Positions 1 through 64,000 of a stretch of DNA of 64,000 nt are shown here, in pieces. This DNA is from Desulfomonilia bacterium. Its GTDB lineage: Bacteria; Desulfobacterota; Desulfomonilia; UBA1062. The notes under the pieces were generated by a model. The model saw nothing but the letters and a program-made list of their open reading frames with translations. It did no database searches and was not told where the DNA came from. The stretch's first letter is position 1, and the number at the start of each line of letters is the position of its first letter. Made by a program: the position numbers and the translations under genes. The DNA is taken from contig JBEKDT010000003.1 in the NCBI GenBank assembly GCA_050014195.1, positions 192,001 to 256,000 of the forward strand, read 5' to 3'.

Positions 1-43
1 TCAGCTTGGGAAGCTGACACTCTACCAACTGAGCTATGCCCGC
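1..43 (-). tRNA. tRNA-Gly(CCC), 5' part; 3' half runs off the window edge
   Basis: Reverse complement reads GCGGGCATAGCTCAGTTGGTAGAGTGTCAGCTTCCCAAGCTGA: acceptor 5' strand, D arm AGCTCAGTTGGTAGAG, anticodon arm TCAGC-TTCCCAA-GCTGA. Confidence 0.93.
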
Positions 44-191
44 ATTGCCCTCTCTAATAGAATATGACTCTATTGCTTGTCAAGGTAGTCTTTGGATAGG
101 CGCACCTAGAGCCGCCTTCACCTCTTAGGCTCGGTGAGTATCTCTGCTCAGATACAGACTCGGACGAGCGCGTCGCCTGAGAAGACTTTAT

Positions 192-590
192 CTAGCCGGG
201 AATGAACTTTATCAGGACCGACCTCTTCCTGGGACCGTCGAACTCGGCCAAAAAGATCCCTTGCCAGGTACCCAAGATCGGGGATCCGCTCTCGATGATC
301 ACCGTGACACTCGAACCAAGCAAACTGGCCTTGATGTGGGCATCCGAGTTCCCCTCGGCATGGCGGTATGCCTCATCGCGAGGCACGATTTTTCCAAGGA
401 ACGCAGTGATATCTTCCTTAACCGAGGGATCGGCATTTTCGTTGATGGTTATGCCGCATGTGGTATGCGGCACATAGATGACAAGGATGCCGGAAGATAT
501 ATCCTCACTTCTCAGCAAGGTCTTCACCTGGGTAGTGATGTCGATGAGCTGGATACGCGCGCTCGTTTGTACTTCAAGCCTCTTCATCAT
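192..590 (-). CDS. yjbQ: YjbQ/UPF0047 family protein (secondary thiamine-phosphate synthase-like)
   Basis: Motifs PHTTCGITINEN, HAEGNSDAHIKASL, LGTWQGIFLAEFDGPR; start moved to ATG 590 after AGGA. Confidence 0.9.
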   Translation of the reverse strand: MMKRLEVQTSARIQLIDITTQVKTLLRSEDISSGILVIYVPHTTCGITINENADPSVKEDITAFLGKIVPRDEAYRHAEGNSDAHIKASLLGSSVTVIIESGSPILGTWQGIFLAEFDGPRKRSVLIKFIPG

Positions 591-630
591 CTGATTCCTT
601 TGGTTCCTTTCCTCCTCGCTTATCAAGCCC

Positions 631-1419
631 TTATTCCTTCATAAAGTGCATGCCGCGCAGAAAGAGTTTTGTAAAGTTATCGGTGGTGAAGCGTGCCACC
701 TCTTCAGGAAAAACCCCTTTTATCCTTGCAATTTCTTCTATAACCTTTACTACATTAAGCGGTTCATTGCGTCTACCCCTCAACGGCTCGGGCGTAAGAT
801 ACGGCGCATCGGTTTCTGCCAGGATATATTCCAGAGATGTCTGTCTCGCCACTTCCTTTAACATGGCAGCGTTCTTGAAGGTGACCACGCCAGGGATGGA
901 GATAATGAATCCTTTGCTTAGAACAATTCGTGCAAGGTCGGCGTCTCCTGAAAAACAATGAAAAACCCCACCTGTTGACCATGCATCCGTTTCGTCCATG
1001 ACCTTTAATGTCTGGTCATGGGCGGCACGATCATGGATCACGAGCGGGAGGCGGAGTTGTTTTGCAAGCGCGATATGGGCTCTGAAGAGATCCTCTTGCT
1101 TTTGCTGGCTTTCGGGTGTGCGGTAAAGATCAAACCCTGTCTCTCCTATGGCAACAACCTTGGCCTCCTTACAGAGATCAGCGAGCTTGAATACATCTTC
1201 GGGTCCGAATTTATCGGCGTTTTGCGGGTGGATCCCCACAGACACAAAAATTCCTTTGTGGGATAGGGCAACCTCCAAGGCCTTTCTGCAGTCTTTGGGA
1301 TCGATCCCCACAGCGAGCATGGATGTAACACCTCCGTCAACCGATCGAGAGATGACCTCTTCCCTATCATGACGAAACGCCTTGAAATGGATGTGATTAT
1401 GTGAATCGACGATATTCAT
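631..1419 (-). CDS. tatD: TatD family DNase/hydrolase
   Basis: DSHNH, GIHP, AIGETGFD, IHDR, FHCFSG, ETDAPYLTP, RNEP motifs. Confidence 0.95.
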   Translation of the reverse strand: MNIVDSHNHIHFKAFRHDREEVISRSVDGGVTSMLAVGIDPKDCRKALEVALSHKGIFVSVGIHPQNADKFGPEDVFKLADLCKEAKVVAIGETGFDLYRTPESQQKQEDLFRAHIALAKQLRLPLVIHDRAAHDQTLKVMDETDAWSTGGVFHCFSGDADLARIVLSKGFIISIPGVVTFKNAAMLKEVARQTSLEYILAETDAPYLTPEPLRGRRNEPLNVVKVIEEIARIKGVFPEEVARFTTDNFTKLFLRGMHFMKE

Positions 1420-2173
1420 CCCACATACAACCTAAGAGCTCCTGATGCACTCTGGCATTGCTCGCCAGGATATCTCCCCTGTACAGGTCAAAGGGCCCCC
1501 CGTCAATGGAAGTGACCAAGCCGCCCGCTTCCTTGAGGATCGTCACACCTGCCGCCATATCCCACGGCTTCAACCCCTCCTCCCAAAAGGCATCGAACGC
1601 ACCCGATGCGACATAGCACAGATCGAGTTCCGCAGACCCAAACCTCCTGATCCCGAGAGCCTTACCCAAGACTCGCGAAAACCGCGATACGATCACCTCT
1701 AAGCTATCTTGTTTATAAGGAAAGCCCGTAGCAACGAGAGAATCGATTAAACATTCTGTTCGCGAAACAAAAATTCTCTGCCCGTTTCGATATGCCCCCC
1801 GTCCTTCCTGTGCGTGGAAGAGTTCTCCGCTGAGAGGATTGTAGCACACCCCGATAAAAGGCACGCCTGCCTTCATCACGGCAATGGAGACACAGAAAAA
1901 TGGTATGTGATGGATGAAATTTGTTGTCCCATCGATGGGGTCAATGATCCAGGTGTACAAGGAAGAACTCTTCTTATCAAAACCCTCTTCTGCAACGATG
2001 TTGTGGTCGCCATAGGCGCGCTCGATCTCGTCCACTATTACAGCCTGCACCTTGCGGTCCATATTGGTCACAAGATCGATCCGCCCCTTGTGTTCTATCT
2101 TTACCTCATCCCGGAGATGGGCATTAAGAAAGTCTCCCGCCTTTTTTGCAAGTCGCACGGCAAATTCCAGCAT
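1397..2173 (-). CDS. suhB: Inositol monophosphatase family protein
   Basis: DLVT, WIIDPIDGTTNF, RRFGSA, WDMAAG motifs; ATG 2173 follows GGAG. Confidence 0.92.
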   Translation of the reverse strand: MLEFAVRLAKKAGDFLNAHLRDEVKIEHKGRIDLVTNMDRKVQAVIVDEIERAYGDHNIVAEEGFDKKSSSLYTWIIDPIDGTTNFIHHIPFFCVSIAVMKAGVPFIGVCYNPLSGELFHAQEGRGAYRNGQRIFVSRTECLIDSLVATGFPYKQDSLEVIVSRFSRVLGKALGIRRFGSAELDLCYVASGAFDAFWEEGLKPWDMAAGVTILKEAGGLVTSIDGGPFDLYRGDILASNARVHQELLGCMWDEYRRFT

Positions 2174-2216
2174 GGCTCCACTTGTCAAACAAAAGATTTT
2201 ATGCAACATAAAAGAC

Positions 2217-2741
2217 ATGCAGCGGGTTTACAAGATAAAAAAAGCCCTCAAAGCGCCTATGTCGCTTGCCGTCATTATCTCCATCCCTGTTTTTATGGAT
2301 GTCATCCACCGAGGTTATGAAACAAAGATCCTTGTCATGGCCTGTTTGCTCATTGTTCTGTTTTATCTCTTCACCTTGAATAACCTCCTTAAACAAATAA
2401 AGGTGGGTGATGGTGAAATCATTATCAGGAGCCTGTTCGGATCAAACAGAATTCACGTCGCAGATATCAAACTCGTGGACGGCGTAATTATCGGCTCCCG
2501 CCAATTCATAACCATTTCGGCAAAAAAGAACTCCCTTATCCCGAATACCTTTGATGACTTCACCGGAATCATCGACTCCATCCGGGAGGTTGTGAAGGAA
2601 GAAGCCATAGGCAAGGGGCTGACAGACCTCAGAGGGAATGTTGTCAACCGCAAGAGCGATATCACCATGGCGTGGATCACGGTGATCCTCTTGATTATTA
2701 TTGTTGTTATCCGTTTCTTTCCACAGTTTCTTACATTGTGA
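2217..2741 (+). CDS. Small membrane protein, possibly with a bacterial PH-like domain
   Basis: Two N-terminal hydrophobic helices, beta-rich middle (IIIRSLFGSNRIHVADIKLV), C-terminal TM; divergent from suhB. Confidence 0.6.
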   Translation: MQRVYKIKKALKAPMSLAVIISIPVFMDVIHRGYETKILVMACLLIVLFYLFTLNNLLKQIKVGDGEIIIRSLFGSNRIHVADIKLVDGVIIGSRQFITISAKKNSLIPNTFDDFTGIIDSIREVVKEEAIGKGLTDLRGNVVNRKSDITMAWITVILLIIIVVIRFFPQFLTL

Positions 2742-2784
2742 TGCGCATTGGAAATATCAAACTTTTCAGTCAGTTATAAATCGA

Positions 2785-2800
2785 TATTCCCCGGGAAACG
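2785..2800. promoter_or_regulatory. Degenerate second parS-like site
   Basis: TATTCCCCGGGAAACG resembles TGTTCCACGTGAAACA, 16 bp upstream of the good parS. Confidence 0.4.
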
Positions 2801-2816
2801 CCCTTGGTTGCGGGTT

Positions 2817-2832
2817 TGTTTCACGTGAAACT
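2817..2832. promoter_or_regulatory. parS: parS centromere site
   Basis: TGTTTCACGTGAAACT, 15/16 match to the consensus TGTTTCACGTGAAACA, immediately upstream of parA. Confidence 0.9.
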
Positions 2833-2874
2833 TTTTCAATTCATCTTTCATAATTTTTATGGTACTGCTCCATT

Positions 2875-3669
2875 GTGCCTCATAAAATAATCAGCATCTC
2901 CAATCAAAAAGGCGGCGTTGGGAAGACAACCACTGCCATTAACCTTGGCTCGTCCCTTGCCCTTTTGGGGAAACGGACTCTCATTATTGACCTCGATCCC
3001 CAGGCTAACGCAACCACCGGCCTTGGGGTCGACCCCACAAAACTTTCTTCCCATATCTACCACGTCCTGCTTGGTGAACAGCCCATGGATTCCATCATCG
3101 TTCCCGCAAAGGTAGGCGGCCTTTTCCTTGCACCAAGCAATACCGACCTTGTTGGTGCTGATGTGGAACTCATGGATGTATCCATGCGCGAGCGGATAGT
3201 TTCCAAGGCGTTAAACACCATGGTTACTCCTTTTGACTTCATCCTCGTCGACTGTCCGCCGTCTCTCGGATTGCTCACCCTGAATGCCCTGACTGCTTCT
3301 GATACGCTCCTCATCCCTGTTCAGTGCGAATATTACGCACTGGAAGGCATCAAGAGCCTTCTGAATACATTCCAGCTTGTGAAAAAAAGGCTCAATCCCT
3401 TACTGTCCATTGAGGGATTTCTTCTCACCATGTTTGATTCCCGCACCCGCCTCAGCCATGAAGTGGCGAGCAACATGAGATCGCATTTCAACAATCAGGT
3501 TTTCAACACGGTTATACCCAGGAACACACGGTTATGTGAGGCCCCGAGTTTTGGGCTCCCCATTTGCCTCTATGATATCTCTTCAAAAGGGGCCCAACAT
3601 TATCTGATGCTTGCGAAAGAGATCCTGAGCAGGGAGGTTGCCGATGAAGGTAAAGCCTCGTCTCGGTAA
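2875..3669 (+). CDS. parA: Chromosome partitioning ATPase ParA/Soj
   Basis: NQKGGVGKTTT deviant Walker A, DLDPQANAT, DCPPSLGLLT, PVQCEYYALEG, EAPSFG. Confidence 0.96.
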   Translation: MPHKIISISNQKGGVGKTTTAINLGSSLALLGKRTLIIDLDPQANATTGLGVDPTKLSSHIYHVLLGEQPMDSIIVPAKVGGLFLAPSNTDLVGADVELMDVSMRERIVSKALNTMVTPFDFILVDCPPSLGLLTLNALTASDTLLIPVQCEYYALEGIKSLLNTFQLVKKRLNPLLSIEGFLLTMFDSRTRLSHEVASNMRSHFNNQVFNTVIPRNTRLCEAPSFGLPICLYDISSKGAQHYLMLAKEILSREVADEGKASSR

Positions 3670-4492
3670 GGGGATTGACGCGCTCATCCCTGTTGATGAA
3701 AATGATACAAGTTCACTGGTAATGGAGCTGTCTCTCGACGAGATACGGCCCAATCCCATTCAGCCAAGGAAATCTATTGATAAGGTAAAACTCTCGGAGC
3801 TTGCAGAATCCATCAAAGTCCATGGCCTCATATCCCCTATTCTTGTAAGGAAGTTCAATACCAAATACGAGATTATTGCAGGCGAGAGGAGATTTCATGC
3901 CTGCAGGCTGGCTGGAATGAAAAACGTTCCTGTTATTGTAAAAGAGGTTTCCGATGATAATTCCTTTAAGCTCTCCCTCATAGAGAATCTCCAGCGTGAA
4001 GATTTAAACCCCATGGAAGAGTCCGAGGCCTATTACACATTAAAGGAGCAGTTTGGTCTTACCCATCAGGTGATTGCAGAATCCGTAATGAAGGATCGGT
4101 CAACCATCACCAATGCACTTCGGCTGATAAGTCTTCCTGAGGATATGAAGTCTGCATTGCGTGAAGGATCCATTACCCCGGGGCATGCACGCGCCATCCT
4201 TATGCTGGAGTCGGAAGAAGAGAGACGTTCTCTCTTTAAAAATATCATTGCTAAGGGATTAAGTGTTCGAGATGCCGAGCGGCATGCCTCTCGGAAGCGA
4301 CTTGTTCAAGATAACAAAAAGAACATTGACCCGAGTCTGGACAAACTATCATCCTTCCTCTCCGATCGTTTCTCTACAAAAGTTGTTTGCTCGTGGTCGA
4401 AGAGAAAGGGAAAGATTACCATAGAGGTATCATCTCGAGATGAGCTCAAAAGAATTATCGATGATCTCACCAGGGCGATATCTCCTCTATGA
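3644..4492 (+). CDS. parB: Chromosome partitioning protein ParB/Spo0J
   Basis: LGKGIDALI N-terminus, PNPIQPRK, IIAGERR, ENLQREDLNPMEE, HTH; GGAGG before ATG 3644. Confidence 0.96.
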   Translation: MKVKPRLGKGIDALIPVDENDTSSLVMELSLDEIRPNPIQPRKSIDKVKLSELAESIKVHGLISPILVRKFNTKYEIIAGERRFHACRLAGMKNVPVIVKEVSDDNSFKLSLIENLQREDLNPMEESEAYYTLKEQFGLTHQVIAESVMKDRSTITNALRLISLPEDMKSALREGSITPGHARAILMLESEEERRSLFKNIIAKGLSVRDAERHASRKRLVQDNKKNIDPSLDKLSSFLSDRFSTKVVCSWSKRKGKITIEVSSRDELKRIIDDLTRAISPL

Positions 4493-4666
4493 TGGCACCA
4501 TTGTGAACATATGGACATTGGATTGTGACATGATCTTTCGATATGAGAGTTATCAACGTACATACGATATGTGTATGTTTAATAAAATTAAAAAGTTATA
4601 TGATTTTTTGACATATTGACAGGATCATTAGTATATATAATCCATACATATGAGGAGTATAAAGAG

Positions 4667-5791
4667 ATGAAGTGTACAATCTCAAAAAGCATTCTGCAGA
4701 ACATGCTCTCGAAGGTGCAGGGTTTCACGGAACGAAAATCCACCTTGCCTATCTTGAGCCATGCCCTCCTAGAGGTATCGAAGGGATCTTTATTCATAAA
4801 GGCAACGGATCTGCATACCTCGATCCAGGTGTCGTCTAACTGCTCTGTGGAATCTCCCGGTTCATGCGCCATTAATGCAAAAGGCTTTTACGATATCATC
4901 CGGGAACTCCCTGAAGATAATCTTCTCATATGGACCGAAGATCATAACCGGGCCAACATTTTGGTGGGGAATAAGAAGATAAAAATGAATATCATGGATG
5001 CAGAGGAATTCCCGAACATCGACCTGCCGGCCAATCCAACCGGATTTTCCATACCAATAGATGTCATGAAGCCGCTGATAGACAGAACCATTTTTTCCAT
5101 ACCTGTCTCTGCGGAGAGCGACACGAAATATTCTTTAGGAGGGGCATTGCTTCTCGCCAGGGAAGAAAAACCTAAAACCACCTATATTGAGATGGTAACC
5201 ACCGACAGCAGAAGGCTCTCGCTGGCCAGATATGTTGTTAATGGAAAGCTTGATATGGGGGAAGGGATCATCGTTCCGAGAAAAGGACTGCAAGAGCTTA
5301 AACGTCTCATGGATGGGAAGGAGGACGAACAACACATCGTCTTGACAAAGGATTCCCTTTACTACACATCCAAGGAAACAACCGCCACGGTGCGGCTCTT
5401 TGACGGCAAATTCCCGGATTTCAGGAGTATTGTAAATATAGACACATATCCAATCGTGACGAGGGTCAATGTGAATGAGCTTGTCAGCGTACTCAAGGTA
5501 TGCGTCGCCATGGTTTCCGAGCTTGCAAGCTGTGTGAAATTCTCGTTTATCAAGGACAAGACCCTAATCTATGCCAATAATCCTGAACAGGGAGAGGTGG
5601 ATACGGCAATCGCATCCGAACATACCGGAGACGAGGTCGAGATAACCTTCAACCCGAGGTATTTCGTCGAGTGCCTTGCCTTCATCGATGGTGAGGCGGA
5701 GATCCACCTGAAAGGGCCCCAAGGTCCCTGCTTGGTTACGGACTGTGCCGAGCGGGAAAGCAAGTGGGTCATCATGCCCATGAGGTTTTAA
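4667..5791 (+). CDS. dnaN: DNA polymerase III beta sliding clamp
   Basis: STLPILS, ATDL, TTDSRRL, GKFPDFR, FNPRYF, VIMPMR C-terminus; start ATG 4667 after GAGGAG. Confidence 0.95.
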   Translation: MKCTISKSILQNMLSKVQGFTERKSTLPILSHALLEVSKGSLFIKATDLHTSIQVSSNCSVESPGSCAINAKGFYDIIRELPEDNLLIWTEDHNRANILVGNKKIKMNIMDAEEFPNIDLPANPTGFSIPIDVMKPLIDRTIFSIPVSAESDTKYSLGGALLLAREEKPKTTYIEMVTTDSRRLSLARYVVNGKLDMGEGIIVPRKGLQELKRLMDGKEDEQHIVLTKDSLYYTSKETTATVRLFDGKFPDFRSIVNIDTYPIVTRVNVNELVSVLKVCVAMVSELASCVKFSFIKDKTLIYANNPEQGEVDTAIASEHTGDEVEITFNPRYFVECLAFIDGEAEIHLKGPQGPCLVTDCAERESKWVIMPMRF

Positions 5792-5813
5792 TTTTTAAAG
5801 AAGAGGAAGCTAA

Positions 5814-8183
<2,370 letters not shown>

Positions 8184-8210
8184 TTTTCCACCTAAGAAAG
8201 AGGAGTTTGC

Positions 8211-10637
8211 ATGAGTACGAACACCGTTGCCATAGACCAGGAGATGAGGCGCTCGTACCTGGACTATTCCATGAGCGTCATCATCGGACGCGCCATCCCT
8301 GATGTGCGCGACGGCCTTAAGCCCGTCCATAGAAGGATCCTGTTTGCCATGCAGGACCTGGGCAACACCCATACGAAGGCCTACAAGAAGTCGGCCCGCA
8401 TCGTGGGTGATGTCATTGGTAAGTACCATCCCCACGGTGACTCCGCAGTCTATGATGCCATTGTCCGCATGGCCCAGCCGTTCTCCTTGCGGTATCCCCT
8501 GGTCGACGGCCAGGGCAACTTCGGTTCCGTGGATGGCGATCCGGCCGCTGCCATGAGGTATACCGAGATCAGGATGTCGCGCATAGCCGAGGAGATGCTC
8601 GCTGATCTTGAAAAGAATACCGTGGATTTCCATCCCAACTACGACGAGTCTCTGCAGGAGCCCGATGTACTGCCCACGAGGATACCGGGGCTGCTGCTGA
8701 ACGGGTCTAGCGGTATCGCGGTGGGCATGGCCACCAGCATCCCGCCGCACAATGCCACCGAGCTGATGACCGCCCTGATCGCCCTAATCGACAAACCTGA
8801 TCTGACACTGCCCGAGATCATGCGGATCATCCCCGGGCCTGATTTCCCCACCGGCGGCATCATCATCTCCGAAGGCGAGATCGAGAAGGCCTACCGCACC
8901 GGCAGGGGCATCATCATTGTCCGCGGCAAGGTGGAAAGGGAGGAAGAGCAGAACCGGGAGAAGATCATCATCTCCGAGATCCCCTTTACCGTGAACAAGG
9001 CCGATCTCGTCACGCGCATCGCTCTCCTGGCCCAGGAAAAGAAGATCGACGGCATTGCCAACATCCGCGACGAGTCGGACAAGGACGGCATGCGCGTGGT
9101 CATCGAGCTGAAGAAGGGGGCTCCCGCCGAGGTCATCGAAAACCAGCTCTACAAGCTCACCACGCTCCAGGCCTCGTTCTCCATGAACCTGCTCGCCATA
9201 CACAACAACAGGCCCGCCACCATGGGTCTTTTACAGCTGCTTCAGGCCTTCCTTGATTTCCGCGAGGAGGTGGTCACCCGCAGGTGCCTCTTCGAACTGG
9301 CCAAGGCAAAGGACCGCATCCATATCTTGGACGGCCTCTTGAAGGCGTTAGAGCACATCGACGAGATCGTGGCGCTCATCAAGGCATCGGCCAACCCGCC
9401 TGAGGCAAAGATAAACCTGATGGAGCGCTTCGGCTTCTCCGAGATCCAGGCCCAGGCCATCTTGGACATGCGTCTCCAGAGGCTCACCGGACTGGAGCGA
9501 GACAAGCTTGCCGACGAGCACGCGGCACTTTCCAAAGAGATCAGGCGACTCGAGCTCATCCTTTCCGACCGCAATGAGCTGCTCAAGGTCATCAGGGCAG
9601 AGCTCCAAGAGGTCAAGGCCGACTACGCGGACGCCAGGCGGACCATGATCCTGAAGGGTGAGATCGGCGAATTCAACGTGGAAGACCTCATCCCCGATGA
9701 GAAGATGGTGGTCACCATCACCCGCAAGGGTTATGTGAAGCGCACCGAGCTCGACAAGTACCGCACCCAGAAGCGCGGCGGTGTGGGCGTCAAGGGGGCG
9801 TTGACCGGTGAGGACGACTTCATCGAGCACATCTTCGTGGCCACCAACCACACCTCCATCCTCTACTTCACCAACAAGGGCAGGGTGTACCACACCAAGG
9901 TATACGAGGTCCCGGAGCGCGACCGCGCGCTCAAGGGCGTGCCCATCGTGAACATTCGCCCCATCCAGAAGGAGGAGCGCATCTGCGCCATCCTGGTCAC
10001 CACCGACATCAACATGGAAGCCGAGGTCGTGATGGTAACCGCCATGGCCAACATCAAACGGGTCGAGCTCAAAAGCTTCAGCAACATCGTGCGCACGGGC
10101 ATCATCGCCTGCACGCTGGAGCCGGGCGACGAGGTCATGTCGGCCCGCATCACCACCGGCAGCACCCGCATCATCGTTGCATCCAGGGCCGGCAAGGCCA
10201 TCATCTTCCCGGCCGACCAGGTCCGAGTCATGGGCCGCCAGGCGCAAGGGGTGCGAGCCATCAAGCTCAATGAGGGCGATTCGGTTATCGGCATGGATGT
10301 CATCACGAGCGACGACGACCTGGTCATCAATCTGACCGAGTACGGCTTCGGCAAGAAGACTATTGTCAGCAAATACCCGGTCCAGAACCGAGCAGGCAAG
10401 GGTGTAAATACGGTCCACATCACCAAGAAGACCGGCGACCTCGTGGGGGTGAGGGTGATCAAGGACACCGACGAGCTCATGATCATATCCACGTCGGGCC
10501 AGATCATCCGCATGCCCGTGTCCCAGATCCGCACCACCCGCACGCGCTCTGCCCAGGGCGTGCGCGCCATACGCATGAAGGAAGACGAGAAGATCGTGGA
10601 CTTCACCAAGTACGTCAGCGAAGAAGACGCCGACTAA
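8211..10637 (+). CDS. gyrA: DNA gyrase subunit A
   Basis: [26 protein letters not shown] catalytic Tyr, GyrA-box QKRGGVG, beta-pinwheel repeats. Confidence 0.98.
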
Positions 10638-10673
10638 ACGGCGCTCATCACGAGAGATAACCTTAAGATAAAT

Positions 10674-10697
10674 CCCGGCCTCCGAAAGGGGGCCGGG
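10674..10697 (+). terminator. GC-rich hairpin after gyrA, possible terminator
   Basis: CCCGGCCTCC-GAAA-GGGGGCCGGG; no clear U-tract on + strand. Confidence 0.55.
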
Positions 10698-10726
10698 CAA
10701 GAAATAACCCGCAGATTCATAACTCT

Positions 10727-10753
10727 GTCATTCCCGCGAAAGTGGGAATCCAG
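10727..10753 (+). repeat. REP/dRS3-like palindrome
   Basis: GTCATTCCCGCGAAAGTGGGAATCCAG matches the ATTCCC-N8-GGGAAT / GTCATTCCCGCGAAAGCGGGAATCCA repeat pattern. Confidence 0.75.
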
Positions 10754-10838
10754 GAAAGTGAAGGTGTTATTTTTGCGCTTGATGGAGAGTCTAAGATTTA
10801 TCTATCTTTTTAATTTTATGTCCTTTCTTTTGGTGCCA

Positions 10839-10913
10839 CAATTCGGCAGGATAGCCGAATTAGACGCACTTTACGTGCGCCCGAAGGGCGAAGGCCAGGG
10901 ATGGCCTGAGTCA
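10839..10913 (+). mobile_element. 75-nt four-hairpin mini-element, copy 1
   Basis: Removing it restores the perfect stem TCCTTTCTTTTGG/CCAAAAGAAAGGA. Confidence 0.75.
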
Positions 10914-10993
10914 AAAGAAAGGACCGAAGAAAAGGCACCCCGTGAACCCGCCCTTCGGGTCCGTTCGCTCGCTTGGAAAATCCGGGCCGCGGA

Positions 10994-11070
10994 TAAATTT
11001 CTTCAGGATAGAAGAAATTGACGCACCGAAGGTGCGCCCAAAGGGTGAGGGACAAGGATGTCCCGAATCA
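10994..11070 (+). mobile_element. 77-nt four-hairpin mini-element, copy 2
   Basis: Same hairpin architecture as copy 1; absent at the equivalent position of element copy B. Confidence 0.7.
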
Positions 11071-11198
11071 AACTCGCTTCGTTTCACTTCGCTCAAACAA
11101 GAGACGCTTTCCCCTGGATTTTGCTTCACTCGCTCACCGGGGTCAAAGGGGATCAAAAAGGCAAAAACACGATCTGGACAGGATTGGCAGGGAAGGGG

Positions 11199-11318
11199 AT
11201 ATCCGGAATGGAATATAAAAAGAATAATGCCTTGCACTCAATATCCGGATATACTGCAATTGTGCATCGGATAACTATAGTGATATCCTGCAAAAGTACA
11301 GTATAGTAATTGTTATGT
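11199..11318 (+). other. Putative integron attI-like site
   Basis: ATATCCGGA at 11199 and 11241 plus GATATCC at 11282, ending in core site GTTATGT (11312-11318) 22 nt before the first cargo gene. Confidence 0.45.
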
Positions 11319-11340
11319 GTTTCAGAAAGGGTAAAGACCC

Positions 11341-12456
11341 ATGAAAGCTGTTATTTTAAAACCTGTTATGTGGAATGAAAACGAGTATATCAGTCCCTCT
11401 GGCTATCCAAGTACGAGCGGTTTCGCAAATGCATTCGGATATGGACATGAGGAATGGAATAATAGCCAAAGGCGCATCTGGCGAAGCTATAAGGTCTTTC
11501 ATACTGAATCAACGGATAAATTATTGCAGTACTCTGCCACAGGAGAGCTCGCTATTGTTACAACTGCCTCCTTAAATAGAGCGCAATACGCCATTAGCAT
11601 TGCCACAAACGTCTTTGACAATAATGCAGATGAGCGTAAAATAATAGCGAAAGAGCTTAATGTATATAATGATTGGGTAGAAGTTTGGTCAATTGACAGG
11701 GTTAAGCAGTGTTTCAATAATAATCAACAGCGTTTTCTTGAGCATTGGCAAAGTAACTACGAGTGGATAAGATGGAAATGCCCAATATCTCAATATCACC
11801 ACTTCAATAGACCTGTACTCCTTAACCCTTCATCAATATCTGGTAAGGCTCGTCTCACTTCAATGCATGGTAGATTCCAGGCTATTTATCCAGAGCAATG
11901 TTTGCAAATTATCGGCAGCTACTTACCTGAAAATCATCCCATTTGCGAGTGGCTCTCGAGCAGGGATTTTGATGAGGAAATTATCTCAAAGACTATAAAG
12001 AACTTCCGTTCAACTCATAATATCAGATTGCCTCGTAGTAGGAGTGGATCAAATGCTCCTGCTATAAGGGCATATCAGTATTGGGTGGAAGGAAATCGGA
12101 GCGTAGAACCTCATCATGCGCTCCTACAGGCGAAGTTTGTAAACTACCTGACCTCGAATGCATTATCATATCAAGAAAACATTGATTACATTGACGTCAA
12201 ATACCAGCTAAACGGAATAGATGTTTTAGTAGAAATCAAACCTACTGATAAGATTCAGACCAAGTACGCTATACGCATTGCGATAGGGCAGCTACTTGAG
12301 TATAGATACATAATGAATAGTCAAGCGATTCTTGAGATAGTCCTTGGAAGTAAACCTAGAGATGAAGAGATAGCTTTCGTTAATTCATTAGGAATTTACT
12401 TAACCTACTTGGATTCAAATAGCGGCGATTTTATACGTGCTGGTACTGTCACATAA
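11341..12456 (+). CDS. Hypothetical protein with C-terminal PD-(D/E)xK-like nuclease domain; candidate defence protein
   Basis: C-terminal YIDV...VEIK...AIGQLLEY motif; N-terminal WNENEY..PSG...GYGHEEW domain not recognised; AT-rich relative to flanks. Confidence 0.7.
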   Translation: MKAVILKPVMWNENEYISPSGYPSTSGFANAFGYGHEEWNNSQRRIWRSYKVFHTESTDKLLQYSATGELAIVTTASLNRAQYAISIATNVFDNNADERKIIAKELNVYNDWVEVWSIDRVKQCFNNNQQRFLEHWQSNYEWIRWKCPISQYHHFNRPVLLNPSSISGKARLTSMHGRFQAIYPEQCLQIIGSYLPENHPICEWLSSRDFDEEIISKTIKNFRSTHNIRLPRSRSGSNAPAIRAYQYWVEGNRSVEPHHALLQAKFVNYLTSNALSYQENIDYIDVKYQLNGIDVLVEIKPTDKIQTKYAIRIAIGQLLEYRYIMNSQAILEIVLGSKPRDEEIAFVNSLGIYLTYLDSNSGDFIRAGTVT

Positions 12457-12479
12457 CCATGGCATGCAGGCCGTTGGCA
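12450..12479 (+). other. Truncated attC-like site between the two cargo genes
   Basis: CACATAAC (contains the TAA stop)-CATGGCATGCAG-GCC-GTTGGCA; CACATAAC is the exact reverse complement of GTTATGTG at 11312. Confidence 0.6.
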
Positions 12480-12498
12480 ATAAACAAAGAGTATCCAT

Positions 12499-13377
12499 AT
12501 GAATGTATTTATAAGCTGGTCAGGCGAAGAAAGTAAAGCATATGCAGAGGTATTTCGACAATGGTTGCCTAAAATAATACAGGCCTGCGATCCATTTTAT
12601 TCACCTGAAGACATTAAAGCAGGAATGCGATGGAGTGCAGAAATTGCTGGTAAGCTGCAAGAGACAGAGATTGGCATTCTTTGCCTTACAAGGGATAATC
12701 TTAATGCTCCCTGGTTGATGTTTGAAGCAGGTGCTTTGTCTAAACAACTAGAATCAAGAGTGTGTCCCATTTTGTTCGGTTTAAGTCCAGCGGATATTCA
12801 GGGACCGTTGACTCAATTTCAATTAAATAAGTTTTGTCCCGATGGCGTATATAGAGTACTTTCATCAATAAACGATCTGTCAAAGCCAAATCGGTTATCT
12901 TCGGAGGTTTTAAAAGACTCATTTGACAAATGGTGGCCTGATCTTGACTCAAGTATATCAAAAGCCACACCAATAGTTAGTTCTCCAAGCATAGCCTCTT
13001 TACGAAGTGAACGTGACCTAATTGAAGAAATACTAATCCGAATCAGAAACAGTACCGTCGAGTCACCTATTGATCCAGCCATGGTCAGTATGTTGATAAG
13101 TTGTTTTGGTCGTCTCGCAGATACGCCCCGCTATATAGCAGATTCCAAGAAACAGGAAACGGCATCACACGCACTTTATCATTTTCAGCTCCCAATTCAA
13201 CACCTCATTACACGAATTATCGATACGCACAAACGCCATGAAATGGCTCAAGCTTATGCAGAGGCAATTAATGTTTTCTATAATGGCTCTGTTGATAAAG
13301 ATAAACTCATTGAAAATTTAACGAATCCTTCACATGGCCTGATTACAAGTGCTCCAATCATCCATAAGGCAGATTAA
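12499..13377 (+). CDS. TIR-domain protein with unrecognised C-terminal region
   Basis: VFISWSG, DIKAGMRW, GILCLT, PWLMFEAGAL (putative catalytic Glu), VCPILF, PLTQFQ. Confidence 0.88.
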   Translation: MNVFISWSGEESKAYAEVFRQWLPKIIQACDPFYSPEDIKAGMRWSAEIAGKLQETEIGILCLTRDNLNAPWLMFEAGALSKQLESRVCPILFGLSPADIQGPLTQFQLNKFCPDGVYRVLSSINDLSKPNRLSSEVLKDSFDKWWPDLDSSISKATPIVSSPSIASLRSERDLIEEILIRIRNSTVESPIDPAMVSMLISCFGRLADTPRYIADSKKQETASHALYHFQLPIQHLITRIIDTHKRHEMAQAYAEAINVFYNGSVDKDKLIENLTNPSHGLITSAPIIHKAD

Positions 13378-13441
13378 AATTACAGACCATATTTTTTAAA
13401 AGCGGGCGGATGGCCTGGAAAAGATATAAATCTATGGGTGG

Positions 13442-13471
13442 CACGGGCGAAGCCCGAAGGGCTTGCCCGTG
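13442..13471. repeat. REP-like palindrome
   Basis: CACGGGC(G)AAGCCC-GAA-GGGCTTGCCCGTG preceded by GGGTGG. Confidence 0.6.
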
Positions 13472-13510
13472 GGACATAGTAATAGTTAACGCCTTGCTTT
13501 TACTGCTCAG

Positions 13511-13773
13511 GTTTTTTTAGCCCCCCTCGAAACAGGCGAGGAGCGCAGGGAAAATCCGTAAAGAAGCAAGCCCATGTTTGATGCGATACATCCATGTATC
13601 GCACCCTGACGGGCGCACGTAAAGTGCGTCCAATTCTGCTATCCCTGCAGAATTGTGAGCGAAGCGAGTTGGCTTGCTTTAAGGATTTTCCCGAGCACCG
13701 CAGCGGACCCCGAAGGGGCTGTTTCGTTGGGTGCCTTTTCTTTGGTGACTTTCTTTGCACAAAAAGAAAGTAA
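13511..13773 (-). repeat. Structured non-coding element, copy B (inverted relative to A; one nested mini-element)
   Basis: Long-range stems CGAAACAG/CTGTTTCG, GGGAAAATCC/GGATTTTCCC, GCAAGCC/GGCTTGC and terminal hairpin ACTTTCTTT/AAAGAAAGT. Confidence 0.8.
13579..13655 (-). mobile_element. 77-nt four-hairpin mini-element, copy 3
   Basis: Interrupts CTTCGCTCA^AACA, which is intact in copy A. Confidence 0.75.
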
Positions 13774-14242
13774 CAATGTAAGCAAATATGAATGCCCAAA
13801 TCTAACCCTCAGTTACTAAAGATTTAATCACGGTAAATCATTTTAAGAATATTAATTATTATCTCCATTAAAACAGCAATACCACTAATAACATTATAGC
13901 TAATTTAACTAGATAAATCAATTAACAAGAGCTTTACCTCTCAAAAAAGGGCATGTCGATAAAGTATTGAAGGTAGACCTAAGACGATTCCTAACTCAAG
14001 AAAATAATTGTTGGATTCATGCACGGTTTAATAACAATAAGTAACATATTGATTATATGATCATAGTTGCTATTATGGAATGCATGCATCTTTGAGGGTA
14101 ATCTATTTAAATAGAAATGTAGTGAAAGTAATTATGCCCTGTTTCATCTGAATAATTAATAAGGTGATATTGCAGGGACAGACTCCTGGACAAACGAAAG
14201 GTATTCTTATATATGTTGGTTAACCCGACACAAGGTGATCTC

Positions 14243-14821
14243 ATGGATAAGCGGAATGCATTTTCATCAAATCATGTTGCCAAGGCGTTGAATATTGAGC
14301 CGGAGAGGCTGCGTCAATGGATAAGGCTTGGGTTTGTCACGCCGAATACCCCGGCGAAAGGCCAGGGCAGCCGGGGGATCTTTACGCGTGGAGATGTCTA
14401 CTCTGTGGAACTTTTCAGGCGGCTTTTGGACTTGGGAATAGCGAGATCGTTCGCGGCATCGCTCTCCCGGGTGTACTCTGTCCCCCGTAGATATTTTAGC
14501 CTCAGCGAGGAGACGGGACGGCCCATTGAAAAATCTAAAGAAGATGATGCTTCTGAAGAGAGTTTGATTGAGGCCGGGGATATCCTCTGCATCGTCTTTC
14601 ACAATGATCCGAAGTTCCCGGAAGTCAAGCTGTTGACCCCGACCGCGATCCTGGCTGTTGTTGGGACCAAGATCCTGAAAAAGGAGCAGAGGGAAAAAAC
14701 AACTTTCGAGGACCTGATTTCCTCGAAGAGGGATCTGCTCGGCAAGGGAGAGTGGACGCGCATGCTCGCTGTGAACTTGAAAAAATTGCGTGATGAGATC
14801 GATGCAGGATTGCCGGACTAA
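14243..14821 (+). CDS. MerR-like/excisionase-like HTH DNA-binding protein
   Basis: N-terminal FSSNHVAKALNIEPERLRQWIRLGFVTP...RGIFTRGDV winged HTH; C-terminal part unrecognised. Confidence 0.7.
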   Translation: MDKRNAFSSNHVAKALNIEPERLRQWIRLGFVTPNTPAKGQGSRGIFTRGDVYSVELFRRLLDLGIARSFAASLSRVYSVPRRYFSLSEETGRPIEKSKEDDASEESLIEAGDILCIVFHNDPKFPEVKLLTPTAILAVVGTKILKKEQREKTTFEDLISSKRDLLGKGEWTRMLAVNLKKLRDEIDAGLPD

Positions 14822-15051
14822 GGATTACGGGAGGATATTTTTTGATTATTGCCGTCATCCCGGCATTAGGCATGCAATCTATCCGGACCTTTTAAATATT
14901 TGCAGTGACGGCGAAATGACTGGTGGCAAATTTTTCTTACAAAGCCAGGTATAATCTGCGATTCCGCTCGATTTCTTTGATGAAAAAAAGGCAGATCTTT
15001 TTTCTGTGCATGCAAGTGAATCTCTTTTATATGAAGAATTGCCGTCTGTCT

Positions 15052-15552
15052 TCATCCCTTACCCTCGTTCTCCTGATGGGCAGCCTCACTGCGTATTTCC
15101 TGCTGCCTGAGCTCCCTGCGCGCCTGAGCCTCCTTGCAACGCCTAGCCTGTTCGTTGTTCTCGACGATCAGAGGCGGGACCTTCATGGGCTTTGAGCCGG
15201 AATCCAGGGCAACATAGGTCAGGTAGGCCGATGCCGTATGCCGCACCTCTCCAGTCAGGAGATCTTCGGCCTCCACCCGCACGCCCACCTCCATGGATGT
15301 TTTGCCGACCATGTTTATGCTTGCCTTGAGCGTAATGAGGTTCCCGATGTAGACCGGGTTGTGGAAATGCAGACGGTCGATGGATGCCGTGACGACATTG
15401 CTGCGGGCATGCCTTGCTGCAACCGATCCCCCGGCATTATCGATGAGTTTCATGATTACCCCGCCATGGACATTCCCGGCGGGATTGGCGTCTTCCGGGG
15501 TCATCAGCTGCGCCATCGTAATCATGCTTTCACTTACCGTTTTTCCCTTCAT
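15052..15552 (-). CDS. Acyl-CoA thioesterase (hotdog fold, YciA-like)
   Basis: DANPAGNVHGGVIMKLID, VVTASID, GKTSMEVGV, TYVALD. Confidence 0.92.
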   Translation of the reverse strand: MKGKTVSESMITMAQLMTPEDANPAGNVHGGVIMKLIDNAGGSVAARHARSNVVTASIDRLHFHNPVYIGNLITLKASINMVGKTSMEVGVRVEAEDLLTGEVRHTASAYLTYVALDSGSKPMKVPPLIVENNEQARRCKEAQARRELRQQEIRSEAAHQENEGKG

Positions 15553-15804
15553 AGCATTTACCTCTCTGTCCAATAGGTGCTTAGGTTTATTCCCGCAAAG
15601 CAGCCGGGTCAAGCATTGCTTTTTTTATCGGGAATTTGACTTAAGGCATCTCACGAGGGTATCATTACCCTGGGAGAAATAGAGGCATGTTTGAGATACT
15701 ATCCCCAATGGCGGGGATGAAAGCGTGAGGAGGAACATGTGTAAAGGCCGATATGGGGGCATTTCGTATGGTGAAACCGCCGGTTCATCTCTGATTGATC
15801 TTCC

Positions 15805-17181
15805 ATGAGCAGGGTCATCTTCCTCACACACCCGACCATGGGACACCTGAACAGTCTTCTGTCAATCGCCCTGAAGCTCAGGGAGAATGGGCATGATGTG
15901 CAGTTCATCGTGCCAGGGTCAAACCTCGCGGACCCAAGGATCAAGATGTTCAAGGTGTTCTATAATGGGAAAGTCGTTCCGGAGAAGATCCGTTCACATG
16001 GCATCCCCATCCGCCTGCTTTTCCCCCCGCTGCCATACATATACTTTGCAGCAAGGCTTCCATCGACCAAGAGATTTGAAGAGACAAAAATGGCGCTGCG
16101 TCTTTTCAGCTCTGGACTGAAAAGCTACACAAGACGCGTAAACAGGCTTGTACAAAAATTCCGGCCCGATATGATAGTGGCCGATTTCTTTTTCTATGCC
16201 GCGCCATTGGTGGCTGAAATGAATGCGTTACCCTATGCTGCCATCTACCACTGCGGGCTCCCCTTTGCAGGGAAAGACGTCCCGCCGTTCGGCAGCGGCC
16301 TCCCGGTATCCGCTCAGGATACACCGCTGATGAGATCATACAAGAAAAAGGAGCAGGAGCTGTGCGGCAGGCTCAATGCGACGATCAACAGGGCGAGACA
16401 AACCTTTTCCCTGAGGCCTGTCGTCAATGACATGCTGAAGTCGCCGCATTCCCCATGGCTCAACCTCATCGTAACCCATGAGTCCATTGACATCCCGCGT
16501 GACGGACTCGATCCCCACACGGTCTACGTAGGGCCCATATTCATGAACATGGGGATGAACAGATCCTCCTTCCCTTATGAAGACTTGAGAAATGACCAGT
16601 ACAAGATCTATGTCTCTTTAGGGACGGTGTTCAATGACAAGCCGAAGACCTATCTCGAAATCATCGAGGCCCTGCAGGGGAATCCGGACTACCAGATCAT
16701 CGTGAGCGCAGGAGGCTCTTACGAAGCGGTTGCCAAGAAGGACCATAACAGGAATGTCATGCTCTTTCGGTCCGTCCCCCAGGCCGAGCTGCTGAGCCGT
16801 GTGGATCTTGTCATCAGTCATGGGGGCAACAACACCCTGAATGAAACGCTCTATCATGGCAAGCCGGTCATTGTTCTCCCGGTGGGTGGTGAGCAGCATG
16901 ACAATGCATCAAGGATCGAGTTTCTCAGGCTGGGATGCCGCCTTGACATGGACTCGCTGAGCGGTGAGGCTCTCCGCAGCACAGTCGAGAATATCAGGAA
17001 CAACACGGAAATGAGCCGGCGTCTCAAGGATGTAAGCGAAGAGCTCATGAAATCGGACGGCACAACATCTTCAGTGCGGTTGATCGAGTGGGTTATGGAG
17101 CACAGGAGGCCCTTTGCAAGAAAACATCATCTGCCCCGAACCATCCCCAAACTCATGCTCGATCAATATCTTGAGGATTGA
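15805..17181 (+). CDS. Family 1 (MGT/UGT-like) glycosyltransferase
   Basis: GHLNSLLSIA N-terminus, YVSLGT, VPQAELL...ISHGGNNTLNE...PVGGEQ UDP-binding signature. Confidence 0.88.
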   Translation: MSRVIFLTHPTMGHLNSLLSIALKLRENGHDVQFIVPGSNLADPRIKMFKVFYNGKVVPEKIRSHGIPIRLLFPPLPYIYFAARLPSTKRFEETKMALRLFSSGLKSYTRRVNRLVQKFRPDMIVADFFFYAAPLVAEMNALPYAAIYHCGLPFAGKDVPPFGSGLPVSAQDTPLMRSYKKKEQELCGRLNATINRARQTFSLRPVVNDMLKSPHSPWLNLIVTHESIDIPRDGLDPHTVYVGPIFMNMGMNRSSFPYEDLRNDQYKIYVSLGTVFNDKPKTYLEIIEALQGNPDYQIIVSAGGSYEAVAKKDHNRNVMLFRSVPQAELLSRVDLVISHGGNNTLNETLYHGKPVIVLPVGGEQHDNASRIEFLRLGCRLDMDSLSGEALRSTVENIRNNTEMSRRLKDVSEELMKSDGTTSSVRLIEWVMEHRRPFARKHHLPRTIPKLMLDQYLED

Positions 17182-17267
17182 AAGTTATATTTCCCCTCAT
17201 ACACAAAAAAATACGGTATAATAATTGATGGGCGCCAGGCTTTATAATCAACGCGAAAGGACGTTTT

Positions 17268-17801
17268 ATGCGCACAAACATCGTTCTCACCCTTACCGGT
17301 ACCGACCGGACCGGGATCGTAGAAGAAATCACGAAATTACTGCTCGATCTCGGCGGCAATGTGGAAACCAGTCGCATGGCCCGGCTGGGTGGCGAGTTTG
17401 CCGTTTTGATGCTGGTATCCATGCCTGCAGAGAAACTGGCCGACCTGGACAAACGCATACAGGCCCTTATACGCCAGGGATTCAAGGTGACAACCGTGCG
17501 CACAGAATTTACCTATGCCGAAGCCCATGCCGGCTGGTTGCCTTACCAGATTGAAGTCCTTGGAGCGGATCACGAAGGCATCATCCACGAGATTGCCCAC
17601 ACCCTTTCACAATGCGGCATTAATATTGAGTCCATGGATACGGAGACGACCCGGGCACCGAACAGCGGTGCCCCGTTGTTTTCCATGACCGCTCTTGTCG
17701 TTGCACCGCCAAACCTGACGCGCAAAAACCTGGTGGCTGCCCTCAAAGATGCGGGACATCGTCTCCAGGTGGACATCAAGGTGTCGGCTGCAGCAAGGTA
17801 A
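17268..17801 (+). CDS. GcvR-like double ACT domain protein
   Basis: GTDRTGIV and GADHEGII ACT motifs, APLFSM. Confidence 0.88.
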   Translation: MRTNIVLTLTGTDRTGIVEEITKLLLDLGGNVETSRMARLGGEFAVLMLVSMPAEKLADLDKRIQALIRQGFKVTTVRTEFTYAEAHAGWLPYQIEVLGADHEGIIHEIAHTLSQCGINIESMDTETTRAPNSGAPLFSMTALVVAPPNLTRKNLVAALKDAGHRLQVDIKVSAAAR

Positions 17802-17892
17802 TGATAGTGGGGGGATGAGCCGATTTCCCGGGTGGAATAAAGGGTATCATTTTATCCGGAAATAAGGTGCTGATCGCAGTACGAAAGACACG

Positions 17893-18783
17893 ATGAACAA
17901 AGGAACCTGGTATGCCATTGGGGCATATGCCCTCTGGGGCCTGCTGCCCATATATTGGAAGTGGCTGCATCATGTCCCGGCAACGCAGGTGCTCTGCCAT
18001 CGGATCTTCTGGTCGTTCCTGACCCTGTTCATCATCATCCTTCTCTTGCGCCAGTGGAACGCATTCCGGCTGGCCCTTGCCAACCCGCGCGTGTTGTGCG
18101 CATACACCGGAGCTGCATGCCTGATAAGCATCAACTGGCTCACCTACATCTGGGCAGTGGGGGCCGGGTTCATCATAGAGACCAGCCTGGGGTACTTCAT
18201 CAACCCATTGCTCAGTGTTCTCCTGGGTGTCGTCATCTTCCGTGAACGCCTCAGGACGTGGCAATGGATCTCTATCACCCTGGCGGCTGCAGGCGTTGTG
18301 TATCTGACAATCGTCTATGGATCCCTGCCCTGGATTGCATTAACCCTTGCCGTCACCTTCGGCCTCTATGGCCTGGTCAAGAAGATTTCCCCGCTCGGCT
18401 CGCTCTACGGCCTGACCCTGGAGACAGGCGTCCTACTTCTGCCGGCATTCATATTCCTGCTCTATTCCGACAAGGCCGGGAATGGATCGTTCCTTCATGC
18501 CGGTATTATCTCCGATATCCTGCTTGCAGGAGCAGGGGTCATTACCGTTGTGCCCCTGCTGCTGTTCTCGTCGGCAGCCAGGCGCATCCCGCTCTCGCTC
18601 ATCGGCATATTGCAGTACATTGCCCCTACACTCCAGTTCCTCCTTGGGGTGTTTGTTTATAGTGAACCCTTTACAACCGCAAAGTTCATCGGCTTTGGGA
18701 TTGTATGGATCGCGCTCATCATCTATGGGGTGGAAGGCCTCATGGTCTACAGGGAACAGATGTTTCCCGTAGTGTCGGAATAG
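17893..18783 (+). CDS. rarD: RarD (EamA/DMT) permease
   Basis: WGLLPIYW, ETSLGYFINPL, YGLVKK, LQYIAPTLQF. Confidence 0.93.
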   Translation: MNKGTWYAIGAYALWGLLPIYWKWLHHVPATQVLCHRIFWSFLTLFIIILLLRQWNAFRLALANPRVLCAYTGAACLISINWLTYIWAVGAGFIIETSLGYFINPLLSVLLGVVIFRERLRTWQWISITLAAAGVVYLTIVYGSLPWIALTLAVTFGLYGLVKKISPLGSLYGLTLETGVLLLPAFIFLLYSDKAGNGSFLHAGIISDILLAGAGVITVVPLLLFSSAARRIPLSLIGILQYIAPTLQFLLGVFVYSEPFTTAKFIGFGIVWIALIIYGVEGLMVYREQMFPVVSE

Positions 18784-18880
18784 GCTGGCGTATGTTCCTT
18801 CTCCTTGGGACGGATCTTATTACATGGGTTATTCACCGTGGAGTCGACAACCGCGAACGACAATCCCAATGGGCTTTTTC

Positions 18881-19693
18881 CTATACAATGCCCTTAAGGA
18901 AGCCCACTGCATTGTCGAAGATGGCCATGCCCTCGCCCCTATCCGGCAGGGTTTTCATCCTTGTCCAGCAGGGGTGGTTTGTTGCATGGGTATAGGCCTC
19001 GGGGTGCGGCATGAGTCCGAAGATCCGGCCTGTCTTGTCGCAGATGCCGGCAATGGCGGATATTGCCCCGTTGGGGTTAAAGGGATATTCCATGGTAGGG
19101 GAGAATTGATCATCGGCATACTGAACCGTTATCAGGTTGGCCTTTGTGATCTCTGAGAGCGTTTCCTCGTTGTCACACACAAACTTGCCCTCGCCGTGAC
19201 GGACCGGCACGGGTAGATGGTCAATCCCTTTTGTAAATACACAGGGGCTTAACGGGTTCACCTTCAGGGTTATCCAGCGGTCCTCGAACTTGGCAGAGTC
19301 GTTGAAGGTGAGCGACACCCTCCTCTTTCCGAGCGGGTTGCCGGGCAGGATGCCCGACTTCACCATGGCCTGGAAGCCGTTGCAGACCCCCAGGATGAGC
19401 ATACCCCGGCTTATGAAGGTCTCGATCTCCTCGAACAGGGTCTTTCTGGATGTCTTTACACGCGCATGTTTCAGGCGGACACTTTCCACCTGGGCGGAGC
19501 CGAGGTCATCGCCGTCGAGGAATCCGCCGGGGAGGTTGAGGAAATGATAATCATTGATTTTATAGGTGCCGCTCAAGACCTCGCTGATGTGGGCGATATC
19601 GGTCCGAGCGCCTGCGAGCCTGCAGGCGTAAGCCATCTCCATCTCGCAGTTGGTTCCGTATCCGGTTATGACAAGCGCCTTTATCGTAGCCAT
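18881..19693 (-). CDS. purQ: Phosphoribosylformylglycinamidine synthase glutaminase subunit
   Basis: GYGTNCE, PGGFLDGD, GVCNGFQ, HGEG, NPNG, MPHPE. Confidence 0.95.
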   Translation of the reverse strand: MATIKALVITGYGTNCEMEMAYACRLAGARTDIAHISEVLSGTYKINDYHFLNLPGGFLDGDDLGSAQVESVRLKHARVKTSRKTLFEEIETFISRGMLILGVCNGFQAMVKSGILPGNPLGKRRVSLTFNDSAKFEDRWITLKVNPLSPCVFTKGIDHLPVPVRHGEGKFVCDNEETLSEITKANLITVQYADDQFSPTMEYPFNPNGAISAIAGICDKTGRIFGLMPHPEAYTHATNHPCWTRMKTLPDRGEGMAIFDNAVGFLKGIV

Positions 19694-19694
19694 A

Positions 19695-22643
19695 TCAGAA
19701 ATCCAGACGAGCCTTCCAGGCGGCCTTCAATGTGCCTAAGTCTTCCCGGATGAGGGCAGCCCCTGCTATCGATCTGACGGAAAGAAGTGTATCTGCTGTT
19801 GATTGCCCGATGCAAGCCGCATCCCTGCCGAAGAGCTTTTCTATTTTTTTAGCGTCTCTCGGGCTCACCTCGATAATGATCCTGCTCTGTGACTCGGAAT
19901 ACAGGATCTCCGTATCGTTCATACCGGTCTCGGAGGGGACCTTGCCCAGGTCGACGGCAAGACCGAATCCGCCGGAAAAGGCCATCTCAGCCAGACACAC
20001 GGCAAGCCCGCCGTCCGAGCAGTCATGGGCCGACAGGATGAGGCCCTCTGTTATGGCCCTGTGGAGCGAGCGGTATCGCTTTAAGGCCTTTTTTGCATCC
20101 ACTTCTGGTACGAAAGCGCCTTTTCTCCCGAAGGAAGCAAGATACTCGCTCCCGCCGAGCTCGTTCTTTGTCTTGCCCAGGATGTAGATGAGGCTGCCTT
20201 CGCGCTTGATGTCCATGGTCACGGCCTTCGTGATGTCAGGGATCTTGCCGATGACCGAGATCAGTATGGTAGGCGGTATGGAGATCTTGACGTCTCCGCC
20301 GATGTAATCGTTCTTCATGCTGTCTTTACCCGAGATCATGGGGCAGGAATAGGCAAGGGCATAGTCATAGAGCGCCCTGTTCGCCCTCACGAGCTGGGCG
20401 AGCTTGAATGAGCCGTCTTTGTTCCTTGCACTGACCACCGGGTCGCACCAGCAGAAGTTGTCGAGAAAGGCCCAGTGATCAGGGTTGCCGCCTACGCAGA
20501 TGTAGTTCCTGAGGGCCTCATCCAGGGCACAGGCAGCCATGTGATAGGCATCCAGGTCCGAATACCTGGGGACAATGCCGTTAGATACTACAACGCCCTC
20601 GTTGGAATCCAGCAGGGGCTGTATAACCCCGGCATCAGAAGGTCCGTCGCAGCATACGCCCACCAGGGGTTTGACGACAGAGCCGCCCTGAACCTCATGA
20701 TCGTATTGCCTTACCACGTATTCCTTGGAGCAGATGTTGAGCCTGCCGAGCATCTCCTTGAGCTTGGCTGCGTGGTCGGAAGGCTCCGGCGTCGGGCTTT
20801 TGTCCGCCGAAGGCGGTGTCCAACGGGCTGTAAGCTTCATGGTAGGAAGACCGTTGTGGAGGAAATCCAGGCTCAAGTACGCCACGGTCTTGCCGGCATA
20901 GGTGCAGTGGAAGAACCCTGAATCCGTGAAGGTGCCGATTACCGTGGATTCAACACCCATTTCCTGCGACAGGCCAAGGAAGGCCTGAATGTTCTCTTGG
21001 GGTACGGCCAGTGTCATACGCTCCTGCGCCTCGGAAAGAAGGATCTCCCACGGGCTCAGTCCGAGATATTTCACGAGCGGCTTTTCCAGCTCGATGTGGC
21101 ACCCGCCGCAGGAAGTAGCCATTTCACCCACGGATGAAGACAAGCCTCCCGCCCCGTCATCGGTGATAGCGTGGTAGAGGCCCTTATCACGGGCGACGAG
21201 CAGGAAGTCGGTGAGCTTCTTTTGGGTGATGGGGTCGCCTATCTGTACTGCGGATGTCGGGGACGATTCATGGAGTTCTTCAGAGGAGAATGTTGCACCG
21301 TGGATGCCGTCCTTGCCGATCCTGCCGCCAGACATAACGATTGAATCGCCGGGGATGATCTTTTTGATGTGGGATGGCTCTCCATTGATGATGGCGGGCA
21401 TGATGCCGGCTGTGCCGCAATAGACAAGGGGTTTCCCGAGATAGCGCTCGTCAAACACGATGCAGCCGTTGACTGTCGGGATTCCGGACTTGTTGCCGCC
21501 GTGCTCGACACCTTCCCTTACGCCCTCAAATATCCTCAAGGGGTGAAGGATTTTGGGCGGCAGCTTGCCCGTGTGGAACGGGCTTGCGAAGCAAAATACA
21601 TCCGTGTTGAAGATGAGCTTGGAGCCCATGCCAGTGCCGAAGGGGTCGCGGTTGACGCCCACGATGCCGGTGAGCGCACCGCCGTACGGGTCAAGGGCAG
21701 AGGGGGAGTTGTGGGTCTCCACCTTGAAGACCAGATTATGATTATCATTGAACCTTATAACGCCTGCATTGTCGGAGAAGACACTCACGCATATGTCATT
21801 TTTCCCGGCGGCCTTGCGGATTTTCGATGTGGCGCCCTTGATATAGGTTGAGAATAATGAAAAGATCTCTTCCGATTTTCCGTCTTCCTCGTAGGTTATA
21901 TGTGCATTGAAGATCTTGTGCTTGCAGTGCTCGGACCAGGTCTGGGCCAGACACTCGAGCTCCACGTCCGTTATCTTTTCGCCGAGTCCAAAAGCAGATC
22001 GCCTTTGCAGTGTCTCAGGGTCTTTCATATACCCTATAATTGTCTTCATCTCATTAAGGTTCAACGCCAGGGTCCGTTCCTGGGACAGCCGCAGCAGGGC
22101 ATCATCAGTAAGGTCCAGGGACAACTCTTCCACCACCGGCTCATGGAGCCCTGTAACCGTGGGGATAGAAGGTTCGATGGTCCCGCACTCGGGGTAACGC
22201 AGGACTTTAAGGGTATGGATGAGCGGGTTGGCCAGGCATTCATCTGCAATTGCCTGCGCGGTGTCTCTCTCAAGGTCGCCCTGAAGGAGGTACCCCCGTG
22301 CGGAATAGACATTTACGGTGCTGCCGGAGATGAGCTCCAGGGCGTACCTCGCACTGTGCCCCACGTTGTCGGTGACCCCCGGCTTGAACCCGACCTCGAT
22401 ATACCAGCCGCTCTCTGTTCGCAACAGAGTGCCTATGGCGATATCTTGGATGACCGGGTCACAGAAGGCCTCTTCAATCCATTCTCTTTTCAGGTCCTCT
22501 GCGGCGATATGATAGATATCAAAACAAAAGATTTGTCCGAGAGTCGTTAATTGTGGAAAGGCATGGAGGATCTGCCTTTTTACCCGTGCTCCCCGGGCAT
22601 CAAAGAGGTGCGGCTTGAGCCCGACCTCAACCCGCAAACCCAT
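19695..22643 (-). CDS. purL: Phosphoribosylformylglycinamidine synthase synthetase subunit with N-terminal PurS-like domains
   Basis: QTWSEHCKHKIF, KVETHNSPS, DDGAGG, LSEAQERM, QYDHEV, HDCSDGG; N-terminal KPGVTD/LANP PurS-like repeats. Confidence 0.95.
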   Translation of the reverse strand: MGLRVEVGLKPHLFDARGARVKRQILHAFPQLTTLGQIFCFDIYHIAAEDLKREWIEEAFCDPVIQDIAIGTLLRTESGWYIEVGFKPGVTDNVGHSARYALELISGSTVNVYSARGYLLQGDLERDTAQAIADECLANPLIHTLKVLRYPECGTIEPSIPTVTGLHEPVVEELSLDLTDDALLRLSQERTLALNLNEMKTIIGYMKDPETLQRRSAFGLGEKITDVELECLAQTWSEHCKHKIFNAHITYEEDGKSEEIFSLFSTYIKGATSKIRKAAGKNDICVSVFSDNAGVIRFNDNHNLVFKVETHNSPSALDPYGGALTGIVGVNRDPFGTGMGSKLIFNTDVFCFASPFHTGKLPPKILHPLRIFEGVREGVEHGGNKSGIPTVNGCIVFDERYLGKPLVYCGTAGIMPAIINGEPSHIKKIIPGDSIVMSGGRIGKDGIHGATFSSEELHESSPTSAVQIGDPITQKKLTDFLLVARDKGLYHAITDDGAGGLSSSVGEMATSCGGCHIELEKPLVKYLGLSPWEILLSEAQERMTLAVPQENIQAFLGLSQEMGVESTVIGTFTDSGFFHCTYAGKTVAYLSLDFLHNGLPTMKLTARWTPPSADKSPTPEPSDHAAKLKEMLGRLNICSKEYVVRQYDHEVQGGSVVKPLVGVCCDGPSDAGVIQPLLDSNEGVVVSNGIVPRYSDLDAYHMAACALDEALRNYICVGGNPDHWAFLDNFCWCDPVVSARNKDGSFKLAQLVRANRALYDYALAYSCPMISGKDSMKNDYIGGDVKISIPPTILISVIGKIPDITKAVTMDIKREGSLIYILGKTKNELGGSEYLASFGRKGAFVPEVDAKKALKRYRSLHRAITEGLILSAHDCSDGGLAVCLAEMAFSGGFGLAVDLGKVPSETGMNDTEILYSESQSRIIIEVSPRDAKKIEKLFGRDAACIGQSTADTLLSVRSIAGAALIREDLGTLKAAWKARLDF

Positions 22644-22647
22644 GGAA

Positions 22648-23037
22648 TTAGCCTTTTTCCTCTACATACAGAGGGGCAGCGGGCCCTTCAAGGCTTTCCC
22701 TTTCCGATTTGCATTTCACGCACAGTGTTGCAAAGGGCATGGCCTTGAGTCTTCCGGCAGGGATATTTTCGCCGCAGTCCTCGCAGAACCCATATTCACC
22801 ATGCTCCATCCGGGTAAGGGCGCTCTCTATTTGGTCCAACTTCTGCCGTTCACGGGTGCCGAGCAGGAGGTTGAACTCCCTTGTCTGCTCGAGGTCGGCG
22901 TCGTCAAAGATATCGCCGATCTCACGCTGGGCTGTAATATCATTGGATTTGATTCTCTCAGCAAGGGTCTTTAGGATGTCCTTCTTCATCTGGAGAAGGA
23001 TCTCTTTGATCTCGAGAAGCTCATTTTTTCTTAACAT
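22648..23037 (-). CDS. dksA: DksA/TraR C4 zinc-finger protein
   Basis: DIFDDA (DxxDxA) coiled-coil tip, YGFCEDCG...RLKAMP...CVKC. Confidence 0.85.
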   Translation of the reverse strand: MLRKNELLEIKEILLQMKKDILKTLAERIKSNDITAQREIGDIFDDADLEQTREFNLLLGTRERQKLDQIESALTRMEHGEYGFCEDCGENIPAGRLKAMPFATLCVKCKSERESLEGPAAPLYVEEKG

Positions 23038-23105
23038 CCTGTCCTCCACTGAAAATTTAAAAGTAGGCTACTTATACTTATTACATCCGCTCTGTCAACC
23101 ATCAA

Positions 23106-24314
23106 TTAAAAGAAATATCCCCCTTGGAAGATCTCGCATTCTACAAATGATCCTTGTTCCAGAGATGCAGCCATTTTGGGCAAGACAATGAAGCAGTTGC
23201 CTCTTGCCATGGAGGTGAGGATGCCCGAGCCCTGGGGGCCTGTGGGGCTGACCACAAGATCATCGCCTATGCGCTCCAGAATACCCCTTAGGTAATGGGG
23301 CCTGTCGCCCTTGTTCTCCAGGGCCTCCTTGATCCGGGCGCGTACCCGGGGTAAGAGGATGTCATGACTGCCTTGCATCTTGAGGATGGCAGGCCTTGCA
23401 AATTGATAGAACGAGGTCATGGCGGACACAGGATTCCCGGGAAGGCCGATGGCGGGGACACCGCACAGGGACCCAAATGCCAATGGCTTACCGGGCTTCA
23501 TGTCTACAGTCCAGAATTCAAGGGCATTGCCTTCTTCGTGCATGATAGTCCTCACCAGGTCAAAATCCCCCATGGAGACCCCGCCGGAGGTAAGGATCAG
23601 ATCAGCCTTATGCGCCGAGGCAAGTTTTGCGTTAAGGTCCGCCTTGTTGTCCTTGGCTATGCCCAGATAGAGAGGTATGGCGCCTACTGCCTTGATGAGG
23701 CCTATCAAGGTATAGGAGTTTGAAGATATGATTGCCTGCGGGAAAGCTTCCTCACCGAGTTCTATAATTTCATCACCGGTGGCCAGTACAGCCACCACAG
23801 GTCTCTGGTAGACCTGCACCATGGGTCGCCTTATGGATGCCAGTACCCCGATCTGTGCGGGTCCAAGGAGCGAGCCTTTGGTAATGACGATCTGGCCCTC
23901 CCCGATGTCCTCCCCTTTGAAGCGGATGTTTTCTCGTTTTTGGGGCACCTTGTTGATCTTGACTCGTTGCCCATCCTCGTCGGTTTCCTCTCGCTTGACC
24001 ACTGCATCTGCGCCCTCAGGGATAATCGCGCCGGTCATGATTTTGACGGCATGACCCTTGATCATGGGTTGGCTGGGCAGTACACCGGCGGGCAGGATGG
24101 AATCGATCACCAGAGTTGTCCCAACCGAGGGCACATCTTCAGTGCGGATCGCATATCCGTCCATAGCGGAATTATCACAAGGGGGGATAGCACGTGTTGA
24201 GGTAATGTCCTCGGCAAGGTATCTTCCCAAAGAGTTTTCCAGTGAGACCCGTTCAGGAGGCAGGACCGGAATCTTTGTGAGGATAGTCTCTCTCGCTTTT
24301 TCAACGCTCAGCAT
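23106..24314 (-). CDS. moeA: Molybdopterin molybdenumtransferase
   Basis: NSAMDGYA, IMTGA, TGDE, TSGGVSMGDFD, KPGKP, LPGNPVS. Confidence 0.95.
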   Translation of the reverse strand: MLSVEKARETILTKIPVLPPERVSLENSLGRYLAEDITSTRAIPPCDNSAMDGYAIRTEDVPSVGTTLVIDSILPAGVLPSQPMIKGHAVKIMTGAIIPEGADAVVKREETDEDGQRVKINKVPQKRENIRFKGEDIGEGQIVITKGSLLGPAQIGVLASIRRPMVQVYQRPVVAVLATGDEIIELGEEAFPQAIISSNSYTLIGLIKAVGAIPLYLGIAKDNKADLNAKLASAHKADLILTSGGVSMGDFDLVRTIMHEEGNALEFWTVDMKPGKPLAFGSLCGVPAIGLPGNPVSAMTSFYQFARPAILKMQGSHDILLPRVRARIKEALENKGDRPHYLRGILERIGDDLVVSPTGPQGSGILTSMARGNCFIVLPKMAASLEQGSFVECEIFQGGYFF

Positions 24315-24490
24315 GAACCCACCATAATACAATCGAAGATTATTTGGAGCGGCTTTAGCCGCAAAACTAAACAGTACCCACGAAAAAAATGTACACACTA
24401 TGCCGCGCCCGGTGTCTTTAAAGAAATGTATCCTAATTTAATGCCTTGATCCAAGTCAAGATTCGATTCCGTATTGTCGATAGAGCCGTT

Positions 24491-25924
24491 ATGGAACTCA
24501 GGGATATCCTTGCGCCCCTGGATATTGAGATCAAGAAGGTTTCGATCCTTGGAGGCAGCATGGCAATTGTAGTGATCCCGCGTGAACACGCGGATATGGC
24601 GTTGCGGGCAAAGCGGGAGATGGACACCGCACTCACCTATGGAGATTATCTTATCCTCGGTATTTTTGGCATGGGTGCGGATGAGGCCTCGGCCCAGTTC
24701 CTCTCTATCCCAAAGGGTATTGCCGTATATCCTCATGAAGGCGCTGATATTCAGACCCTGTTCTTCGAGGCGGTAGAACGGTTCAACACAAGCAAAGGGA
24801 ACTCCCCCTGGGTCAAAAGTCTGTGGGAGAGTATCAGAGAGACAGCCGCATTCGAAAAAGATGGAGATGGAGAGGCGAAGTTCCTTGGCAATGCATTCTA
24901 TCAATTCTATGCATTCATGGCATCTAGGCCCCAGGAGGTCGGCCAGGTTCTTGCTCAGATAAGCCAGGCCGACCGGCACTGGATCGAGGACCTCCTCCCC
25001 TTCGGTGTTGTATCGACACTTCAACCAAATGGAATCGCCAAAGATAGTGATATCGAACTGCTCATGCAGCAGTGGGGTTATCAAGAAAGGCTCGAGAAAA
25101 AGCGGGATATCGGAAAATTGACATTGCGGAAATTTCGCCATGTAGAGAACCTCTTTACCCTGCCTTCTATCTCCAGGGAGATCATCGAGCTTGCCGGAGA
25201 TCCGATGGCCGCAGCATCCAGGATGGCAAAGATCATTGAGAAGGACCCGGTGCTCACATCCCGCCTGCTTAAGGTGGTGAATTCGGCCTTTTATGGGTTT
25301 CGGCGGCAGATCGTATCCGTGGAAAACGCAGTAGTGATCCTGGGCAACGACGAGGTCGTCAATCTCGCATTTTCCATTGCCATACACCAGGTCATGGAGC
25401 GGATTGCTCCGAAAAAGGCAAGGCTCCTCTGGGAGCATTCTCTCATGGTGGCCCACCTGGCCCATTGGCTTGGCATTCTGTTGGGCTGTAGTGCGGGTAG
25501 TGCCTTGTATACGCTGGGACTCCTCCATGATTTCGGCAAGATCATTTTTCTTCAGCGGGGATACTGCCTGGGTGACCTGTCGGTCTTGTCTGGTCTTGAT
25601 GACCTGGCAAATGAGGAGATTGAAACAGGCCTTTCCCATGCAGAGATGGGGGCATATGTGGCTGAGAGGTGGAACCTCCCCGAAGACATTGTGGATGGCC
25701 TGTTAAACCACCACCTGCCCGGTAAGGCAAAGGATATCTGCCTGGCCGTGACGGCCCATCTCGCGGATATCATCGCGCATAAGCGAACAATAGCGCTGGA
25801 TGAGGTAAATACCGCTGCTGCACGGATCCTCACGCCTGACAAGCTGGCGCTGCTGAGTGAAGATGTTGTTGCCAAGCGGTATGAGGATATGGAATTGAGG
25901 GTAAAGGCCCTTCTCGATATGTAG
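24491..25924 (+). CDS. HDOD-domain protein with uncharacterised N-terminal domain
   Basis: LPS, DPVLTSRLLKVVNSAFYG, WEHS, GLLHDFGK, HAEMGAYVAERWNLP, HH. Confidence 0.88.
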   Translation: MELRDILAPLDIEIKKVSILGGSMAIVVIPREHADMALRAKREMDTALTYGDYLILGIFGMGADEASAQFLSIPKGIAVYPHEGADIQTLFFEAVERFNTSKGNSPWVKSLWESIRETAAFEKDGDGEAKFLGNAFYQFYAFMASRPQEVGQVLAQISQADRHWIEDLLPFGVVSTLQPNGIAKDSDIELLMQQWGYQERLEKKRDIGKLTLRKFRHVENLFTLPSISREIIELAGDPMAAASRMAKIIEKDPVLTSRLLKVVNSAFYGFRRQIVSVENAVVILGNDEVVNLAFSIAIHQVMERIAPKKARLLWEHSLMVAHLAHWLGILLGCSAGSALYTLGLLHDFGKIIFLQRGYCLGDLSVLSGLDDLANEEIETGLSHAEMGAYVAERWNLPEDIVDGLLNHHLPGKAKDICLAVTAHLADIIAHKRTIALDEVNTAAARILTPDKLALLSEDVVAKRYEDMELRVKALLDM

Positions 25925-25926
25925 CC

Positions 25927-27159
25927 ATGGAACGGGATATCGTATCCATCCTGAAAGAGCGCATTGTATCCCTTGAAGAGGGTTACGAGCAAAAGATTGC
26001 GGAGCTCTCCCTTCTCAAAGAGCTCGGGGAGGCCCTCAAGGGGACAAGCCTCTCCCATTGGAACCAGCTCTTCTTACGGCAGCTCGATATCATCAAACAG
26101 GCCACCGGTATATACAGCATCTCGGTCATGCTCATAGACGAGCAGACCCAGACCCTGCATGTCGTGAGCGCTTCATTGATGAAGAACACACCCAATAGAG
26201 CGCCCATCCTGCTCAAAAGGGGCGAAGGGATTGCCGGCAAGGTAGTGGAGACAGGCAAGACCTTTTATATCCCTGATGTGACAAAGGACACCAACTTCTC
26301 CAACAGGGGAACAAATCAGGAAGGGTCGCTGGCATGTGTTCCCATCATTGCGGAAGGACGCTGTATCGGGGTTATCAATTTCAGAGACAACATGCCCGGG
26401 ATCTTTGGGGCCAATGACCTCAGGTTCTTCGAGCTCATCGCAGATCAGCTTTCCATTACCGCATCGCTTGTGCGGACATACCAGGACCTCCTTACCCTGG
26501 AAAAAAAACGGATGAATCTGAGCAGGTACTTCTCTCGAGGGCTGGCCGAGCACCTTGTAGCCGATGACCGCATGACTGGTCTCGGTGGGCAAAGGAAAAT
26601 CGTGACCGTTGTGTTTGCCGACATCACCTCCTTCACAACACTCCTTGACAGCAACCCGGTGGAGCAGGTGGTTGAGGTGCTTAACAGGTTTTTTGAGACA
26701 GTTGTCCCGGTCATTTTTAAACATGGGGGCATGCTCGACAAGTTTCTGGGTGACGGCGTTATGGCGGTCTTTGGTATCCCGGATGAGACGGACACGGACC
26801 CGGTAAAGGCGATTCAGTGTGCCGTGGATATCCAGAAAGGCGTAATGGAGCTTAAAGATAAGCTTGTGAATGATGGGCTCTTTGCCATTGAGGTGGGTAT
26901 CGGGATTGCCACCGGGTTAGTGGTAGCCGGGAATATCGGGTCGGCCGAGCAGATGAACTTTACGGTCATCGGCGAGCCTGTGAACCTTGCGCAGCGGCTC
27001 GAGACCATCAGCTCTCCGGGAGAGATCATCGTCAGCAGCCTCACCACCGACGTGATGCCCAAGCATGTTGATGAAAAATTCTGCTTCGAGCCCATGGGAT
27101 GTATTCAGGTAAAAGGCATCCAACGTGCAATCAATGCCTTGAAAGTAATATACAAATAA
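25927..27159 (+). CDS. GAF-domain class III adenylate cyclase
   Basis: GEGIAGKV GAF motif; FADITSFT, DKFLGDGVMAVFG, FTVIGEPVNLAQRLE (Lys/Thr specificity pair suggests ATP). Confidence 0.92.
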   Translation: MERDIVSILKERIVSLEEGYEQKIAELSLLKELGEALKGTSLSHWNQLFLRQLDIIKQATGIYSISVMLIDEQTQTLHVVSASLMKNTPNRAPILLKRGEGIAGKVVETGKTFYIPDVTKDTNFSNRGTNQEGSLACVPIIAEGRCIGVINFRDNMPGIFGANDLRFFELIADQLSITASLVRTYQDLLTLEKKRMNLSRYFSRGLAEHLVADDRMTGLGGQRKIVTVVFADITSFTTLLDSNPVEQVVEVLNRFFETVVPVIFKHGGMLDKFLGDGVMAVFGIPDETDTDPVKAIQCAVDIQKGVMELKDKLVNDGLFAIEVGIGIATGLVVAGNIGSAEQMNFTVIGEPVNLAQRLETISSPGEIIVSSLTTDVMPKHVDEKFCFEPMGCIQVKGIQRAINALKVIYK

Positions 27160-27308
27160 ATTTGTGTGGAGGGAACACAAGACCGGGCCCCTTTTGCGCT
27201 TGACTTTGTAATTTGTTTCATTTAGTCCATGTCATACCGATTAATCAGTTTCGTGGGCCCTCACACAGTAACACCCCACATCAGCTCATAAAGCCGAAAG
27301 GATTTTAT

Positions 27309-28556
27309 ATGCACTTAGAAGATTTAAAAAAAATGGACCCCAAGGATCTTCTCGAGACTGCGAACTCGCTGGAGATCGAGGGTTCAGCCACCATGAACAA
27401 GCAGGAGCTTATCTTTGCTATCCTCCAGGCCCAGGCCGAAAAAGATGTCTCCATCTCAGGCCAAGGGGTATTGGAGATCCTGCCCGACGGGTTCGGCTTC
27501 CTGCGTTCCGCCGACTACAGCTACCTGCCAGGCCCGGATGATATCTACGTCTCGCCTTCCCAGATCAGGAGGTTCAATCTCAAGAACGGCGATGAGGTGA
27601 GGGGCCAGATCAGGCCACCCAAGGACAACGAGCGGTATTTCGCCCTGTTGAAGCTGGAGACCATCAGCAATGAGGACCCGGAGGCAGCCAAGCACCGGGT
27701 GTCCTTTGACAACCTTACCCCGCTGTATCCCCTGAAGAAGTTCAAGCTCGAGACCGGGCCGGATAATCTCACCGGGCGTGTGCTCGATCTGCTTGTTCCT
27801 ATCGGCAAGGGGCAGAGGGGCATGATCGTCTCCCCGCCCAAGGCAGGCAAGACCATGATGCTCCAGAGTGTTGCCAACAGCATAACGAAAAACCATCCCG
27901 ACGTGGCATTGATGGTGCTCCTCATCGATGAGAGGCCTGAAGAGGTTACCGACATGCAGCGTTCCGTCAACGGAGAGGTCGTTGCATCCACCTTTGACGA
28001 GCCGGCTGCAAGGCACGTGCAAGTGGCCCGCATGGTCATGGAGAAGGCCAAGCGTCTTGTTGAATATAAGAAGGATGTAGTGATCCTTCTGGATTCGCTC
28101 ACCAGGCTTGCCAGGGCACACAACACGGTTTGCCCCCCATCGGGCAAGCTGCTCTCGGGCGGTATTGATGCCAATGCCCTGCAAAAGCCGAAGAGGTTTT
28201 TCGGCTCGGCCCGTAACATAGAGGAGGGCGGCAGCATCACCATCATCGCTACAGCCCTGGTCGATACGGGCTCCCGAATGGATGAGGTCATCTACGAAGA
28301 ATTCAAGGGCACAGGCAACCAGGAGATCCACCTTGACCGGTCAATCATGGAGAGAAGGGTCTTCCCGGCCATAGACATATCGAAATCCGGCACACGCAAA
28401 GAGGAGCTCCTGCTGCCCAAGGAGCAGCTGGATCGGATCTGGATCCTGCGGAAGCTCCTGAGCCCGCTCAATCCCATCGACAGCATAGAATTTTTGCTGG
28501 ACAAATTATCTAAGACGCGTGATAATGCCGAATTTATGGATTCCATGAATAAATAG
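27309..28556 (+). CDS. rho: Transcription termination factor Rho
   Basis: [45 protein letters not shown]. Confidence 0.98.
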
Positions 28557-28567
28557 GAGTAGATACG

Positions 28568-28798
28568 ATGAAGAAAGGCATACACCCAGATTACTTCGAG
28601 ACAACGGTCACCTGCGGGTGCGGGAATACCTTCACCACACGCTCTACCAAGAAGGATATCCGCGTTGAAATCTGCAGCGCCTGCCACCCCTTCTATACAG
28701 GCCAGCAGAGGCTCACCTCTACAGCCGGCAAGGCCGAGCTGTTCAAGAGGAAGTACGGCGAGTACCTGAAAAAGGACAAGCAAGGTAAAAGCAAGTAA
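28568..28798 (+). CDS. rpmE: 50S ribosomal protein L31 (zinc-binding type)
   Basis: [21 protein letters not shown]. Confidence 0.97.
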
Positions 28799-28813
28799 CC
28801 TTCGTAAAACGAC

Positions 28814-29881
28814 ATGCTCGACAAACTGAAGGAGATTGAGGAACGCTACCAGAAGCTCTCTGATCTCCTCGCCGATGAGAAAATCCTTGCGGATCACACC
28901 CAGTATACCGCCATTGCCAAGGAACAGGCATCTCTCGAGGAGATCATGGCCCCTTACCGGCGCCTCAAGCATATAGCGGCTGATATCGCCGAACACGAGA
29001 CCATGCTCGAGGACCCTGACCCTGATATCAGGAACCTCGTGAAGGATGAGCTCGAGGCATTGCAGGCCGAAATGGGGCGCCTCGAACAGCAGATTAAGGC
29101 CCTCTTCATACCCAAGGATCCCAATGACGGCAGGGACGTCATCCTCGAGATCAGGGCAGGCACGGGCGGAGAAGAGGCCGCACTTTTTGCTTCTGATCTC
29201 TTCCGGATGTATTCCCGTTATGCCGAAGAAAGGCGGTGGGCCATTGAGGTTCTCTCCATCAATGAGACCGGTATCGGAGGTATCAAGGAGGTCATCGCAG
29301 GCATTAAGGGCAAGGGCGCCTACTCACGGCTCAAGTATGAGAGCGGCGTTCACCGGGTTCAGCGGGTCCCGGCCACTGAGGCGAGCGGGAGGATACACAC
29401 CTCGGCGGTCACGGTTGCCGTGCTGCCGGAGGCCGAGGAGGTGGATGTGGATATTGACCCGAACGACCTGAGGATCGATACATTTCGGGCTTCCGGTGCA
29501 GGCGGCCAGCATGTGAATAAGACCGAGTCCGCGATTCGCATCACCCATATCCCCACCGGGATCGTGGTTTCCTGTCAGGATGAGAAGTCCCAACACAAGA
29601 ACAAGGCGAAGGCTTTAAGGGTGATACGTACCCGTATCCTGCAGAAGAGGCAGGAAGACCAGGATCGCCAGATCGCATCCCAAAGACGCTCTCAGGTGGG
29701 TACCGGTGACAGGAGCGAGCGCATCCGCACCTATAACTTTCCCCAAGGCCGTGTCACGGACCACCGGATCAACCTCACCGTGCATAGGCTGCCCCAGATC
29801 CTCGAGGGGGATATCGACGAGCTTATCGACGAGCTCACCACCCATTATCAGGACGAGGCGCTCAAGAAGACCGGGAGCTGA
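28814..29881 (+). CDS. prfA: Peptide chain release factor 1
   Basis: [11 protein letters not shown] specificity motif, [15 protein letters not shown]. Confidence 0.97.
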
Positions 29882-29884
29882 GGA

Positions 29885-30736
29885 GTGGACGCCGCCATCT
29901 CCAAAGCGCTCGGGCGTGCCAGAGCCCTTCTCGCAGCGAAGCACATAGACTCTGCCGTTATCGATGCCGACCTGCTCCTTTCACATGTTCTCCACCTCAA
30001 AAGGATCGACCTCATTATCCAGAGGGACCGCATCTTAAGCCCTGAAGAACTTGATTCCTTCAACACCCTGATCGGGCGCAGGCTCAAGCGCGAGCCCGTT
30101 GCCTATATCATAGGAGAAAAGGAGTTCTTCGGCAGGCAGTTCAAGGTGAACCCCCACGTGCTTATCCCCAGACCCGAGACCGAGCTCCTGGTGGAGCAGG
30201 CAATCGCACTGGCTCCCAAAGGATCAACGATCTTCGAGATCGGGGTGGGTTCTGGTGCGGTAAGTATATCGATCCTTTGTGAGAGGGCCGACCTGAAAGG
30301 CTTCGGCAATGACATCAGTATGCCTTCCCTCGCAACTTCGCGAGCCAATGCCGGGGCGCATGGTGTCTCGGACAGACTCCGCCTCTTTGCAGGGAATGTC
30401 ATGGCAGGCTTACGGGTATTATGGCCTTTGATCATTGCTAATCCGCCGTATATCCCCTTGGCCGATGAGACCGACCTTGATGATGATGTCAGACGCTATG
30501 AGCCCAGGGCTGCCCTTTTCGGTGGAAAAGACGGGCTTGATATTGTAAAAGAGATCATCAAAGGGCTAAAAGGACATCTCGCCCCGGGAGGCACTCTCCT
30601 CATGGAGGCGGGCATCGGCCAGAAAGACGCCATCGACACCTTGGTGAGCAGCATTGATGTTTTGCACGTAAAAACCTGGGTGAGCGATCTTGCAGGGATA
30701 GAAAGGGTCGTGATCATAGAGAGGGTTCATGGATAA
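29885..30736 (+). CDS. prmC: Release factor glutamine methyltransferase
   Basis: EPVAYI, LIPRPETE, GVGSG, NPPY; follows prfA. Confidence 0.95.
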   Translation: MDAAISKALGRARALLAAKHIDSAVIDADLLLSHVLHLKRIDLIIQRDRILSPEELDSFNTLIGRRLKREPVAYIIGEKEFFGRQFKVNPHVLIPRPETELLVEQAIALAPKGSTIFEIGVGSGAVSISILCERADLKGFGNDISMPSLATSRANAGAHGVSDRLRLFAGNVMAGLRVLWPLIIANPPYIPLADETDLDDDVRRYEPRAALFGGKDGLDIVKEIIKGLKGHLAPGGTLLMEAGIGQKDAIDTLVSSIDVLHVKTWVSDLAGIERVVIIERVHG

Positions 30737-31994
30737 GTTCATCATATACGGCGGTAACGCACTACGCGGGAGCGTTACTATTTCAGGGTCCAAGAATGCT
30801 GCACTGCCAATACTCTGCTCATCTATCCTTGCAGATGGTTTGTGCACCTTCAACAATGTTCCGCGGCTCATGGACATTAAAACCATCTGTGAAGTGCTTG
30901 CTCAACTGGGCATCAAGGCAGACAAACCTGCGCAGAATACGGTCGTTCTAGACCCGACGGGCATCACTTCATATGAGGCCCCGTATGACCTGGTCAAGAG
31001 CATGAGGGCGTCCATCCTGGTGCTGGGTCCATTGCTTGCCAAATATGGAAAGGCCAAGGTGTCGCTGCCCGGAGGGTGCGCCATTGGCATGAGGCCCATA
31101 GACTTGCACCTGAAGGCCTTTGCCAAGATGGGGGCTGAAATTGAGCTTTCCCACGGGTACGTGATAGCCAATACCAAGAAATTGAAGGGCACCAGGATCG
31201 TGTTCGACAGCACCACCGTAGGCGGCACCGAGAACGTCATGATGGCGGCATGTCTGGCTGATGGAACCACCGTTATCGAGGGTGCGGCCAGGGAGCCCGA
31301 GGTTGTGGACCTTGCAGAGGCCTTGAATGCAATGGGCGCCCGCATCGAGGGCGTCGGCGAGAGCACCATGGTTATTGAGGGTGTGAAATCGCTTTCCGGG
31401 CTGAACTATGATATTATACCCGACCGGATTGAGCTGGCGACATTTCTGGTTGCAGCAGCCATCACCAAGGGGAAACTCACCATCAAGGGCGGCAGGGCCG
31501 GTCATGTATCAGCCGTCATTGATAAGCTCATGGAGATGGGCATTCAGATTGAAGAAAGATCCGGCGGCAATATCCAGGTGAATGGTGATTGTGATCTGAA
31601 GCCTGTTGATGTACAGACCGTTCCCTACCCAGGGTTCCCCACTGATATGCAGGCGCAGATAATGTCTTTGGCCTGTATCGCTGATGGGGCCTCCAGTATC
31701 ACGGAGAACATCTTCGAGAATCGTTTCATGCATGTGCCCGAACTCATGCGCATGGGGGCCAAGCTTGAGGAGAAGGGCACAACCGTGATCGTACGCGGTA
31801 TCGATCGATTCCAAGGAGCTTCCGTCATGGCAACCGACCTGAGGGCCTCAGCCAGTCTGGTGCTTGCTGCCTTGAACGCCAGCGGATACACCGAGATCAG
31901 GAGGATCTACCATCTGGACCGGGGTTATGAAGGCCTGGATCAGAAGCTCATCAAGCTCGGTGCGGAAGTATCCCGGGAGAAGGGCGGTCTGTGA
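30729..31994 (+). CDS. murA: UDP-N-acetylglucosamine 1-carboxyvinyltransferase
   Basis: GSKNAALP, MRAS, PGGCAIG, YPGFPTDMQ, FENRF, DLRA, LDRGY. Confidence 0.97.
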   Translation: MDKFIIYGGNALRGSVTISGSKNAALPILCSSILADGLCTFNNVPRLMDIKTICEVLAQLGIKADKPAQNTVVLDPTGITSYEAPYDLVKSMRASILVLGPLLAKYGKAKVSLPGGCAIGMRPIDLHLKAFAKMGAEIELSHGYVIANTKKLKGTRIVFDSTTVGGTENVMMAACLADGTTVIEGAAREPEVVDLAEALNAMGARIEGVGESTMVIEGVKSLSGLNYDIIPDRIELATFLVAAAITKGKLTIKGGRAGHVSAVIDKLMEMGIQIEERSGGNIQVNGDCDLKPVDVQTVPYPGFPTDMQAQIMSLACIADGASSITENIFENRFMHVPELMRMGAKLEEKGTTVIVRGIDRFQGASVMATDLRASASLVLAALNASGYTEIRRIYHLDRGYEGLDQKLIKLGAEVSREKGGL

Positions 31995-33292
31995 TGATCA
32001 TTATCCGGACATCGGAAAAGGGCTGGAAAGAAAACTTAAGATCCCTGCTTGACCGTATGAGGGATGTACCTGATGAGGTGGACAATACGGTCAGACAGAT
32101 CATCGAGCAGGTCAGGACCAAGGGTGATGCTGCCCTGTTCGAATACTCGAGAACCTTTGACGGGTTCGATCCTGAAAAGGACGGGCTTTGCTTCGGCCCT
32201 GACGAGATTGCTCAAGCCCATAAACAGAGCCCACCCGAGATGATAGAGGCGATTACGTGCGCTGCCAAGCGCATCGAGTCGTTCCATACCCACCAGAAGG
32301 AGCAATCCTGGTTCTTTGCCGATGAGTCGGGCACCATTCTCGGGCAGAAGGTTACTGCAATCGGCAGTGTGGGCATCTACATCCCGGGCGGCATGAACGC
32401 ATTCCCTTCCACGGTACTCATGAATGTCATCCCTGCAAAGATTGCCGGCGTGGAAAATATCGTAGTGGTCTCCCCCACCCCTTCAGGCAGGGTGAGCCAG
32501 GCCCTGCTGGCTGCTGCCCACATTGCGGGCGTAGAGAGGATCTTTCGTATCGGGGGAGCCCAGGCCATAGCCGCACTGGCTTACGGAACAAAGAGCATCC
32601 CGAAGGTGGACAAGGTGGTGGGCCCGGGTAACATCTATGTGGCGCATGCCAAAAGGCTGCTCCAGGGAACCATAGGGATTGACGCCTTTGCAGGCCCTTC
32701 CGAGATACTCGTGATTGCCGATTCCGGGGCGGATCCTCATGTTGTGGCGTGCGATCTGCTCTCCCAGGCGGAGCACGATACAAAGGCATCAGCCATATTG
32801 ATAACGCCTTCGGAGGTGCTTGCCGGCAAGGTGCTCAAGGCCCTCAAGAAGGCCATCACTACCCTGCCGCGGAAAGACACCATCGCTCAGGCCCTTGACA
32901 ACCATGGTGCGTGCATCCTCACCAGGGATCTGGATGAGGCCGTAAGCATAGCCAATGAGGTCGCGCCCGAGCATCTGGAGCTCATGCTGGAAAACGCCTA
33001 TGAATATCTTGGCAGGATAAAGAATGCAGGGGCCGTCTTCCTCGGATATATGACCCCCGAGGCCATAGGTGATTATATGGCCGGGCCCAATCACACCCTG
33101 CCCACGGGGTCCACGGCGCGGTTTTATTCACCGCTTGGGGTCTATGATTTCACCAAGCGCACGAGTGTCATCGGGATCTCGAAGCAGGCCATTGACACGC
33201 TGGGTCCCATGGCGGTGCGCATTGCCCGCGCTGAAGACCTGGAGGCACATGCACGATCAGTCGAATGCCGTCTGGGCAAACAAGATACTTGA
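31991..33292 (+). CDS. hisD: Histidinol dehydrogenase
   Basis: GGAQAIAALAYGT, GPGN, AGPSE, LSQAEHD, APEHL, GPNHTLPT. Confidence 0.97.
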   Translation: MMIIIRTSEKGWKENLRSLLDRMRDVPDEVDNTVRQIIEQVRTKGDAALFEYSRTFDGFDPEKDGLCFGPDEIAQAHKQSPPEMIEAITCAAKRIESFHTHQKEQSWFFADESGTILGQKVTAIGSVGIYIPGGMNAFPSTVLMNVIPAKIAGVENIVVVSPTPSGRVSQALLAAAHIAGVERIFRIGGAQAIAALAYGTKSIPKVDKVVGPGNIYVAHAKRLLQGTIGIDAFAGPSEILVIADSGADPHVVACDLLSQAEHDTKASAILITPSEVLAGKVLKALKKAITTLPRKDTIAQALDNHGACILTRDLDEAVSIANEVAPEHLELMLENAYEYLGRIKNAGAVFLGYMTPEAIGDYMAGPNHTLPTGSTARFYSPLGVYDFTKRTSVIGISKQAIDTLGPMAVRIARAEDLEAHARSVECRLGKQDT

Positions 33293-34565
33293 TAAGGTCC
33301 TGCCTCACCTGCCGCAGCAGACATATCTTGTGGGCGGGTGCGTGCGAGACCTGATCCTTGGAAACGACCCTTCTGACTTTGACCTTGTCACATTCGGCCC
33401 TCCCATGGACCTCGCCCTCCAGATCGGTGCGGTAGTAGGAGGCAAGGCCTTTTTCATCGACTCTGAACGCCAGGTGGCCAGAGTTGCTCTTAACCATGGG
33501 AAGCTGACCATCGATGTGTCTCCTCCCAGGGGAGCAGACATCGAATCAGATTTAGCTCAGAGGGATATCACCATAAATGCAATGGCCATAAACCCCGCAG
33601 ACGGTACGCTTATCGACCTGCATGGCGGCAGGCAGGATCTGAAAGAAGGACGAATCCGGCTCATTGCGGAGAAGAACCTGACAGACGACCCTTTACGGGG
33701 CTTACGCTGCCTGAGATTCTCAGTACAGCTCCGGTTCTCTATCGATTCAGGCACCATGGAACTCATTCGGAAGAATTCCCTTGCCCTTGAAAGGGTGTCC
33801 CCCGAACGGATCAAACAAGAATTTCTCAAGGCATTGGGTTGCCCCGAAGGCTCTATGTTTTTTAGTCTCCTGGCTGATGCACGCTACATCCCGATTCTCT
33901 TCGGAATGTCCATCGATAAAGATCGGCTTAAGACCGCCCTGGAATTCGCTTCAGAGATGGATCGATTATTCCATGATGTACGAACATACCTCCCCGGTAC
34001 AGAGGACCATTTTGAGCATGAACTGGAACATGGTTTGACAAGGGAAGCAGCTTTGCGGTTAACAGCGTTTTTTGCAGGGATGCCCGGTTCAATGCTGCCT
34101 GGAGATGAGCCTGACCGTGTCTACTCATGGTGCAAGAGGCTCGCCTTTTCCTCTAAGGCATGCCACGTCATTGCCAAGGCCGTCTCAGGCTTAAGGATCG
34201 TGCTCAGCCAGGCCGAAAAACCTGTTCTTACAGGCAGTGAAGTGCACCGGCTTTTCTCTTCCCATGAGGAATGTATCCCTGAGATGCTCTTGCTTGCCAT
34301 TGTTGCACACAGTCGGGAATCAAGAGAACAAGAGGATTCCTTCACGGTACGCGTCAGAGCACTCTGGGAATATTTCTTGACCGTTTTTACGGTCCATTCG
34401 CAGCGTCCGCTGCTCACCGGCGATGACATCATGGAAGCCTTTTGTATGCCATGCGGGCCTAAAATCGGGGTGCTGCTTCGACAGGTTGAAGAGGCGCGTG
34501 CTGATGGTTTGATCTCGAATACCCAGCAGGCCCTTGAGTATCTCCGCAAGAATATCTCGGAATAA
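33249..34565 (+). CDS. Class II tRNA nucleotidyltransferase, probably CC-adding
   Basis: VGGCVRD..DFD, RDITINAMA, DDPLRGLRCLRF, SPERI, LLTGDDIM; flexible loop missing; start uncertain (overlaps hisD). Confidence 0.85.
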   Translation: MHDQSNAVWANKILDKVLPHLPQQTYLVGGCVRDLILGNDPSDFDLVTFGPPMDLALQIGAVVGGKAFFIDSERQVARVALNHGKLTIDVSPPRGADIESDLAQRDITINAMAINPADGTLIDLHGGRQDLKEGRIRLIAEKNLTDDPLRGLRCLRFSVQLRFSIDSGTMELIRKNSLALERVSPERIKQEFLKALGCPEGSMFFSLLADARYIPILFGMSIDKDRLKTALEFASEMDRLFHDVRTYLPGTEDHFEHELEHGLTREAALRLTAFFAGMPGSMLPGDEPDRVYSWCKRLAFSSKACHVIAKAVSGLRIVLSQAEKPVLTGSEVHRLFSSHEECIPEMLLLAIVAHSRESREQEDSFTVRVRALWEYFLTVFTVHSQRPLLTGDDIMEAFCMPCGPKIGVLLRQVEEARADGLISNTQQALEYLRKNISE

Positions 34566-34633
34566 CCCTTCTTGAAAGCAAGGGTAATCTCGTTGACTGC
34601 ACACATTATGAGACGGCATTGGCGGATTGTCGT

Positions 34634-34662
34634 TTTACATTCAAGCCAATATTTGGTATAGT
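34634..34662 (+). promoter_or_regulatory. Sigma70-type promoter for the CBS gene
   Basis: TTTACA-17 bp-TATAGT with extended -10 TG. Confidence 0.6.
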
Positions 34663-34669
34663 TTCCTTC

Positions 34670-35269
34670 ATGAAGGTCGAATCGTGGATGGTCAAGGATG
34701 TCGTCACCATTACGAGCAATTCCGCCATCAAGGATGCGCTCATGGTGATGAAGAAGCATTCCGTGCGGCACCTGCCCGTGGTGGATCAGGGCTCTTTTGT
34801 GGGGTTAGTGGCGCTGGGGGATCTCAAACAGGCTATTATCGCCTCCATGATAGAGCAGCTCAAGGTCAGCGATGTGATGATCCGCGAGCCATACACCATC
34901 ACACGGGAGACCACACTTGAGAAGGCTGCCCAGATCATCTATGAGAAACGCATCGGGTGCCTGCCGGTCGTGGAAGACGACAAGATCGTGGGCATCCTCA
35001 CGGTCAATGACATCCTGAAGGCCTTTATCGACATCATGGGGGTACTCAAAGGCGGCTCTCGAGTCGACGTCATCCTGAAGAACGTTCACGGGTCCTTTGA
35101 CGAGGTGGTGTCCATCATCGAGTCCAAAGGCGGCTACATCATCAGCGTCGGCATGACTTTAAACGGCGAGGACAACACTCACCATTTCCGTATATCCGGA
35201 GGCGATGCCCCCGATATAGCCCGGGAGCTGACAAGCATGGGCTACCGCGGCGTCAAGGTTATTGACTGA
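34670..35269 (+). CDS. CBS-pair plus ACT domain protein (AcuB-like)
   Basis: VRHLPVVD and IGCLPVV CBS repeats, C-terminal ACT-like region. Confidence 0.88.
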   Translation: MKVESWMVKDVVTITSNSAIKDALMVMKKHSVRHLPVVDQGSFVGLVALGDLKQAIIASMIEQLKVSDVMIREPYTITRETTLEKAAQIIYEKRIGCLPVVEDDKIVGILTVNDILKAFIDIMGVLKGGSRVDVILKNVHGSFDEVVSIIESKGGYIISVGMTLNGEDNTHHFRISGGDAPDIARELTSMGYRGVKVID

Positions 35270-35550
35270 TTCTTCAGGGAGTGTTCTATCTCCTCGATGC
35301 GCAAGCCCTCGACGGCAACCAGCTTGTTCCTGCTTTTCCCCCCCCTGATGATGGATATTTTTGATTTAGAAATTCCGAGGCGTTTGGAGAGGAATTTGAT
35401 GAGGGCATCGTTGGCCTTGCCCTCCACGGCAGGTGCATTCAGACGGATCACCACGGCATCATTCTTTATCTCTCCGGTACCTTCCCTGGCGGAGTTCGGT
35501 TGAACCCTGCACGAAATGATTGCAGAGCCCCCTTTTTGGCTAACCCACAT
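35242..35550 (-). CDS. yggU: DUF167/YggU family protein
   Basis: RVQPNS, APAVEGKAN, GGKSRNK. Confidence 0.88.
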   Translation of the reverse strand: MWVSQKGGSAIISCRVQPNSAREGTGEIKNDAVVIRLNAPAVEGKANDALIKFLSKRLGISKSKISIIRGGKSRNKLVAVEGLRIEEIEHSLKNQSITLTPR

Positions 35551-36058
35551 TCCCCTGGTCTCTCATCCAGGACTGGTATGATTCCAGAACGGACTTGAGC
35601 TCGTTGAGGAGCGAGTCCTTTTTGGTTTTCAGGTCCGTAAGACTCCGCTCGATCTCGTTCTTTGACCGCTCTGCATCCCTAAGAATTTCACGGGCTTTCA
35701 AGGCCGCCTGTGTATACAGTTCCTGGGCCTTCTGCTCCGCCTCCACCAGTTTCTGATTGGCAGAGAGCTGAATCTCGGAGGCCTTTTTATCGGCTGTGGA
35801 GAGAATGCTGCGCGCATCGACATCGGCCCGCTTCATCTTTTCATCAGAGAACTGCTTGACCGACAGGAAGAGATCTTCCAGATCTTTCTGTCTACGCTGG
35901 ACAGCCTCCATCTCGCTCTTAAGCATGGTGTTCTCCTCGATGAGCAGCTCCATGTCCTCGGCAATGTCCAGGAGGAAGGCAATCACCTCGTTCTTGTCAA
36001 ATCCGGACAGCTTTACCTTGAAGCGTTGTTCCCGGATCATCTCCGGCGACAGTTTCAT
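35540..36058 (-). CDS. DivIVA domain protein
   Basis: LSPEMIREQRF..KLSGFDKNEV N-terminus followed by coiled coil; yggT-divIVA-yggU order. Confidence 0.88.
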   Translation of the reverse strand: MKLSPEMIREQRFKVKLSGFDKNEVIAFLLDIAEDMELLIEENTMLKSEMEAVQRRQKDLEDLFLSVKQFSDEKMKRADVDARSILSTADKKASEIQLSANQKLVEAEQKAQELYTQAALKAREILRDAERSKNEIERSLTDLKTKKDSLLNELKSVLESYQSWMRDQGNVG

Positions 36059-36367
36059 TTAAAGCCCCCCTTTCAGCCTCATGCCGGTCTCGACGATGGT
36101 GCCGGCAACGGCATAGTCAAGGAACACAATTGCTGCGATTATGATAATTGGCGAGAGGTCAATCCCGCCGATTACCAAGGGGAGTCGCCTTCGCAGCCAA
36201 GAGAAGAGCGGATAGGTTGCACCCTGAAGGAAACGCACGATGGGATTATAGGGATCAGGGTTCACCCAGGAGATGAGTGCTCCGATGATGACGATCCACA
36301 TGTAGGCGTTTAGGAGGATATGCAATACCTTGCCGAATCCGATGAGTATGTTGCCGAGGATATACAT
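36059..36367 (-). CDS. yggT: YggT family membrane protein
   Basis: ISWVNPDPYNPIVRFL, GGIDLSP. Confidence 0.92.
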   Translation of the reverse strand: MYILGNILIGFGKVLHILLNAYMWIVIIGALISWVNPDPYNPIVRFLQGATYPLFSWLRRRLPLVIGGIDLSPIIIIAAIVFLDYAVAGTIVETGMRLKGGL

Positions 36368-36514
36368 GACACCTCCCCTCCTCAGGTTATACACCTTCCT
36401 ATTTGCCGGTTTCATCAAGAGAATGCAAGGGATTTTCCTGTATTTCATCCCTCTTATCACCCGAAGTCATACGGGTGCTTGCAGCGGACATCAAGCTCTG
36501 CTAAAGCGTGAGGT

Positions 36515-39500
36515 GTGAAGTTGTCCAGGGTTGAAATTAAGGGGTTCAAGTCCATTGCAAAAAAGACCGCTCTCGCCGTGGCGGGCGGGGTGACCTGCAT
36601 TGCAGGTCCCAACGGGTGCGGCAAGAGCAACATCATTGATGCCGTCAGGTGGGCACTTGGTGAGCAGTCGCCCAAGTCCCTAAGGGCTACTGCCATGAAT
36701 GAGGTGATCTTCTCCGGGACCCAGGAGGTAGGCCCCAGCTCCATGGCCAGCGTTACATTAGAGTTCATCAAGGATGGAGGCCATTTCCCCAAAACCCTGG
36801 AGGGGTTCGACCAGGTCTCCATCACCAGGCGGCTTTTCCGATCAGGCGAGAGCGAATACCTCATCAACAACGTCAAGTGCCGGCTTAAGGATATAACGGA
36901 TCTATTCTTAGACACGGGCCTGCACAGGAACGGCTATGCCATCATCGAGCAAGGCAAGGTCAAGGATATCATCCAATCAAGGCCCGAGGAGATCCGTTAC
37001 CTTATAGAAGAGGCAGCCGAGGTGGGCAAGTTCCGAGTAAAGCGTACCGAGGCCTTGAGAAGGCTTGAGGCCACATCCAGGAACCTTGAGCGAATCAATG
37101 ATTTTCTGGGTGAGGTGACAAGGCAGAGAAACGACCTGAGATCCCAGGCGAACAAGGCCAGGAAATATCAGGAACTGCGCAAAGAAGTTAATGAGATCTC
37201 CAGGATTCTTTCTACATGCGAACTCAAGGAGATTGCCACGGTCAAAGGGGCCCAAGATGCTGAGCTTAAGGACGTGGAGGCTGGTTTGGACCATGCTGAG
37301 ACCCAGCGGGCCGGTCTGGTGGAGAAGATGGGTGCGTATGAAACCGAATGTACCCGGATGAAAACCGAAATGGAATCTCTGTCTTCACGTTTAATCGCTG
37401 CCGAGTCCAAGCAGTTACTCACAAAGCAGGAGATAGAGGCATCCGAGGCGCGGCTTAAAGACATCAGCTCTACCATGTGCATGCTTACCCAAAACATGGA
37501 GGACAGCCGCAAGTCTATTGAGGAGGAGGAGGGAAAGACTGCAACCCTTAAGCAGGAACAAAAAGACCTCACATCCGAGATAGAAGTTATACAGGCGCAC
37601 ATTGCACAACTACAGGCAGGGCATGACAATCTTGTGAGGGAATATGATGCGCTTGAGCGGGAATACAACGAAAAGAGGACAGGGCTCTTTGAGACTATTG
37701 GAGATGTGCGTTCACTTGAGCAGCATATTATTGAGATCCAGGACCGCCACAAGGAGGTGACCTCCACTATTAAAAAGAGGCAGCAGGACCTTTCCGCTTC
37801 ATCCGAGTCCGCTGAAACCTTGTCGCGTGAGCTTACAAATATTGAGATGGAGATTTCCCGCAGAAACGATAACATGCCGCCCCTCCGGCATCAGATCGAT
37901 GATAAAACCGGAGAAATTAATGCCGCCAAATCCCGCATTGAGGGTTGTACACAGACTCTGATTGATCTTGAAAAGACTCATGCCGAGATCCTTGCCAAGC
38001 TTTCTGTCCTCGGCAGGATCCTCGATGCGGAATCCTCTCCGGCGAAAGGCCCGGACAAAGGGCACCTAAACGGGGCAAAGAAGGTATCGGATCTTCTCAG
38101 CGTCCAGGCCGGGTTCGAGACCGCGGTCGGCAGATCCATGGGGACTGCGTTGGACTACCTGATCTTCCGTGATCATGAAGAGATCCTTGCACTTAAGGAG
38201 TTCGAAACGAAAAGCCCCGGCTTTGTGATCGAGCGACCCCATATTGATAATCATGTGCAGGGCCCGCCTCCTGGAAGCAGTGGCGTGCTGGGGCACCTTA
38301 AGGATTTTATCAAGACCCATGACGGCTATGCGGATCTTGTGCATGCACTTTCCCAGAACATGTGGGTGGTCGAAGGGCTTGATACGGCCATCAAATTGTG
38401 GAGGCGGGGACAGCGTTCATGCAGCTTCGTCACCATGGATGGGATGATCCTGGAACCCACAGGTGTCATCAGGACCACACAGGAACACACGAAGTATGCG
38501 GACGCGCTCAAGGCAAAGGCCGAGATGAAGGAACTGGGTGAACGAAGGCATACCACCCAGGCGGATATGGAGCAGCAGCAGCGGTTGCTCCGGCAGGCTA
38601 AACAGGAGCTTTTCGATCTTACGGCGGAGCACGATAACGCCTGCGCCGCGTTGAGCTTCCTGGAACGGGAGATAGCGACCTTTGTCGAGAAAAAAGGGCG
38701 CATCCTGGCCCAGAAGGAGAGGATCCTCGACCAGCAGCGCACATATGAGGCGGAACTCGCCCAGACAAATGATCTTGCAGCCAGGCTTGACACTCAGGCA
38801 GCATCGTGTGCGCAGCAAAAGGTTACCCTTGAAGGTGAGCGGATGAAGCGGGAGGAAGCCCTCAAGGAGATTGATGAAAGAAAGAATGCATCCAGGCTTG
38901 AGCTTACCACGATGCAGACCGAGATGCAGGTAACCCGGGAGCATCTTAATGATCTGAAGGTCATCTTCGCAGAGAAGGCTGCAGCCATCAAGGCACTTCA
39001 AGAGGCTTTTGATAAGCGAAGACAGGCCATGGTAAAGGACCAGTCCAGGATCGATGAGCTTATGGAAACCAGGGTTTCCGTGGAGCAGGTTATGCTCGCA
39101 GCCGTGCAAGAGATGGAAGCGGCACAAACATCTATCGAAAGCCTCAAGATCTCATATGCAGCCCTCATGCCCGAATATGAAAAGACGCTGGGTCTGTTAA
39201 GGGCTTCACAGGAAGAGGACAGGATACTGCGCAATACCATTGATGAGATGGAGAAAATGCGTTCCGCAGTCCTCTTGAAGAGGAAAGAATTCGAGATCGC
39301 CTATGCCATGAACCTCGAACGGATGGAAGGGAGATTCGGCCAAGGCATCCCCGAGATCCCGGATGTCTTTGATGCAGGGCAGGCTCGGCAAAGGGTCGGC
39401 GAGCTTGAGGAGCGGATAGAAAAGATGGGGCAGATCAATTTTGCCTCGCTGGAAGCCTTCGAGCAGGCGCAGAAACGATGGGAAGATCTCCACCGGCAGT

Positions 39501-40027
39501 ATGAGGACATCATTCATGCAAGCACCAGGCTGAAAGAGGTGATCTCGAGTATCGAACGCCAGAGCATCAAGGCATTCACTGCAACCTTTGTTAAGGTGAA
39601 GGAGAACTTCCAGGAGATCTTCATTGCCATGTTCGGCGGAGGAAAGGCGGACCTTGTCCTGGCCGAGGGAGACGAGATAGAGGCCGGCATCGAAATCTTT
39701 GCATCTCCACCCTTCAAGAGACTTAAGGCCATGAGCCTCCTGTCGGAAGGAGAAAAGACCCTATGCGCCATAAGCTTCATATTTGCCCTATTCAAGGTCA
39801 ACCCATCGCCTTTCTGCATCCTGGATGAAGTGGACGCACCTCTTGACGATGCCAATGTTATCCGGCTCAATCGTCTCATAAGGTCTTTCTCAGACGATTC
39901 CCAATTCCTTATTGTCACCCATAACAGGCACACCATGGAAACGGCTGATATCCTCTATGGCGTCACCTTTGATGTACCGGGGATCAGCAAGGTAGTCTCC
40001 ATGGTCCTGGAGGAATTACAGGGATAA
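36515..40027 (+). CDS. smc: Chromosome segregation protein SMC
   Basis: GFKS, GPNGCGKSN Walker A, IIEQG, coiled coils and hinge, LDEVDAPLD Walker B/D-loop, IVTH. Confidence 0.95.
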   Translation: MKLSRVEIKGFKSIAKKTALAVAGGVTCIAGPNGCGKSNIIDAVRWALGEQSPKSLRATAMNEVIFSGTQEVGPSSMASVTLEFIKDGGHFPKTLEGFDQVSITRRLFRSGESEYLINNVKCRLKDITDLFLDTGLHRNGYAIIEQGKVKDIIQSRPEEIRYLIEEAAEVGKFRVKRTEALRRLEATSRNLERINDFLGEVTRQRNDLRSQANKARKYQELRKEVNEISRILSTCELKEIATVKGAQDAELKDVEAGLDHAETQRAGLVEKMGAYETECTRMKTEMESLSSRLIAAESKQLLTKQEIEASEARLKDISSTMCMLTQNMEDSRKSIEEEEGKTATLKQEQKDLTSEIEVIQAHIAQLQAGHDNLVREYDALEREYNEKRTGLFETIGDVRSLEQHIIEIQDRHKEVTSTIKKRQQDLSASSESAETLSRELTNIEMEISRRNDNMPPLRHQIDDKTGEINAAKSRIEGCTQTLIDLEKTHAEILAKLSVLGRILDAESSPAKGPDKGHLNGAKKVSDLLSVQAGFETAVGRSMGTALDYLIFRDHEEILALKEFETKSPGFVIERPHIDNHVQGPPPGSSGVLGHLKDFIKTHDGYADLVHALSQNMWVVEGLDTAIKLWRRGQRSCSFVTMDGMILEPTGVIRTTQEHTKYADALKAKAEMKELGERRHTTQADMEQQQRLLRQAKQELFDLTAEHDNACAALSFLEREIATFVEKKGRILAQKERILDQQRTYEAELAQTNDLAARLDTQAASCAQQKVTLEGERMKREEALKEIDERKNASRLELTTMQTEMQVTREHLNDLKVIFAEKAAAIKALQEAFDKRRQAMVKDQSRIDELMETRVSVEQVMLAAVQEMEAAQTSIESLKISYAALMPEYEKTLGLLRASQEEDRILRNTIDEMEKMRSAVLLKRKEFEIAYAMNLERMEGRFGQGIPEIPDVFDAGQARQRVGELEERIEKMGQINFASLEAFEQAQKRWEDLHRQYEDIIHASTRLKEVISSIERQSIKAFTATFVKVKENFQEIFIAMFGGGKADLVLAEGDEIEAGIEIFASPPFKRLKAMSLLSEGEKTLCAISFIFALFKVNPSPFCILDEVDAPLDDANVIRLNRLIRSFSDDSQFLIVTHNRHTMETADILYGVTFDVPGISKVVSMVLEELQG

Positions 40028-40149
40028 AACAATTCTTCATAAAGGGAAAATATTTACCGTTTTCTCTTTTTCTTTCCCGAAAAAACAGCTTACTAGAGAG
40101 GTTTGATCCGTGCACATATATTGCAAGGAAATAACAAGAGGTATGATTC

Positions 40150-41130
40150 ATGACGCGGGTTATCGCAGTTACATCCGGTAAGGGAGGAATCGGCAAGAGC
40201 AACTTCGTGCTCAATGTAGGCATAGGGCTTGCTGCAATGGATTCGAATGTGTTGATCCTGGATGCCGATCTTGGGCTGGCGAATCTCGATGTCCTCTTAG
40301 GCGTAAGGCCTAAGAGGACACTTGAGGATGTGGTGCTGGGAAGGTCAAGCCTGAATGATATCATTATCAAGACCGATTACCGCGTCCGTCTGATACCCGG
40401 GGCCTCAGGCATACCGGACTTGGCTGATCTCGGCAAGGAAAAGATCGGTACACTCCTTGAGGCTGTCAGGGAAATATCCCAGGACACCGACTTCCTCCTT
40501 GTTGACACCTCATCGGGTATATCAAGCGGGGTTATATCGTTCCTTATGGCTGTTCCCGAGGTTGTCGTCGGGGTGAGCGATGAGCCCACAAGCCTAACTG
40601 ACGCCTATGCACTTATAAAGGTGCTCAAACGTAACGGGTACGATGGCAGGATCTCGATGTTTGCAAGTCAGGTCAAGAACAGTACAGCAGGGCATGCCCT
40701 CTACAAGAAGATATCGTCCGCGACCCAGAGATTCCTCGACATCCAGGTGGAGTTTTTGGGAAGTATCTATTCCGACGAAAAGCTCGTAAGGGCGGTAACC
40801 GATCAGGTCCCTGCCATCGTGAGGTTCCCCACCTCCGACATCGCACGCTGCTACCGGGTCATCGCCCTGACCATGCTCGGACAGAAGGGTGTAAGTGTAG
40901 ACGTTGAAAGGCTCTGGTCCCGTCTCATCAACATGATCATTAAAGGGGCAAAACCCAAGGTGGTAAGGGCGGTATCTTTCAACGGAGAAGTCCCGGGCAA
41001 GGCACTTGAGAAGACCTTCGAAGATATCCTGGATGAGCAGCGCAAAACCCGCCTCCTTCTGGAGCGCTTACTTACGAGGCTTGAGCAGGGAGCTACCAAT
41101 ACCAGAAGCCACAAGGGATATTCTGCGTGA
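40150..41130 (+). CDS. MinD/FlhG-like ATPase
   Basis: TSGKGGIGKSN, DADLGLAN, EPTSLTDAYALIK. Confidence 0.88.
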   Translation: MTRVIAVTSGKGGIGKSNFVLNVGIGLAAMDSNVLILDADLGLANLDVLLGVRPKRTLEDVVLGRSSLNDIIIKTDYRVRLIPGASGIPDLADLGKEKIGTLLEAVREISQDTDFLLVDTSSGISSGVISFLMAVPEVVVGVSDEPTSLTDAYALIKVLKRNGYDGRISMFASQVKNSTAGHALYKKISSATQRFLDIQVEFLGSIYSDEKLVRAVTDQVPAIVRFPTSDIARCYRVIALTMLGQKGVSVDVERLWSRLINMIIKGAKPKVVRAVSFNGEVPGKALEKTFEDILDEQRKTRLLLERLLTRLEQGATNTRSHKGYSA

Positions 41131-41612
41131 TAGCTGCCTTTGAAACAGCCCGTGGACCTTTGTGGATATCGGGCAGCACCGACACGGTAGACGGCATTTC
41201 CTGGGATCCCTTAGACGGCATGAAACATCATGGCGAATTGGATTGGATGCTTAATGCCCTCGACTCATATTTTCTGGGAAAACTCAGCAGATTCCCGGGC
41301 GGCCTTCTGTTCATGGGAATAGGCACCCTGTGGGTTCGAACCCCTCAAATTTCACGACCTTTTGTGAGCTCCCAGCAGATACTCTCGGCTATTGAACAGA
41401 TACCCTACGGCACAACCAAGACCTACTCCGATGTGGCATCGACCGTTGGAAAGCCCGGAGCTGCACGTGCCGTAGGTGCTGTGTGCAGATCGAATCCCAT
41501 ACCTATCCTCATCCCTTGCCACCGTGTGGTAGGACAGCGCTCTCTTGGTGGATACACCCCAGGAATTCATCTGAAAGAGTTCCTGTTAAAGCATGAGGGA
41601 AGTCTCGAATAG
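41127..41612 (+). CDS. ogt: Methylated-DNA-protein-cysteine methyltransferase
   Basis: IPYG..TY, ARAVG, NPIPILIPCHRV. Confidence 0.9.
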   Translation: MIAAFETARGPLWISGSTDTVDGISWDPLDGMKHHGELDWMLNALDSYFLGKLSRFPGGLLFMGIGTLWVRTPQISRPFVSSQQILSAIEQIPYGTTKTYSDVASTVGKPGAARAVGAVCRSNPIPILIPCHRVVGQRSLGGYTPGIHLKEFLLKHEGSLE

Positions 41613-41737
41613 ACTTCAGCATGATACGGAAAGATAAGACCGAGCGAAACCGGGGAATCCATTTGACAAAAAAGAGAGGCATGGCATAGGGAGATCATGT
41701 GCTCAAGATATATGCTGATGCCCTCGAGGTGATCTAG

Positions 41738-42736
41738 GTGAGGCCTCTTGTAGACTTGCACGAAAGGCGAATCAGGTATGTAAGGGTCTCTGTCACCGAC
41801 CGGTGCAATCTGAGGTGCAGGTACTGCATGCCTGAGGGTGGTATAGAGTGGGTCCCCCATGAGCAGATCATGACCTATGAAGATCTTTATCGCATCCTGA
41901 AGATATGCATCGGCAGGGGTGTTGAGAAGGTCAGGATAACAGGCGGGGAACCCCTGGTCCGCAAGGGCATAATCGATTTCATCGAGAAGGTGAGTACGAT
42001 ATCCGGCCTTGCAGATCTATCCCTCACTACCAATGGTATCCTCCTGGAGGATATGGCACACAAGTTGAAACAGGCAGGTCTGAAGAGGATTAATGTGAGC
42101 CTCGACACCCTTGATAAGAAAAAGTTTGCCTATATTACCAGGATCGATGCCTTTGACGAAGTCATCAAGGGTATCAGCCGCGCCCTTACGTATGATCTGA
42201 GCCCGGTCAAGATCAATGTGGTGGCGATCCGCGGTTTCAATAACGACGAGATCCCCGAGTTCGCCGGACTCACCCGGGCGCTCCCCGTAGAGGTACGCTT
42301 CATAGAGCTCATGCCCATCGGATGCATTACCAAATACCCTGGGCATGAGGGCATCAGCGCCTCGGAAATCAAGGATTCCATAGAAAATGTTTATGGGCCT
42401 ATGGAAAAACTCAAGGGGGGGCTTGGCCCTGCCAGGATCTATCAAATACCAGGCGCTCAAGGGAGGATAGGCCTTATCGGGTCTTTGAGCGAACGCGATT
42501 TCTGTGGGGCATGCAATCGAATACGAATAACTGCCAGGGGGTACCTGAGACCGTGCCTTTTTTCCGAGGACCTGATCGATCTGCTTACACCCATGAAGGG
42601 CGGAATATCAGATGAAGGACTGGAAGGGCTTATCGAAGAGGGCGTCAGGAGAAAGCCTCCCTCCCACGGCATCTGCAGGGGTATGGAACTGGTCCACGAA
42701 GGTCCAAGGACAAAGATGTCTGATATCGGAGGATAA
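41738..42736 (+). CDS. moaA: GTP 3',8-cyclase (radical SAM)
   Basis: RVSVTDRCNLRCRYCMP, FCGACNRIR..C, C-terminal IGG. Confidence 0.96.
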   Translation: MRPLVDLHERRIRYVRVSVTDRCNLRCRYCMPEGGIEWVPHEQIMTYEDLYRILKICIGRGVEKVRITGGEPLVRKGIIDFIEKVSTISGLADLSLTTNGILLEDMAHKLKQAGLKRINVSLDTLDKKKFAYITRIDAFDEVIKGISRALTYDLSPVKINVVAIRGFNNDEIPEFAGLTRALPVEVRFIELMPIGCITKYPGHEGISASEIKDSIENVYGPMEKLKGGLGPARIYQIPGAQGRIGLIGSLSERDFCGACNRIRITARGYLRPCLFSEDLIDLLTPMKGGISDEGLEGLIEEGVRRKPPSHGICRGMELVHEGPRTKMSDIGG

Positions 42737-42741
42737 AGAGA

Positions 42742-43098
42742 TTAGGGTTGTAAATGGGCCTGCACAACTTCCAGGAGTTTATTGAAGGAGACGAGGTCTT
42801 TCTTGAAGAGGACCTTGTTGGTGTTCAGAAAAGACAGCCCTGAAAATTTTTCCTTTTTGGTCTCTTCAGAAGCCCATACTACTTTGCAATAAAGCGATAT
42901 CTCTCCGACGTCATGGAGATCGTCTATGGCCAGCCTCACCACCGATCCCACCGGGATATGTACCCCTGAGATGCATACACCCTCTGCACTCGCATTCACT
43001 ACAGTGATGGGCTTCACGTTCTCGCTGATATCCACGGAGCCCTTCACCTCGGGAAAGGGTATTCTTTCGTATATTCTCTTTTCCTTTTTGGTGGGCAT
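42742..43098 (-). CDS. PilZ domain protein
   Basis: EKRIYER (RxxxR) and NASAEG (D/NxSxxG), VVW, GLSF. Confidence 0.8.
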   Translation of the reverse strand: MPTKKEKRIYERIPFPEVKGSVDISENVKPITVVNASAEGVCISGVHIPVGSVVRLAIDDLHDVGEISLYCKVVWASEETKKEKFSGLSFLNTNKVLFKKDLVSFNKLLEVVQAHLQP

Positions 43099-43245
43099 GG
43101 TTGCAAAAAAATACATCGTAGATGTATGTATGTCAAGACCGTATACTTGGTCTCGATTACAATTGCGAAAAGAGGTAAACTATCCGCCATTGGAATAACT
43201 CAAAGGCTTTACAAAAGGCATATGCGTTTTATGAACGGAGGGGCT

Positions 43246-44394
43246 ATGGACTTCGATCTTTCCGAACACCATCTGATACTCAAGGAAACCATCCGGCGGT
43301 TTGCCGCACAGGAAATTGCTCCAAGGGCCGCAACCATGGACCGAGACGAGACCTTTGATGAACATCTCTGGGAAAAGGGCAGGGAACTGGGGTTTGTCGG
43401 AATGGGCATAAGCCAGGAGTATGGGGGCAGTTTCATTGATTTTCTATCGCTCGGCATCATGGCAGAAGAGGTGAGCAAGGTCGATCCGGGTGTTGCCGTT
43501 GTCTTCGGTGCCCATTCGGTCCTGTGCGGCAATAATATCGAGCGCAACGGCACGGATGAACAGAAGAATAAATACCTCCCGCTGCTTGCATCGGGCAAGA
43601 TGAGGGGTTGCATGGGTATTACAGAGCCGGGCGCAGGTTCTGATGCGCTGTCCATACGCACCAGGGCGCGTAAAGTTGGCAAAGAATATGTGATCACCGG
43701 CAGCAAGATGTTCATATCGAACGCCCCATTTGCGGATGTGGCCCTCATCTATGCCACCACCGACCCTTCTCAGGGACCCAAGGGGCTCAGTGCCTTTATC
43801 GTTGAAGAGACATTCCCCGGCTATACGAGGGGCAAGAAATTGTCCAAGATGGGGCTCCGCTCATCTCCCACAGGCGAGATCATTCTGGAAGATTGCCGTG
43901 TGCCGGAGGAAAATCTCTTAGGCGGGATTGAGGGTACGGGTCTTTCCGTCATGTTTTCAGGGCTTGACGTAGAACGTATCCTTTGGAGTGCTCAGGCCAT
44001 CGGCATCGCACAGGCGGCCTTTGACGCTGCGCTCAAGTATGCAAAGGAACGGCAGCAGTTCTCACAGCCCATCATCACCTTCCAGATGATCCAGGACAAG
44101 CTCGCAAGCATGCTCGTAGAGATCGAGGCCGCACGCCTGCTTGCATACAAGGGCCTTGCCTGCCTTGACAGCGGAAAGAAACGTCAGACCAGGATGATAG
44201 CTGCACAGGTGAAGCTCTATGCCTGTGAGATGGTGAACAGGATCACCTCGGAAGCCCTGCAGATCCACGGCGGATACGGATACATGAAGGAATTCCCCCT
44301 GGAGCGGTACCTGCGGGACGGAAGGGCCTATGCAATCGGTGCCGGCACGAGTGAGATCCAGAAGCTCATCATCGGGGGTTATCTCATGGCCTGA
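43246..44394 (+). CDS. Acyl-CoA dehydrogenase (isovaleryl-CoA dehydrogenase-like)
   Basis: TEPGAGSD, GSKMFISN, KMGLRSS, QIHGGYGY, IGAGTSEIQ. Confidence 0.93.
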   Translation: MDFDLSEHHLILKETIRRFAAQEIAPRAATMDRDETFDEHLWEKGRELGFVGMGISQEYGGSFIDFLSLGIMAEEVSKVDPGVAVVFGAHSVLCGNNIERNGTDEQKNKYLPLLASGKMRGCMGITEPGAGSDALSIRTRARKVGKEYVITGSKMFISNAPFADVALIYATTDPSQGPKGLSAFIVEETFPGYTRGKKLSKMGLRSSPTGEIILEDCRVPEENLLGGIEGTGLSVMFSGLDVERILWSAQAIGIAQAAFDAALKYAKERQQFSQPIITFQMIQDKLASMLVEIEAARLLAYKGLACLDSGKKRQTRMIAAQVKLYACEMVNRITSEALQIHGGYGYMKEFPLERYLRDGRAYAIGAGTSEIQKLIIGGYLMA

Positions 44395-44543
44395 GGCCGT
44401 CGGGTAACCTTGATAATGGCAGGCCTTAAAAAGGCCCTGTGATTTGCATACAATCATCTGCCTATTATTATTTGATAGATAACTGTTCTGTTGCGCTATC
44501 CCATGGAGACGAGGGCACGTAAGACACTTGTGTGGAGAAGGCT

Positions 44544-46187
44544 ATGATCAGAGATATCAAGAAGATGGCAGGGACGAACTATGATGTGTTGGTGATCGGC
44601 GGAGGCATCACCGGTGCCTTCATTGCCTGGGACTCTGCTCTGAGGGGGCTGAAGGCGGCCCTCATCGACAAGGGTGATTTCGGGGCAGCCACCTCGGCGG
44701 CTACGTCAAAACTCATCCATGGAGGCTTGCGCTATCTAAAGACATTTGAAGTAGGCCTGGTGAGGGAATCACTCCAAGAGCGCAGGATCATGGAGATCAT
44801 CGCCCCACACCTCGTCTACCCCCTGCCCTTTGTTTTTCCGGGCTATGGCTGGGGTATGCGGGGCATGCCCGCCGCCATTTCCGCCATGGTCTTTTATGAC
44901 ACGCTCTCCTATGACCGGAAGTGGATCAATGACGATGACAAGAAGATCCCCGGACATGAAAAATTCTCCGCCGACCAGATCCTTGCCATGGAGCCCATCC
45001 TTGACCCGGCAGAGCTCAAGGGCGGGGTCATCTATTATGACTGCCAGATGTACAGCCCCGAGCGGCTTACTCTGGAGCCCATCCTCTCGGCCGCGGAATA
45101 CGGGGCCGATGTCGCCAACTATGTGAAGGCTGAAGACCTCATCATGGATGGGAACCGGATTACAGGAGCGCACGTAGTGGAGCTGTTGACCGGCTCTGAA
45201 TACGACATCAAGGCTTCCATCACGGTGAACGCTGCAGGCCCATGGGCCGACCTCATCCTGGGAAAGATCAGGGGGAGGAAGCACCACGGCCTCATCCGCT
45301 CCAAAGGCATTCACATCATCACAAAACCTCTGCATAAGGATCATGCCCTGGTCCTTCAGACGAAGACCGGCAGGCATTTCTTTATCATACCTTGGAGGGG
45401 ATTCAGTCTCATCGGCACAACGGATGACGTCTATAAGGGCCACCCGGATGACTTTAAGGTTACTGAGGCTGATATTACCGATTTCTTAGGCGAGATCAAT
45501 GCAACCGTCCCTGCCGCCAGGCTCACCAGGCAGGATATCGTGTATCAGTATGGGGGGCTGCGTCCCATTGTTGAGAAGGAGACGAGTGTCGAGGTGGAGG
45601 TCTATGACGCCTCTCGTAAGTACGAGCTCTACGATCATGAACTCGACGAAGGGGTCAAGGGGTTCGTCACCGCCATCGGCGGCAAATACACTACCTCCCG
45701 CAACATGGCCAAACAGCTTGTTGATATGATCTTCACCAAGCTTGGAAGGGATGCTGTGCCCTGCCAGACCCATACAACGCCCCTCTATGGTGGAGAGATG
45801 GGGAGGTTTGCCAGTTTTGTTGAGCGGGCCAAGATCCTTAGGGCTGGAGATCTCGATGATACTGTTATCGAGAATCTGTGCCGCAACTACGGCAGCCGCT
45901 ACCAGAATGTCATTCAACTTGCGGAAAAAAAGAAGTACGTATCCGCTATCTGTGAGTCCTTCCCGGATATCTGGGCCGAGGTAGTCTATGCCATCAGGGC
46001 TGAGATGGCGGTTTCCTTAAGTGACGTGCTCTTCCGCAGGACCGGGCTATGCACGCTCGGCAACCCGGGTACTTCTATCATTGAAGAGGCTGCGGATGTG
46101 ATGGCCAAAGAACTCAAGTGGAAGAAGGCCAAGAGAAACCAGGAGATTGATAAGGCCTTGGACGTCTTTACCATCAGAGCTGAGTGA
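44544..46187 (+). CDS. glpD: FAD-dependent glycerol-3-phosphate dehydrogenase/oxidase
   Basis: GGGITG, SKLIHGGLRYL, NAAGPW, GLRP, GGKYTT, RRT. Confidence 0.9.
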   Translation: MIRDIKKMAGTNYDVLVIGGGITGAFIAWDSALRGLKAALIDKGDFGAATSAATSKLIHGGLRYLKTFEVGLVRESLQERRIMEIIAPHLVYPLPFVFPGYGWGMRGMPAAISAMVFYDTLSYDRKWINDDDKKIPGHEKFSADQILAMEPILDPAELKGGVIYYDCQMYSPERLTLEPILSAAEYGADVANYVKAEDLIMDGNRITGAHVVELLTGSEYDIKASITVNAAGPWADLILGKIRGRKHHGLIRSKGIHIITKPLHKDHALVLQTKTGRHFFIIPWRGFSLIGTTDDVYKGHPDDFKVTEADITDFLGEINATVPAARLTRQDIVYQYGGLRPIVEKETSVEVEVYDASRKYELYDHELDEGVKGFVTAIGGKYTTSRNMAKQLVDMIFTKLGRDAVPCQTHTTPLYGGEMGRFASFVERAKILRAGDLDDTVIENLCRNYGSRYQNVIQLAEKKKYVSAICESFPDIWAEVVYAIRAEMAVSLSDVLFRRTGLCTLGNPGTSIIEEAADVMAKELKWKKAKRNQEIDKALDVFTIRAE

Positions 46188-46210
46188 GCGTGCATGACGT
46201 GAAGCATTGA

Positions 46211-47545
46211 ATGAAAGGCAAGAGGGTCCTCCTCGTCAATCCATGGATCTATGACTTTGCTGCCTATGACCTGTGGGCAAAGCCTCTGGGGCTGCTCTTC
46301 ATCGGCGCCCTTTTGAGAAAGAACGGGTGCGGGGTGGACTTTATTGACTGCTTGAAGGCAGACAATGATCTTATTAAGAAACCGGGCGGGCATGGAAGAT
46401 TTCCTCGTAAGATCATACCCAAGCCGCCTGCCCTCAAGACAATTCCGAGGAATTACGCAAGGTATGGTATTACACCCGAGGCATTCCTCCATGAGCTTGA
46501 GAAGGTAGCTAGGCCCGATGTAGTAATGGTCACATCCATGATGACCTACTGGTACCCGGGGGTGTTCGAGGCCATAGGGATTATCAAGAGATACCTCCCC
46601 GGAGTCCCTGTAATCCTGGGCGGTGTATATGCGACCTTGTGCACAAGGCATGCCGAGAATTTCTCCGGGGCGGATTATGTTTTGACTCATAAGGGGGAGT
46701 TCAAGGTCCTTAAGCTTTTAGAGGAACTTTTGGGTCATACCCCTGTGTATGTCCCTGACATGAACGATCTGGATATGATGCCCTACCCCTGTTTTGACCT
46801 TGTCCCGGATCTGCGTTATGTATGCATCAGAACTTCCCGAGGATGTCCGTACCGCTGCACCTACTGTGCCTCCCATTATCTGTGCGGATCTCAGCACCTG
46901 AGGGACCCGGTCAGGGTGGCAGATGAAATCGAGTTCTGGAACCGTGAACATGGGGTGCATGATGTTGCCTTTTATGATGATGCCCTGCTTACACCTCTCC
47001 CCCATGCCCAAGCCCTGCTCCATGAGATCGCATCCAGAAACCTCGGCGTAAGGTTCCATTGCCCCAACGGGCTTCATGCGAGGGAAATCACCCGGGAGAC
47101 AGCCATGCTTATGAGGCAGGCAGGGTTTGCCACCATCAGGCTCGGCCTTGAGACGACAGACCCATTGAGGCAGCGCACAAGCGGCGGCAAGGTGACAAAC
47201 AGAGAATTCATCCGTGCTATGGAGAGCCTGCACAAGGCAGGGTATGATTCGGAAGAGATCGGGGTTTACATCCTTTGCGGGTTGCCGGGCCAGGAGGCCT
47301 CAGAGGTGATGGATGCGGTACGATTTGTCAAAGAATACGGCGGCAGGCCCAGGCTCTCTGAGTATTCACCCATACCTCATACGCAGCAGTGGGAGGAGGC
47401 GAAGAGAGCGAGCCCGTACCCCATAGAAGAGGAGCCCCTGTTCCAGAACAATACACTGCTACCCTGCAGGTCGGATCGATTCACCTACGAGCAGTACCAG
47501 GATATCAAGATATCCCTCAAGGAATTTGATACGAAGGTCTCTTGA
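46211..47545 (+). CDS. B12-binding domain radical SAM protein
   Basis: LLVNPW, LGGVYAT, SRGCPYRCTYC, GLET. Confidence 0.9.
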   Translation: MKGKRVLLVNPWIYDFAAYDLWAKPLGLLFIGALLRKNGCGVDFIDCLKADNDLIKKPGGHGRFPRKIIPKPPALKTIPRNYARYGITPEAFLHELEKVARPDVVMVTSMMTYWYPGVFEAIGIIKRYLPGVPVILGGVYATLCTRHAENFSGADYVLTHKGEFKVLKLLEELLGHTPVYVPDMNDLDMMPYPCFDLVPDLRYVCIRTSRGCPYRCTYCASHYLCGSQHLRDPVRVADEIEFWNREHGVHDVAFYDDALLTPLPHAQALLHEIASRNLGVRFHCPNGLHAREITRETAMLMRQAGFATIRLGLETTDPLRQRTSGGKVTNREFIRAMESLHKAGYDSEEIGVYILCGLPGQEASEVMDAVRFVKEYGGRPRLSEYSPIPHTQQWEEAKRASPYPIEEEPLFQNNTLLPCRSDRFTYEQYQDIKISLKEFDTKVS

Positions 47546-47550
47546 TATGT

Positions 47551-48492
47551 TCAGGCAGACATTGCCTGGAAACCCTTGATGATGGCAGTGAGCACGTCAT
47601 TGACCGGTGTCGGGATGCCATGCTCCCGACCGTATCTGCAGATGGCCCCATTCAGGGCATCTATCTCGGTGAGCCTGCTGCCCTTGGCCATGTCCTGGAG
47701 CATGGAGGACCGATGTGTTGCTGTGGGAGGGAGCTGAATCTCTGTCAGGATCTTATAATATGCATCAGCGTTTTCATAGGGCAGCTTCACCCCCTTTGCG
47801 AGGGCAACTCCAAAGATCTCATGGATGATCTGCCGCATGACTTCCATCACTTCGGGGGCTTCCCGCAGGTGGCCGTAAGGCACATTCAATATGGCGCCCA
47901 GTGCATTCAGGGAGCAGTTATAGAGTACTTTTCCCCAGAGGAACGATGCGATATCATCACAGAGTGCACTGGGGATCCCTGCATCATTAAGGTGGTCACA
48001 GACGAGTTTGATCGGGGCGAGGGGTGCAGTTCCGGATGGCGAGCCTAAGAGCACCTTGTCGGCATATACTGTCACCCGAGCTGTGCCGGGCCTTTCGACC
48101 TCGGCTCCGAAGATGACACGGGCCCCCACGGTCCTTTCCCACCCGACGGCTTGGGCAATGGCCTCCCAGTTTCCCAGCCCGTTCTGGATGGAAAAGACGA
48201 GCGTCCCTTCATGGATGAAGGGAAGTGTCTGAGAGATGACCTGGGCTGTGTGGTATGACTTCACGCTGAGCAGCACGACATCGAAGCTGCCGGACAAACC
48301 TTTCGTTCCATAATATGCCTTTACGCTGTCGAGCCTATGCTCTCCCCAGATGCCGGTAATCGAAAGGCCCTGCTTCTGCAGGGCAAGCAGATGATCGTCC
48401 GTACCTACAAAGGTCACATCATGGCCGTGTTCTGCGAGCAACCCCCCGAATATACTCCCGAGGGCGCCTGCGCCCATCACCAAGTATTTCAT
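47551..48492 (-). CDS. panE: 2-dehydropantoate 2-reductase
   Basis: GAGALG, VKSY, QNGLG, WGKVLYN, SSMLQD, TEIDALNG. Confidence 0.93.
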   Translation of the reverse strand: MKYLVMGAGALGSIFGGLLAEHGHDVTFVGTDDHLLALQKQGLSITGIWGEHRLDSVKAYYGTKGLSGSFDVVLLSVKSYHTAQVISQTLPFIHEGTLVFSIQNGLGNWEAIAQAVGWERTVGARVIFGAEVERPGTARVTVYADKVLLGSPSGTAPLAPIKLVCDHLNDAGIPSALCDDIASFLWGKVLYNCSLNALGAILNVPYGHLREAPEVMEVMRQIIHEIFGVALAKGVKLPYENADAYYKILTEIQLPPTATHRSSMLQDMAKGSRLTEIDALNGAICRYGREHGIPTPVNDVLTAIIKGFQAMSA

Positions 48493-48502
48493 TGCAGCCC
48501 TC

Positions 48503-49957
48503 TCATCCGGCCATAGCGAGAATTTGCCCGTGTGCCGGATATTCCATACCAGAGGCGGCCGTGTGCTGCAACCGCCACTTCAGGTATCCATGGATGGAAG
48601 CAATGGCATCCTGGGGGGTCCGGTAGACCGCAAGTCCGGCATCTCTAAAGATCGAGAACATCCTGATCCGCACCTCCTCGATGTCAAGGATATTTTCCGT
48701 AAACTGTGAGAGGATGGGGATGACCGGTTTGTCGATCTTCAGCGCCGCCTCGACGATGGCATGGGGACCGCTCTCGATCTGGTCTTTCTGGAATGATGTT
48801 ATGAAGTCCAGTGAGAAATAGGGGATAATGGCATCGATGTTCTCATCTTGGGCCATGGCCTCGATGGTATGGGCCATGATGGTGAAATCGAAGCCGTAAA
48901 ACCCAAGATCCACGGGGTTCGTGGTGCTGGTGTTCACGTTGCTTATGCGCTCGCTGATACGCCTTTGGACTCCATCTGAGAGCTCCGGAAGCGATAAAGC
49001 GGCCAGAGAGGATATATCGGTGAAGAGCACGGATGTCCCTCCGCCTGCACCCAGGAAGCCGAGTCTGGACCCGGCCGGTGTCCTCTCGGCAATGGCCATC
49101 ATGGTGAGGTCCACCATCTGCTCGAAATTAACTGCCTCGATACCGTGATTTTGCCTCATGACAGCGGTCCAAATTTCATGGCTTGCTGCCATGGCCCCTG
49201 TGTGGGAGGCCGCGGCCCTTGCCCCCTGTTCGGTGATCCCGCCCTTGAGGATAACCACAGGCTTTTTTGCAGTAGTCTTTTTCAAGGCCTCAATAAAGCG
49301 CCTGCCGTTCTTGATGTCTTCAATGTAGGCTGCAATCACCCTGACGGTATCATCATCGGCCAGGTACTCCAGATAATCCTCCACCTTCAGGTCGATTTGG
49401 TTCCCGTATGATACCACCTTGTTCAACTCAAGTTTGCGGGAATTGGCCATGCGCATAAAGTTGTGCGTCATGCCGCCTGATTGCCCGAGAAAGGCCACCT
49501 TGCCGATCCCGGTTAAAGGCGATTTGGGGACGTCACAGGTAACGGCGGACCCGGTGCAATGAACCCCGATGCAGTTGGGACCGATGATCCTGGTCCCTCC
49601 CTTGTGTGCTGCTTTAAGCATGGCCTTCTCAAGTTCCACATTTCCGATCTCGGAAAAACCGGAGGTGAAGAAGTGAATGAATTTGATGCCCTTGCGTGCT
49701 GCTGCCTCTACCGTCTCCAATGCTTTGCCGGCAGGTACGCCCACAATAGCTAAATCTACGGGTTCCGGGATATCATCCAGGGTGGGATACACCTTGACCC
49801 CACTGATCTCTGTATACTTGGGATTTACCGGGTATAGCCTTCCCTTATAGCCTGCCATCTGGAATATTTGGTAGTACGGCATCTTGCCGCCCCCCAGATG
49901 GGGAGATGCACCGACTACCGCGACGCTCTCAGGGGAAAAAAGCCTTTGAAGATCCAT
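48503..49957 (-). CDS. ADP-forming acyl-CoA synthetase alpha-type (CoA-binding) subunit
   Basis: PESVAVVGAS, YPVNP, IGPNCIG, QSGG, ASHTG phospho-His motif; no ATP-grasp domain. Confidence 0.88.
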   Translation of the reverse strand: MDLQRLFSPESVAVVGASPHLGGGKMPYYQIFQMAGYKGRLYPVNPKYTEISGVKVYPTLDDIPEPVDLAIVGVPAGKALETVEAAARKGIKFIHFFTSGFSEIGNVELEKAMLKAAHKGGTRIIGPNCIGVHCTGSAVTCDVPKSPLTGIGKVAFLGQSGGMTHNFMRMANSRKLELNKVVSYGNQIDLKVEDYLEYLADDDTVRVIAAYIEDIKNGRRFIEALKKTTAKKPVVILKGGITEQGARAAASHTGAMAASHEIWTAVMRQNHGIEAVNFEQMVDLTMMAIAERTPAGSRLGFLGAGGGTSVLFTDISSLAALSLPELSDGVQRRISERISNVNTSTTNPVDLGFYGFDFTIMAHTIEAMAQDENIDAIIPYFSLDFITSFQKDQIESGPHAIVEAALKIDKPVIPILSQFTENILDIEEVRIRMFSIFRDAGLAVYRTPQDAIASIHGYLKWRLQHTAASGMEYPAHGQILAMAG

Positions 49958-50123
49958 ATGTACTCCTCTTCTATGTTGCACAGGATGTGTTATGATCATA
50001 GCATAATACCAAAACAATGATAGGACTACCAGTATTTTGTCTTGTGCATTGAGATAGCGATGAACACACAGGAACGTGAAAAGGGCTTGAATCTTTCTTG
50101 GCGAACCTCTAGATCTTACACCA

Positions 50124-50753
50124 ATGTATCAGAGACCAGTCCATTTTATGACTATTCGCATAACGTTACCCGTCAGGTCCATTTATGCACGGCTTGGCTT
50201 CAAGAAAGGGGTGACCGAACTCAAACCTGCTGAGAAGGAGAAGGTGGACAAGACCATTGAGGAAGCAAAAGATATTGTTCATCTCAAGGGGGCTGCCCAC
50301 ATAATTGGTATATTGCAGGTTGATCATGTTGGGATCGAACTCGAAGGCGGGATTATCCTCTCAAGCAGTTCTCTCGCCCGGATGCTTTCAGGATGTACTC
50401 AAGTCCTGCTCATGGGGGCGACTGCAGGGCAGAATATTATGGATGCCATTGCTCAAGCCACATCATCAGACAATCTTACCCGTGCAGTAATGCTCGATGC
50501 GGTTGCCAGTGAGATGACCGATGGAGCACTGGACTGGATTATGGATTATGTAAATCAGGATCTTATGAGGCGGGTGCAACATCTCACAAAAAAGCGATTT
50601 TCCGCCGGGTATGGTGATTTTTACCTGGAGAACCAGAAAGCCATGTATGATCTGCTCCGAATGGGGACCATCGGGGTGTCTATTACGGATAGATGCATCC
50701 TCATCCCGGAAAAGAGCGTTACCGCCGTAGCTGGAGTGGCTGCACTGAGATAG
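50124..50753 (+). CDS. Stand-alone methionine synthase activation domain
   Basis: DAVASE, RFSAGYGDF..ENQ, IPEKSVTA; directly upstream of the metH core. Confidence 0.85.
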   Translation: MYQRPVHFMTIRITLPVRSIYARLGFKKGVTELKPAEKEKVDKTIEEAKDIVHLKGAAHIIGILQVDHVGIELEGGIILSSSSLARMLSGCTQVLLMGATAGQNIMDAIAQATSSDNLTRAVMLDAVASEMTDGALDWIMDYVNQDLMRRVQHLTKKRFSAGYGDFYLENQKAMYDLLRMGTIGVSITDRCILIPEKSVTAVAGVAALR

Positions 50754-50783
50754 ATTATGCAGGTTTGCAAGTGAGGTTTTTGC

Positions 50784-53210
50784 GTGAACACAAAACTCAA
50801 GATTCAAAAGAAGATGCGGGAAGGGCTGGTCATTCTGGATGGGGCTACCGGCACTCAGCTTCAGGCGTTGGGCATGCCCGATGGGGAGTCGCCGGAGATA
50901 TTCGGCATCAAAAACCCGGATGCCATCAAGGCCGTGCATCAGGGTTACCTGGAAGCCGGCTCGGATATTATCTATACCTGCACCTTTGGTGCGAACCGGT
51001 ACAAGCTCCCACAGTATGGTCTCACCGATGTTCATGAAGTGAACAAAAGACTTGCTGCCATCGCCAAGGAAGCGGCCGGAAAAAGGGCGCTCGTGGCAGG
51101 AGATATCGGCCCTACGGGCCGATTTGTAGAGCCATTCGGGGACTTAAGTTTTGAGGATGCCGTTGTCTGCTACAAGGAGCAGGTACAAGGGCTTCTGGAG
51201 GGCGGCGTTGATCTCTTTGTGATCGAGACCATGATCGACATCCAGGAGACCAGGGCAGCGCTGATTGCCATAAAGGAGGTCTCGGACCGGTTCACCATCT
51301 GTTCCATGACCTTTGATGCCTCCGGCAGGACGCTGAACGGTACGGATCTTTTATCAGCGCTTATCACATTACAGGCCCTCGGAGCGGACGTGGTAGGGTG
51401 CAACTGTTCGGCAGGGCCGAAAGAGATGATCTCGCTGATCAGACAGATGAAACCCTATGCAAAGGTACCACTCGTTGCAAAACCTAACGCAGGGCTACCC
51501 AAACTTAAAGAGGGAAAGGCGTTTTTTGAAATGGGTGCAGAAGAATTTTCCAGCTTCGGACCTGCATTCGTGGATGCCGGCGCCAGACTGCTCGGTGGTT
51601 GCTGCGGTACGACTCCGGAGCATATCAGGATGCTTCGAAAGAATTGTGACGGTCTGAAGCCGCAACCACCTCAGGTAAAATCCATAGGCGCAGTAAGTTC
51701 GCATGCAAAGACGGTAATGTTTGAAAGAGGCGGTCCGCTCATCATCATCGGCGAGCGTATAAACCCGACAGGGAAGAAGGATCTCCAACAGGAACTCCTG
51801 CAGAGGAAGTTTTCTCTTGCGGGTTCATATGCCAGGGACCAGGTAAAAAAGGGTGCATCCATCCTTGATATAAATGTCGGCATGCCGGGACTCGATGAAA
51901 AGGGCGCTTTGAGGGAGGTTGTGAAGCAGATTGCACTGACCACCGATGCCCCCTTGTGCATCGATACATCGCGTGTCGATGCCCTTGAGGCCGCACTGAG
52001 AGTTTATCCGGGACGCGCGCTGATCAATTCCATTTCAGGAGAGGAGAACACCCTTGATGAACGGTTGAAGCTTGCTGCATTCTATGGGGCCATGTTCATC
52101 CTCCTGCCCATCGCCGGCAGGGCGGTGCCGAAGACATCATTTGAGCGCAGAAAGATCATCAAGGACGTCTATGCCAAGGCTCTCCGGTATGGATTCACGA
52201 AAGATGATATCATCGTGGACGCACTTACCATGGCTGTATCCGCCGATGGTGGGGCTGCCCTGGAGACACTCAAGACGATTGACTGGTGCAACACTACATT
52301 CGGCTCAAAGACCGTTGTGGGACTCTCGAATGTTTCCTTCGGTCTGCCTGAGAGGAAATGGGTAAATGCATCGTTCCTGGCTATGGCGATCAGTGACGGC
52401 CTGACGTGCGCCATAGCGAATCCGGAAAGTATCGAGCTCATGAGCATCAAAAAGGCCTCAGATGTACTTGCAGGCAGGGACAAGGATGCATCTGCCTTTA
52501 TCAGCTTTTTCAGCGGCCCCAAAGGGCAGGTGCCGGGTCCTGAGAAAGAAGTGCGGGATAAAACCTCCAAAGAAAGAATCTACCAGGCAGTTATTGAAGG
52601 GGATAGGGATGGGATTCAGACCCCTATTGATAAAGCTATTGCTGAAGGGTTGAGCGCCCGAGCTCTGGTGGATGAGCTCATGGTCCCTGCCATCCGGAAG
52701 GTCGGGGAGCTCTACGAGAAAAAGACTTACTTTCTGCCTCAGCTCATCGCCAGCGCCGAAACCATGAAGCGCGGCTTCGAGCACCTGGCGCCCCGTCTCA
52801 ATGAGGAAGGGATATCTTCTGCCGGAAAAGGAACGGTCATGCTTGCAACAGTCAAGGGTGACATCCACGATATCGGGAAGAATATCGTTGGGTTGATGCT
52901 GAAAAACAATGGGTTTCATGTGATCGACCTAGGCAAGGATGTGGATCATGAGGCATTACTTGAAGCCGCAAGGAAACATAATCCCGACATTATCGGCCTT
53001 TCGGCCCTCATGACCACCACTATGGTAAATATGCAGGAGGCCGTGCGAAGCATAAAGGATTCCGGGCTGGTTTGCGACTTCCTTGTAGGAGGTGCCGTGG
53101 TGACAGCAGACTATGCTGAATCCATAGGTGCCAATTTCGCCAAAGACGGTGTTGAAGCGGTCCGGGTTGCAGAATATTTAATCAGCTTGAAGCGGAATAC
53201 GAACATTTGA
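50784..53210 (+). CDS. metH: Cobalamin-dependent methionine synthase core (Hcy-binding, pterin-binding, B12-binding domains)
   Basis: LDGATGT, NCS, GGCCGT, IGERINPTG, DIHDIGKN, SALMTTT. Confidence 0.95.
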   Translation: MNTKLKIQKKMREGLVILDGATGTQLQALGMPDGESPEIFGIKNPDAIKAVHQGYLEAGSDIIYTCTFGANRYKLPQYGLTDVHEVNKRLAAIAKEAAGKRALVAGDIGPTGRFVEPFGDLSFEDAVVCYKEQVQGLLEGGVDLFVIETMIDIQETRAALIAIKEVSDRFTICSMTFDASGRTLNGTDLLSALITLQALGADVVGCNCSAGPKEMISLIRQMKPYAKVPLVAKPNAGLPKLKEGKAFFEMGAEEFSSFGPAFVDAGARLLGGCCGTTPEHIRMLRKNCDGLKPQPPQVKSIGAVSSHAKTVMFERGGPLIIIGERINPTGKKDLQQELLQRKFSLAGSYARDQVKKGASILDINVGMPGLDEKGALREVVKQIALTTDAPLCIDTSRVDALEAALRVYPGRALINSISGEENTLDERLKLAAFYGAMFILLPIAGRAVPKTSFERRKIIKDVYAKALRYGFTKDDIIVDALTMAVSADGGAALETLKTIDWCNTTFGSKTVVGLSNVSFGLPERKWVNASFLAMAISDGLTCAIANPESIELMSIKKASDVLAGRDKDASAFISFFSGPKGQVPGPEKEVRDKTSKERIYQAVIEGDRDGIQTPIDKAIAEGLSARALVDELMVPAIRKVGELYEKKTYFLPQLIASAETMKRGFEHLAPRLNEEGISSAGKGTVMLATVKGDIHDIGKNIVGLMLKNNGFHVIDLGKDVDHEALLEAARKHNPDIIGLSALMTTTMVNMQEAVRSIKDSGLVCDFLVGGAVVTADYAESIGANFAKDGVEAVRVAEYLISLKRNTNI

Positions 53211-53289
53211 ATACATTTTAGTAGGTTTAATGGTCTGACTGCGCGGTTTTGTTGATTGAAGCGATTGATCGAAGACCATAGCCGATGTC

Positions 53290-53817
53290 CTACTTTCCCT
53301 TCAGGAGCTCGTCGATCTTATCTTCGGCCGAAGTGCATTGCCAGCACCCGATGTTGCCGTTCTTTGACACTACGACCTTAGTGGGCACACCCCTGACGCC
53401 GTATGTGCGCGCAACCGTTGCGTCGTTGTCAAGGAGGATAGTGTAAGGCAGAGAATATTTCTCTGCAAAAGAGGCCACCTTTTGAGGGCTCTCCATTACA
53501 TAAATTGATATAAGCTCGAAGTCCTTGCCTTTCATGACGGTATGGAGCTTTTTCAGGTTCGGAATGTCTTTTTTACAGTATGGGCACCATGTGGTAGTGA
53601 AGTCCAGGAGTACCACCTTGCCCCGATAGTCCTTCAATGATCTGACCTTTCCGCTGAGATCCTTCAGGGAGAAGTCGGGAGCCATGGTAACGTCTTGTTT
53701 CGTACCGATCTTTTGCTCATCCGTGTCGCTGCCTTTTACAACACCTATGTTCATGGAGAGTGCGGCTACAATAAATAGGGCGGATAAGAGAATTGCCAGA
53801 CAGATCTTCTTTTTCAT
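53290..53817 (-). CDS. TlpA/ResA-like exported thioredoxin
   Basis: Signal/TM N-terminus, APDF, TWCPYC, GVP. Confidence 0.9.
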   Translation of the reverse strand: MKKKICLAILLSALFIVAALSMNIGVVKGSDTDEQKIGTKQDVTMAPDFSLKDLSGKVRSLKDYRGKVVLLDFTTTWCPYCKKDIPNLKKLHTVMKGKDFELISIYVMESPQKVASFAEKYSLPYTILLDNDATVARTYGVRGVPTKVVVSKNGNIGCWQCTSAEDKIDELLKGK

Positions 53818-53834
53818 GGTGAGAGGACTCCTTT

Positions 53835-54545
53835 TTAAAGCATGAATTTACCCGCAGTGACAAGAAAGTATTCACCCATTGCAATAAAGATGCAACCAAA
53901 GAGCTTTTGGATACGGACCATCCATGGGCCCGACTTGGGAAGGCTTGTCAAAAGGGCTGTGAACGTACCCAGGAGTATGAGGATTGTCCCCATACCGAAG
54001 GCAAATACAAAGAGCAGGGCCATGCCAAAGACGATGTTCTGTTTTGTTGCCACATAACTCAAAAGCACGGCCAGTACGGGCGCGGAGCAGGGGCTCATGA
54101 TAATACCCGATGCGATGCCCAGGAGCAGCGCCCCGAGCATGCCTTTTCTTCGGGTAGTGAATATCGGGCTGCTGAAGAAGCGTGGCAGGGGGATAAAGAA
54201 GACATCAAGCATGGAGAGGCCCATGAGGATGAAGATATTTGCCACGACCAGGTTTGTCCATGGGTTGGTCTGGATGGTACCGAAAAAACTTCCCGTAAGC
54301 CCGGCGATGCTGCCTAAGACCATATATGTCAGCGATGTCCCGAGTACGTATACCAATGAAAGGAGAAAGCCGTTCATACGCGACCCCCTTCCCTGGGACC
54401 CAATGAAAGAAACAGTAATGGGGATGAGGGGATACATGCATGGGGTGAAGCTGACGAGGACACCGCCGATATATGAAGAGAGAAGGGCAAGAAGCATAGA
54501 TCCTTGAAGATATGTGTCAAGGCCGCTGGTCAGATTCTCAAACAT
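53835..54545 (-). CDS. ccdA: CcdA/DsbD transmembrane electron transporter
   Basis: SFTPCMYP and SPCSAP cysteines, LPKSGPWM. Confidence 0.9.
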   Translation of the reverse strand: MFENLTSGLDTYLQGSMLLALLSSYIGGVLVSFTPCMYPLIPITVSFIGSQGRGSRMNGFLLSLVYVLGTSLTYMVLGSIAGLTGSFFGTIQTNPWTNLVVANIFILMGLSMLDVFFIPLPRFFSSPIFTTRRKGMLGALLLGIASGIIMSPCSAPVLAVLLSYVATKQNIVFGMALLFVFAFGMGTILILLGTFTALLTSLPKSGPWMVRIQKLFGCIFIAMGEYFLVTAGKFML

Positions 54546-54734
54546 ATGGGCTCTTTTCGTAGCTTGTCAAAAGCGCTACTTCCAGAAACGAATCTACCAC
54601 AAAGCAGACCTTTAAGGAATTCGATAAGAAATAGACCCATCATATATTCACACAGCAAGCGGCCTTTGGTCCTTCATCCTTTGCCGGTTTTGCTTATATA
54701 AATAATAATTAAAGTATTGACAGGAAGATTTGTT

Positions 54735-54753
54735 AATAGTAATTATTATCATT
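54735..54753. promoter_or_regulatory. PerR/Fur box-like operator
   Basis: AATAGTAAT-T-ATTATCATT 9-1-9 imperfect palindrome just downstream of TTGACA (54717-54722). Confidence 0.65.
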
Positions 54754-54802
54754 AAATAAATCGTTTTTGTTATTTCTCGAGATTTTAGCTATTGGTGATC
54801 AG

Positions 54803-55219
54803 ATGATAAAAAAACAACAGAGGATGACAAGGCAGAGGATGATTATCCTTGACGAATTAAGTAAGGTGAGAAGCCACCCCACGGCCTATGAAGTCTATGA
54901 GATGGTCAGATCGAGACTCCCTCGGATCAGCCTCGGCACGGTGTATAGAAACCTTGAACATCTCTCTGCAAACGGGCAAATCCTGAGGCTCGACCTGGGA
55001 CAAGGTCAGAGGAGATTTGATGCAGTAACGGATGATCATATGCATATCAGGTGCCTTTCCTGCGGTAGGGTAGATGATGTTCCCTTGAATCCATCCATGG
55101 AGATAACTACTATTAAGGGCATTGTGAGGAACGATAGCGGTTATGAGGTCTTGGGTTGCGGGATGGACTTCCTGGGTATTTGTCCGAACTGTAAAAAGGC
55201 TGAACGAACAAAAGATTAA
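54803..55219 (+). CDS. perR: Fur-family regulator, PerR-like
   Basis: TRQR, HPTA, SLGTVYRNL, HMHIRCLSCG, CPNC; upstream of rubrerythrin. Confidence 0.85.
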   Translation: MIKKQQRMTRQRMIILDELSKVRSHPTAYEVYEMVRSRLPRISLGTVYRNLEHLSANGQILRLDLGQGQRRFDAVTDDHMHIRCLSCGRVDDVPLNPSMEITTIKGIVRNDSGYEVLGCGMDFLGICPNCKKAERTKD

Positions 55220-55277
55220 TGGATCAAAGGTCTAATCACAAACAATAAAACGAATACTACTCTTAAGGAGGAACACC

Positions 55278-55853
55278 ATGGGAAAGTTAAAGGGCTCACG
55301 GACGGAAAAGAATCTACTGGGCTCATTTGCCGGAGAATCCCAGGCTCGCAACCGCTACACATATTTTGCGAGCCAGGCCCGGAAAGAGGGCTTCATGCAG
55401 ATAGCCGACATCTTCGAAGAGACCGCAAGCCAGGAGAAAGAGCACGCCAAGAGATTCTTTAAGTTTCTTGAAGGCGGAGAAGTGGAGATCCAGGCAAGCT
55501 TTCCTGCCGGCGTCGTCGGCACGACCCTGGAGAACCTTAAAGCGGCTGCTGCAGGGGAGCACTATGAGCAGTCAGAACTCTACCCGGGATTTGCCAAGAC
55601 AGCCCGCGAGGAAGGTTTTGAAGTCATTGCAAAGGTCTGGGAGGCCGTCTCGGTGGCAGAGAGACAGCATGAGAAGCGCTATAAGGATCTTGCCGCCAAT
55701 ATCGAGGCGGGCAGGGTATTCAAGCGGGACAAATCAGCGGTATGGAGATGCCGCAACTGTGGGTACCTCTTTGAGGGGACCGATGCCCCTGCTGCTTGCC
55801 CGGCCTGCGCCCACCCGAAGGATTATTTCGAACTCCTCGGAGAGAACTGGTAA
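55278..55853 (+). CDS. rbr: Rubrerythrin
   Basis: FAGESQARNRY, EKEH, ERQH, WRCRNCGY...CPACAHP. Confidence 0.96.
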   Translation: MGKLKGSRTEKNLLGSFAGESQARNRYTYFASQARKEGFMQIADIFEETASQEKEHAKRFFKFLEGGEVEIQASFPAGVVGTTLENLKAAAAGEHYEQSELYPGFAKTAREEGFEVIAKVWEAVSVAERQHEKRYKDLAANIEAGRVFKRDKSAVWRCRNCGYLFEGTDAPAACPACAHPKDYFELLGENW

Positions 55854-56060
55854 AGACAAGCGCAGCAAGCCAAGCCCTGAGCACATATCGAAGATATTCC
55901 TTGGGGCTTGGTTTGTCCTTAGGCTTGATACCATGCTCATCGGCATATATCCCCCTACCCTGTATGCATGGACTAGGACTATGGGCACGCTGTGGTTTCC
56001 CGAGCTTTTGGATTTCTGTCCGCACGGCAATAGGGTGTGCCTCCCGATCCGGATAGTCTC

Positions 56061-56684
56061 TCAGATCCACTTCAAAAACCCCGCAAAGACGACCAGGGAT
56101 ACCGCGTTGATCGCGAAGAGCGTGCCGATGAAGAGCCTTTGTTTCTTAGGCGGCCAGTCATAGGCATAGAATGCCGCGAGGAAAAACGGTATATAGACCG
56201 TGATGAAGACCGGGAAAGCCCCCCACCAGGGCCAGACCCAGACAAAGGCGGGCGTCTTGACCAGGAAGATCTCGAGGATCGAGGCGAAGGCGGCATTCCC
56301 GATGGCAAAGACAAGACGGTTGTTGATGCCGAGAATTTTCATATTCGGGTCTTGCGGAAGGAGCTTGCTCAAGACAAGACCCGCAATGGAGAACATAAGA
56401 CTGATCTCCACGCCAACTCCCACCAGGATCAGAAACGCAGTGCCGGTGGGAACAGTCCAGAGTGCATGCCCGGAGAAGTGCTGGATCAGCGCATTGACGA
56501 TCTCCACAAACCAGTGGACCATATACAATGATAGACCCGCTGCGATCCCCTTCCAGTTTTTCTGGGAGGCTTCGTTGATATAGACATAGAGCGTCAAGGC
56601 GAGAAGCGTGATCACATACCATTGGAAAGGGTTGCCTGATCTCAGGATGGAAAGCGCCATAGCCGTTGCTTCCGGGTTATTCAT
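56061..56684 (-). CDS. Hypothetical multi-pass membrane protein
   Basis: About six hydrophobic segments; no family recognised. Confidence 0.7.
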   Translation of the reverse strand: MNNPEATAMALSILRSGNPFQWYVITLLALTLYVYINEASQKNWKGIAAGLSLYMVHWFVEIVNALIQHFSGHALWTVPTGTAFLILVGVGVEISLMFSIAGLVLSKLLPQDPNMKILGINNRLVFAIGNAAFASILEIFLVKTPAFVWVWPWWGAFPVFITVYIPFFLAAFYAYDWPPKKQRLFIGTLFAINAVSLVVFAGFLKWI

Positions 56685-56817
56685 ACAAACCCCATCGAAT
56701 TACAAGATGAACAAATGATATTCTTGTTCAGTCATTCAGGCAAGTATGCTCATGAAAAAATATAGTCAAAGGGTAGTTTGCCAAGGCACGAACACCGATA
56801 AAAGAGTCTTGCATGCA

Positions 56818-57336
56818 TCAGCCAATTTTTTTTAAGGTATTTAGGTATTGCTTTACGAGCTCCACATACATCTGTTTGCCTGCCAGCATGACCTCTTGGT
56901 ATTTTTCATTGATGTCGCCCTTTTCTATAGCAGGAGATCCTGCATAGAGCTTATAGTCTGGGACAACCTGGTTCTTCTTTACCAGAGAGTGCTCTGCAAC
57001 AATAGACCAGCACCCTACCTGGGCATTATCACCAAGGGTGGAGTTCATACCGATCACTGCATAGTCTTTGATGATACTGTTATGTACCATTGCCAAATGG
57101 CCGATGGTCACCTGTTGTCCAATGGTGACAATGGAAGGTGTATGGATGACGACTCCATCTTCTATGGCGGTTTCATCACCGATGACGATAGTCCCGAAAT
57201 CTCCCCTGAGAATAGAACAGGGGCCGATCCAGCAGTTCTTTCCTATACGCACGTCCCCTATTATCTCTGAGCTGGCGGCAATCCATGTCCCCGCGCCCAC
57301 CTGAGGGGCTTTGCCTTTGAATTCGAAGATTGCCAT
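56818..57336 (-). CDS. Gamma carbonic anhydrase-like hexapeptide repeat protein
   Basis: IIGDV.IG, LRGD, VIH, TIGH.AMVH, GSPA. Confidence 0.9.
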   Translation of the reverse strand: MAIFEFKGKAPQVGAGTWIAASSEIIGDVRIGKNCWIGPCSILRGDFGTIVIGDETAIEDGVVIHTPSIVTIGQQVTIGHLAMVHNSIIKDYAVIGMNSTLGDNAQVGCWSIVAEHSLVKKNQVVPDYKLYAGSPAIEKGDINEKYQEVMLAGKQMYVELVKQYLNTLKKIG

Positions 57337-57570
57337 AACTACCCCCGTCTCATGGTAAAGGTTTTTACCTATAGTAGCCTGTTTTGATCTCTGTTGTCAC
57401 TGGCCATGATAATGACAGCGCAGTGTGAGATGAAACCGTATATGTCCCATAACTGCTTTTAAAGATAGATAATAAAATGACGATAAGGATTATATTCATC
57501 ATAGGTTGTATTGAATTTCATAGGAGGCATTGGAACATAATGTTCCTGAAATATAAGGAGGGTATGAGTA

Positions 57571-59859
57571 ATGTATCATCCAGACCAAGGATACAGCGAA
57601 TTGGTCTTAATAGATGATCAGCATTCCCGATTCTTAAAGCCAGCTAAGTTAGATCGTCTGAATAAGACTCACGTCCAAGGGGCATTTGTCCGCTCCGGTG
57701 CCAGTGTCCTCATCTGGCTGCTCACATTGGCAGCATACTGGGTCGGTGTAATCAGCAAGGCATCTTTTGAAGGTGCAAGCGTATTTAATGCCTATATCAT
57801 CCTGATGAATATCCCCATGCTTGCGATGATGAGACGCATCAGGGGGAAAATGCTCTATGAGTTTTGTTCATATCTCATAAATATCTTTGAAATAATAGGT
57901 TATACCGGGTTTATTTATTTTGTTGGCGGGTTTCGGTCCACCTACCTGACACCTATTTATGCAGCAATGATCTTCTACGTGGGGGTTCAGGCCCCCATGC
58001 GTTATCCGCTCATCATGGCATTTTTTTGCTCGTTGTCATTCTCTACCATGGTGACCCTGGAGCACTTCGGCTATATCCCTCATCAGAATATTATCTTCGA
58101 ATATAACTATCAATGGAACATGGTTCTCTTTATTCTCGGTATCTTTACCGTGGTACTCTTCGTGATCGCATTGATGGCATCCTACACGTCTAAAGTCCTC
58201 AGGACGGCAAAAATAAAGCTCAAAAAAAATATCTTGGCTCTGGAGATGGCCAACAAGAAATTACGTCAGGAGATAGATGAGCGGATCAGGGTGGAGATGG
58301 CGCTTCGGGAGAGTGAGGAGAAGCTCCATGATATCTTTGAGAATGTGCCGGATGCCCTTTTTTCGCATGACCTGGAAGGGAACTTCATCGAGGTGAATGG
58401 AAGCTTCAAAAAGTCGTTCGAATTAAATGAAGACACCCCATTCCCTGCAAAGTTGAATATAAGGGATCTTATCCCTGACAAGTATAAGGCATTGGCAGAT
58501 AAATATCTCATCGAGGTCATTCAAAAGGCCAAGAGCGAGGGACTTATCAGCATCATGACTATAAGTGGTAAGGAGCGGATCTTTGAGTACAGGAACTCGC
58601 TCATCAGAGAAGAAAGCGGTATCCCAAGAGGGGTTCGAGGCTCAGCGCGTGATATAACAGAGAGACTGATTGCCGAACGGGAAAGGCTGAAACTCCAGGA
58701 CCAACTCCAACGGGCACAAAAGATGGAGGCCCTTGGCCTGTTAGCCGGAGGTGTCGCACATGACCTGAACAACATTCTCTCAGGTTTGGTGAGCTATCCC
58801 GAACTCCTGTTGATGGAAATCCCTGAAGATAGCCCATTAAGAAAACCGCTGGTCACAATCCAGAAGTCGGGAGAGAAGGCCGCCTCCATTGTGCAGGACC
58901 TCCTTACCTTAACCAGAAGAGGGGTACCCATATCAGAGGTGCTGAATATAAACCAAGTCATCAACGAATATTTGGTAAGCCTTGAGCATGAACGCATCAT
59001 GACCATGAACCCCTGCATAGATGTCGAGGTATCCTTAGGACCTGATCTGATGAACATTATGGGATCACCGGTACACCTGTTCAAGTCCGTCATGAACCTG
59101 GTGGCTAATGCCGTGGAGTCCATGCCTTATGGCGGTACAATCACCATAGCTACAGCGAATAAATATATCGACAGACCTTTGCAGGGATACGATACCGTTG
59201 AAAAGGGCGATTACGTCATCCTGACCATTACTGATACAGGAACAGGTATGAGCGAACAGGATCGGCTACGCATCTTTGAGCCGTTCTATACCAAGAAGGC
59301 TATGGGTAGGAGCGGCACCGGACTGGGCATGTCGGTTGTATGGGGCACGGTAAAAGATCATCATGGGTACTTGGAAGTACAGAGTGAACCTGGGATCGGT
59401 TCCACCTTTACCCTATACTTCATTTCTACATCGGAGCAGATTTCGCAGCATGATGATCAATTCCCCATTGATGAATATAAGGGCAATGGCGAAAAGATTC
59501 TTGTGGTGGATGATGTGAAGGAACAGCGGGAGATTGCCACAAAGATCCTTGAACGTCTTGGGTATCATGTAGAGACGGTTTCGAGCGGCGAAGAGGCCCT
59601 GGAATTCATCAAAGATAATGGTGTTGATCTGCTGGTCCTGGATATGATCATGAACCCTGGAATCGACGGGCTTGAGACCTACAAGCGGGTCCTCAAGATC
59701 AACCCATCCATGAAGGCAGTGATCGCAAGCGGATATTCCGAGACCGACAGGGTGAAAGAGGCCATGGAGATGGGTGCGGTTTCGTATATCAAGAAACCCT
59801 ATCTCTTCCAGAAGATCGGCGTGGCAGTAAAAGAGGCACTTGCCCGTAAGGCGGCTTGA
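57571..59859 (+). CDS. Membrane hybrid sensor histidine kinase (TM-PAS-HisKA-HATPase-REC)
   Basis: AGGVAHDLNN, NLVANA, DTGTG, FEPFYT, GTGLG, ILVVDD, LDMIM, KP. Confidence 0.95.
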   Translation: MYHPDQGYSELVLIDDQHSRFLKPAKLDRLNKTHVQGAFVRSGASVLIWLLTLAAYWVGVISKASFEGASVFNAYIILMNIPMLAMMRRIRGKMLYEFCSYLINIFEIIGYTGFIYFVGGFRSTYLTPIYAAMIFYVGVQAPMRYPLIMAFFCSLSFSTMVTLEHFGYIPHQNIIFEYNYQWNMVLFILGIFTVVLFVIALMASYTSKVLRTAKIKLKKNILALEMANKKLRQEIDERIRVEMALRESEEKLHDIFENVPDALFSHDLEGNFIEVNGSFKKSFELNEDTPFPAKLNIRDLIPDKYKALADKYLIEVIQKAKSEGLISIMTISGKERIFEYRNSLIREESGIPRGVRGSARDITERLIAERERLKLQDQLQRAQKMEALGLLAGGVAHDLNNILSGLVSYPELLLMEIPEDSPLRKPLVTIQKSGEKAASIVQDLLTLTRRGVPISEVLNINQVINEYLVSLEHERIMTMNPCIDVEVSLGPDLMNIMGSPVHLFKSVMNLVANAVESMPYGGTITIATANKYIDRPLQGYDTVEKGDYVILTITDTGTGMSEQDRLRIFEPFYTKKAMGRSGTGLGMSVVWGTVKDHHGYLEVQSEPGIGSTFTLYFISTSEQISQHDDQFPIDEYKGNGEKILVVDDVKEQREIATKILERLGYHVETVSSGEEALEFIKDNGVDLLVLDMIMNPGIDGLETYKRVLKINPSMKAVIASGYSETDRVKEAMEMGAVSYIKKPYLFQKIGVAVKEALARKAA

Positions 59860-59929
59860 TCTTTGGTAGTATATTCCCACCACGATATATCTAAATGATG
59901 CCTGGATCCCTCCCTGAATTGAGACCATG

Positions 59930-60907
59930 TTAAAACAAGCTTCTCATAAGTGAGAAGCCCTTAAACTCATCGATCATAATGGGTATGAATGTAGTGAGAT
60001 CCTCCACGATGCAGTAGTGGGCCACACGGAAGATGGCTGCATTCGGATCACTGTTGACGGCCACGATGTTCTGGGATTTCTTCATACCCGAGACATGTTG
60101 GATGGCACCCGAGATGCCGCAGGCGATGTAAAGCTTCGGCGAGACGGTCTGTCCTGTGGTGCCGATCTGGTGAGAGTATTCGAGCCATCCCGAATCGCAT
60201 ACCGAACGAGAAGCCCCCACTGCAGACCGAGGGAAGATCGCTGCCAATTCATTTATCAGAGATACGTTTTCCTTTTTCCCCACACCCCTGCCTGCGGCAA
60301 CGATCACCTCGGCATCCTTAAGATTGCTGTCGCGGTGTTCGACTTCCTTGATACCCAGCGTCTTGGACTTCAGGTGAGGCACAGATGCCTGAAGCATTTG
60401 TATTGATCCCGGAGAGTTGCTTTCCGAAACAGAAGCAGGGAACGCTCCAGGGAGAACGGTGACAACAATGGAGGGGGTCTCCGGGATGATGTCAGCCATG
60501 AATCGCCCTTGGCATAAGGCCCGGCTCAAGATATTTCCCTGAATCTTTTCCACGGAAGTGATGCACGCAGCATTGAGTTTTACTGCAATCCTCGGGGCGA
60601 GATCATATCCCGTGGATGTATGGGCCAGGCATATCCAAGATGGGTTGTCTTTGGGGAGAATAGCTAAAATTGCATCTGAGTAGGCTTGGGTATTGTAGAG
60701 ATTCAGGTGGTCGCTCGTAACGGATAGTACGTTGCATCCGGTTTTTTCTGCGAGCTCTTTGGCCTGGGTCTCATTATTCCTCCCAAGGATAATGACTGTC
60801 GGCAGCCGCCCTCCTGATAGTTCTTCGGCAAAGGTAATGAGCTCGTAGGTTTCCGGAGTAATGCAGCCCTGGTCTGATTCAGCGATGAGATAGATATCCT
60901 TTTTCAT
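59930..60907 (-). CDS. etfA: Electron transfer flavoprotein alpha subunit
   Basis: AAGRG, GASR, QIGTTG, GISGAIQH, AVNSD. Confidence 0.95.
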   Translation of the reverse strand: MKKDIYLIAESDQGCITPETYELITFAEELSGGRLPTVIILGRNNETQAKELAEKTGCNVLSVTSDHLNLYNTQAYSDAILAILPKDNPSWICLAHTSTGYDLAPRIAVKLNAACITSVEKIQGNILSRALCQGRFMADIIPETPSIVVTVLPGAFPASVSESNSPGSIQMLQASVPHLKSKTLGIKEVEHRDSNLKDAEVIVAAGRGVGKKENVSLINELAAIFPRSAVGASRSVCDSGWLEYSHQIGTTGQTVSPKLYIACGISGAIQHVSGMKKSQNIVAVNSDPNAAIFRVAHYCIVEDLTTFIPIMIDEFKGFSLMRSLF

Positions 60908-60918
60908 AGACTTTTCCG

Positions 60919-61698
60919 TTAGAGGAGCAATGATTTCTCATGGAGAGCTTGAAGGAGCTTGCGGGCTTTTTCACGCGAAGACCCTTCGATGAATATCCCC
61001 AAAGAAGTGGAATCCGGAAGCCTCACCCCCTTGCATCGCTCCCTTGTCTCCGATAAAGGAAGATCTTCTGATCTCATGACCTCCTGCTTCTGGATTCTTG
61101 CCCGCATGACGTTTGAGAGAGATGGGTATCTGGGTGTATTGATCCCGGGTTGAATGGTCAGCACCGCAGGTATTTCGAGCCGGACGGAAAGCCTTCGGCC
61201 ACCTTCAATCTCTCGATCTACCATGATCGTGCTGTCTTCAGGCCGGATCTGCGTTTTGATAACAGAAGTAGCACAGGGCTTGTCCAGGAGCGCTGCAATG
61301 AGCTGGCCGGTCTGGCACGCCATATCATCCTCGGCCATGACGCCTGTCATGATCAGGTCATAGCCTTTATCGCGAGCATAGGCAGCAATGAGGGATGCAA
61401 CAGCAAAGGGGCTGATATAGCCTTCGGATGGGTCTAAAATGTGGATGCCGTAATCAGCGCCCATCTCCAGGGCCCGCCGTATGGTGGAGCCCACACGTTC
61501 CGGCCCCACAGACAGTGTATGGACAACGGTCCGAACATAGTGCTCCTTGATAAGGAGTGCTTCTTCAAGGGCGAACTCGTCGAACTTGTTCATCCTGAAT
61601 ACTGTTAGGGGCTTGTACGATAGCCATCCGGTCCGCTCATCAAGAGCAAGTGTATCGCCTGAATCAGGGACCTGTTTGACGCACACAAGGATCTTCAC
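60919..61698 (-). CDS. etfB: Electron transfer flavoprotein beta subunit
   Basis: KILVCVKQVPD, DEFALEEA, ALEMGAD, REIEGG, PRYPS; GTG start 61698. Confidence 0.95.
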   Translation of the reverse strand: MKILVCVKQVPDSGDTLALDERTGWLSYKPLTVFRMNKFDEFALEEALLIKEHYVRTVVHTLSVGPERVGSTIRRALEMGADYGIHILDPSEGYISPFAVASLIAAYARDKGYDLIMTGVMAEDDMACQTGQLIAALLDKPCATSVIKTQIRPEDSTIMVDREIEGGRRLSVRLEIPAVLTIQPGINTPRYPSLSNVMRARIQKQEVMRSEDLPLSETRERCKGVRLPDSTSLGIFIEGSSREKARKLLQALHEKSLLL

Positions 61699-61769
61699 CC
61701 TTTTAGATCTCCTCGGTTTTATTGTAGTATGAAATAGCTCAAGGGGAATGAGAATGCAAGTTAAAATAA

Positions 61770-61779
61770 CGAGCGCTCG
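61770..61779. promoter_or_regulatory. Palindromic candidate TetR-family operator
   Basis: CGAGCGCTCG perfect palindrome in an AT-rich context between divergent genes. Confidence 0.4.
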
Positions 61780-61791
61780 CTCTTTAATTCC

Positions 61792-61820
61792 TTGACAAAG
61801 ATTCTCCCTCTTGCTATCGT
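61792..61820 (+). promoter_or_regulatory. Sigma70-type promoter
   Basis: TTGACA-17 bp-TATCGT with extended -10 TG. Confidence 0.65.
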
Positions 61821-61826
61821 TTCGGT

Positions 61827-62537
61827 ATGAGCATGATTTATCTGATCCGCCACGGCCAGGCATCCTTTGGTCATGACAACTACGACAGGCTTTCTCCCCT
61901 TGGCATCAGGCAGGCCCGTATCCTGGCCCGACACCTCTTCGATACCGGCTTTCAACCCGATGCGGTTTATTCAGGGACCATGGCCCGCCAAAAGGATACG
62001 GCAGAAGAGATGCTTGCCATCTACCGGTCAGGTGGTGGAAATCTGCCGGAACCGGAACAAGTGGGTGGTTTCAACGAGTATGATACCACCGCCATTGTGA
62101 CCGCCATGTTTCCTTTTATGGTCAATGATGACCCATCTTTAAACGAGGAGCTGCCGAAGATGTATGCCAGCAAGGCATCATTCAAGAGGGTCTTCGAGAC
62201 TGCCATGCTCAGGTGGGTAACCGGGAAATTTGACACATCTGAGATAGAGAGCTGGAAAGAACTCAAGGCCCGTGTTGGTGAGTCCCTGAAAGCCGTCATG
62301 GCCAGGCACGGTAAGGGCAAGACAATCGCGATTTTTACCTCGGGCGGCGCGATTGCCGCATCGCTGGCCTATGTGCTTGGCATCCCCGGTGATTATGCCA
62401 TGAGGCTGAACTGGCAGATCATCAATACCTCGATATCGCGTTATATGTATAACGAAGAAAGGATCACCCTGGCGGGGTTCAATTCCATTGCCCATCTTGA
62501 GCTCACCCGTGATCCAGCACTCATCACCTACCGGTGA
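61827..62537 (+). CDS. Histidine phosphatase (phosphoglycerate mutase) family protein
   Basis: LIRHGQASFG, YD.LS, FNEY, TSGG, FNS..HL. Confidence 0.9.
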   Translation: MSMIYLIRHGQASFGHDNYDRLSPLGIRQARILARHLFDTGFQPDAVYSGTMARQKDTAEEMLAIYRSGGGNLPEPEQVGGFNEYDTTAIVTAMFPFMVNDDPSLNEELPKMYASKASFKRVFETAMLRWVTGKFDTSEIESWKELKARVGESLKAVMARHGKGKTIAIFTSGGAIAASLAYVLGIPGDYAMRLNWQIINTSISRYMYNEERITLAGFNSIAHLELTRDPALITYR

Positions 62538-62565
62538 TGAATTAAACTTATAAAGGAGTGCGCCC

Positions 62566-63774
62566 ATGGATTTCGAAGTCCCGGATAAGATAAAGGCCAT
62601 AACAGGCATGATGGACGAGTTTGTGGACAAGGAGCTTATCCCTCTGGAACCGGAGTTTCTCCATAAGACCTTCAGGGAGATGCTGCCGGTGCTCAATCAA
62701 AAGAGGGAGATGGTTAAAAAGATGGAGCTCTGGGCCCCGAACCATCCGAAAGAGTACGGTGGAATGGGGCTTGACCTCGTGGAGCATGCCTTTGTCTCCG
62801 AGTCGCTCGGCAGAAGCCCGATCGGGCACTTTGTCTTCAATTGCCAGGCCCCGGATGCAGGAAACATCGAGATCCTCCACCTGCACGGATCTAAGGAGCA
62901 GAAAGAGAAATATTTAAGGCCGCTGATCGAGGGCAAGATCAGGAGCTGTTTTTCCATGACCGAGGTGGAGATGCCCGGCTCCAACCCCGTGATGATGGAC
63001 ACTACTGCAGTCAAGGACGGGGATGACTATATCATCAATGGACAGAAGTGGTACTCCACTGCTGCCGACGGCTCAGCCTTCTCCATAGTCATGGCTGTGA
63101 CCAACCCGGAAGCCCCTGCGTACATGCAGGCGAGCATGATTATCGTGCCGACGGATACCAAGGGGTTCAATCTGGTCAGGAATATCCCGGTCATGGGACA
63201 TGCGGGTGATGATTATGCCTCCCACGGCGAGATCCTGTTCCAGTCGTGCCGTGTCCCGCAGAAGAACCTCCTGGGACCGGAAGGTTACGGCTTCATCATT
63301 GCCCAGGAGCGCCTTGGCCCCGGCCGAATCCATCACTGCATGCGATGGATCGGCATCTGCAACCGTGCATTTGACCTCATGTGCTCCCGGGCACAAAAAC
63401 GCATCATCCAGCCCGACGGCAAGACTCTGGCAACCAAGCAGATCATCCAGGCATGGATTGCCGAGTGTGCGGCAAATATCCAGGCCGCCCGCCTCATGAC
63501 GCTCAATGCCGCATGGAAGATAGATAAGCTCGGCGCAAAGGCAGCCCGCTATGATGTGTCTTTCATTAAATTCTTCGTGGCGAATGTCATGCAGGAGGTC
63601 ATCGACAAGGCCTTGCAGGTTCACGGCGGCATGGGCATGACGGATGACACCATCATCGCATATTTCTACCGCCATGAGCGCGCTGCCCGCATCTATGACG
63701 GTGCGGATGAGGTCCACAAGATGTCCGTGGCCAAGAGGATCCTCAGGGATTATGAGGGAAAGACTGTCCGTTAG
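62566..63774 (+). CDS. Acyl-CoA dehydrogenase (ACAD10/11-like)
   Basis: NCQAPDAGN.E.L, SCFSMTE, QERLGPGRIHHCMR, RIYDGADEVH. Confidence 0.93.
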   Translation: MDFEVPDKIKAITGMMDEFVDKELIPLEPEFLHKTFREMLPVLNQKREMVKKMELWAPNHPKEYGGMGLDLVEHAFVSESLGRSPIGHFVFNCQAPDAGNIEILHLHGSKEQKEKYLRPLIEGKIRSCFSMTEVEMPGSNPVMMDTTAVKDGDDYIINGQKWYSTAADGSAFSIVMAVTNPEAPAYMQASMIIVPTDTKGFNLVRNIPVMGHAGDDYASHGEILFQSCRVPQKNLLGPEGYGFIIAQERLGPGRIHHCMRWIGICNRAFDLMCSRAQKRIIQPDGKTLATKQIIQAWIAECAANIQAARLMTLNAAWKIDKLGAKAARYDVSFIKFFVANVMQEVIDKALQVHGGMGMTDDTIIAYFYRHERAARIYDGADEVHKMSVAKRILRDYEGKTVR

Positions 63775-64000
63775 ATGGAAAAAGATCTGAAGTTTGATGC
63801 ATTCAAAGATGTTCTCTCTTTAACCATGGAGGACATGTCCCGGGAGCTCTTCCAGGGCAACAGGGAAACCATCAAGATCAAGAAGGAAGGGGTGGCGGTC
63901 AAGAACCTCGTCAAGATACTGAATGCAGCCCTGAATCTGAGTAACGAAAAGGGCTTTGCAGCCATGAGCCTGAGGGATTTGAGTGCAGCGGCGGGCTTAA
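63775..64000 (+). CDS. TetR-family regulator, N-terminal part (runs off the window)
   Basis: Own translation from ATG 63775: ...KILNAALNLSNEKGFAAMSLRDLSAAAGL, the start of a TetR HTH; not in the ORF track because it has no stop. Confidence 0.8.
   Translation, partial: MEKDLKFDAFKDVLSLTMEDMSRELFQGNRETIKIKKEGVAVKNLVKILNAALNLSNEKGFAAMSLRDLSAAAGL

Follow-up and report, generated by a model that had tools for sequence, protein, structure and literature searches.

A family of 75-nt four-hairpin units, nested in other repeats and dispersed across bacterial phyla

Small non-autonomous repeats shape bacterial intergenic regions, and both their movers and their functions are mostly obscure. The locus described here raises this question in a compact form: what are three short, hairpin-rich units, each of which occupies a site that is empty in a second copy of the same surrounding repeat, and by what process did they come to lie there? 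The DNA analyzed (the window) is a stretch of 64,000 nucleotides from a Desulfomonilia bacterium (GCA_050014195.1, contig JBEKDT010000003.1, positions 192,001 to 256,000), in which the units had been noticed in an initial annotation made from the sequence without database searches. We consider it somewhat better than an even chance (a probability of about 0.55) that the copies in the window belong to a large and so far uncatalogued family of mobile elements, 75 nt in length, which are neither coding nor autonomous. The units form a family with a common fold, they are precisely gained or lost between close relatives, they nest in other elements and are spread across phyla, and they have left fossil copies in Escherichia coli. 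Searches of the literature returned no description of this element.

Three units in an inverted pair of host repeats

All three copies described in the initial annotation were found (Table 1). Their limits according to the covariance model (10838-10914 and 10995-11071 on the plus strand, 13578-13656 on the minus strand) compare with 10839-10913, 10994-11070, and 13655-13579 in that annotation. The mean column identity of the three copies is 79%, and their folding z scores range from -4.9 to -6.6, with none of 200 shuffled sequences folding equally well on either strand. The claim that the units have no terminal inverted repeats is correct: a repeat search finds no terminal inverted pair within the unit, and the 5' ACAATTC shares only 3 of 7 bases with the reverse complement of the 3' end (TTGACTC or GTGACTC).

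Table 1. Position and properties of the units and of the surrounding features in the window.
Feature	Position	Strand	Length	Description	Model score
Unit copy 1	10838..10912	+	75 nt	ACAATTC...GAGTC; in the left-end 13-bp hairpin of host repeat a	98.4 bits
Unit copy 2	10995..11069	+		AAATTTC...GAATC subfamily; site 2 of host repeat a	94.4 bits
Unit copy 3	13580..13656	-	77 nt	Site 3 of the right-hand, inverted copy of host repeat a	78.6 bits
Host repeat a, left copy	10816..11155 (approximate)	+	~190 nt without units	Long imperfect hairpin element
Host repeat a, right copy, inverted	13515..13797 (approximate)	-		Sites 1 and 2 empty, site 3 filled
Low-GC two-gene cargo between the inverted host repeats	11341..13377	+		GC 0.40-0.42

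The repeat that carries the units (host a) has paralogues on four other contigs of the same genome (C6, C15, C16, and C28) in addition to the right-hand copy in the window, and orthologues of the left copy that have no units occur in three congeners (G002, G003, and G004). Three different insertion sites are used within host a. The cargo between the two host copies consists of two ORFs, one of 371 aa that matches no family and one of 292 aa with a TIR domain (Pfam TIR_2, 5.8e-8; PADLOC TIR-TM, 6.3e-66), and at the orthologous locus of G003 and G002 the cargo differs.

The possibility that the likeness of the copies is a matter of chance, or of the general look of GC-rich hairpins, can be regarded as refuted. 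The 24 full copies found in the genome of the window (G000) have nhmmer E-values between 4e-23 and 1.5e-12, while the next match has 0.005, and their covariation lies above that of all 500 shuffles and all slid controls.

Fold and distribution of the units

The strand of the unit folds into a 9-bp hairpin (H1) followed directly by a gap-free four-way junction, which is composed of a 2-bp closing helix (GA/UC), H2, H3 (CCC/GGG), and H4. A Y-R pair, revealed by mutual information (T-A in 45, C-G in 44, and C-A in 2 of 99 copies), extends H4, as do two conserved G/A oppositions, which we read as tandem G.A pairs. The loops of H1 (AGGAYA) and H4 (NGGA) are invariant or nearly so in the 24 copies of G000 as well as in 99 distinct copies from several phyla. 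An earlier version of the structure, with GAC/GUC as the closing helix and a G-Y pair closing H3, was replaced when mutual information gave the Y-R pair and a C-G pair. An outer stem enclosing the unit was likewise rejected as a part of it, as such a stem accompanies 8 of the 99 copies as compared to 5% in controls; the stem that surrounds many copies is part of another host repeat (host b).

The compensatory changes that the initial annotation had named in individual stems are borne out by the 24 copies of G000, in which 96.6% of 623 cells pair and 14 of 26 pairs show compensatory change, a result equaled in none of 500 shuffles. The same proportion of cells (96.6% of 2521) pairs in the 99 copies, where compensatory change concerns 24 of the 26 pairs; again, no shuffle of 500 equals the covariation, and slid controls pair in 25-46%. 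The stems thus covary across phyla, while loops and junction bases are fixed, in agreement with the description of the element as structure-defined. Conservation of the GA/GA internal loop and of the GGA loops is confined to one strand. Wobble pairs favor the modeled strand by only 58 to 30, in an alignment that had been fitted to the model. A self-cleaving ribozyme, considered in view of the unit boundary after GUC, was rejected: inspection by eye finds no hammerhead core, and there is no match to a ribozyme family of Rfam. A search of window positions 9500-15000 against Rfam with E-values up to 10 gave 13 matches, all far below the gathering scores and none to RF01731; on the units themselves, CsrC alone was returned (15.5 bits vs. 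a gathering score of 61).

The covariance-model search across genomes that the initial annotation had proposed uncovered further copies in several phyla. Their distribution is patchy: units occur in 10 of 41 relatives, with 5 of 14 other genomes carrying them within the genus (1 to 28 copies each), and in 9 of 150 other genomes of the phylum. G015 has 71 copies, and G013, a genome that is 76% complete, has 19. A Mariprofundus isolate (Zetaproteobacteria) and one genome each of the Ectothiorhodospiraceae, Desulfovibrionaceae, and Syntrophaceae contain 23-29 copies each, with 26 in the Mariprofundus isolate, which is cultured. No matches were found in viral contigs (pattern search), plasmids, or phages.

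The nesting of units in other structured elements, proposed for the window, holds for the whole genome, since none of the 24 copies in G000 stands outside another repeat or a repeated segment: 9 are in host a, 11 in host b, 2 in a MITE with terminal inverted repeats (host c), and one each in a MITE-like flank and in a repeated segment of 1.4 kb. Outside G000, group II introns contain or adjoin units, and a remnant of a 5S gene harbors one. In several genomes one or two units reside in host c, an ordinary MITE with inverted ends of about 20 bp and TA flanks. Head-to-tail arrays with a period of 74-76 nt are formed as well, the longest comprising five units in a row in one relative. Genes flanking the units are unrelated housekeeping genes, with transposases accounting for 3 of 130, and no gene recurs as a neighbor among the 130 flanking ORFs of 78 loci. 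The single 5S gene of G000 is 31 kb from the nearest unit, and only one unit locus of this genome is near a tRNA.

Filled and empty sites

The reciprocal empty sites reported in the initial annotation are real in the two host copies of the window, and they recur at the orthologous locus of the three congeners. At site 1, the filled sequence of G000 differs from the empty orthologues of G003, G004, and G002 by 75 nt, with a 2-nt (CA) ambiguity of the junction, and at site 2 the difference from the same three orthologues is 76 nt. At site 3, the filled copy and the empty G003 orthologue differ by 77 nt, with an ambiguity of TG (CA in the sense of the unit). The right host copy of G003 shows the opposite state, with site 1 filled and site 3 empty. 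No target-site duplication is present at these orthologous filled/empty pairs. The removal of copy 1 does restore the perfect 13-bp stem that had been predicted, GTCCTTTCTTTTG-GTGC-CAAAAGAAAGGAC, which is the form carried by G003 and G004, and G002 retains a 13-bp stem at this site with one compensated change. As for the proposed targets, CCA^AAAG (site 1) and TCA^AAC (site 3) match the orthologous empty sites, while GGA^AACT (site 2) is inexact: the junction in G000 consists of GCGGAT, the unit, and AAACTCGC, and the empty site of G003 reads GCGTCTAACTCGC.

In total, four presence/absence differences are found within the locus of the window, between genomes whose flanks are about 95% identical. 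At one more locus (on contig C24), the unit is present in G000 and the site is empty in G002 and G003. Together with the many unrelated contexts in several phyla, these differences support the mobility suggested for the units, in the sense of precise gain or loss.

The junctions are not fully uniform, as differences of 76 and 78 nt occur too, and in host b, and perhaps also in the 5S remnant, the base after the unit differs from that of the empty form. Among 99 non-tandem copies, 62 are preceded by C and 29 by G. Of 116 copies, 30 have a downstream flank that runs on into the beginning of the unit for 3-8 nt, and a continuation of 3-5 nt in the upstream flank is seen in only 6. In metagenome contigs from four runs, the units are covered by short repeat-family contigs only; one contig joint skips positions 10993-11070 with three other letters in between, and its source locus is ambiguous.

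These data have to be weighed against the idea that the unit cannot move by itself and has long been an internal part of a few composite repeats (hosts a and b and the MITE, host c). Its presence or absence would then result only from deletions between short repeats and from gene conversion between paralogous host copies. The residence of every G000 copy in a repeat or repeated segment agrees with this idea, as does the presence of one or two units in an ordinary MITE of several genomes. The same sub-family of units occupies the same host site in different host copies, and one apparently empty allele is actually a deletion between 11-nt direct repeats. Moreover, every documented recent gain or loss sits in a repeat with filled paralogues, and therefore short-patch gene conversion could give the same pattern; some of the turnover could be due to conversion between host repeats. 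However, the contexts are highly varied: they include three sites in host a, hosts b and c, group II introns, a 5S remnant, tRNAs, and tmRNA, and 127 of the 130 neighbors are not transposases. The unit boundaries are identical in all of these contexts, and the host backbone of G000 around sites 1 and 2 is closest to the G003 orthologue and not to the filled paralogues. Three congeners are empty where G000 is filled, and therefore a gain is the shorter history. We regard an immobile module as an unlikely account.

If the units are mobile elements, a unit would enter whole, between C or G and A, without inverted ends or target duplication, often inside other hairpin-forming repeats, and would build head-to-tail arrays. 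The moving form would be a folded single strand, more likely of DNA than of RNA, recognized by its structure and copied or pasted with a polarity that leaves the 5' start sharp and the 3' end ragged, similar to reactions of the HUH type (IS200/IS605, IS91, rolling-circle). The enzyme would be supplied in trans. Where units follow each other in tandem, the modeled H1 and closing helix form a continuous stack, in which one A bulges out at the point where two units meet. We tentatively put forward, as a less probable reading, a new class of mini-mobile elements, in which a strand composed of a hairpin and a Holliday-like junction would be amplified from a circular or tandem template in a polar reaction akin to rolling-circle replication and would insert at the single bulged A. 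Its enzyme would be unrecognized or a housekeeping one, common to Desulfobacterota, Zetaproteobacteria, and Gammaproteobacteria; its GGA loops may turn each insertion into a docking site for CsrA, and the E. coli rrnB T1-T2 spacer would be its fossil. If so, the element rewires post-transcriptional control while spreading.

Function, movers and known classes of elements

The GGA loops of H1 and H4 fit, by their sequence, putative CsrA sites, and they bring in another explanation, in which the unit is foremost a functional RNA module (a two-site CsrA docking platform, a 3'-UTR stabilizer, or a processing signal). Selection on the RNA would then keep the fold, while the DNA would spread only as a passenger of repeats and by recombination. 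The H4 apex ACA-NGGA-UGU and the H1 loop C-AGGAYA-G match the CsrA consensus obtained by SELEX, RUACARGGAUGU with GGA in a hairpin loop (PMC4347634). The conserved G/A oppositions below a loop of the AYGGAY type recall the TwoAYGGAY motif, which has tandem G.A pairs below an AYGGAY loop and for which binding of CsrA has been proposed (PMC4333381). G000 has a gene for CsrA. In 37 of 56 cases, the neighboring gene on the 5' side runs in the same direction as the unit, at a median distance of 122 nt, and the units of low-copy genomes follow tRNA, tmRNA, or 5S genes. However, the remaining 19 of the 56 copies face away from the upstream gene, as do about 7 of 18 loci in G000 according to crude ORF calls, and the copies in the E. 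coli rrn operons lie behind T1, a terminator described as strong. The four-way junction exceeds what CsrA sites need, and precise 75-nt indels in many unrelated contexts would still demand an insertion process. An RNA role as the primary nature of the unit is in our opinion improbable.

The initial annotation had also proposed phylogenetic profiling for a mobilizing enzyme; no such gene was found, and the two candidates profiled do not track the unit. The Y1 transposase (PF01797) is encoded in 33 of 41 relatives, with or without the unit, and G013 (19 copies, 76% complete) lacks it. The IS200-type element resident in G000 has unrelated ends, and the model finds nothing there above 7.2 bits. 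The integron integrase (TIGR02249) exceeds the cut-off in 11 of 41 relatives and stays below it in G000 (100% complete), G015, and G023. Integron attC sites have the R''/R' core consensus RYYYAAC ... GTTRRRY; inspection of the unit ends by eye revealed no GTTRRRY.

Compared with known classes of elements, the unit is not a MITE derived from a DDE transposase, as it has neither the terminal inverted repeats nor the target-site duplication of this class. It shares more traits with the PATEs of the IS200/IS605 family and with HUH transposons (IS91, rolling-circle), namely the lack of inverted ends and of target duplication, a strand-specific fold, head-to-tail arrays, a sharp start, and a ragged end. 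Hairpins stand at both ends of a PATE, and the unit has H1 at its 5' end and H4 near its 3' end. PATEs insert 3' of a conserved tetra- or pentanucleotide similar to the cleavage site at their right end; the motif before the unit (YCA) may likewise resemble the unit's 3' end (TCA), with only one flank position constrained. With the boundary shifted by one base, the flank is (C/G)A and the end of the element is TCA. In contrast to PATEs, no cognate TnpA was found for the unit, its left hairpin begins at the very boundary, and two extra internal hairpins form a four-way junction. The left hairpin of IS608 is located about 19 nt inside that element. In G000, where the GC skew is very weak (median absolute value of only 0.018), the 24 copies divide into 8 on the G-rich strand and 16 on the opposite one, and no clear replication-strand bias was seen.

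Small dispersed repeats (SDRs), described in cyanobacteria by Elhai et al. in 2008 (Genome Res 18:1484; cited in PMC3116915, ref. 43), are said to be likewise very small, without transposase, inverted ends, or target duplication, to nest in other repeats, and to appear as precise indels between relatives. They occur in other lineages and are reportedly mostly shorter and without a conserved multi-hairpin junction. REP, BIME, and REPIN sequences, associated with RAYT transposases, resemble the unit in being intergenic, hairpin-forming, clustered (in tandem or alternating, e.g., at Mariprofundaceae loci), and patchily distributed between species. REPs are regarded as species-specific and consist of a conserved 5' tetranucleotide of the GTAG type and a single imperfect palindrome, while the unit has no GTAG-type tag, has four hairpins, and is conserved across phyla. 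No association with RAYT was found, weak Y1_Tnp matches occurring both with and without the unit. With the CsrB/Rsm sponge RNAs and the TwoAYGGAY motif (RF01731), the unit shares an AYGGAY-type loop over tandem G.A pairs, the presence of two GGA loops in each unit, and an occurrence in tandem; it differs from them in having no Rfam match, in being dispersed and nested instead of forming a single sRNA gene, and in having no framing promoter or terminator.

The closest look at a known sequence is offered by E. coli. The initial annotation had pointed to a likeness to the spacer between T1 and T2 of rrnB, presumably known until now as hairpins of a terminator region, and this likeness holds when tested. 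A direct model search of the trailer stretches, combined with BLAST, located copies in the T1-T2 spacers of rrnA, rrnB, and rrnD, which match the cross-phylum model, built without E. coli data, over its full length (positions 1-77) and in all helices, with 46.2 bits (E 3.4e-11); under the own-genome model, the rrnB spacer reaches 37.2 bits. In these trailers, the unit sits within a duplicated 3' end of the 5S gene, which it interrupts, and once the unit is removed, the trailer aligns to the 3' end of 5S rRNA with a score of 48 vs. a shuffle maximum of 35. E. coli K-12 has three copies of the unit and one degenerate copy behind proK, and 3984 of 5426 complete E. coli genomes have a match, at 1-9 places each. 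No paper treating the rrnB spacer as a mobile element was found.

The sequence and fold of the family are conserved across phyla, filled and empty sites form clean pairs between 95%-identical genomes, a carrier is in culture (the Mariprofundus isolate), and fossil copies exist in the best-studied bacterium; therefore, both the mover and the recruitment of CsrA are directly testable. The E. coli copies differ from the family elsewhere in that all of them follow stable-RNA genes and form a constant component of the trailers in which they reside. They agree with it in the fold into four hairpins in equal order, the ACAA start and AA end, the unpaired bases UUG-AAC-G after H1 and GCCCGnAGGGYG, and the GGA loops. 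The T1-T2 spacers of E. coli rrnA, rrnB, and rrnD are fossil copies of the unit family, and the rrnB T1T2 cassette, which is presumably present in many cloning vectors and laboratory plasmids, is more than two terminators.

Fold of the unit

The three copies flagged in the window by the initial annotation are present at the positions listed in the table; they can be aligned over ~77 nt with a mean column identity of 79%, and on folding each gives a z-score between -4.9 and -6.6, none of 200 shuffles being equal. A profile run against the entire assembly of the window genome, G000 (4.2 Mb in 29 contigs, the window being positions 192001-256000 of contig C3), found 24 full copies with E values of 4e-23 to 1.5e-12, the next match following only at E 0.005, and a covariance model recovered the identical set. 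All 24 copies, including two head-to-tail pairs, are intergenic by crude ORF calling. The four hairpins (H1-H4) proposed from the initial three copies are borne out on these 24, with pairing in 96.6% of 623 cells (slid controls: 22-43%) and compensatory changes in 14 of 26 pairs, a level reached by none of 500 shuffles.

Scanning a single genome for each species with a pattern yielded 79 stretches, of which 78 were searched with the model (L043, overlapping L034 on the same contig, was excluded); the 106 copies obtained include 99 distinct ones. When mutual information was computed for every pair of columns, a C-G pair closing H2 and a Y-R pair immediately outside H4 (T-A in 45, C-G in 44, T-G in three and C-A in two of the 99 copies) emerged in addition to the known stems. 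In the refined fold, 96.6% of 2521 cells are paired and changes are compensatory in 24 of 26 pairs (394 cells), which none of 500 shuffles matches, although fitting of the alignment to the model biases its pair counts towards the latter. The conserved G/A oppositions that extend H4 may be read as two sheared G.A pairs. Since no unpaired base remains where the four helices following H1 meet, these would form a perfect four-way junction. In arrays, only one A lies between the last base of a closing helix and the base pair with which the following H1 opens; judging from the structure and from the junction sequences, this would be an A bulged from a continuous helix. Only one of the strands has the GA/GA and GGA loops, and thus one single strand, of DNA or RNA, appears to be the form under constraint. 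The excess of G.T over A.C pairs (58 vs. 30) is weak and model-biased.

Features of the unit, its hosts and its genomic surroundings
Feature	Position	Strand	Description
Unit copy	window 10838-10912	+	
Unit copy	window 10995-11069	+	
Unit copy	window 13580-13656	-	
Cargo	window 11341-13377; also L163 / L164		between inverted repeat-a pair
Short repeat	window 10727-10755		GTCATTCCCGCGAAAGTGGGAATCCAGG, type ATTCCC-n8-GGGAAT
GC-rich hairpin repeat	window 13441-13476		GGCACGGGCGAAGCCCGAAGGGCTTGCCCGTGGGACA
H1			9 bp, loop A-GGA-Y-A (refined fold)
Closing helix			2 bp, G-A / U-C (refined fold)
H2			5 bp (refined fold)
H3			CCC/GGG (refined fold)
H4			6 bp, NGGA loop; extended by G/A oppositions and Y-R pair (refined fold)
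Repeat a			host of 9 of 24 G000 copies
Repeat b			host of 11 of 24 G000 copies; CCCCTCaCCC-n3-CCCTCTCCC-loop-GGGAGAGGG
Repeat c	G000 contig C4 ~100840-101140 (L004); L048, L050, L062, L067, L088, L089, L104, L106, L108		host of 2 of 24 G000 copies
c-like flank			beside 1 of 24 G000 copies
1.4-kb repeated segment			host of 1 of 24 G000 copies
Palindrome	G000 contig C23 7550-7611		perfect, 27 bp
Units inside or adjoining group II introns	L143 1535-1608, L144 1487-1560 (G064); L148 (G115)		
E. coli rrnB unit	NC_000913 4171838-4171913		between T1 and T2
Degenerate fourth E. coli unit	NC_000913 3708464-3708558 (L152 565-659)	-	hairpin 2 enlarged; tRNA-Pro proK lies 58 nt upstream (K-12); 24.9 bits

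Filled and empty sites in host repeats

Repeat a, ~190 nt long without units, stands in the window as two copies inverted around a two-gene cargo downstream of gyrA. The reciprocal empty sites described in the initial annotation are there: the left repeat is filled at sites 1 and 2 and the right one at site 3, with the counterparts empty. The orthologous locus was found in four congeners, one of which, G003, is ~95% identical to G000 in the flanks. Sites 1 and 2 of the left repeat are both empty in the aligned orthologues of G002, G003 and G004. The empty form of site 1 joins ...CTTTCTTTTGGTGC directly to CAAAAGAAAGG, G000 being longer by exactly 75 nt, with no duplication and with a boundary ambiguous by two bases, CA; the 13-bp stem expected on removal of this copy is seen in the congeners. 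The filled/empty difference is 76 nt at site 2 and 77 nt at site 3 (empty in G003, with the same CA ambiguity), while at site 1 of the right-hand repeat a unit is present in G003 and absent in G000 (78 nt), which makes four presence/absence differences at this locus. On contig C24, a repeat b carries a unit in G000 and none in G002 and G003. At a C21 locus, the seemingly empty allele still has 11 nt from the beginning of the unit and represents a deletion between direct repeats of 11 nt.

Every such filled/empty site lies in a repeat with filled paralogues, so short-patch gene conversion is a serious alternative explanation of the recent gains and losses. Long conversion tracts, however, are argued against by the G000 backbone between sites 1 and 2, which is closest to that of the G003 orthologue and reads GGACC where the paralogues have GTCACC. 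The unit is a genuine, structured mini-element that is gained and lost precisely.

The cargo itself differs among congeners: a 371-aa ORF of unknown kind and a TIR-domain ORF (PADLOC TIR-TM, 6.3e-66) in G000, a DUF4145 protein in G003 and other small ORFs in G002. The repeat-a-bracketed locus resembles a defence hot spot prone to swapping. Copies similar to the short repeat preceding the left repeat a lie ahead of repeats a on contigs C15 and C16, and its bin has a metagenome word depth of 108-5379 vs. ~4-8 in adjacent bins. The GC-rich hairpin repeat, also found beside repeats a on C16 and C28, is conserved in G003 and likewise elevated in metagenome depth.

Repeat b occurs without a unit in at least 15 copies in G000. 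Repeat c, common to several Desulfobacterota lineages, is an ordinary MITE with inverted ends of ~20 bp (TTCCATTTCTCAATCAAAG ... CTTTGATTGAGAAATGGAA) and TA flanks, with a single unit or two units inside it in several genomes. The C23 palindrome consists of the left arm of repeat b and H1 only, which suggests back-copying of one half onto itself.

For analysis of the flanks, 130 copies were collected, 125 of them with full flanks and 99 of these non-tandem. Among the latter, the unit is preceded by C in 62 and by G in 29, with no further target consensus apparent and no general enclosing stem (8/99 vs. 5% with shuffled partners). The last paired C is followed by A in ~90% of copies, then by A or C. 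In 30 of 116 copies, the first 3-8 nt of the 3' flank repeat the start of the unit, and in eight true tandems at least 12 nt do so; agreement of the 5' flank with the end of the unit, over 3-5 nt, is confined to 6 of the 116. These counts are suggestive only, since copies of one host descent were counted repeatedly. Arrays with a period of 74-76 nt occur in many genomes, with up to five consecutive units in one relative. The sharp start and ragged end would be consistent with copying or pasting in a polar manner.

Distribution and the E. coli rrn trailers

The unit occurs in 10 of 41 relatives, G000 included: in 5 of 14 other genomes of the genus (1, 5, 10, 19 and 28 copies), in 4 of 10 genomes of other genera of the family (up to 71 copies) and in none of 16 genomes of the second family of the class. 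In an even phylum sample, 150 other genomes included nine carriers, with 1-16 copies each. Records with the unit are labelled Desulfomonilia, Syntrophaceae, Desulfobulbia, Desulfobacterales, Desulfovibrionaceae, Zetaproteobacteria/Mariprofundus, with one cultured isolate, and Ectothiorhodospiraceae. In four of these genomes the copy number is 23-29. The unit was not found in the viral contigs, plasmids or phages searched.

Genes beside units are unrelated housekeeping genes, with transposases in 3 of 130 cases. Units also lie 110 nt behind tRNA genes, 510 nt behind tmRNA and at group II introns; G064 has two identical intron copies, each with a unit whose overlap with the Rfam group-II-D1D4-3 match is ~20 nt. 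One Mariprofundaceae genome has the same cluster of 4-5 diverged units in alternating orientation at four loci (L049, L073, L083 and L092), much like BIME-type mosaics.

The likeness to the spacer between terminators T1 and T2 of E. coli rrnB, noted in the initial annotation, proved correct on NC_000913: the stretch folds into the four hairpins and is matched at full length by the own-genome model with 37.2 bits. A second model, built solely from the 106 cross-phylum copies, scores the rrnA, rrnB and rrnD trailers at 46.2 bits (E 3.4e-11). Without its unit, the rrnB trailer reads GAGTAGG followed by CTGCCAGGCATCAAAT... and aligns (score 48 vs. a shuffle maximum of 35) with the 5S gene's 3' end and trailer, indicating that the unit interrupts, between G and A, a duplicated segment of 5S end plus terminator. 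Among complete E. coli genomes, 3984 of 5426 have a match, at 1-9 places each.

Possible movement and relation to known elements

No mobilising enzyme was found among the candidates examined. A Y1 transposase is present in 33 of 41 relatives regardless of the unit, the ends of the IS200-type element of G000 differ from those of the unit, and scores above the cut-off for an integron integrase were obtained in 11 of 41 relatives, G000 not being one of them. GC skew in G000 is too weak for reading a replication-strand bias. From its anatomy, we infer that the unit may move as a single strand that is recognised by its structure and processed much as by HUH enzymes, the protein acting in trans.

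Both the H4 apex, ACA-NGGA-UGU, and the H1 loop agree with the CsrA consensus, given in PMC4347634 as RUACARGGAUGU with GGA in a hairpin loop, and CsrA is encoded in G000. An AYGGAY loop above putative tandem G.A pairs is reminiscent of the TwoAYGGAY motif, for which PMC4333381 mentions proposed CsrA binding. The upstream gene is co-directional with the unit in 37 of 56 cases, a mild bias among copies that are not independent.

Rfam holds no family matching the unit, and literature searches returned no published description of it. The unit belongs among the small non-autonomous repeats.

Follow-up and report, generated by a model that had tools for sequence, protein, structure and literature searches.

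A probable decayed array of integron cassettes at an orphan attI-like site downstream of gyrA in a Desulfomonilia bacterium

The window (the whole 64-kb stretch of DNA analysed here) very probably contains a small integron cassette array, now decayed, at an attI-like landing site without an integrase gene (an orphan site), termed M4. M4 would be an attI-type recombination site that receives circular cassettes at G11312^T11313. Two cassettes appear to have been inserted at M4, the first with a reader-nuclease gene and the next with a TIR-domain gene, both of putative defence function. The enzyme responsible would be an integron integrase from elsewhere, present in most congeners, acting in trans on M4. 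The attC of cassette 1 would later have been left without its stem-loop and that of cassette 2 would have disappeared. As the attC stem is lost, the second attC is absent and no integrase is found in the genome, the cassette pair would now be fixed; it is probably transcribed from the promoter-like hexamers inside M4. The direct observations are the family of M4 sites, their boundary, the likeness of the core to attI, cassette boundaries shared with homologues, an attC stub, the lack of intI and the turnover of content among congeners. The features are as follows.

10823-11165, + strand: left ~190-nt dispersed repeat unit ("structured element A"); 36 BLAST matches, module map, repeat family D1
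11218-11314, + strand: orphan attI-like site M4; 20 genome copies, boundary G^TT, attI-like core
11227-11232, + strand: -35-like hexamer of M4, ATGCCT
11241-11252, + strand: 12-nt palindrome of M4, ATATCCGGATAT
11250-11255, + strand: -10-like hexamer of M4, TATACT
11250-11258 and 11297-11305: inverted arms of M4
11301-11314, + strand: core of M4, GTATAGTAATTGTT
11313-12473, + strand: putative cassette 1, beginning TTATGTG; R'/R'' complementarity, homologue L050, fold and motifs
11341-12456, + strand: 371-aa gene, predicted N-terminal PUA-like domain and C-terminal PD-(D/E)xK nuclease
12451-12479, + strand: 29-nt attC stub
12474-13377, + strand: putative cassette 2, beginning TTGGCAA; TIR gene, homologue boundaries
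12499-13377, + strand: TIR-domain gene, 292 aa; Pfam TIR_2, PADLOC 'TIR-TM' (6.3e-66)
13402-13482, + strand: GC-rich hairpin repeat (REP-like); 34 nhmmer genome matches
13500-13777, - strand: right inverted ~190-nt unit; inverted repeats I1, I2, I8 and I9, alignment row C3win_R

The M4 site and its likeness to attI

In the window, M4 is located directly downstream of gyrA, after the gyrase genes. It is ~95 nt long and occurs in 20 distinct copies in the genome (29 nhmmer matches, including palindromic ones on the reverse strand). The conservation of the 20 copies stops at ...AATTG^TT, equivalent to G11312^T11313 in the window, and each boundary is followed by a different gene in the same orientation (KAP NTPase, FRG, LmuA-like, DUF4365 and others at the sister sites). 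The crossover would be located between these two bases. The core motif occurs 10 times in the genome against about 1 expected. The junction is not uniform, with 11 of the 20 copies lacking GTT at this point. An earlier reading, made from the window's sequence only, had noted repeated motifs upstream of the nuclease gene. These are present (ATATCCGGA at 11200-11208 and 11241-11249, a partial ATATCCTG at 11283-11290, and TAATTGTT ending at 11314); of the two ATATCCGGA copies only the one at 11241, within the palindrome, is conserved across the M4 family, the one at 11200 being specific to the window.

The same reading had suggested a comparison of 11199-11318 with attI regions. The 3' core of 11218-11314 matches sites that adjoin intI in five relatives (G007, G012, G021, G069 and G070), two of which are congeners (G007 and G012). 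These sites end ...GTATAGTAAT[TC]G^TTA, and the columns C.GTA.A..A.TTGTT are invariant between them and M4. The last ~15-20 nt of M4 match these attI cores, and the likeness reaches no further than the final ~15-45 nt; in an nhmmer search of 12 intI loci with the M4 profile no match was significant (best E 0.26). As in the attI of complete integrons (class 1 attI1, or those of G007 and G012), a putative G^TT crossover ends a conserved site that heads the array, the first cassette starts with its own R' (TT...) and promoter-like hexamers face the cassettes. On these features M4 is assigned to the attI type. Unlike the attI of complete integrons, M4 has no neighbouring intI and is found in ~20 copies per genome rather than one per integron, and its 5' two thirds, with the palindrome and the long inverted arms, do not resemble the attI of the congeners. 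attI1 carries the repeats DR1 and DR2.

An RNA structure is not claimed for M4. RNAalifold predicted zero pairs for the 20 copies, and one hand-named hairpin, although 80.8% paired, shows modest covariation (score matched by 4 of 500 shuffles). Rfam models gave two sub-threshold chance matches over 10000-15500, and a tRNA search of the window found none.

The two cassettes

One mark of a cassette is the exact match between GTTATGTG at 11312-11319 and the reverse complement of CACATAAC at 12450-12457 (8 nt), the latter containing the TAA stop (12454-12456) of the 371-aa ORF. The sequence-only reading had placed this pair to the base, and had invoked the rule that a cassette opens with an R' complementary to the R'' over its stop codon. 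The complementarity stands and is far beyond chance expectation, although the two 7-mers of the window, GTTATGT and ACATAAC, both deviate from a strict reading of the textbook GTTRRRY/RYYYAAC. In a genome-wide control, ORFs of at least 200 aa were scanned for a GTT-starting 8-mer at most 60 nt before the start with its reverse complement at most 20 nt from the stop. Only 12 of 3246 ORFs have such a pair; ten are located in stretches with attC-model sites, the window gene is the eleventh, and the last (C2:352527-353330) lies outside such stretches and is unexplained. Six of the eight sister M4 copies that read ...ATTG^TT show an exact 8-mer complement 0-33 nt from the stop of the first ORF, and the copy on contig C5 shows a 7-nt match after a 2-nt deletion. 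In four M4 copies the R'' opens a canonical attC of 57-67 nt. Among the relatives, the pairing is found in two of six testable loci, two of the other four having less than 610 nt of downstream sequence.

For attC itself a covariance model (R1) was built from 14 sites, 13 from this genome and one from the congener G007. Genome-wide, R1 gives 41 attC matches at E<=0.01. Of the 20 M4 copies, 7 are followed by sites that R1 recognises; the other 13, including that of the window, have no downstream match, and several of the attC-less copies precede ordinary-looking genes (P-type ATPase, response regulator). With default filters the 64-kb window contains no attC at E<=1. With filters off, the best match in 10500-14500 is the 29-nt stub behind the nuclease gene (13.2 bits, E 0.013). 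It consists of the R'' ACATAAC and its 5' flank joined directly to the 3' flank and the R' GTTGGCA; all 34 central positions of the model, including every base pair of the stem, are absent. The attC after the nuclease gene is reduced to this stub. As the stub has no stem, cassette 1 would be frozen in place. Automatic walking along cassette chains was discarded as unreliable, since 7-mer matches arise by chance within 6 kb, and the evidence is limited to the 8-mer test for first cassettes and the covariance model.

Homologues of the 371-aa gene do occur in cassette arrays, as the sequence-only reading had anticipated. One of them, L050 (76% identity), has the same start as the window gene, G^TTATGTGTTTC, ends in CACATAAC and is followed by a complete attC of ~110 nt (25 bits, E 0.003). 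L056 belongs to an array of attC sites, and at L062 a partial homologue is preceded by one attC; these three make up the cassette contexts among the 79 loci related to the gene. Homologues on unrelated contigs share sequence with the window from G^TT onward only.

The structure of the 371-aa protein was predicted with a pLDDT of 90.3. Its C-terminal domain (residues ~255-371) matches PD-(D/E)xK folds (1y88, Z 10.5; 2okf, Z 9.7; 2vld, Z 9.5), Foldseek matches the protein to 2inb (E 4.4e-4), and D285, E298 and K300 do not vary across 31 sequences. The predicted fold, together with the D...(D/E)xK motif, places the domain in the PD-(D/E)xK superfamily. The N-terminal domain (residues 1-200) resembles PH1033, YTH, ASCH and VcaM4I folds in the middling range of Z 5.9-6.8 (1wmm, 6.8; 6k6u, 6.7; 5guq, 6.0; 6yex, 5.9). 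In the relative P0111 the same N-domain is joined to an HNH_2 nuclease instead. The protein has no Pfam or PADLOC match. The most likely role of this stand-alone nuclease is that of a modification-dependent (type IV-like) restriction enzyme with a PUA-like reader of the YTH/EVE/ASCH type. The type IV enzymes VcaM4I (6yex) and MspJI (4f0p) have, in a single polypeptide, the order of N-terminal PUA-like domain and C-terminal nuclease that is predicted here, but share no sequence family with the 371-aa protein, and the N-domain likeness is limited to the Z scores above. None of the 109 homologues in the family is named; this uncharacterised reader-nuclease family is a candidate one-gene restriction system.

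The putative cassette 2 is recognised by its TTGGCAA start and by the boundaries of TIR homologues. The TIR gene scores 33.7 bits with PF13676 (cut-off 28) and 221 bits with PADLOC PDLC03016 'TIR-TM' over residues 1-239, the last ~50 positions of the profile being unmatched. These profile scores assign it to the TIR-domain family and to a PADLOC defence family. A 67% homologue (L179) is located behind an attI-like core, ...ATAATCATTG^TTGGCAAC, with the same TTGGCAA start as in the window; an 87% homologue (L178) has two attC sites upstream, in an attC array, and a further one (L180) shares the cassette boundary. Downstream of the TIR gene, R1 found no attC in 10500-14500. The expected R'' TGCCAAC was not seen after the gene, its sole copy being ~5.6 kb away and chance-like. 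The GC-rich hairpin at 13402-13482 was considered as the attC of cassette 2 and rejected: its 15 aligned copies have a covarying stem, their conservation ends within the hairpin at ...CCCGTGGGA, and they form a separate repeat family. Nuclease and TIR gene do not form a conserved pair: a tblastn search of the 79 loci of nuclease homologues gave no TIR homologue, and none was found in 51 other genomes of the family.

Integrase, repeat units and alternative explanations

No integron integrase was found in the 29 contigs of the assembly, although an intI might lie in a gap between them. The highest TIGR02249 match reaches 82.7 bits, the cut-off being 265, and tblastn with the IntI of G007 gave nothing beyond a C-terminal remnant of 47 aa on contig C10. 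The proposal of an attI-like site with cassettes and no integrase is borne out by the M4 core, the homologue boundaries and this search. The further idea that an intI had been lost from the locus finds no support, as nothing shows that one sat there: where relatives share the site, gyrA is directly upstream of it and their intI genes are on other contigs. Eight of 14 congeners exceed the TIGR02249 cut-off, with intI never at the gyrA-proximal locus, and no M4 copy adjoins intI in the loci examined. Nor does structured element A stand in for intI, because it is a dispersed repeat, has an inverted copy beyond the cassettes and is missing from the site in the distant congener G008.

The content of the gyrA-proximal site differs between species. 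G002 has two attC sites there, together with a 2TM gene, a Phd/YoeB pair and an NlpC/P60-like gene, and G003 has a DUF4145 gene. In G008, M4 follows gyrA immediately; two attC sites are present and the ~190-nt repeat units are not. G004 shows a different junction, G^TTGGCC. Cassette content thus turns over at the gyrA-proximal M4 across congeners, with the same base reused.

The repeat units themselves suggest another origin for the gene pair: a non-autonomous transposon (a mobile insertion cassette, or MITE-like) bounded by the ~190-nt units would have carried it in, and the integron features would be secondary. The unit has 36 BLAST matches in the genome and a sharp outer boundary common to 13 aligned copies. 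The left unit opens with the hairpin GTCCTTTCTTTTGGTGCC...AAAAGAAAGGAC and holds two nested mini-repeats of 74-78 nt (10842-10915 and 10999-11072); the right one contains a nested mini-repeat at about 13579-13657. M4 and its cassettes lie between inverted units at five loci (in the window and at C15, C9, C28 and C16). Seven congeners (G005, G006, G007, G010, G011, G014 and G008) lack the whole unit at C9, their two flanks being ~60-250 nt apart; in two more, G001 and G012, the flanks are ~0.9 kb apart. We nevertheless regard the transposon as very unlikely. The G008 gyrA locus has M4 and cassettes without the units, so that M4 predates them there; no target-site duplication could be defined from the C9 presence/absence comparison; and the boundary common to the homologues is at G^TT and does not coincide with the repeat units. 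It is very improbable that the cassettes entered a secondary genomic site of the attG type, with M4 a hotspot and not a relative of attI. Integrases do insert outside att sites, and the available text of bioRxiv 10.1101/2022.09.11.507474 proposes this as an origin of small integrase-less arrays and single cassettes; the same text describes such sites as short and broadly unlike attI, whereas M4 is a conserved ~95-nt family with a core that matches intI-adjacent attI in five relatives, and it is reused at the same base for different cassettes in different species.

M4 could instead be no more than a portable promoter/operator module of an accessory-gene regulon, the 8-nt inverted repeat being a coincidence or terminator-like. 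ATGCCT-17-TATACT has the sigma-70 pattern (T46, A47 and T48 are invariant, A49 and T51 at least 90% conserved), the perfect 12-nt palindrome runs from the spacer into the -10 element, and the 13 copies without a downstream R1 match, that of the window counted, would fit such a module. Against it, the conservation of M4 and that of real attI stop at one and the same base, six of eight first ORFs close with the exact complement of the junction 8-mer, homologues on unrelated contigs resemble the window only from G^TT onward, and canonical attC arrays follow seven M4 copies. As a promoter role is compatible with an attI reading, it is no true rival; as an explanation with a chance 8-mer it is extremely improbable, and was dropped after the complement test, the attC model and the comparison with attI.

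Relation to integrase-less clusters

Clusters of attC, or single attC, without an integron integrase are known as CALIN and SALIN (PMC4889954; bioRxiv 10.1101/2022.09.11.507474, as far as the available text of each goes). The window array is like them in having cassettes without a nearby integrase, and the genome, with its 41 attC matches, is rich in such arrays. It differs from a complete integron in lacking an adjacent IntI (TIGR02249), and falls outside the operational CALIN/SALIN definition of IntegronFinder (at least two attC, or one) with only a 29-nt stub of 13.2 bits. With no complete attC, it would be missed by an attC-based finder. A conserved attI-like head, as in the M4 arrays, is not described in the available text of these two papers. 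According to PMC4889954, attI is unknown for most integrons. Our literature search, which covered papers without their supplements, returned no description of multi-copy orphan attI sites. Sedentary chromosomal integrons are stores of anti-phage systems in the available text of bioRxiv 10.1101/2024.07.02.601686, and the compact proteins of putative defence type encoded by the cassettes in the window (reader-nuclease, TIR) and at the sister sites are similar; such integrons have one long array beside intI, whereas here many arrays of 1-3 cassettes are scattered over orphan sites, with one large array in addition.

Origins proposed for integrase-less clusters are integrase loss, rearrangement and attG insertion, and most have no recognisable intI pseudogene nearby (bioRxiv 10.1101/2022.09.11.507474, available text). 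A multi-copy attI-like site heading clusters would be a concrete third route, and one that a standard suicide-conjugation recombination assay could test. We tentatively suggest, as a possibility with the odds somewhat against it, that the M4 copies are dispersed, promoter-bearing attI "satellite platforms", that one resident or incoming integrase feeds the ~20 chromosomal sites in trans and that the ~190-nt units copy the pads. If so, most integrase-less clusters of this lineage would be arrays at dedicated landing pads and not wrecked integrons or random insertions, and the inverted-repeat units that bracket five sites would be the vehicle that carries pads to new loci. Decayed arrays escape attC-based finders, and the R'/R'' 8-mer test singled out cassettes against very little background, with 12 hits among 3246 ORFs.

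Probable cassette ends downstream of gyrA

The window has the core, origin-proximal gene order parA, parB, dnaN, gyrB, gyrA, and directly after gyrA lies an islet of 40% G+C (~11000–14500; background 52–60%). Bare coordinates are window positions.

8211–10637, gyrA
11218–11314, window copy of M4, an attI-like module of ~95 nt
11341–12456, 371-aa ORF (nuclease, cassette 1), in the low-G+C islet
12499–13377, 292-aa ORF (TIR, cassette 2), in the low-G+C islet
14213–14821, MerR-like gene, after the two islet ORFs

The integron signature noted by the sequence-only reading is real and its interpretation essentially right: an attI-like site plus cassettes, with the integrase not found in this genome (G000). 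The locus is very probably an orphan attI-like site followed by two cassettes, of which the first has lost its attC stem and is thereby frozen and the second has no attC.

As had been claimed, GTTATGTG (11312–11319) is the exact reverse complement of CACATAAC (12450–12457), which overlaps the TAA stop of the 371-aa ORF; that reading also placed the ATATCCGGA motifs and the TAATTGTT end correctly. Both 7-mers deviate from strict GTTRRRY/RYYYAAC and the gap between the 371-aa and 292-aa genes is 42 nt, and the pair was initially taken as chance. The chance reading was dropped because only 12 of 3246 ORFs in G000 have such a pair in a genome-wide control (ORF of at least 200 aa, GTT-starting 8-mer at most 60 nt upstream, complement at most 20 nt from the stop). 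Comparison of coordinates places 10 of these 12 within attC arrays, and the eleventh is the nuclease gene of the window.

A covariance model (R1) built from 14 attC sites, 13 from G000 and one from the congener G007, matches 41 sites in G000 at E ≤ 0.01. Of the 20 M4 copies, 7 have R1 matches downstream; further matches fall at a TIR-bounded locus from which M4 has been lost and at the gyrA locus of three relatives (G002, G008 and G011). With default filters R1 detects no attC in the whole 64-kb window. With filters off, the top match in 10500–14500 is 12451–12479 (13.2 bits, E 0.013), in which the first 16 and last 13 model positions are aligned and all 34 central ones, the whole stem, are missing; what remains at the end of the nuclease cassette is therefore an attC stub unable to fold. 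Another G000 array of four attC sites (C7:210541–213889), at whose head no M4 was detected, reaches to less than 900 nt from the contig end, and contigs C16 and C28 break within repeat-bounded cassette loci; assembly gaps thus coincide with these elements.

The M4 family and the integrase

BLAST and iterated nhmmer found 20 distinct M4 copies in G000, including that of the window. Their alignment has a common ...TTGCCTTGCACTCA ATATCCGGATAT ACTGCAATTGTGC...GCAAAAGTGCAGTATAGTAATTG^TT and complete divergence beyond (^, inferred crossover; G11312^T11313 in the window). Each copy is followed, 10–80 nt away and in the same orientation, by a different gene. These are mostly of defence or conflict type (TIR, ThsB-like TIR, LmuA-like, KAP NTPase of QatA/PifA-like type, FRG (PDC-S15), DUF4365, DUF3800, HNH, DUF5677 and DUF4145); a handful look ordinary, for example a P-type ATPase and a response regulator. 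Eight copies have GTT at the aligned junction; in six of these an exact reverse complement of GTTNNNNN lies 0–33 nt from the stop of the first ORF, and in four of those six this R″ (R′ and R″ being the complementary cassette-end motifs) opens a canonical attC of 57–67 nt. The array behind the copy at C1:149391 has seven successive sites unbroken, every R″ complementary to the preceding R′. In the C5 copy 2 nt are deleted at the crossover, and the R″ of its first cassette still complements the next 7 nt.

IntI (TIGR02249) was not found in G000, where the top score, 82.7 bits, is below the cut-off of 265; it scores above cut-off in 25 of 52 family genomes and 8 of 14 congeners. The sole intI trace found in G000 is a 47-aa C-terminal remnant (C10:179413–179553, minus strand; 55% identity to G007 IntI) directly adjoining an attC at C10:179556–179612. 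In relatives, the sites between intI and the first cassette end in ...CTGTATAGTAATCG^TTATGCG (G007), ...CTGTATAGTAATTG^TTATCTG (G012) and ...CCGTATAATAATTG^TTATAC (G021), with similar endings in G069 and G070; the first G007 cassette has a matching R″ and a full attC at its end. When aligned, the columns C.GTA.A..A.TTGTT are invariant between these intI-adjacent sites and five M4 copies. The core motif occurs 10 times in G000 against ~1 expected, 6 within M4 copies and 4 elsewhere. At C9:44000–44041 G000 has another kind of orphan attI, of G007 type (41 nt, 88% identity), which has no adjoining integrase and is followed 2.7 kb downstream by an attC; three further core-motif sites outside M4 are at C1:102888, C2:31112 and C2:224277. 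The likeness of M4 to intI-adjacent attI is confined to the last ~15–45 nt, and an M4 profile gave nothing significant against the sequence beside 12 intI genes.

M4 is present in 7 of the 14 other genomes of the genus, usually in several copies, and in one sister-genus genome; a search of the other 45 genomes outside the genus did not find it. All seven M4-bearing congeners have an IntI match (two partial), versus two of the seven without M4, and G000 departs from this pattern, having 20 copies and no IntI; this co-occurrence is a pointer only, because the relatives are not independent.

The gyrA locus differs among relatives as follows.

G008, M4 directly 3′ of gyrA, two attC sites
G011, M4, one attC
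G002, M4 (88% identity), 2TM gene, NlpC/P60-like gene, Phd/YoeB pair, two attC sites
G004, partial M4, junction G^TTGGCC
G003, last 11 nt of M4 only, degraded kinase-like frame, DUF4145 gene
G013 (locus L155), MerR-like gene almost immediately after gyrA, ~160 nt apart

Within this part of the genus, then, the site is an old one with changing contents. All six of these genomes lack intI at this locus and have their intI genes elsewhere, on other contigs.

As an integron relic the window locus is ordinary; the unusual part is the dispersed, conserved and probably promoter-bearing attI-like family to which its head belongs. A partial literature search found no account of a multi-copy orphan attI-like family, which is not proof of absence. 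Clusters of attC without an integrase are already known and most integrons are said to have no known attI (PMC4889954), insertion at attG sites is proposed as the origin of single cassettes and small clusters (bioRxiv 10.1101/2022.09.11.507474), and cassettes carrying defence genes are already known (bioRxiv 10.1101/2024.07.02.601686).

Homologous cassettes and their proteins

Homologues of the nuclease number 109, none of them named; 79 related loci were fetched. Whether such homologues are followed by complete attC sites, a check proposed from the sequence, is answered by L050 (76% identity), which ends in CACATAAC and then a complete attC of ~110 nt whose 5′ arm is similar to the window's stub. 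Its similarity to the window starts exactly at G^TTATGTGTTTC, and the preceding sequence is unrelated. The homologue at L056 sits within an attC array, and at L062 one attC is found upstream of a partial homologue. Among TIR homologues, L179 (67%) lies behind ...GGATATAATCATTG^TTGGCAAC, an attI-like core followed by a cassette start identical to that at window 12474; L180 (57%) is preceded by ...ATATATACATTG^TTAGCGG, and L178 (87%) is downstream of two attC sites. The nuclease and TIR genes do not form a conserved pair and appear to be two separate cassettes.

The 371-aa protein has a predicted fold of pLDDT 90.3. Residues ~255–371 form a PD-(D/E)xK nuclease domain, with D285, E298 and K300 invariant in 31 sequences and structure matches to 1y88 (Z 10.5) and 2okf (Z 9.7). 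Residues 1–200 resemble PUA-superfamily readers (PH1033, YTH domains, ASCH, VcaM4I; Z 5.9–6.8). This N-domain is joined to an HNH_2 nuclease in P0111 and is matched alone by many proteobacterial proteins, including Pseudomonas and Burkholderiales loci. We infer that the protein is most likely a one-protein, modification-dependent restriction enzyme. Some 15 homologues (P0023, P0028, P0043 and others) are 540–555 aa long, with an extra N-terminal part of ~190 aa that has no Pfam match. The 292-aa protein contains a TIR domain, and its residues 1–239 match the PADLOC family 'TIR-TM'.

Repeat units around the cassettes

Structured element A (10823–11165), which had been placed where intI would be expected, is a structured repeat unit of ~190 nt with 36 BLAST matches in G000 and an inverted copy at ~13500–13777. 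Inverted pairs of the unit bracket M4 and cassettes at five loci, and G008 has M4 after gyrA without any unit. Being dispersed, arranged in inverted pairs and missing beside the G008 M4, the element is no relic of intI. Seven congeners lack the whole unit at the C9 locus, where their two flanks are ~60–250 nt apart; in two further congeners the flanks are ~0.9 kb apart. No target duplication is definable for the units. The last bases of the gyrA–MerR spacer in G013, CTGTCCTTTCTTTT, correspond to the unit's outermost 14 nt and are either what a lost element left behind or the original target.

Both unit copies flanking the window cassettes carry a nested mini-repeat of 74–78 nt (10842–10915, 10999–11072 and ~13579–13657). 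One copy occupies precisely the loop of the hairpin that terminates the unit, and the mini-repeat is also solitary at many G000 sites; it resembles a small insertion element that targets hairpin loops.

Ahead of the MerR-like gene, 13780–14212 is an AT-rich, non-coding stretch of 430 nt with neither an ORF nor an Rfam match, 90% conserved in G003 and absent from G002. The segment 13402–13482 belongs to a GC-rich hairpin repeat family with 34 nhmmer matches in G000, some of which derive from neighbouring repeat sequence that the query included. The family's stem shows covariation (GCCC/GGGC, GGCC/GGCC, ACCC/GGGT), a conserved CGGGCGGGTGGCC box lies upstream of the hairpin, and in G002 two copies of the family flank the Phd/YoeB pair.
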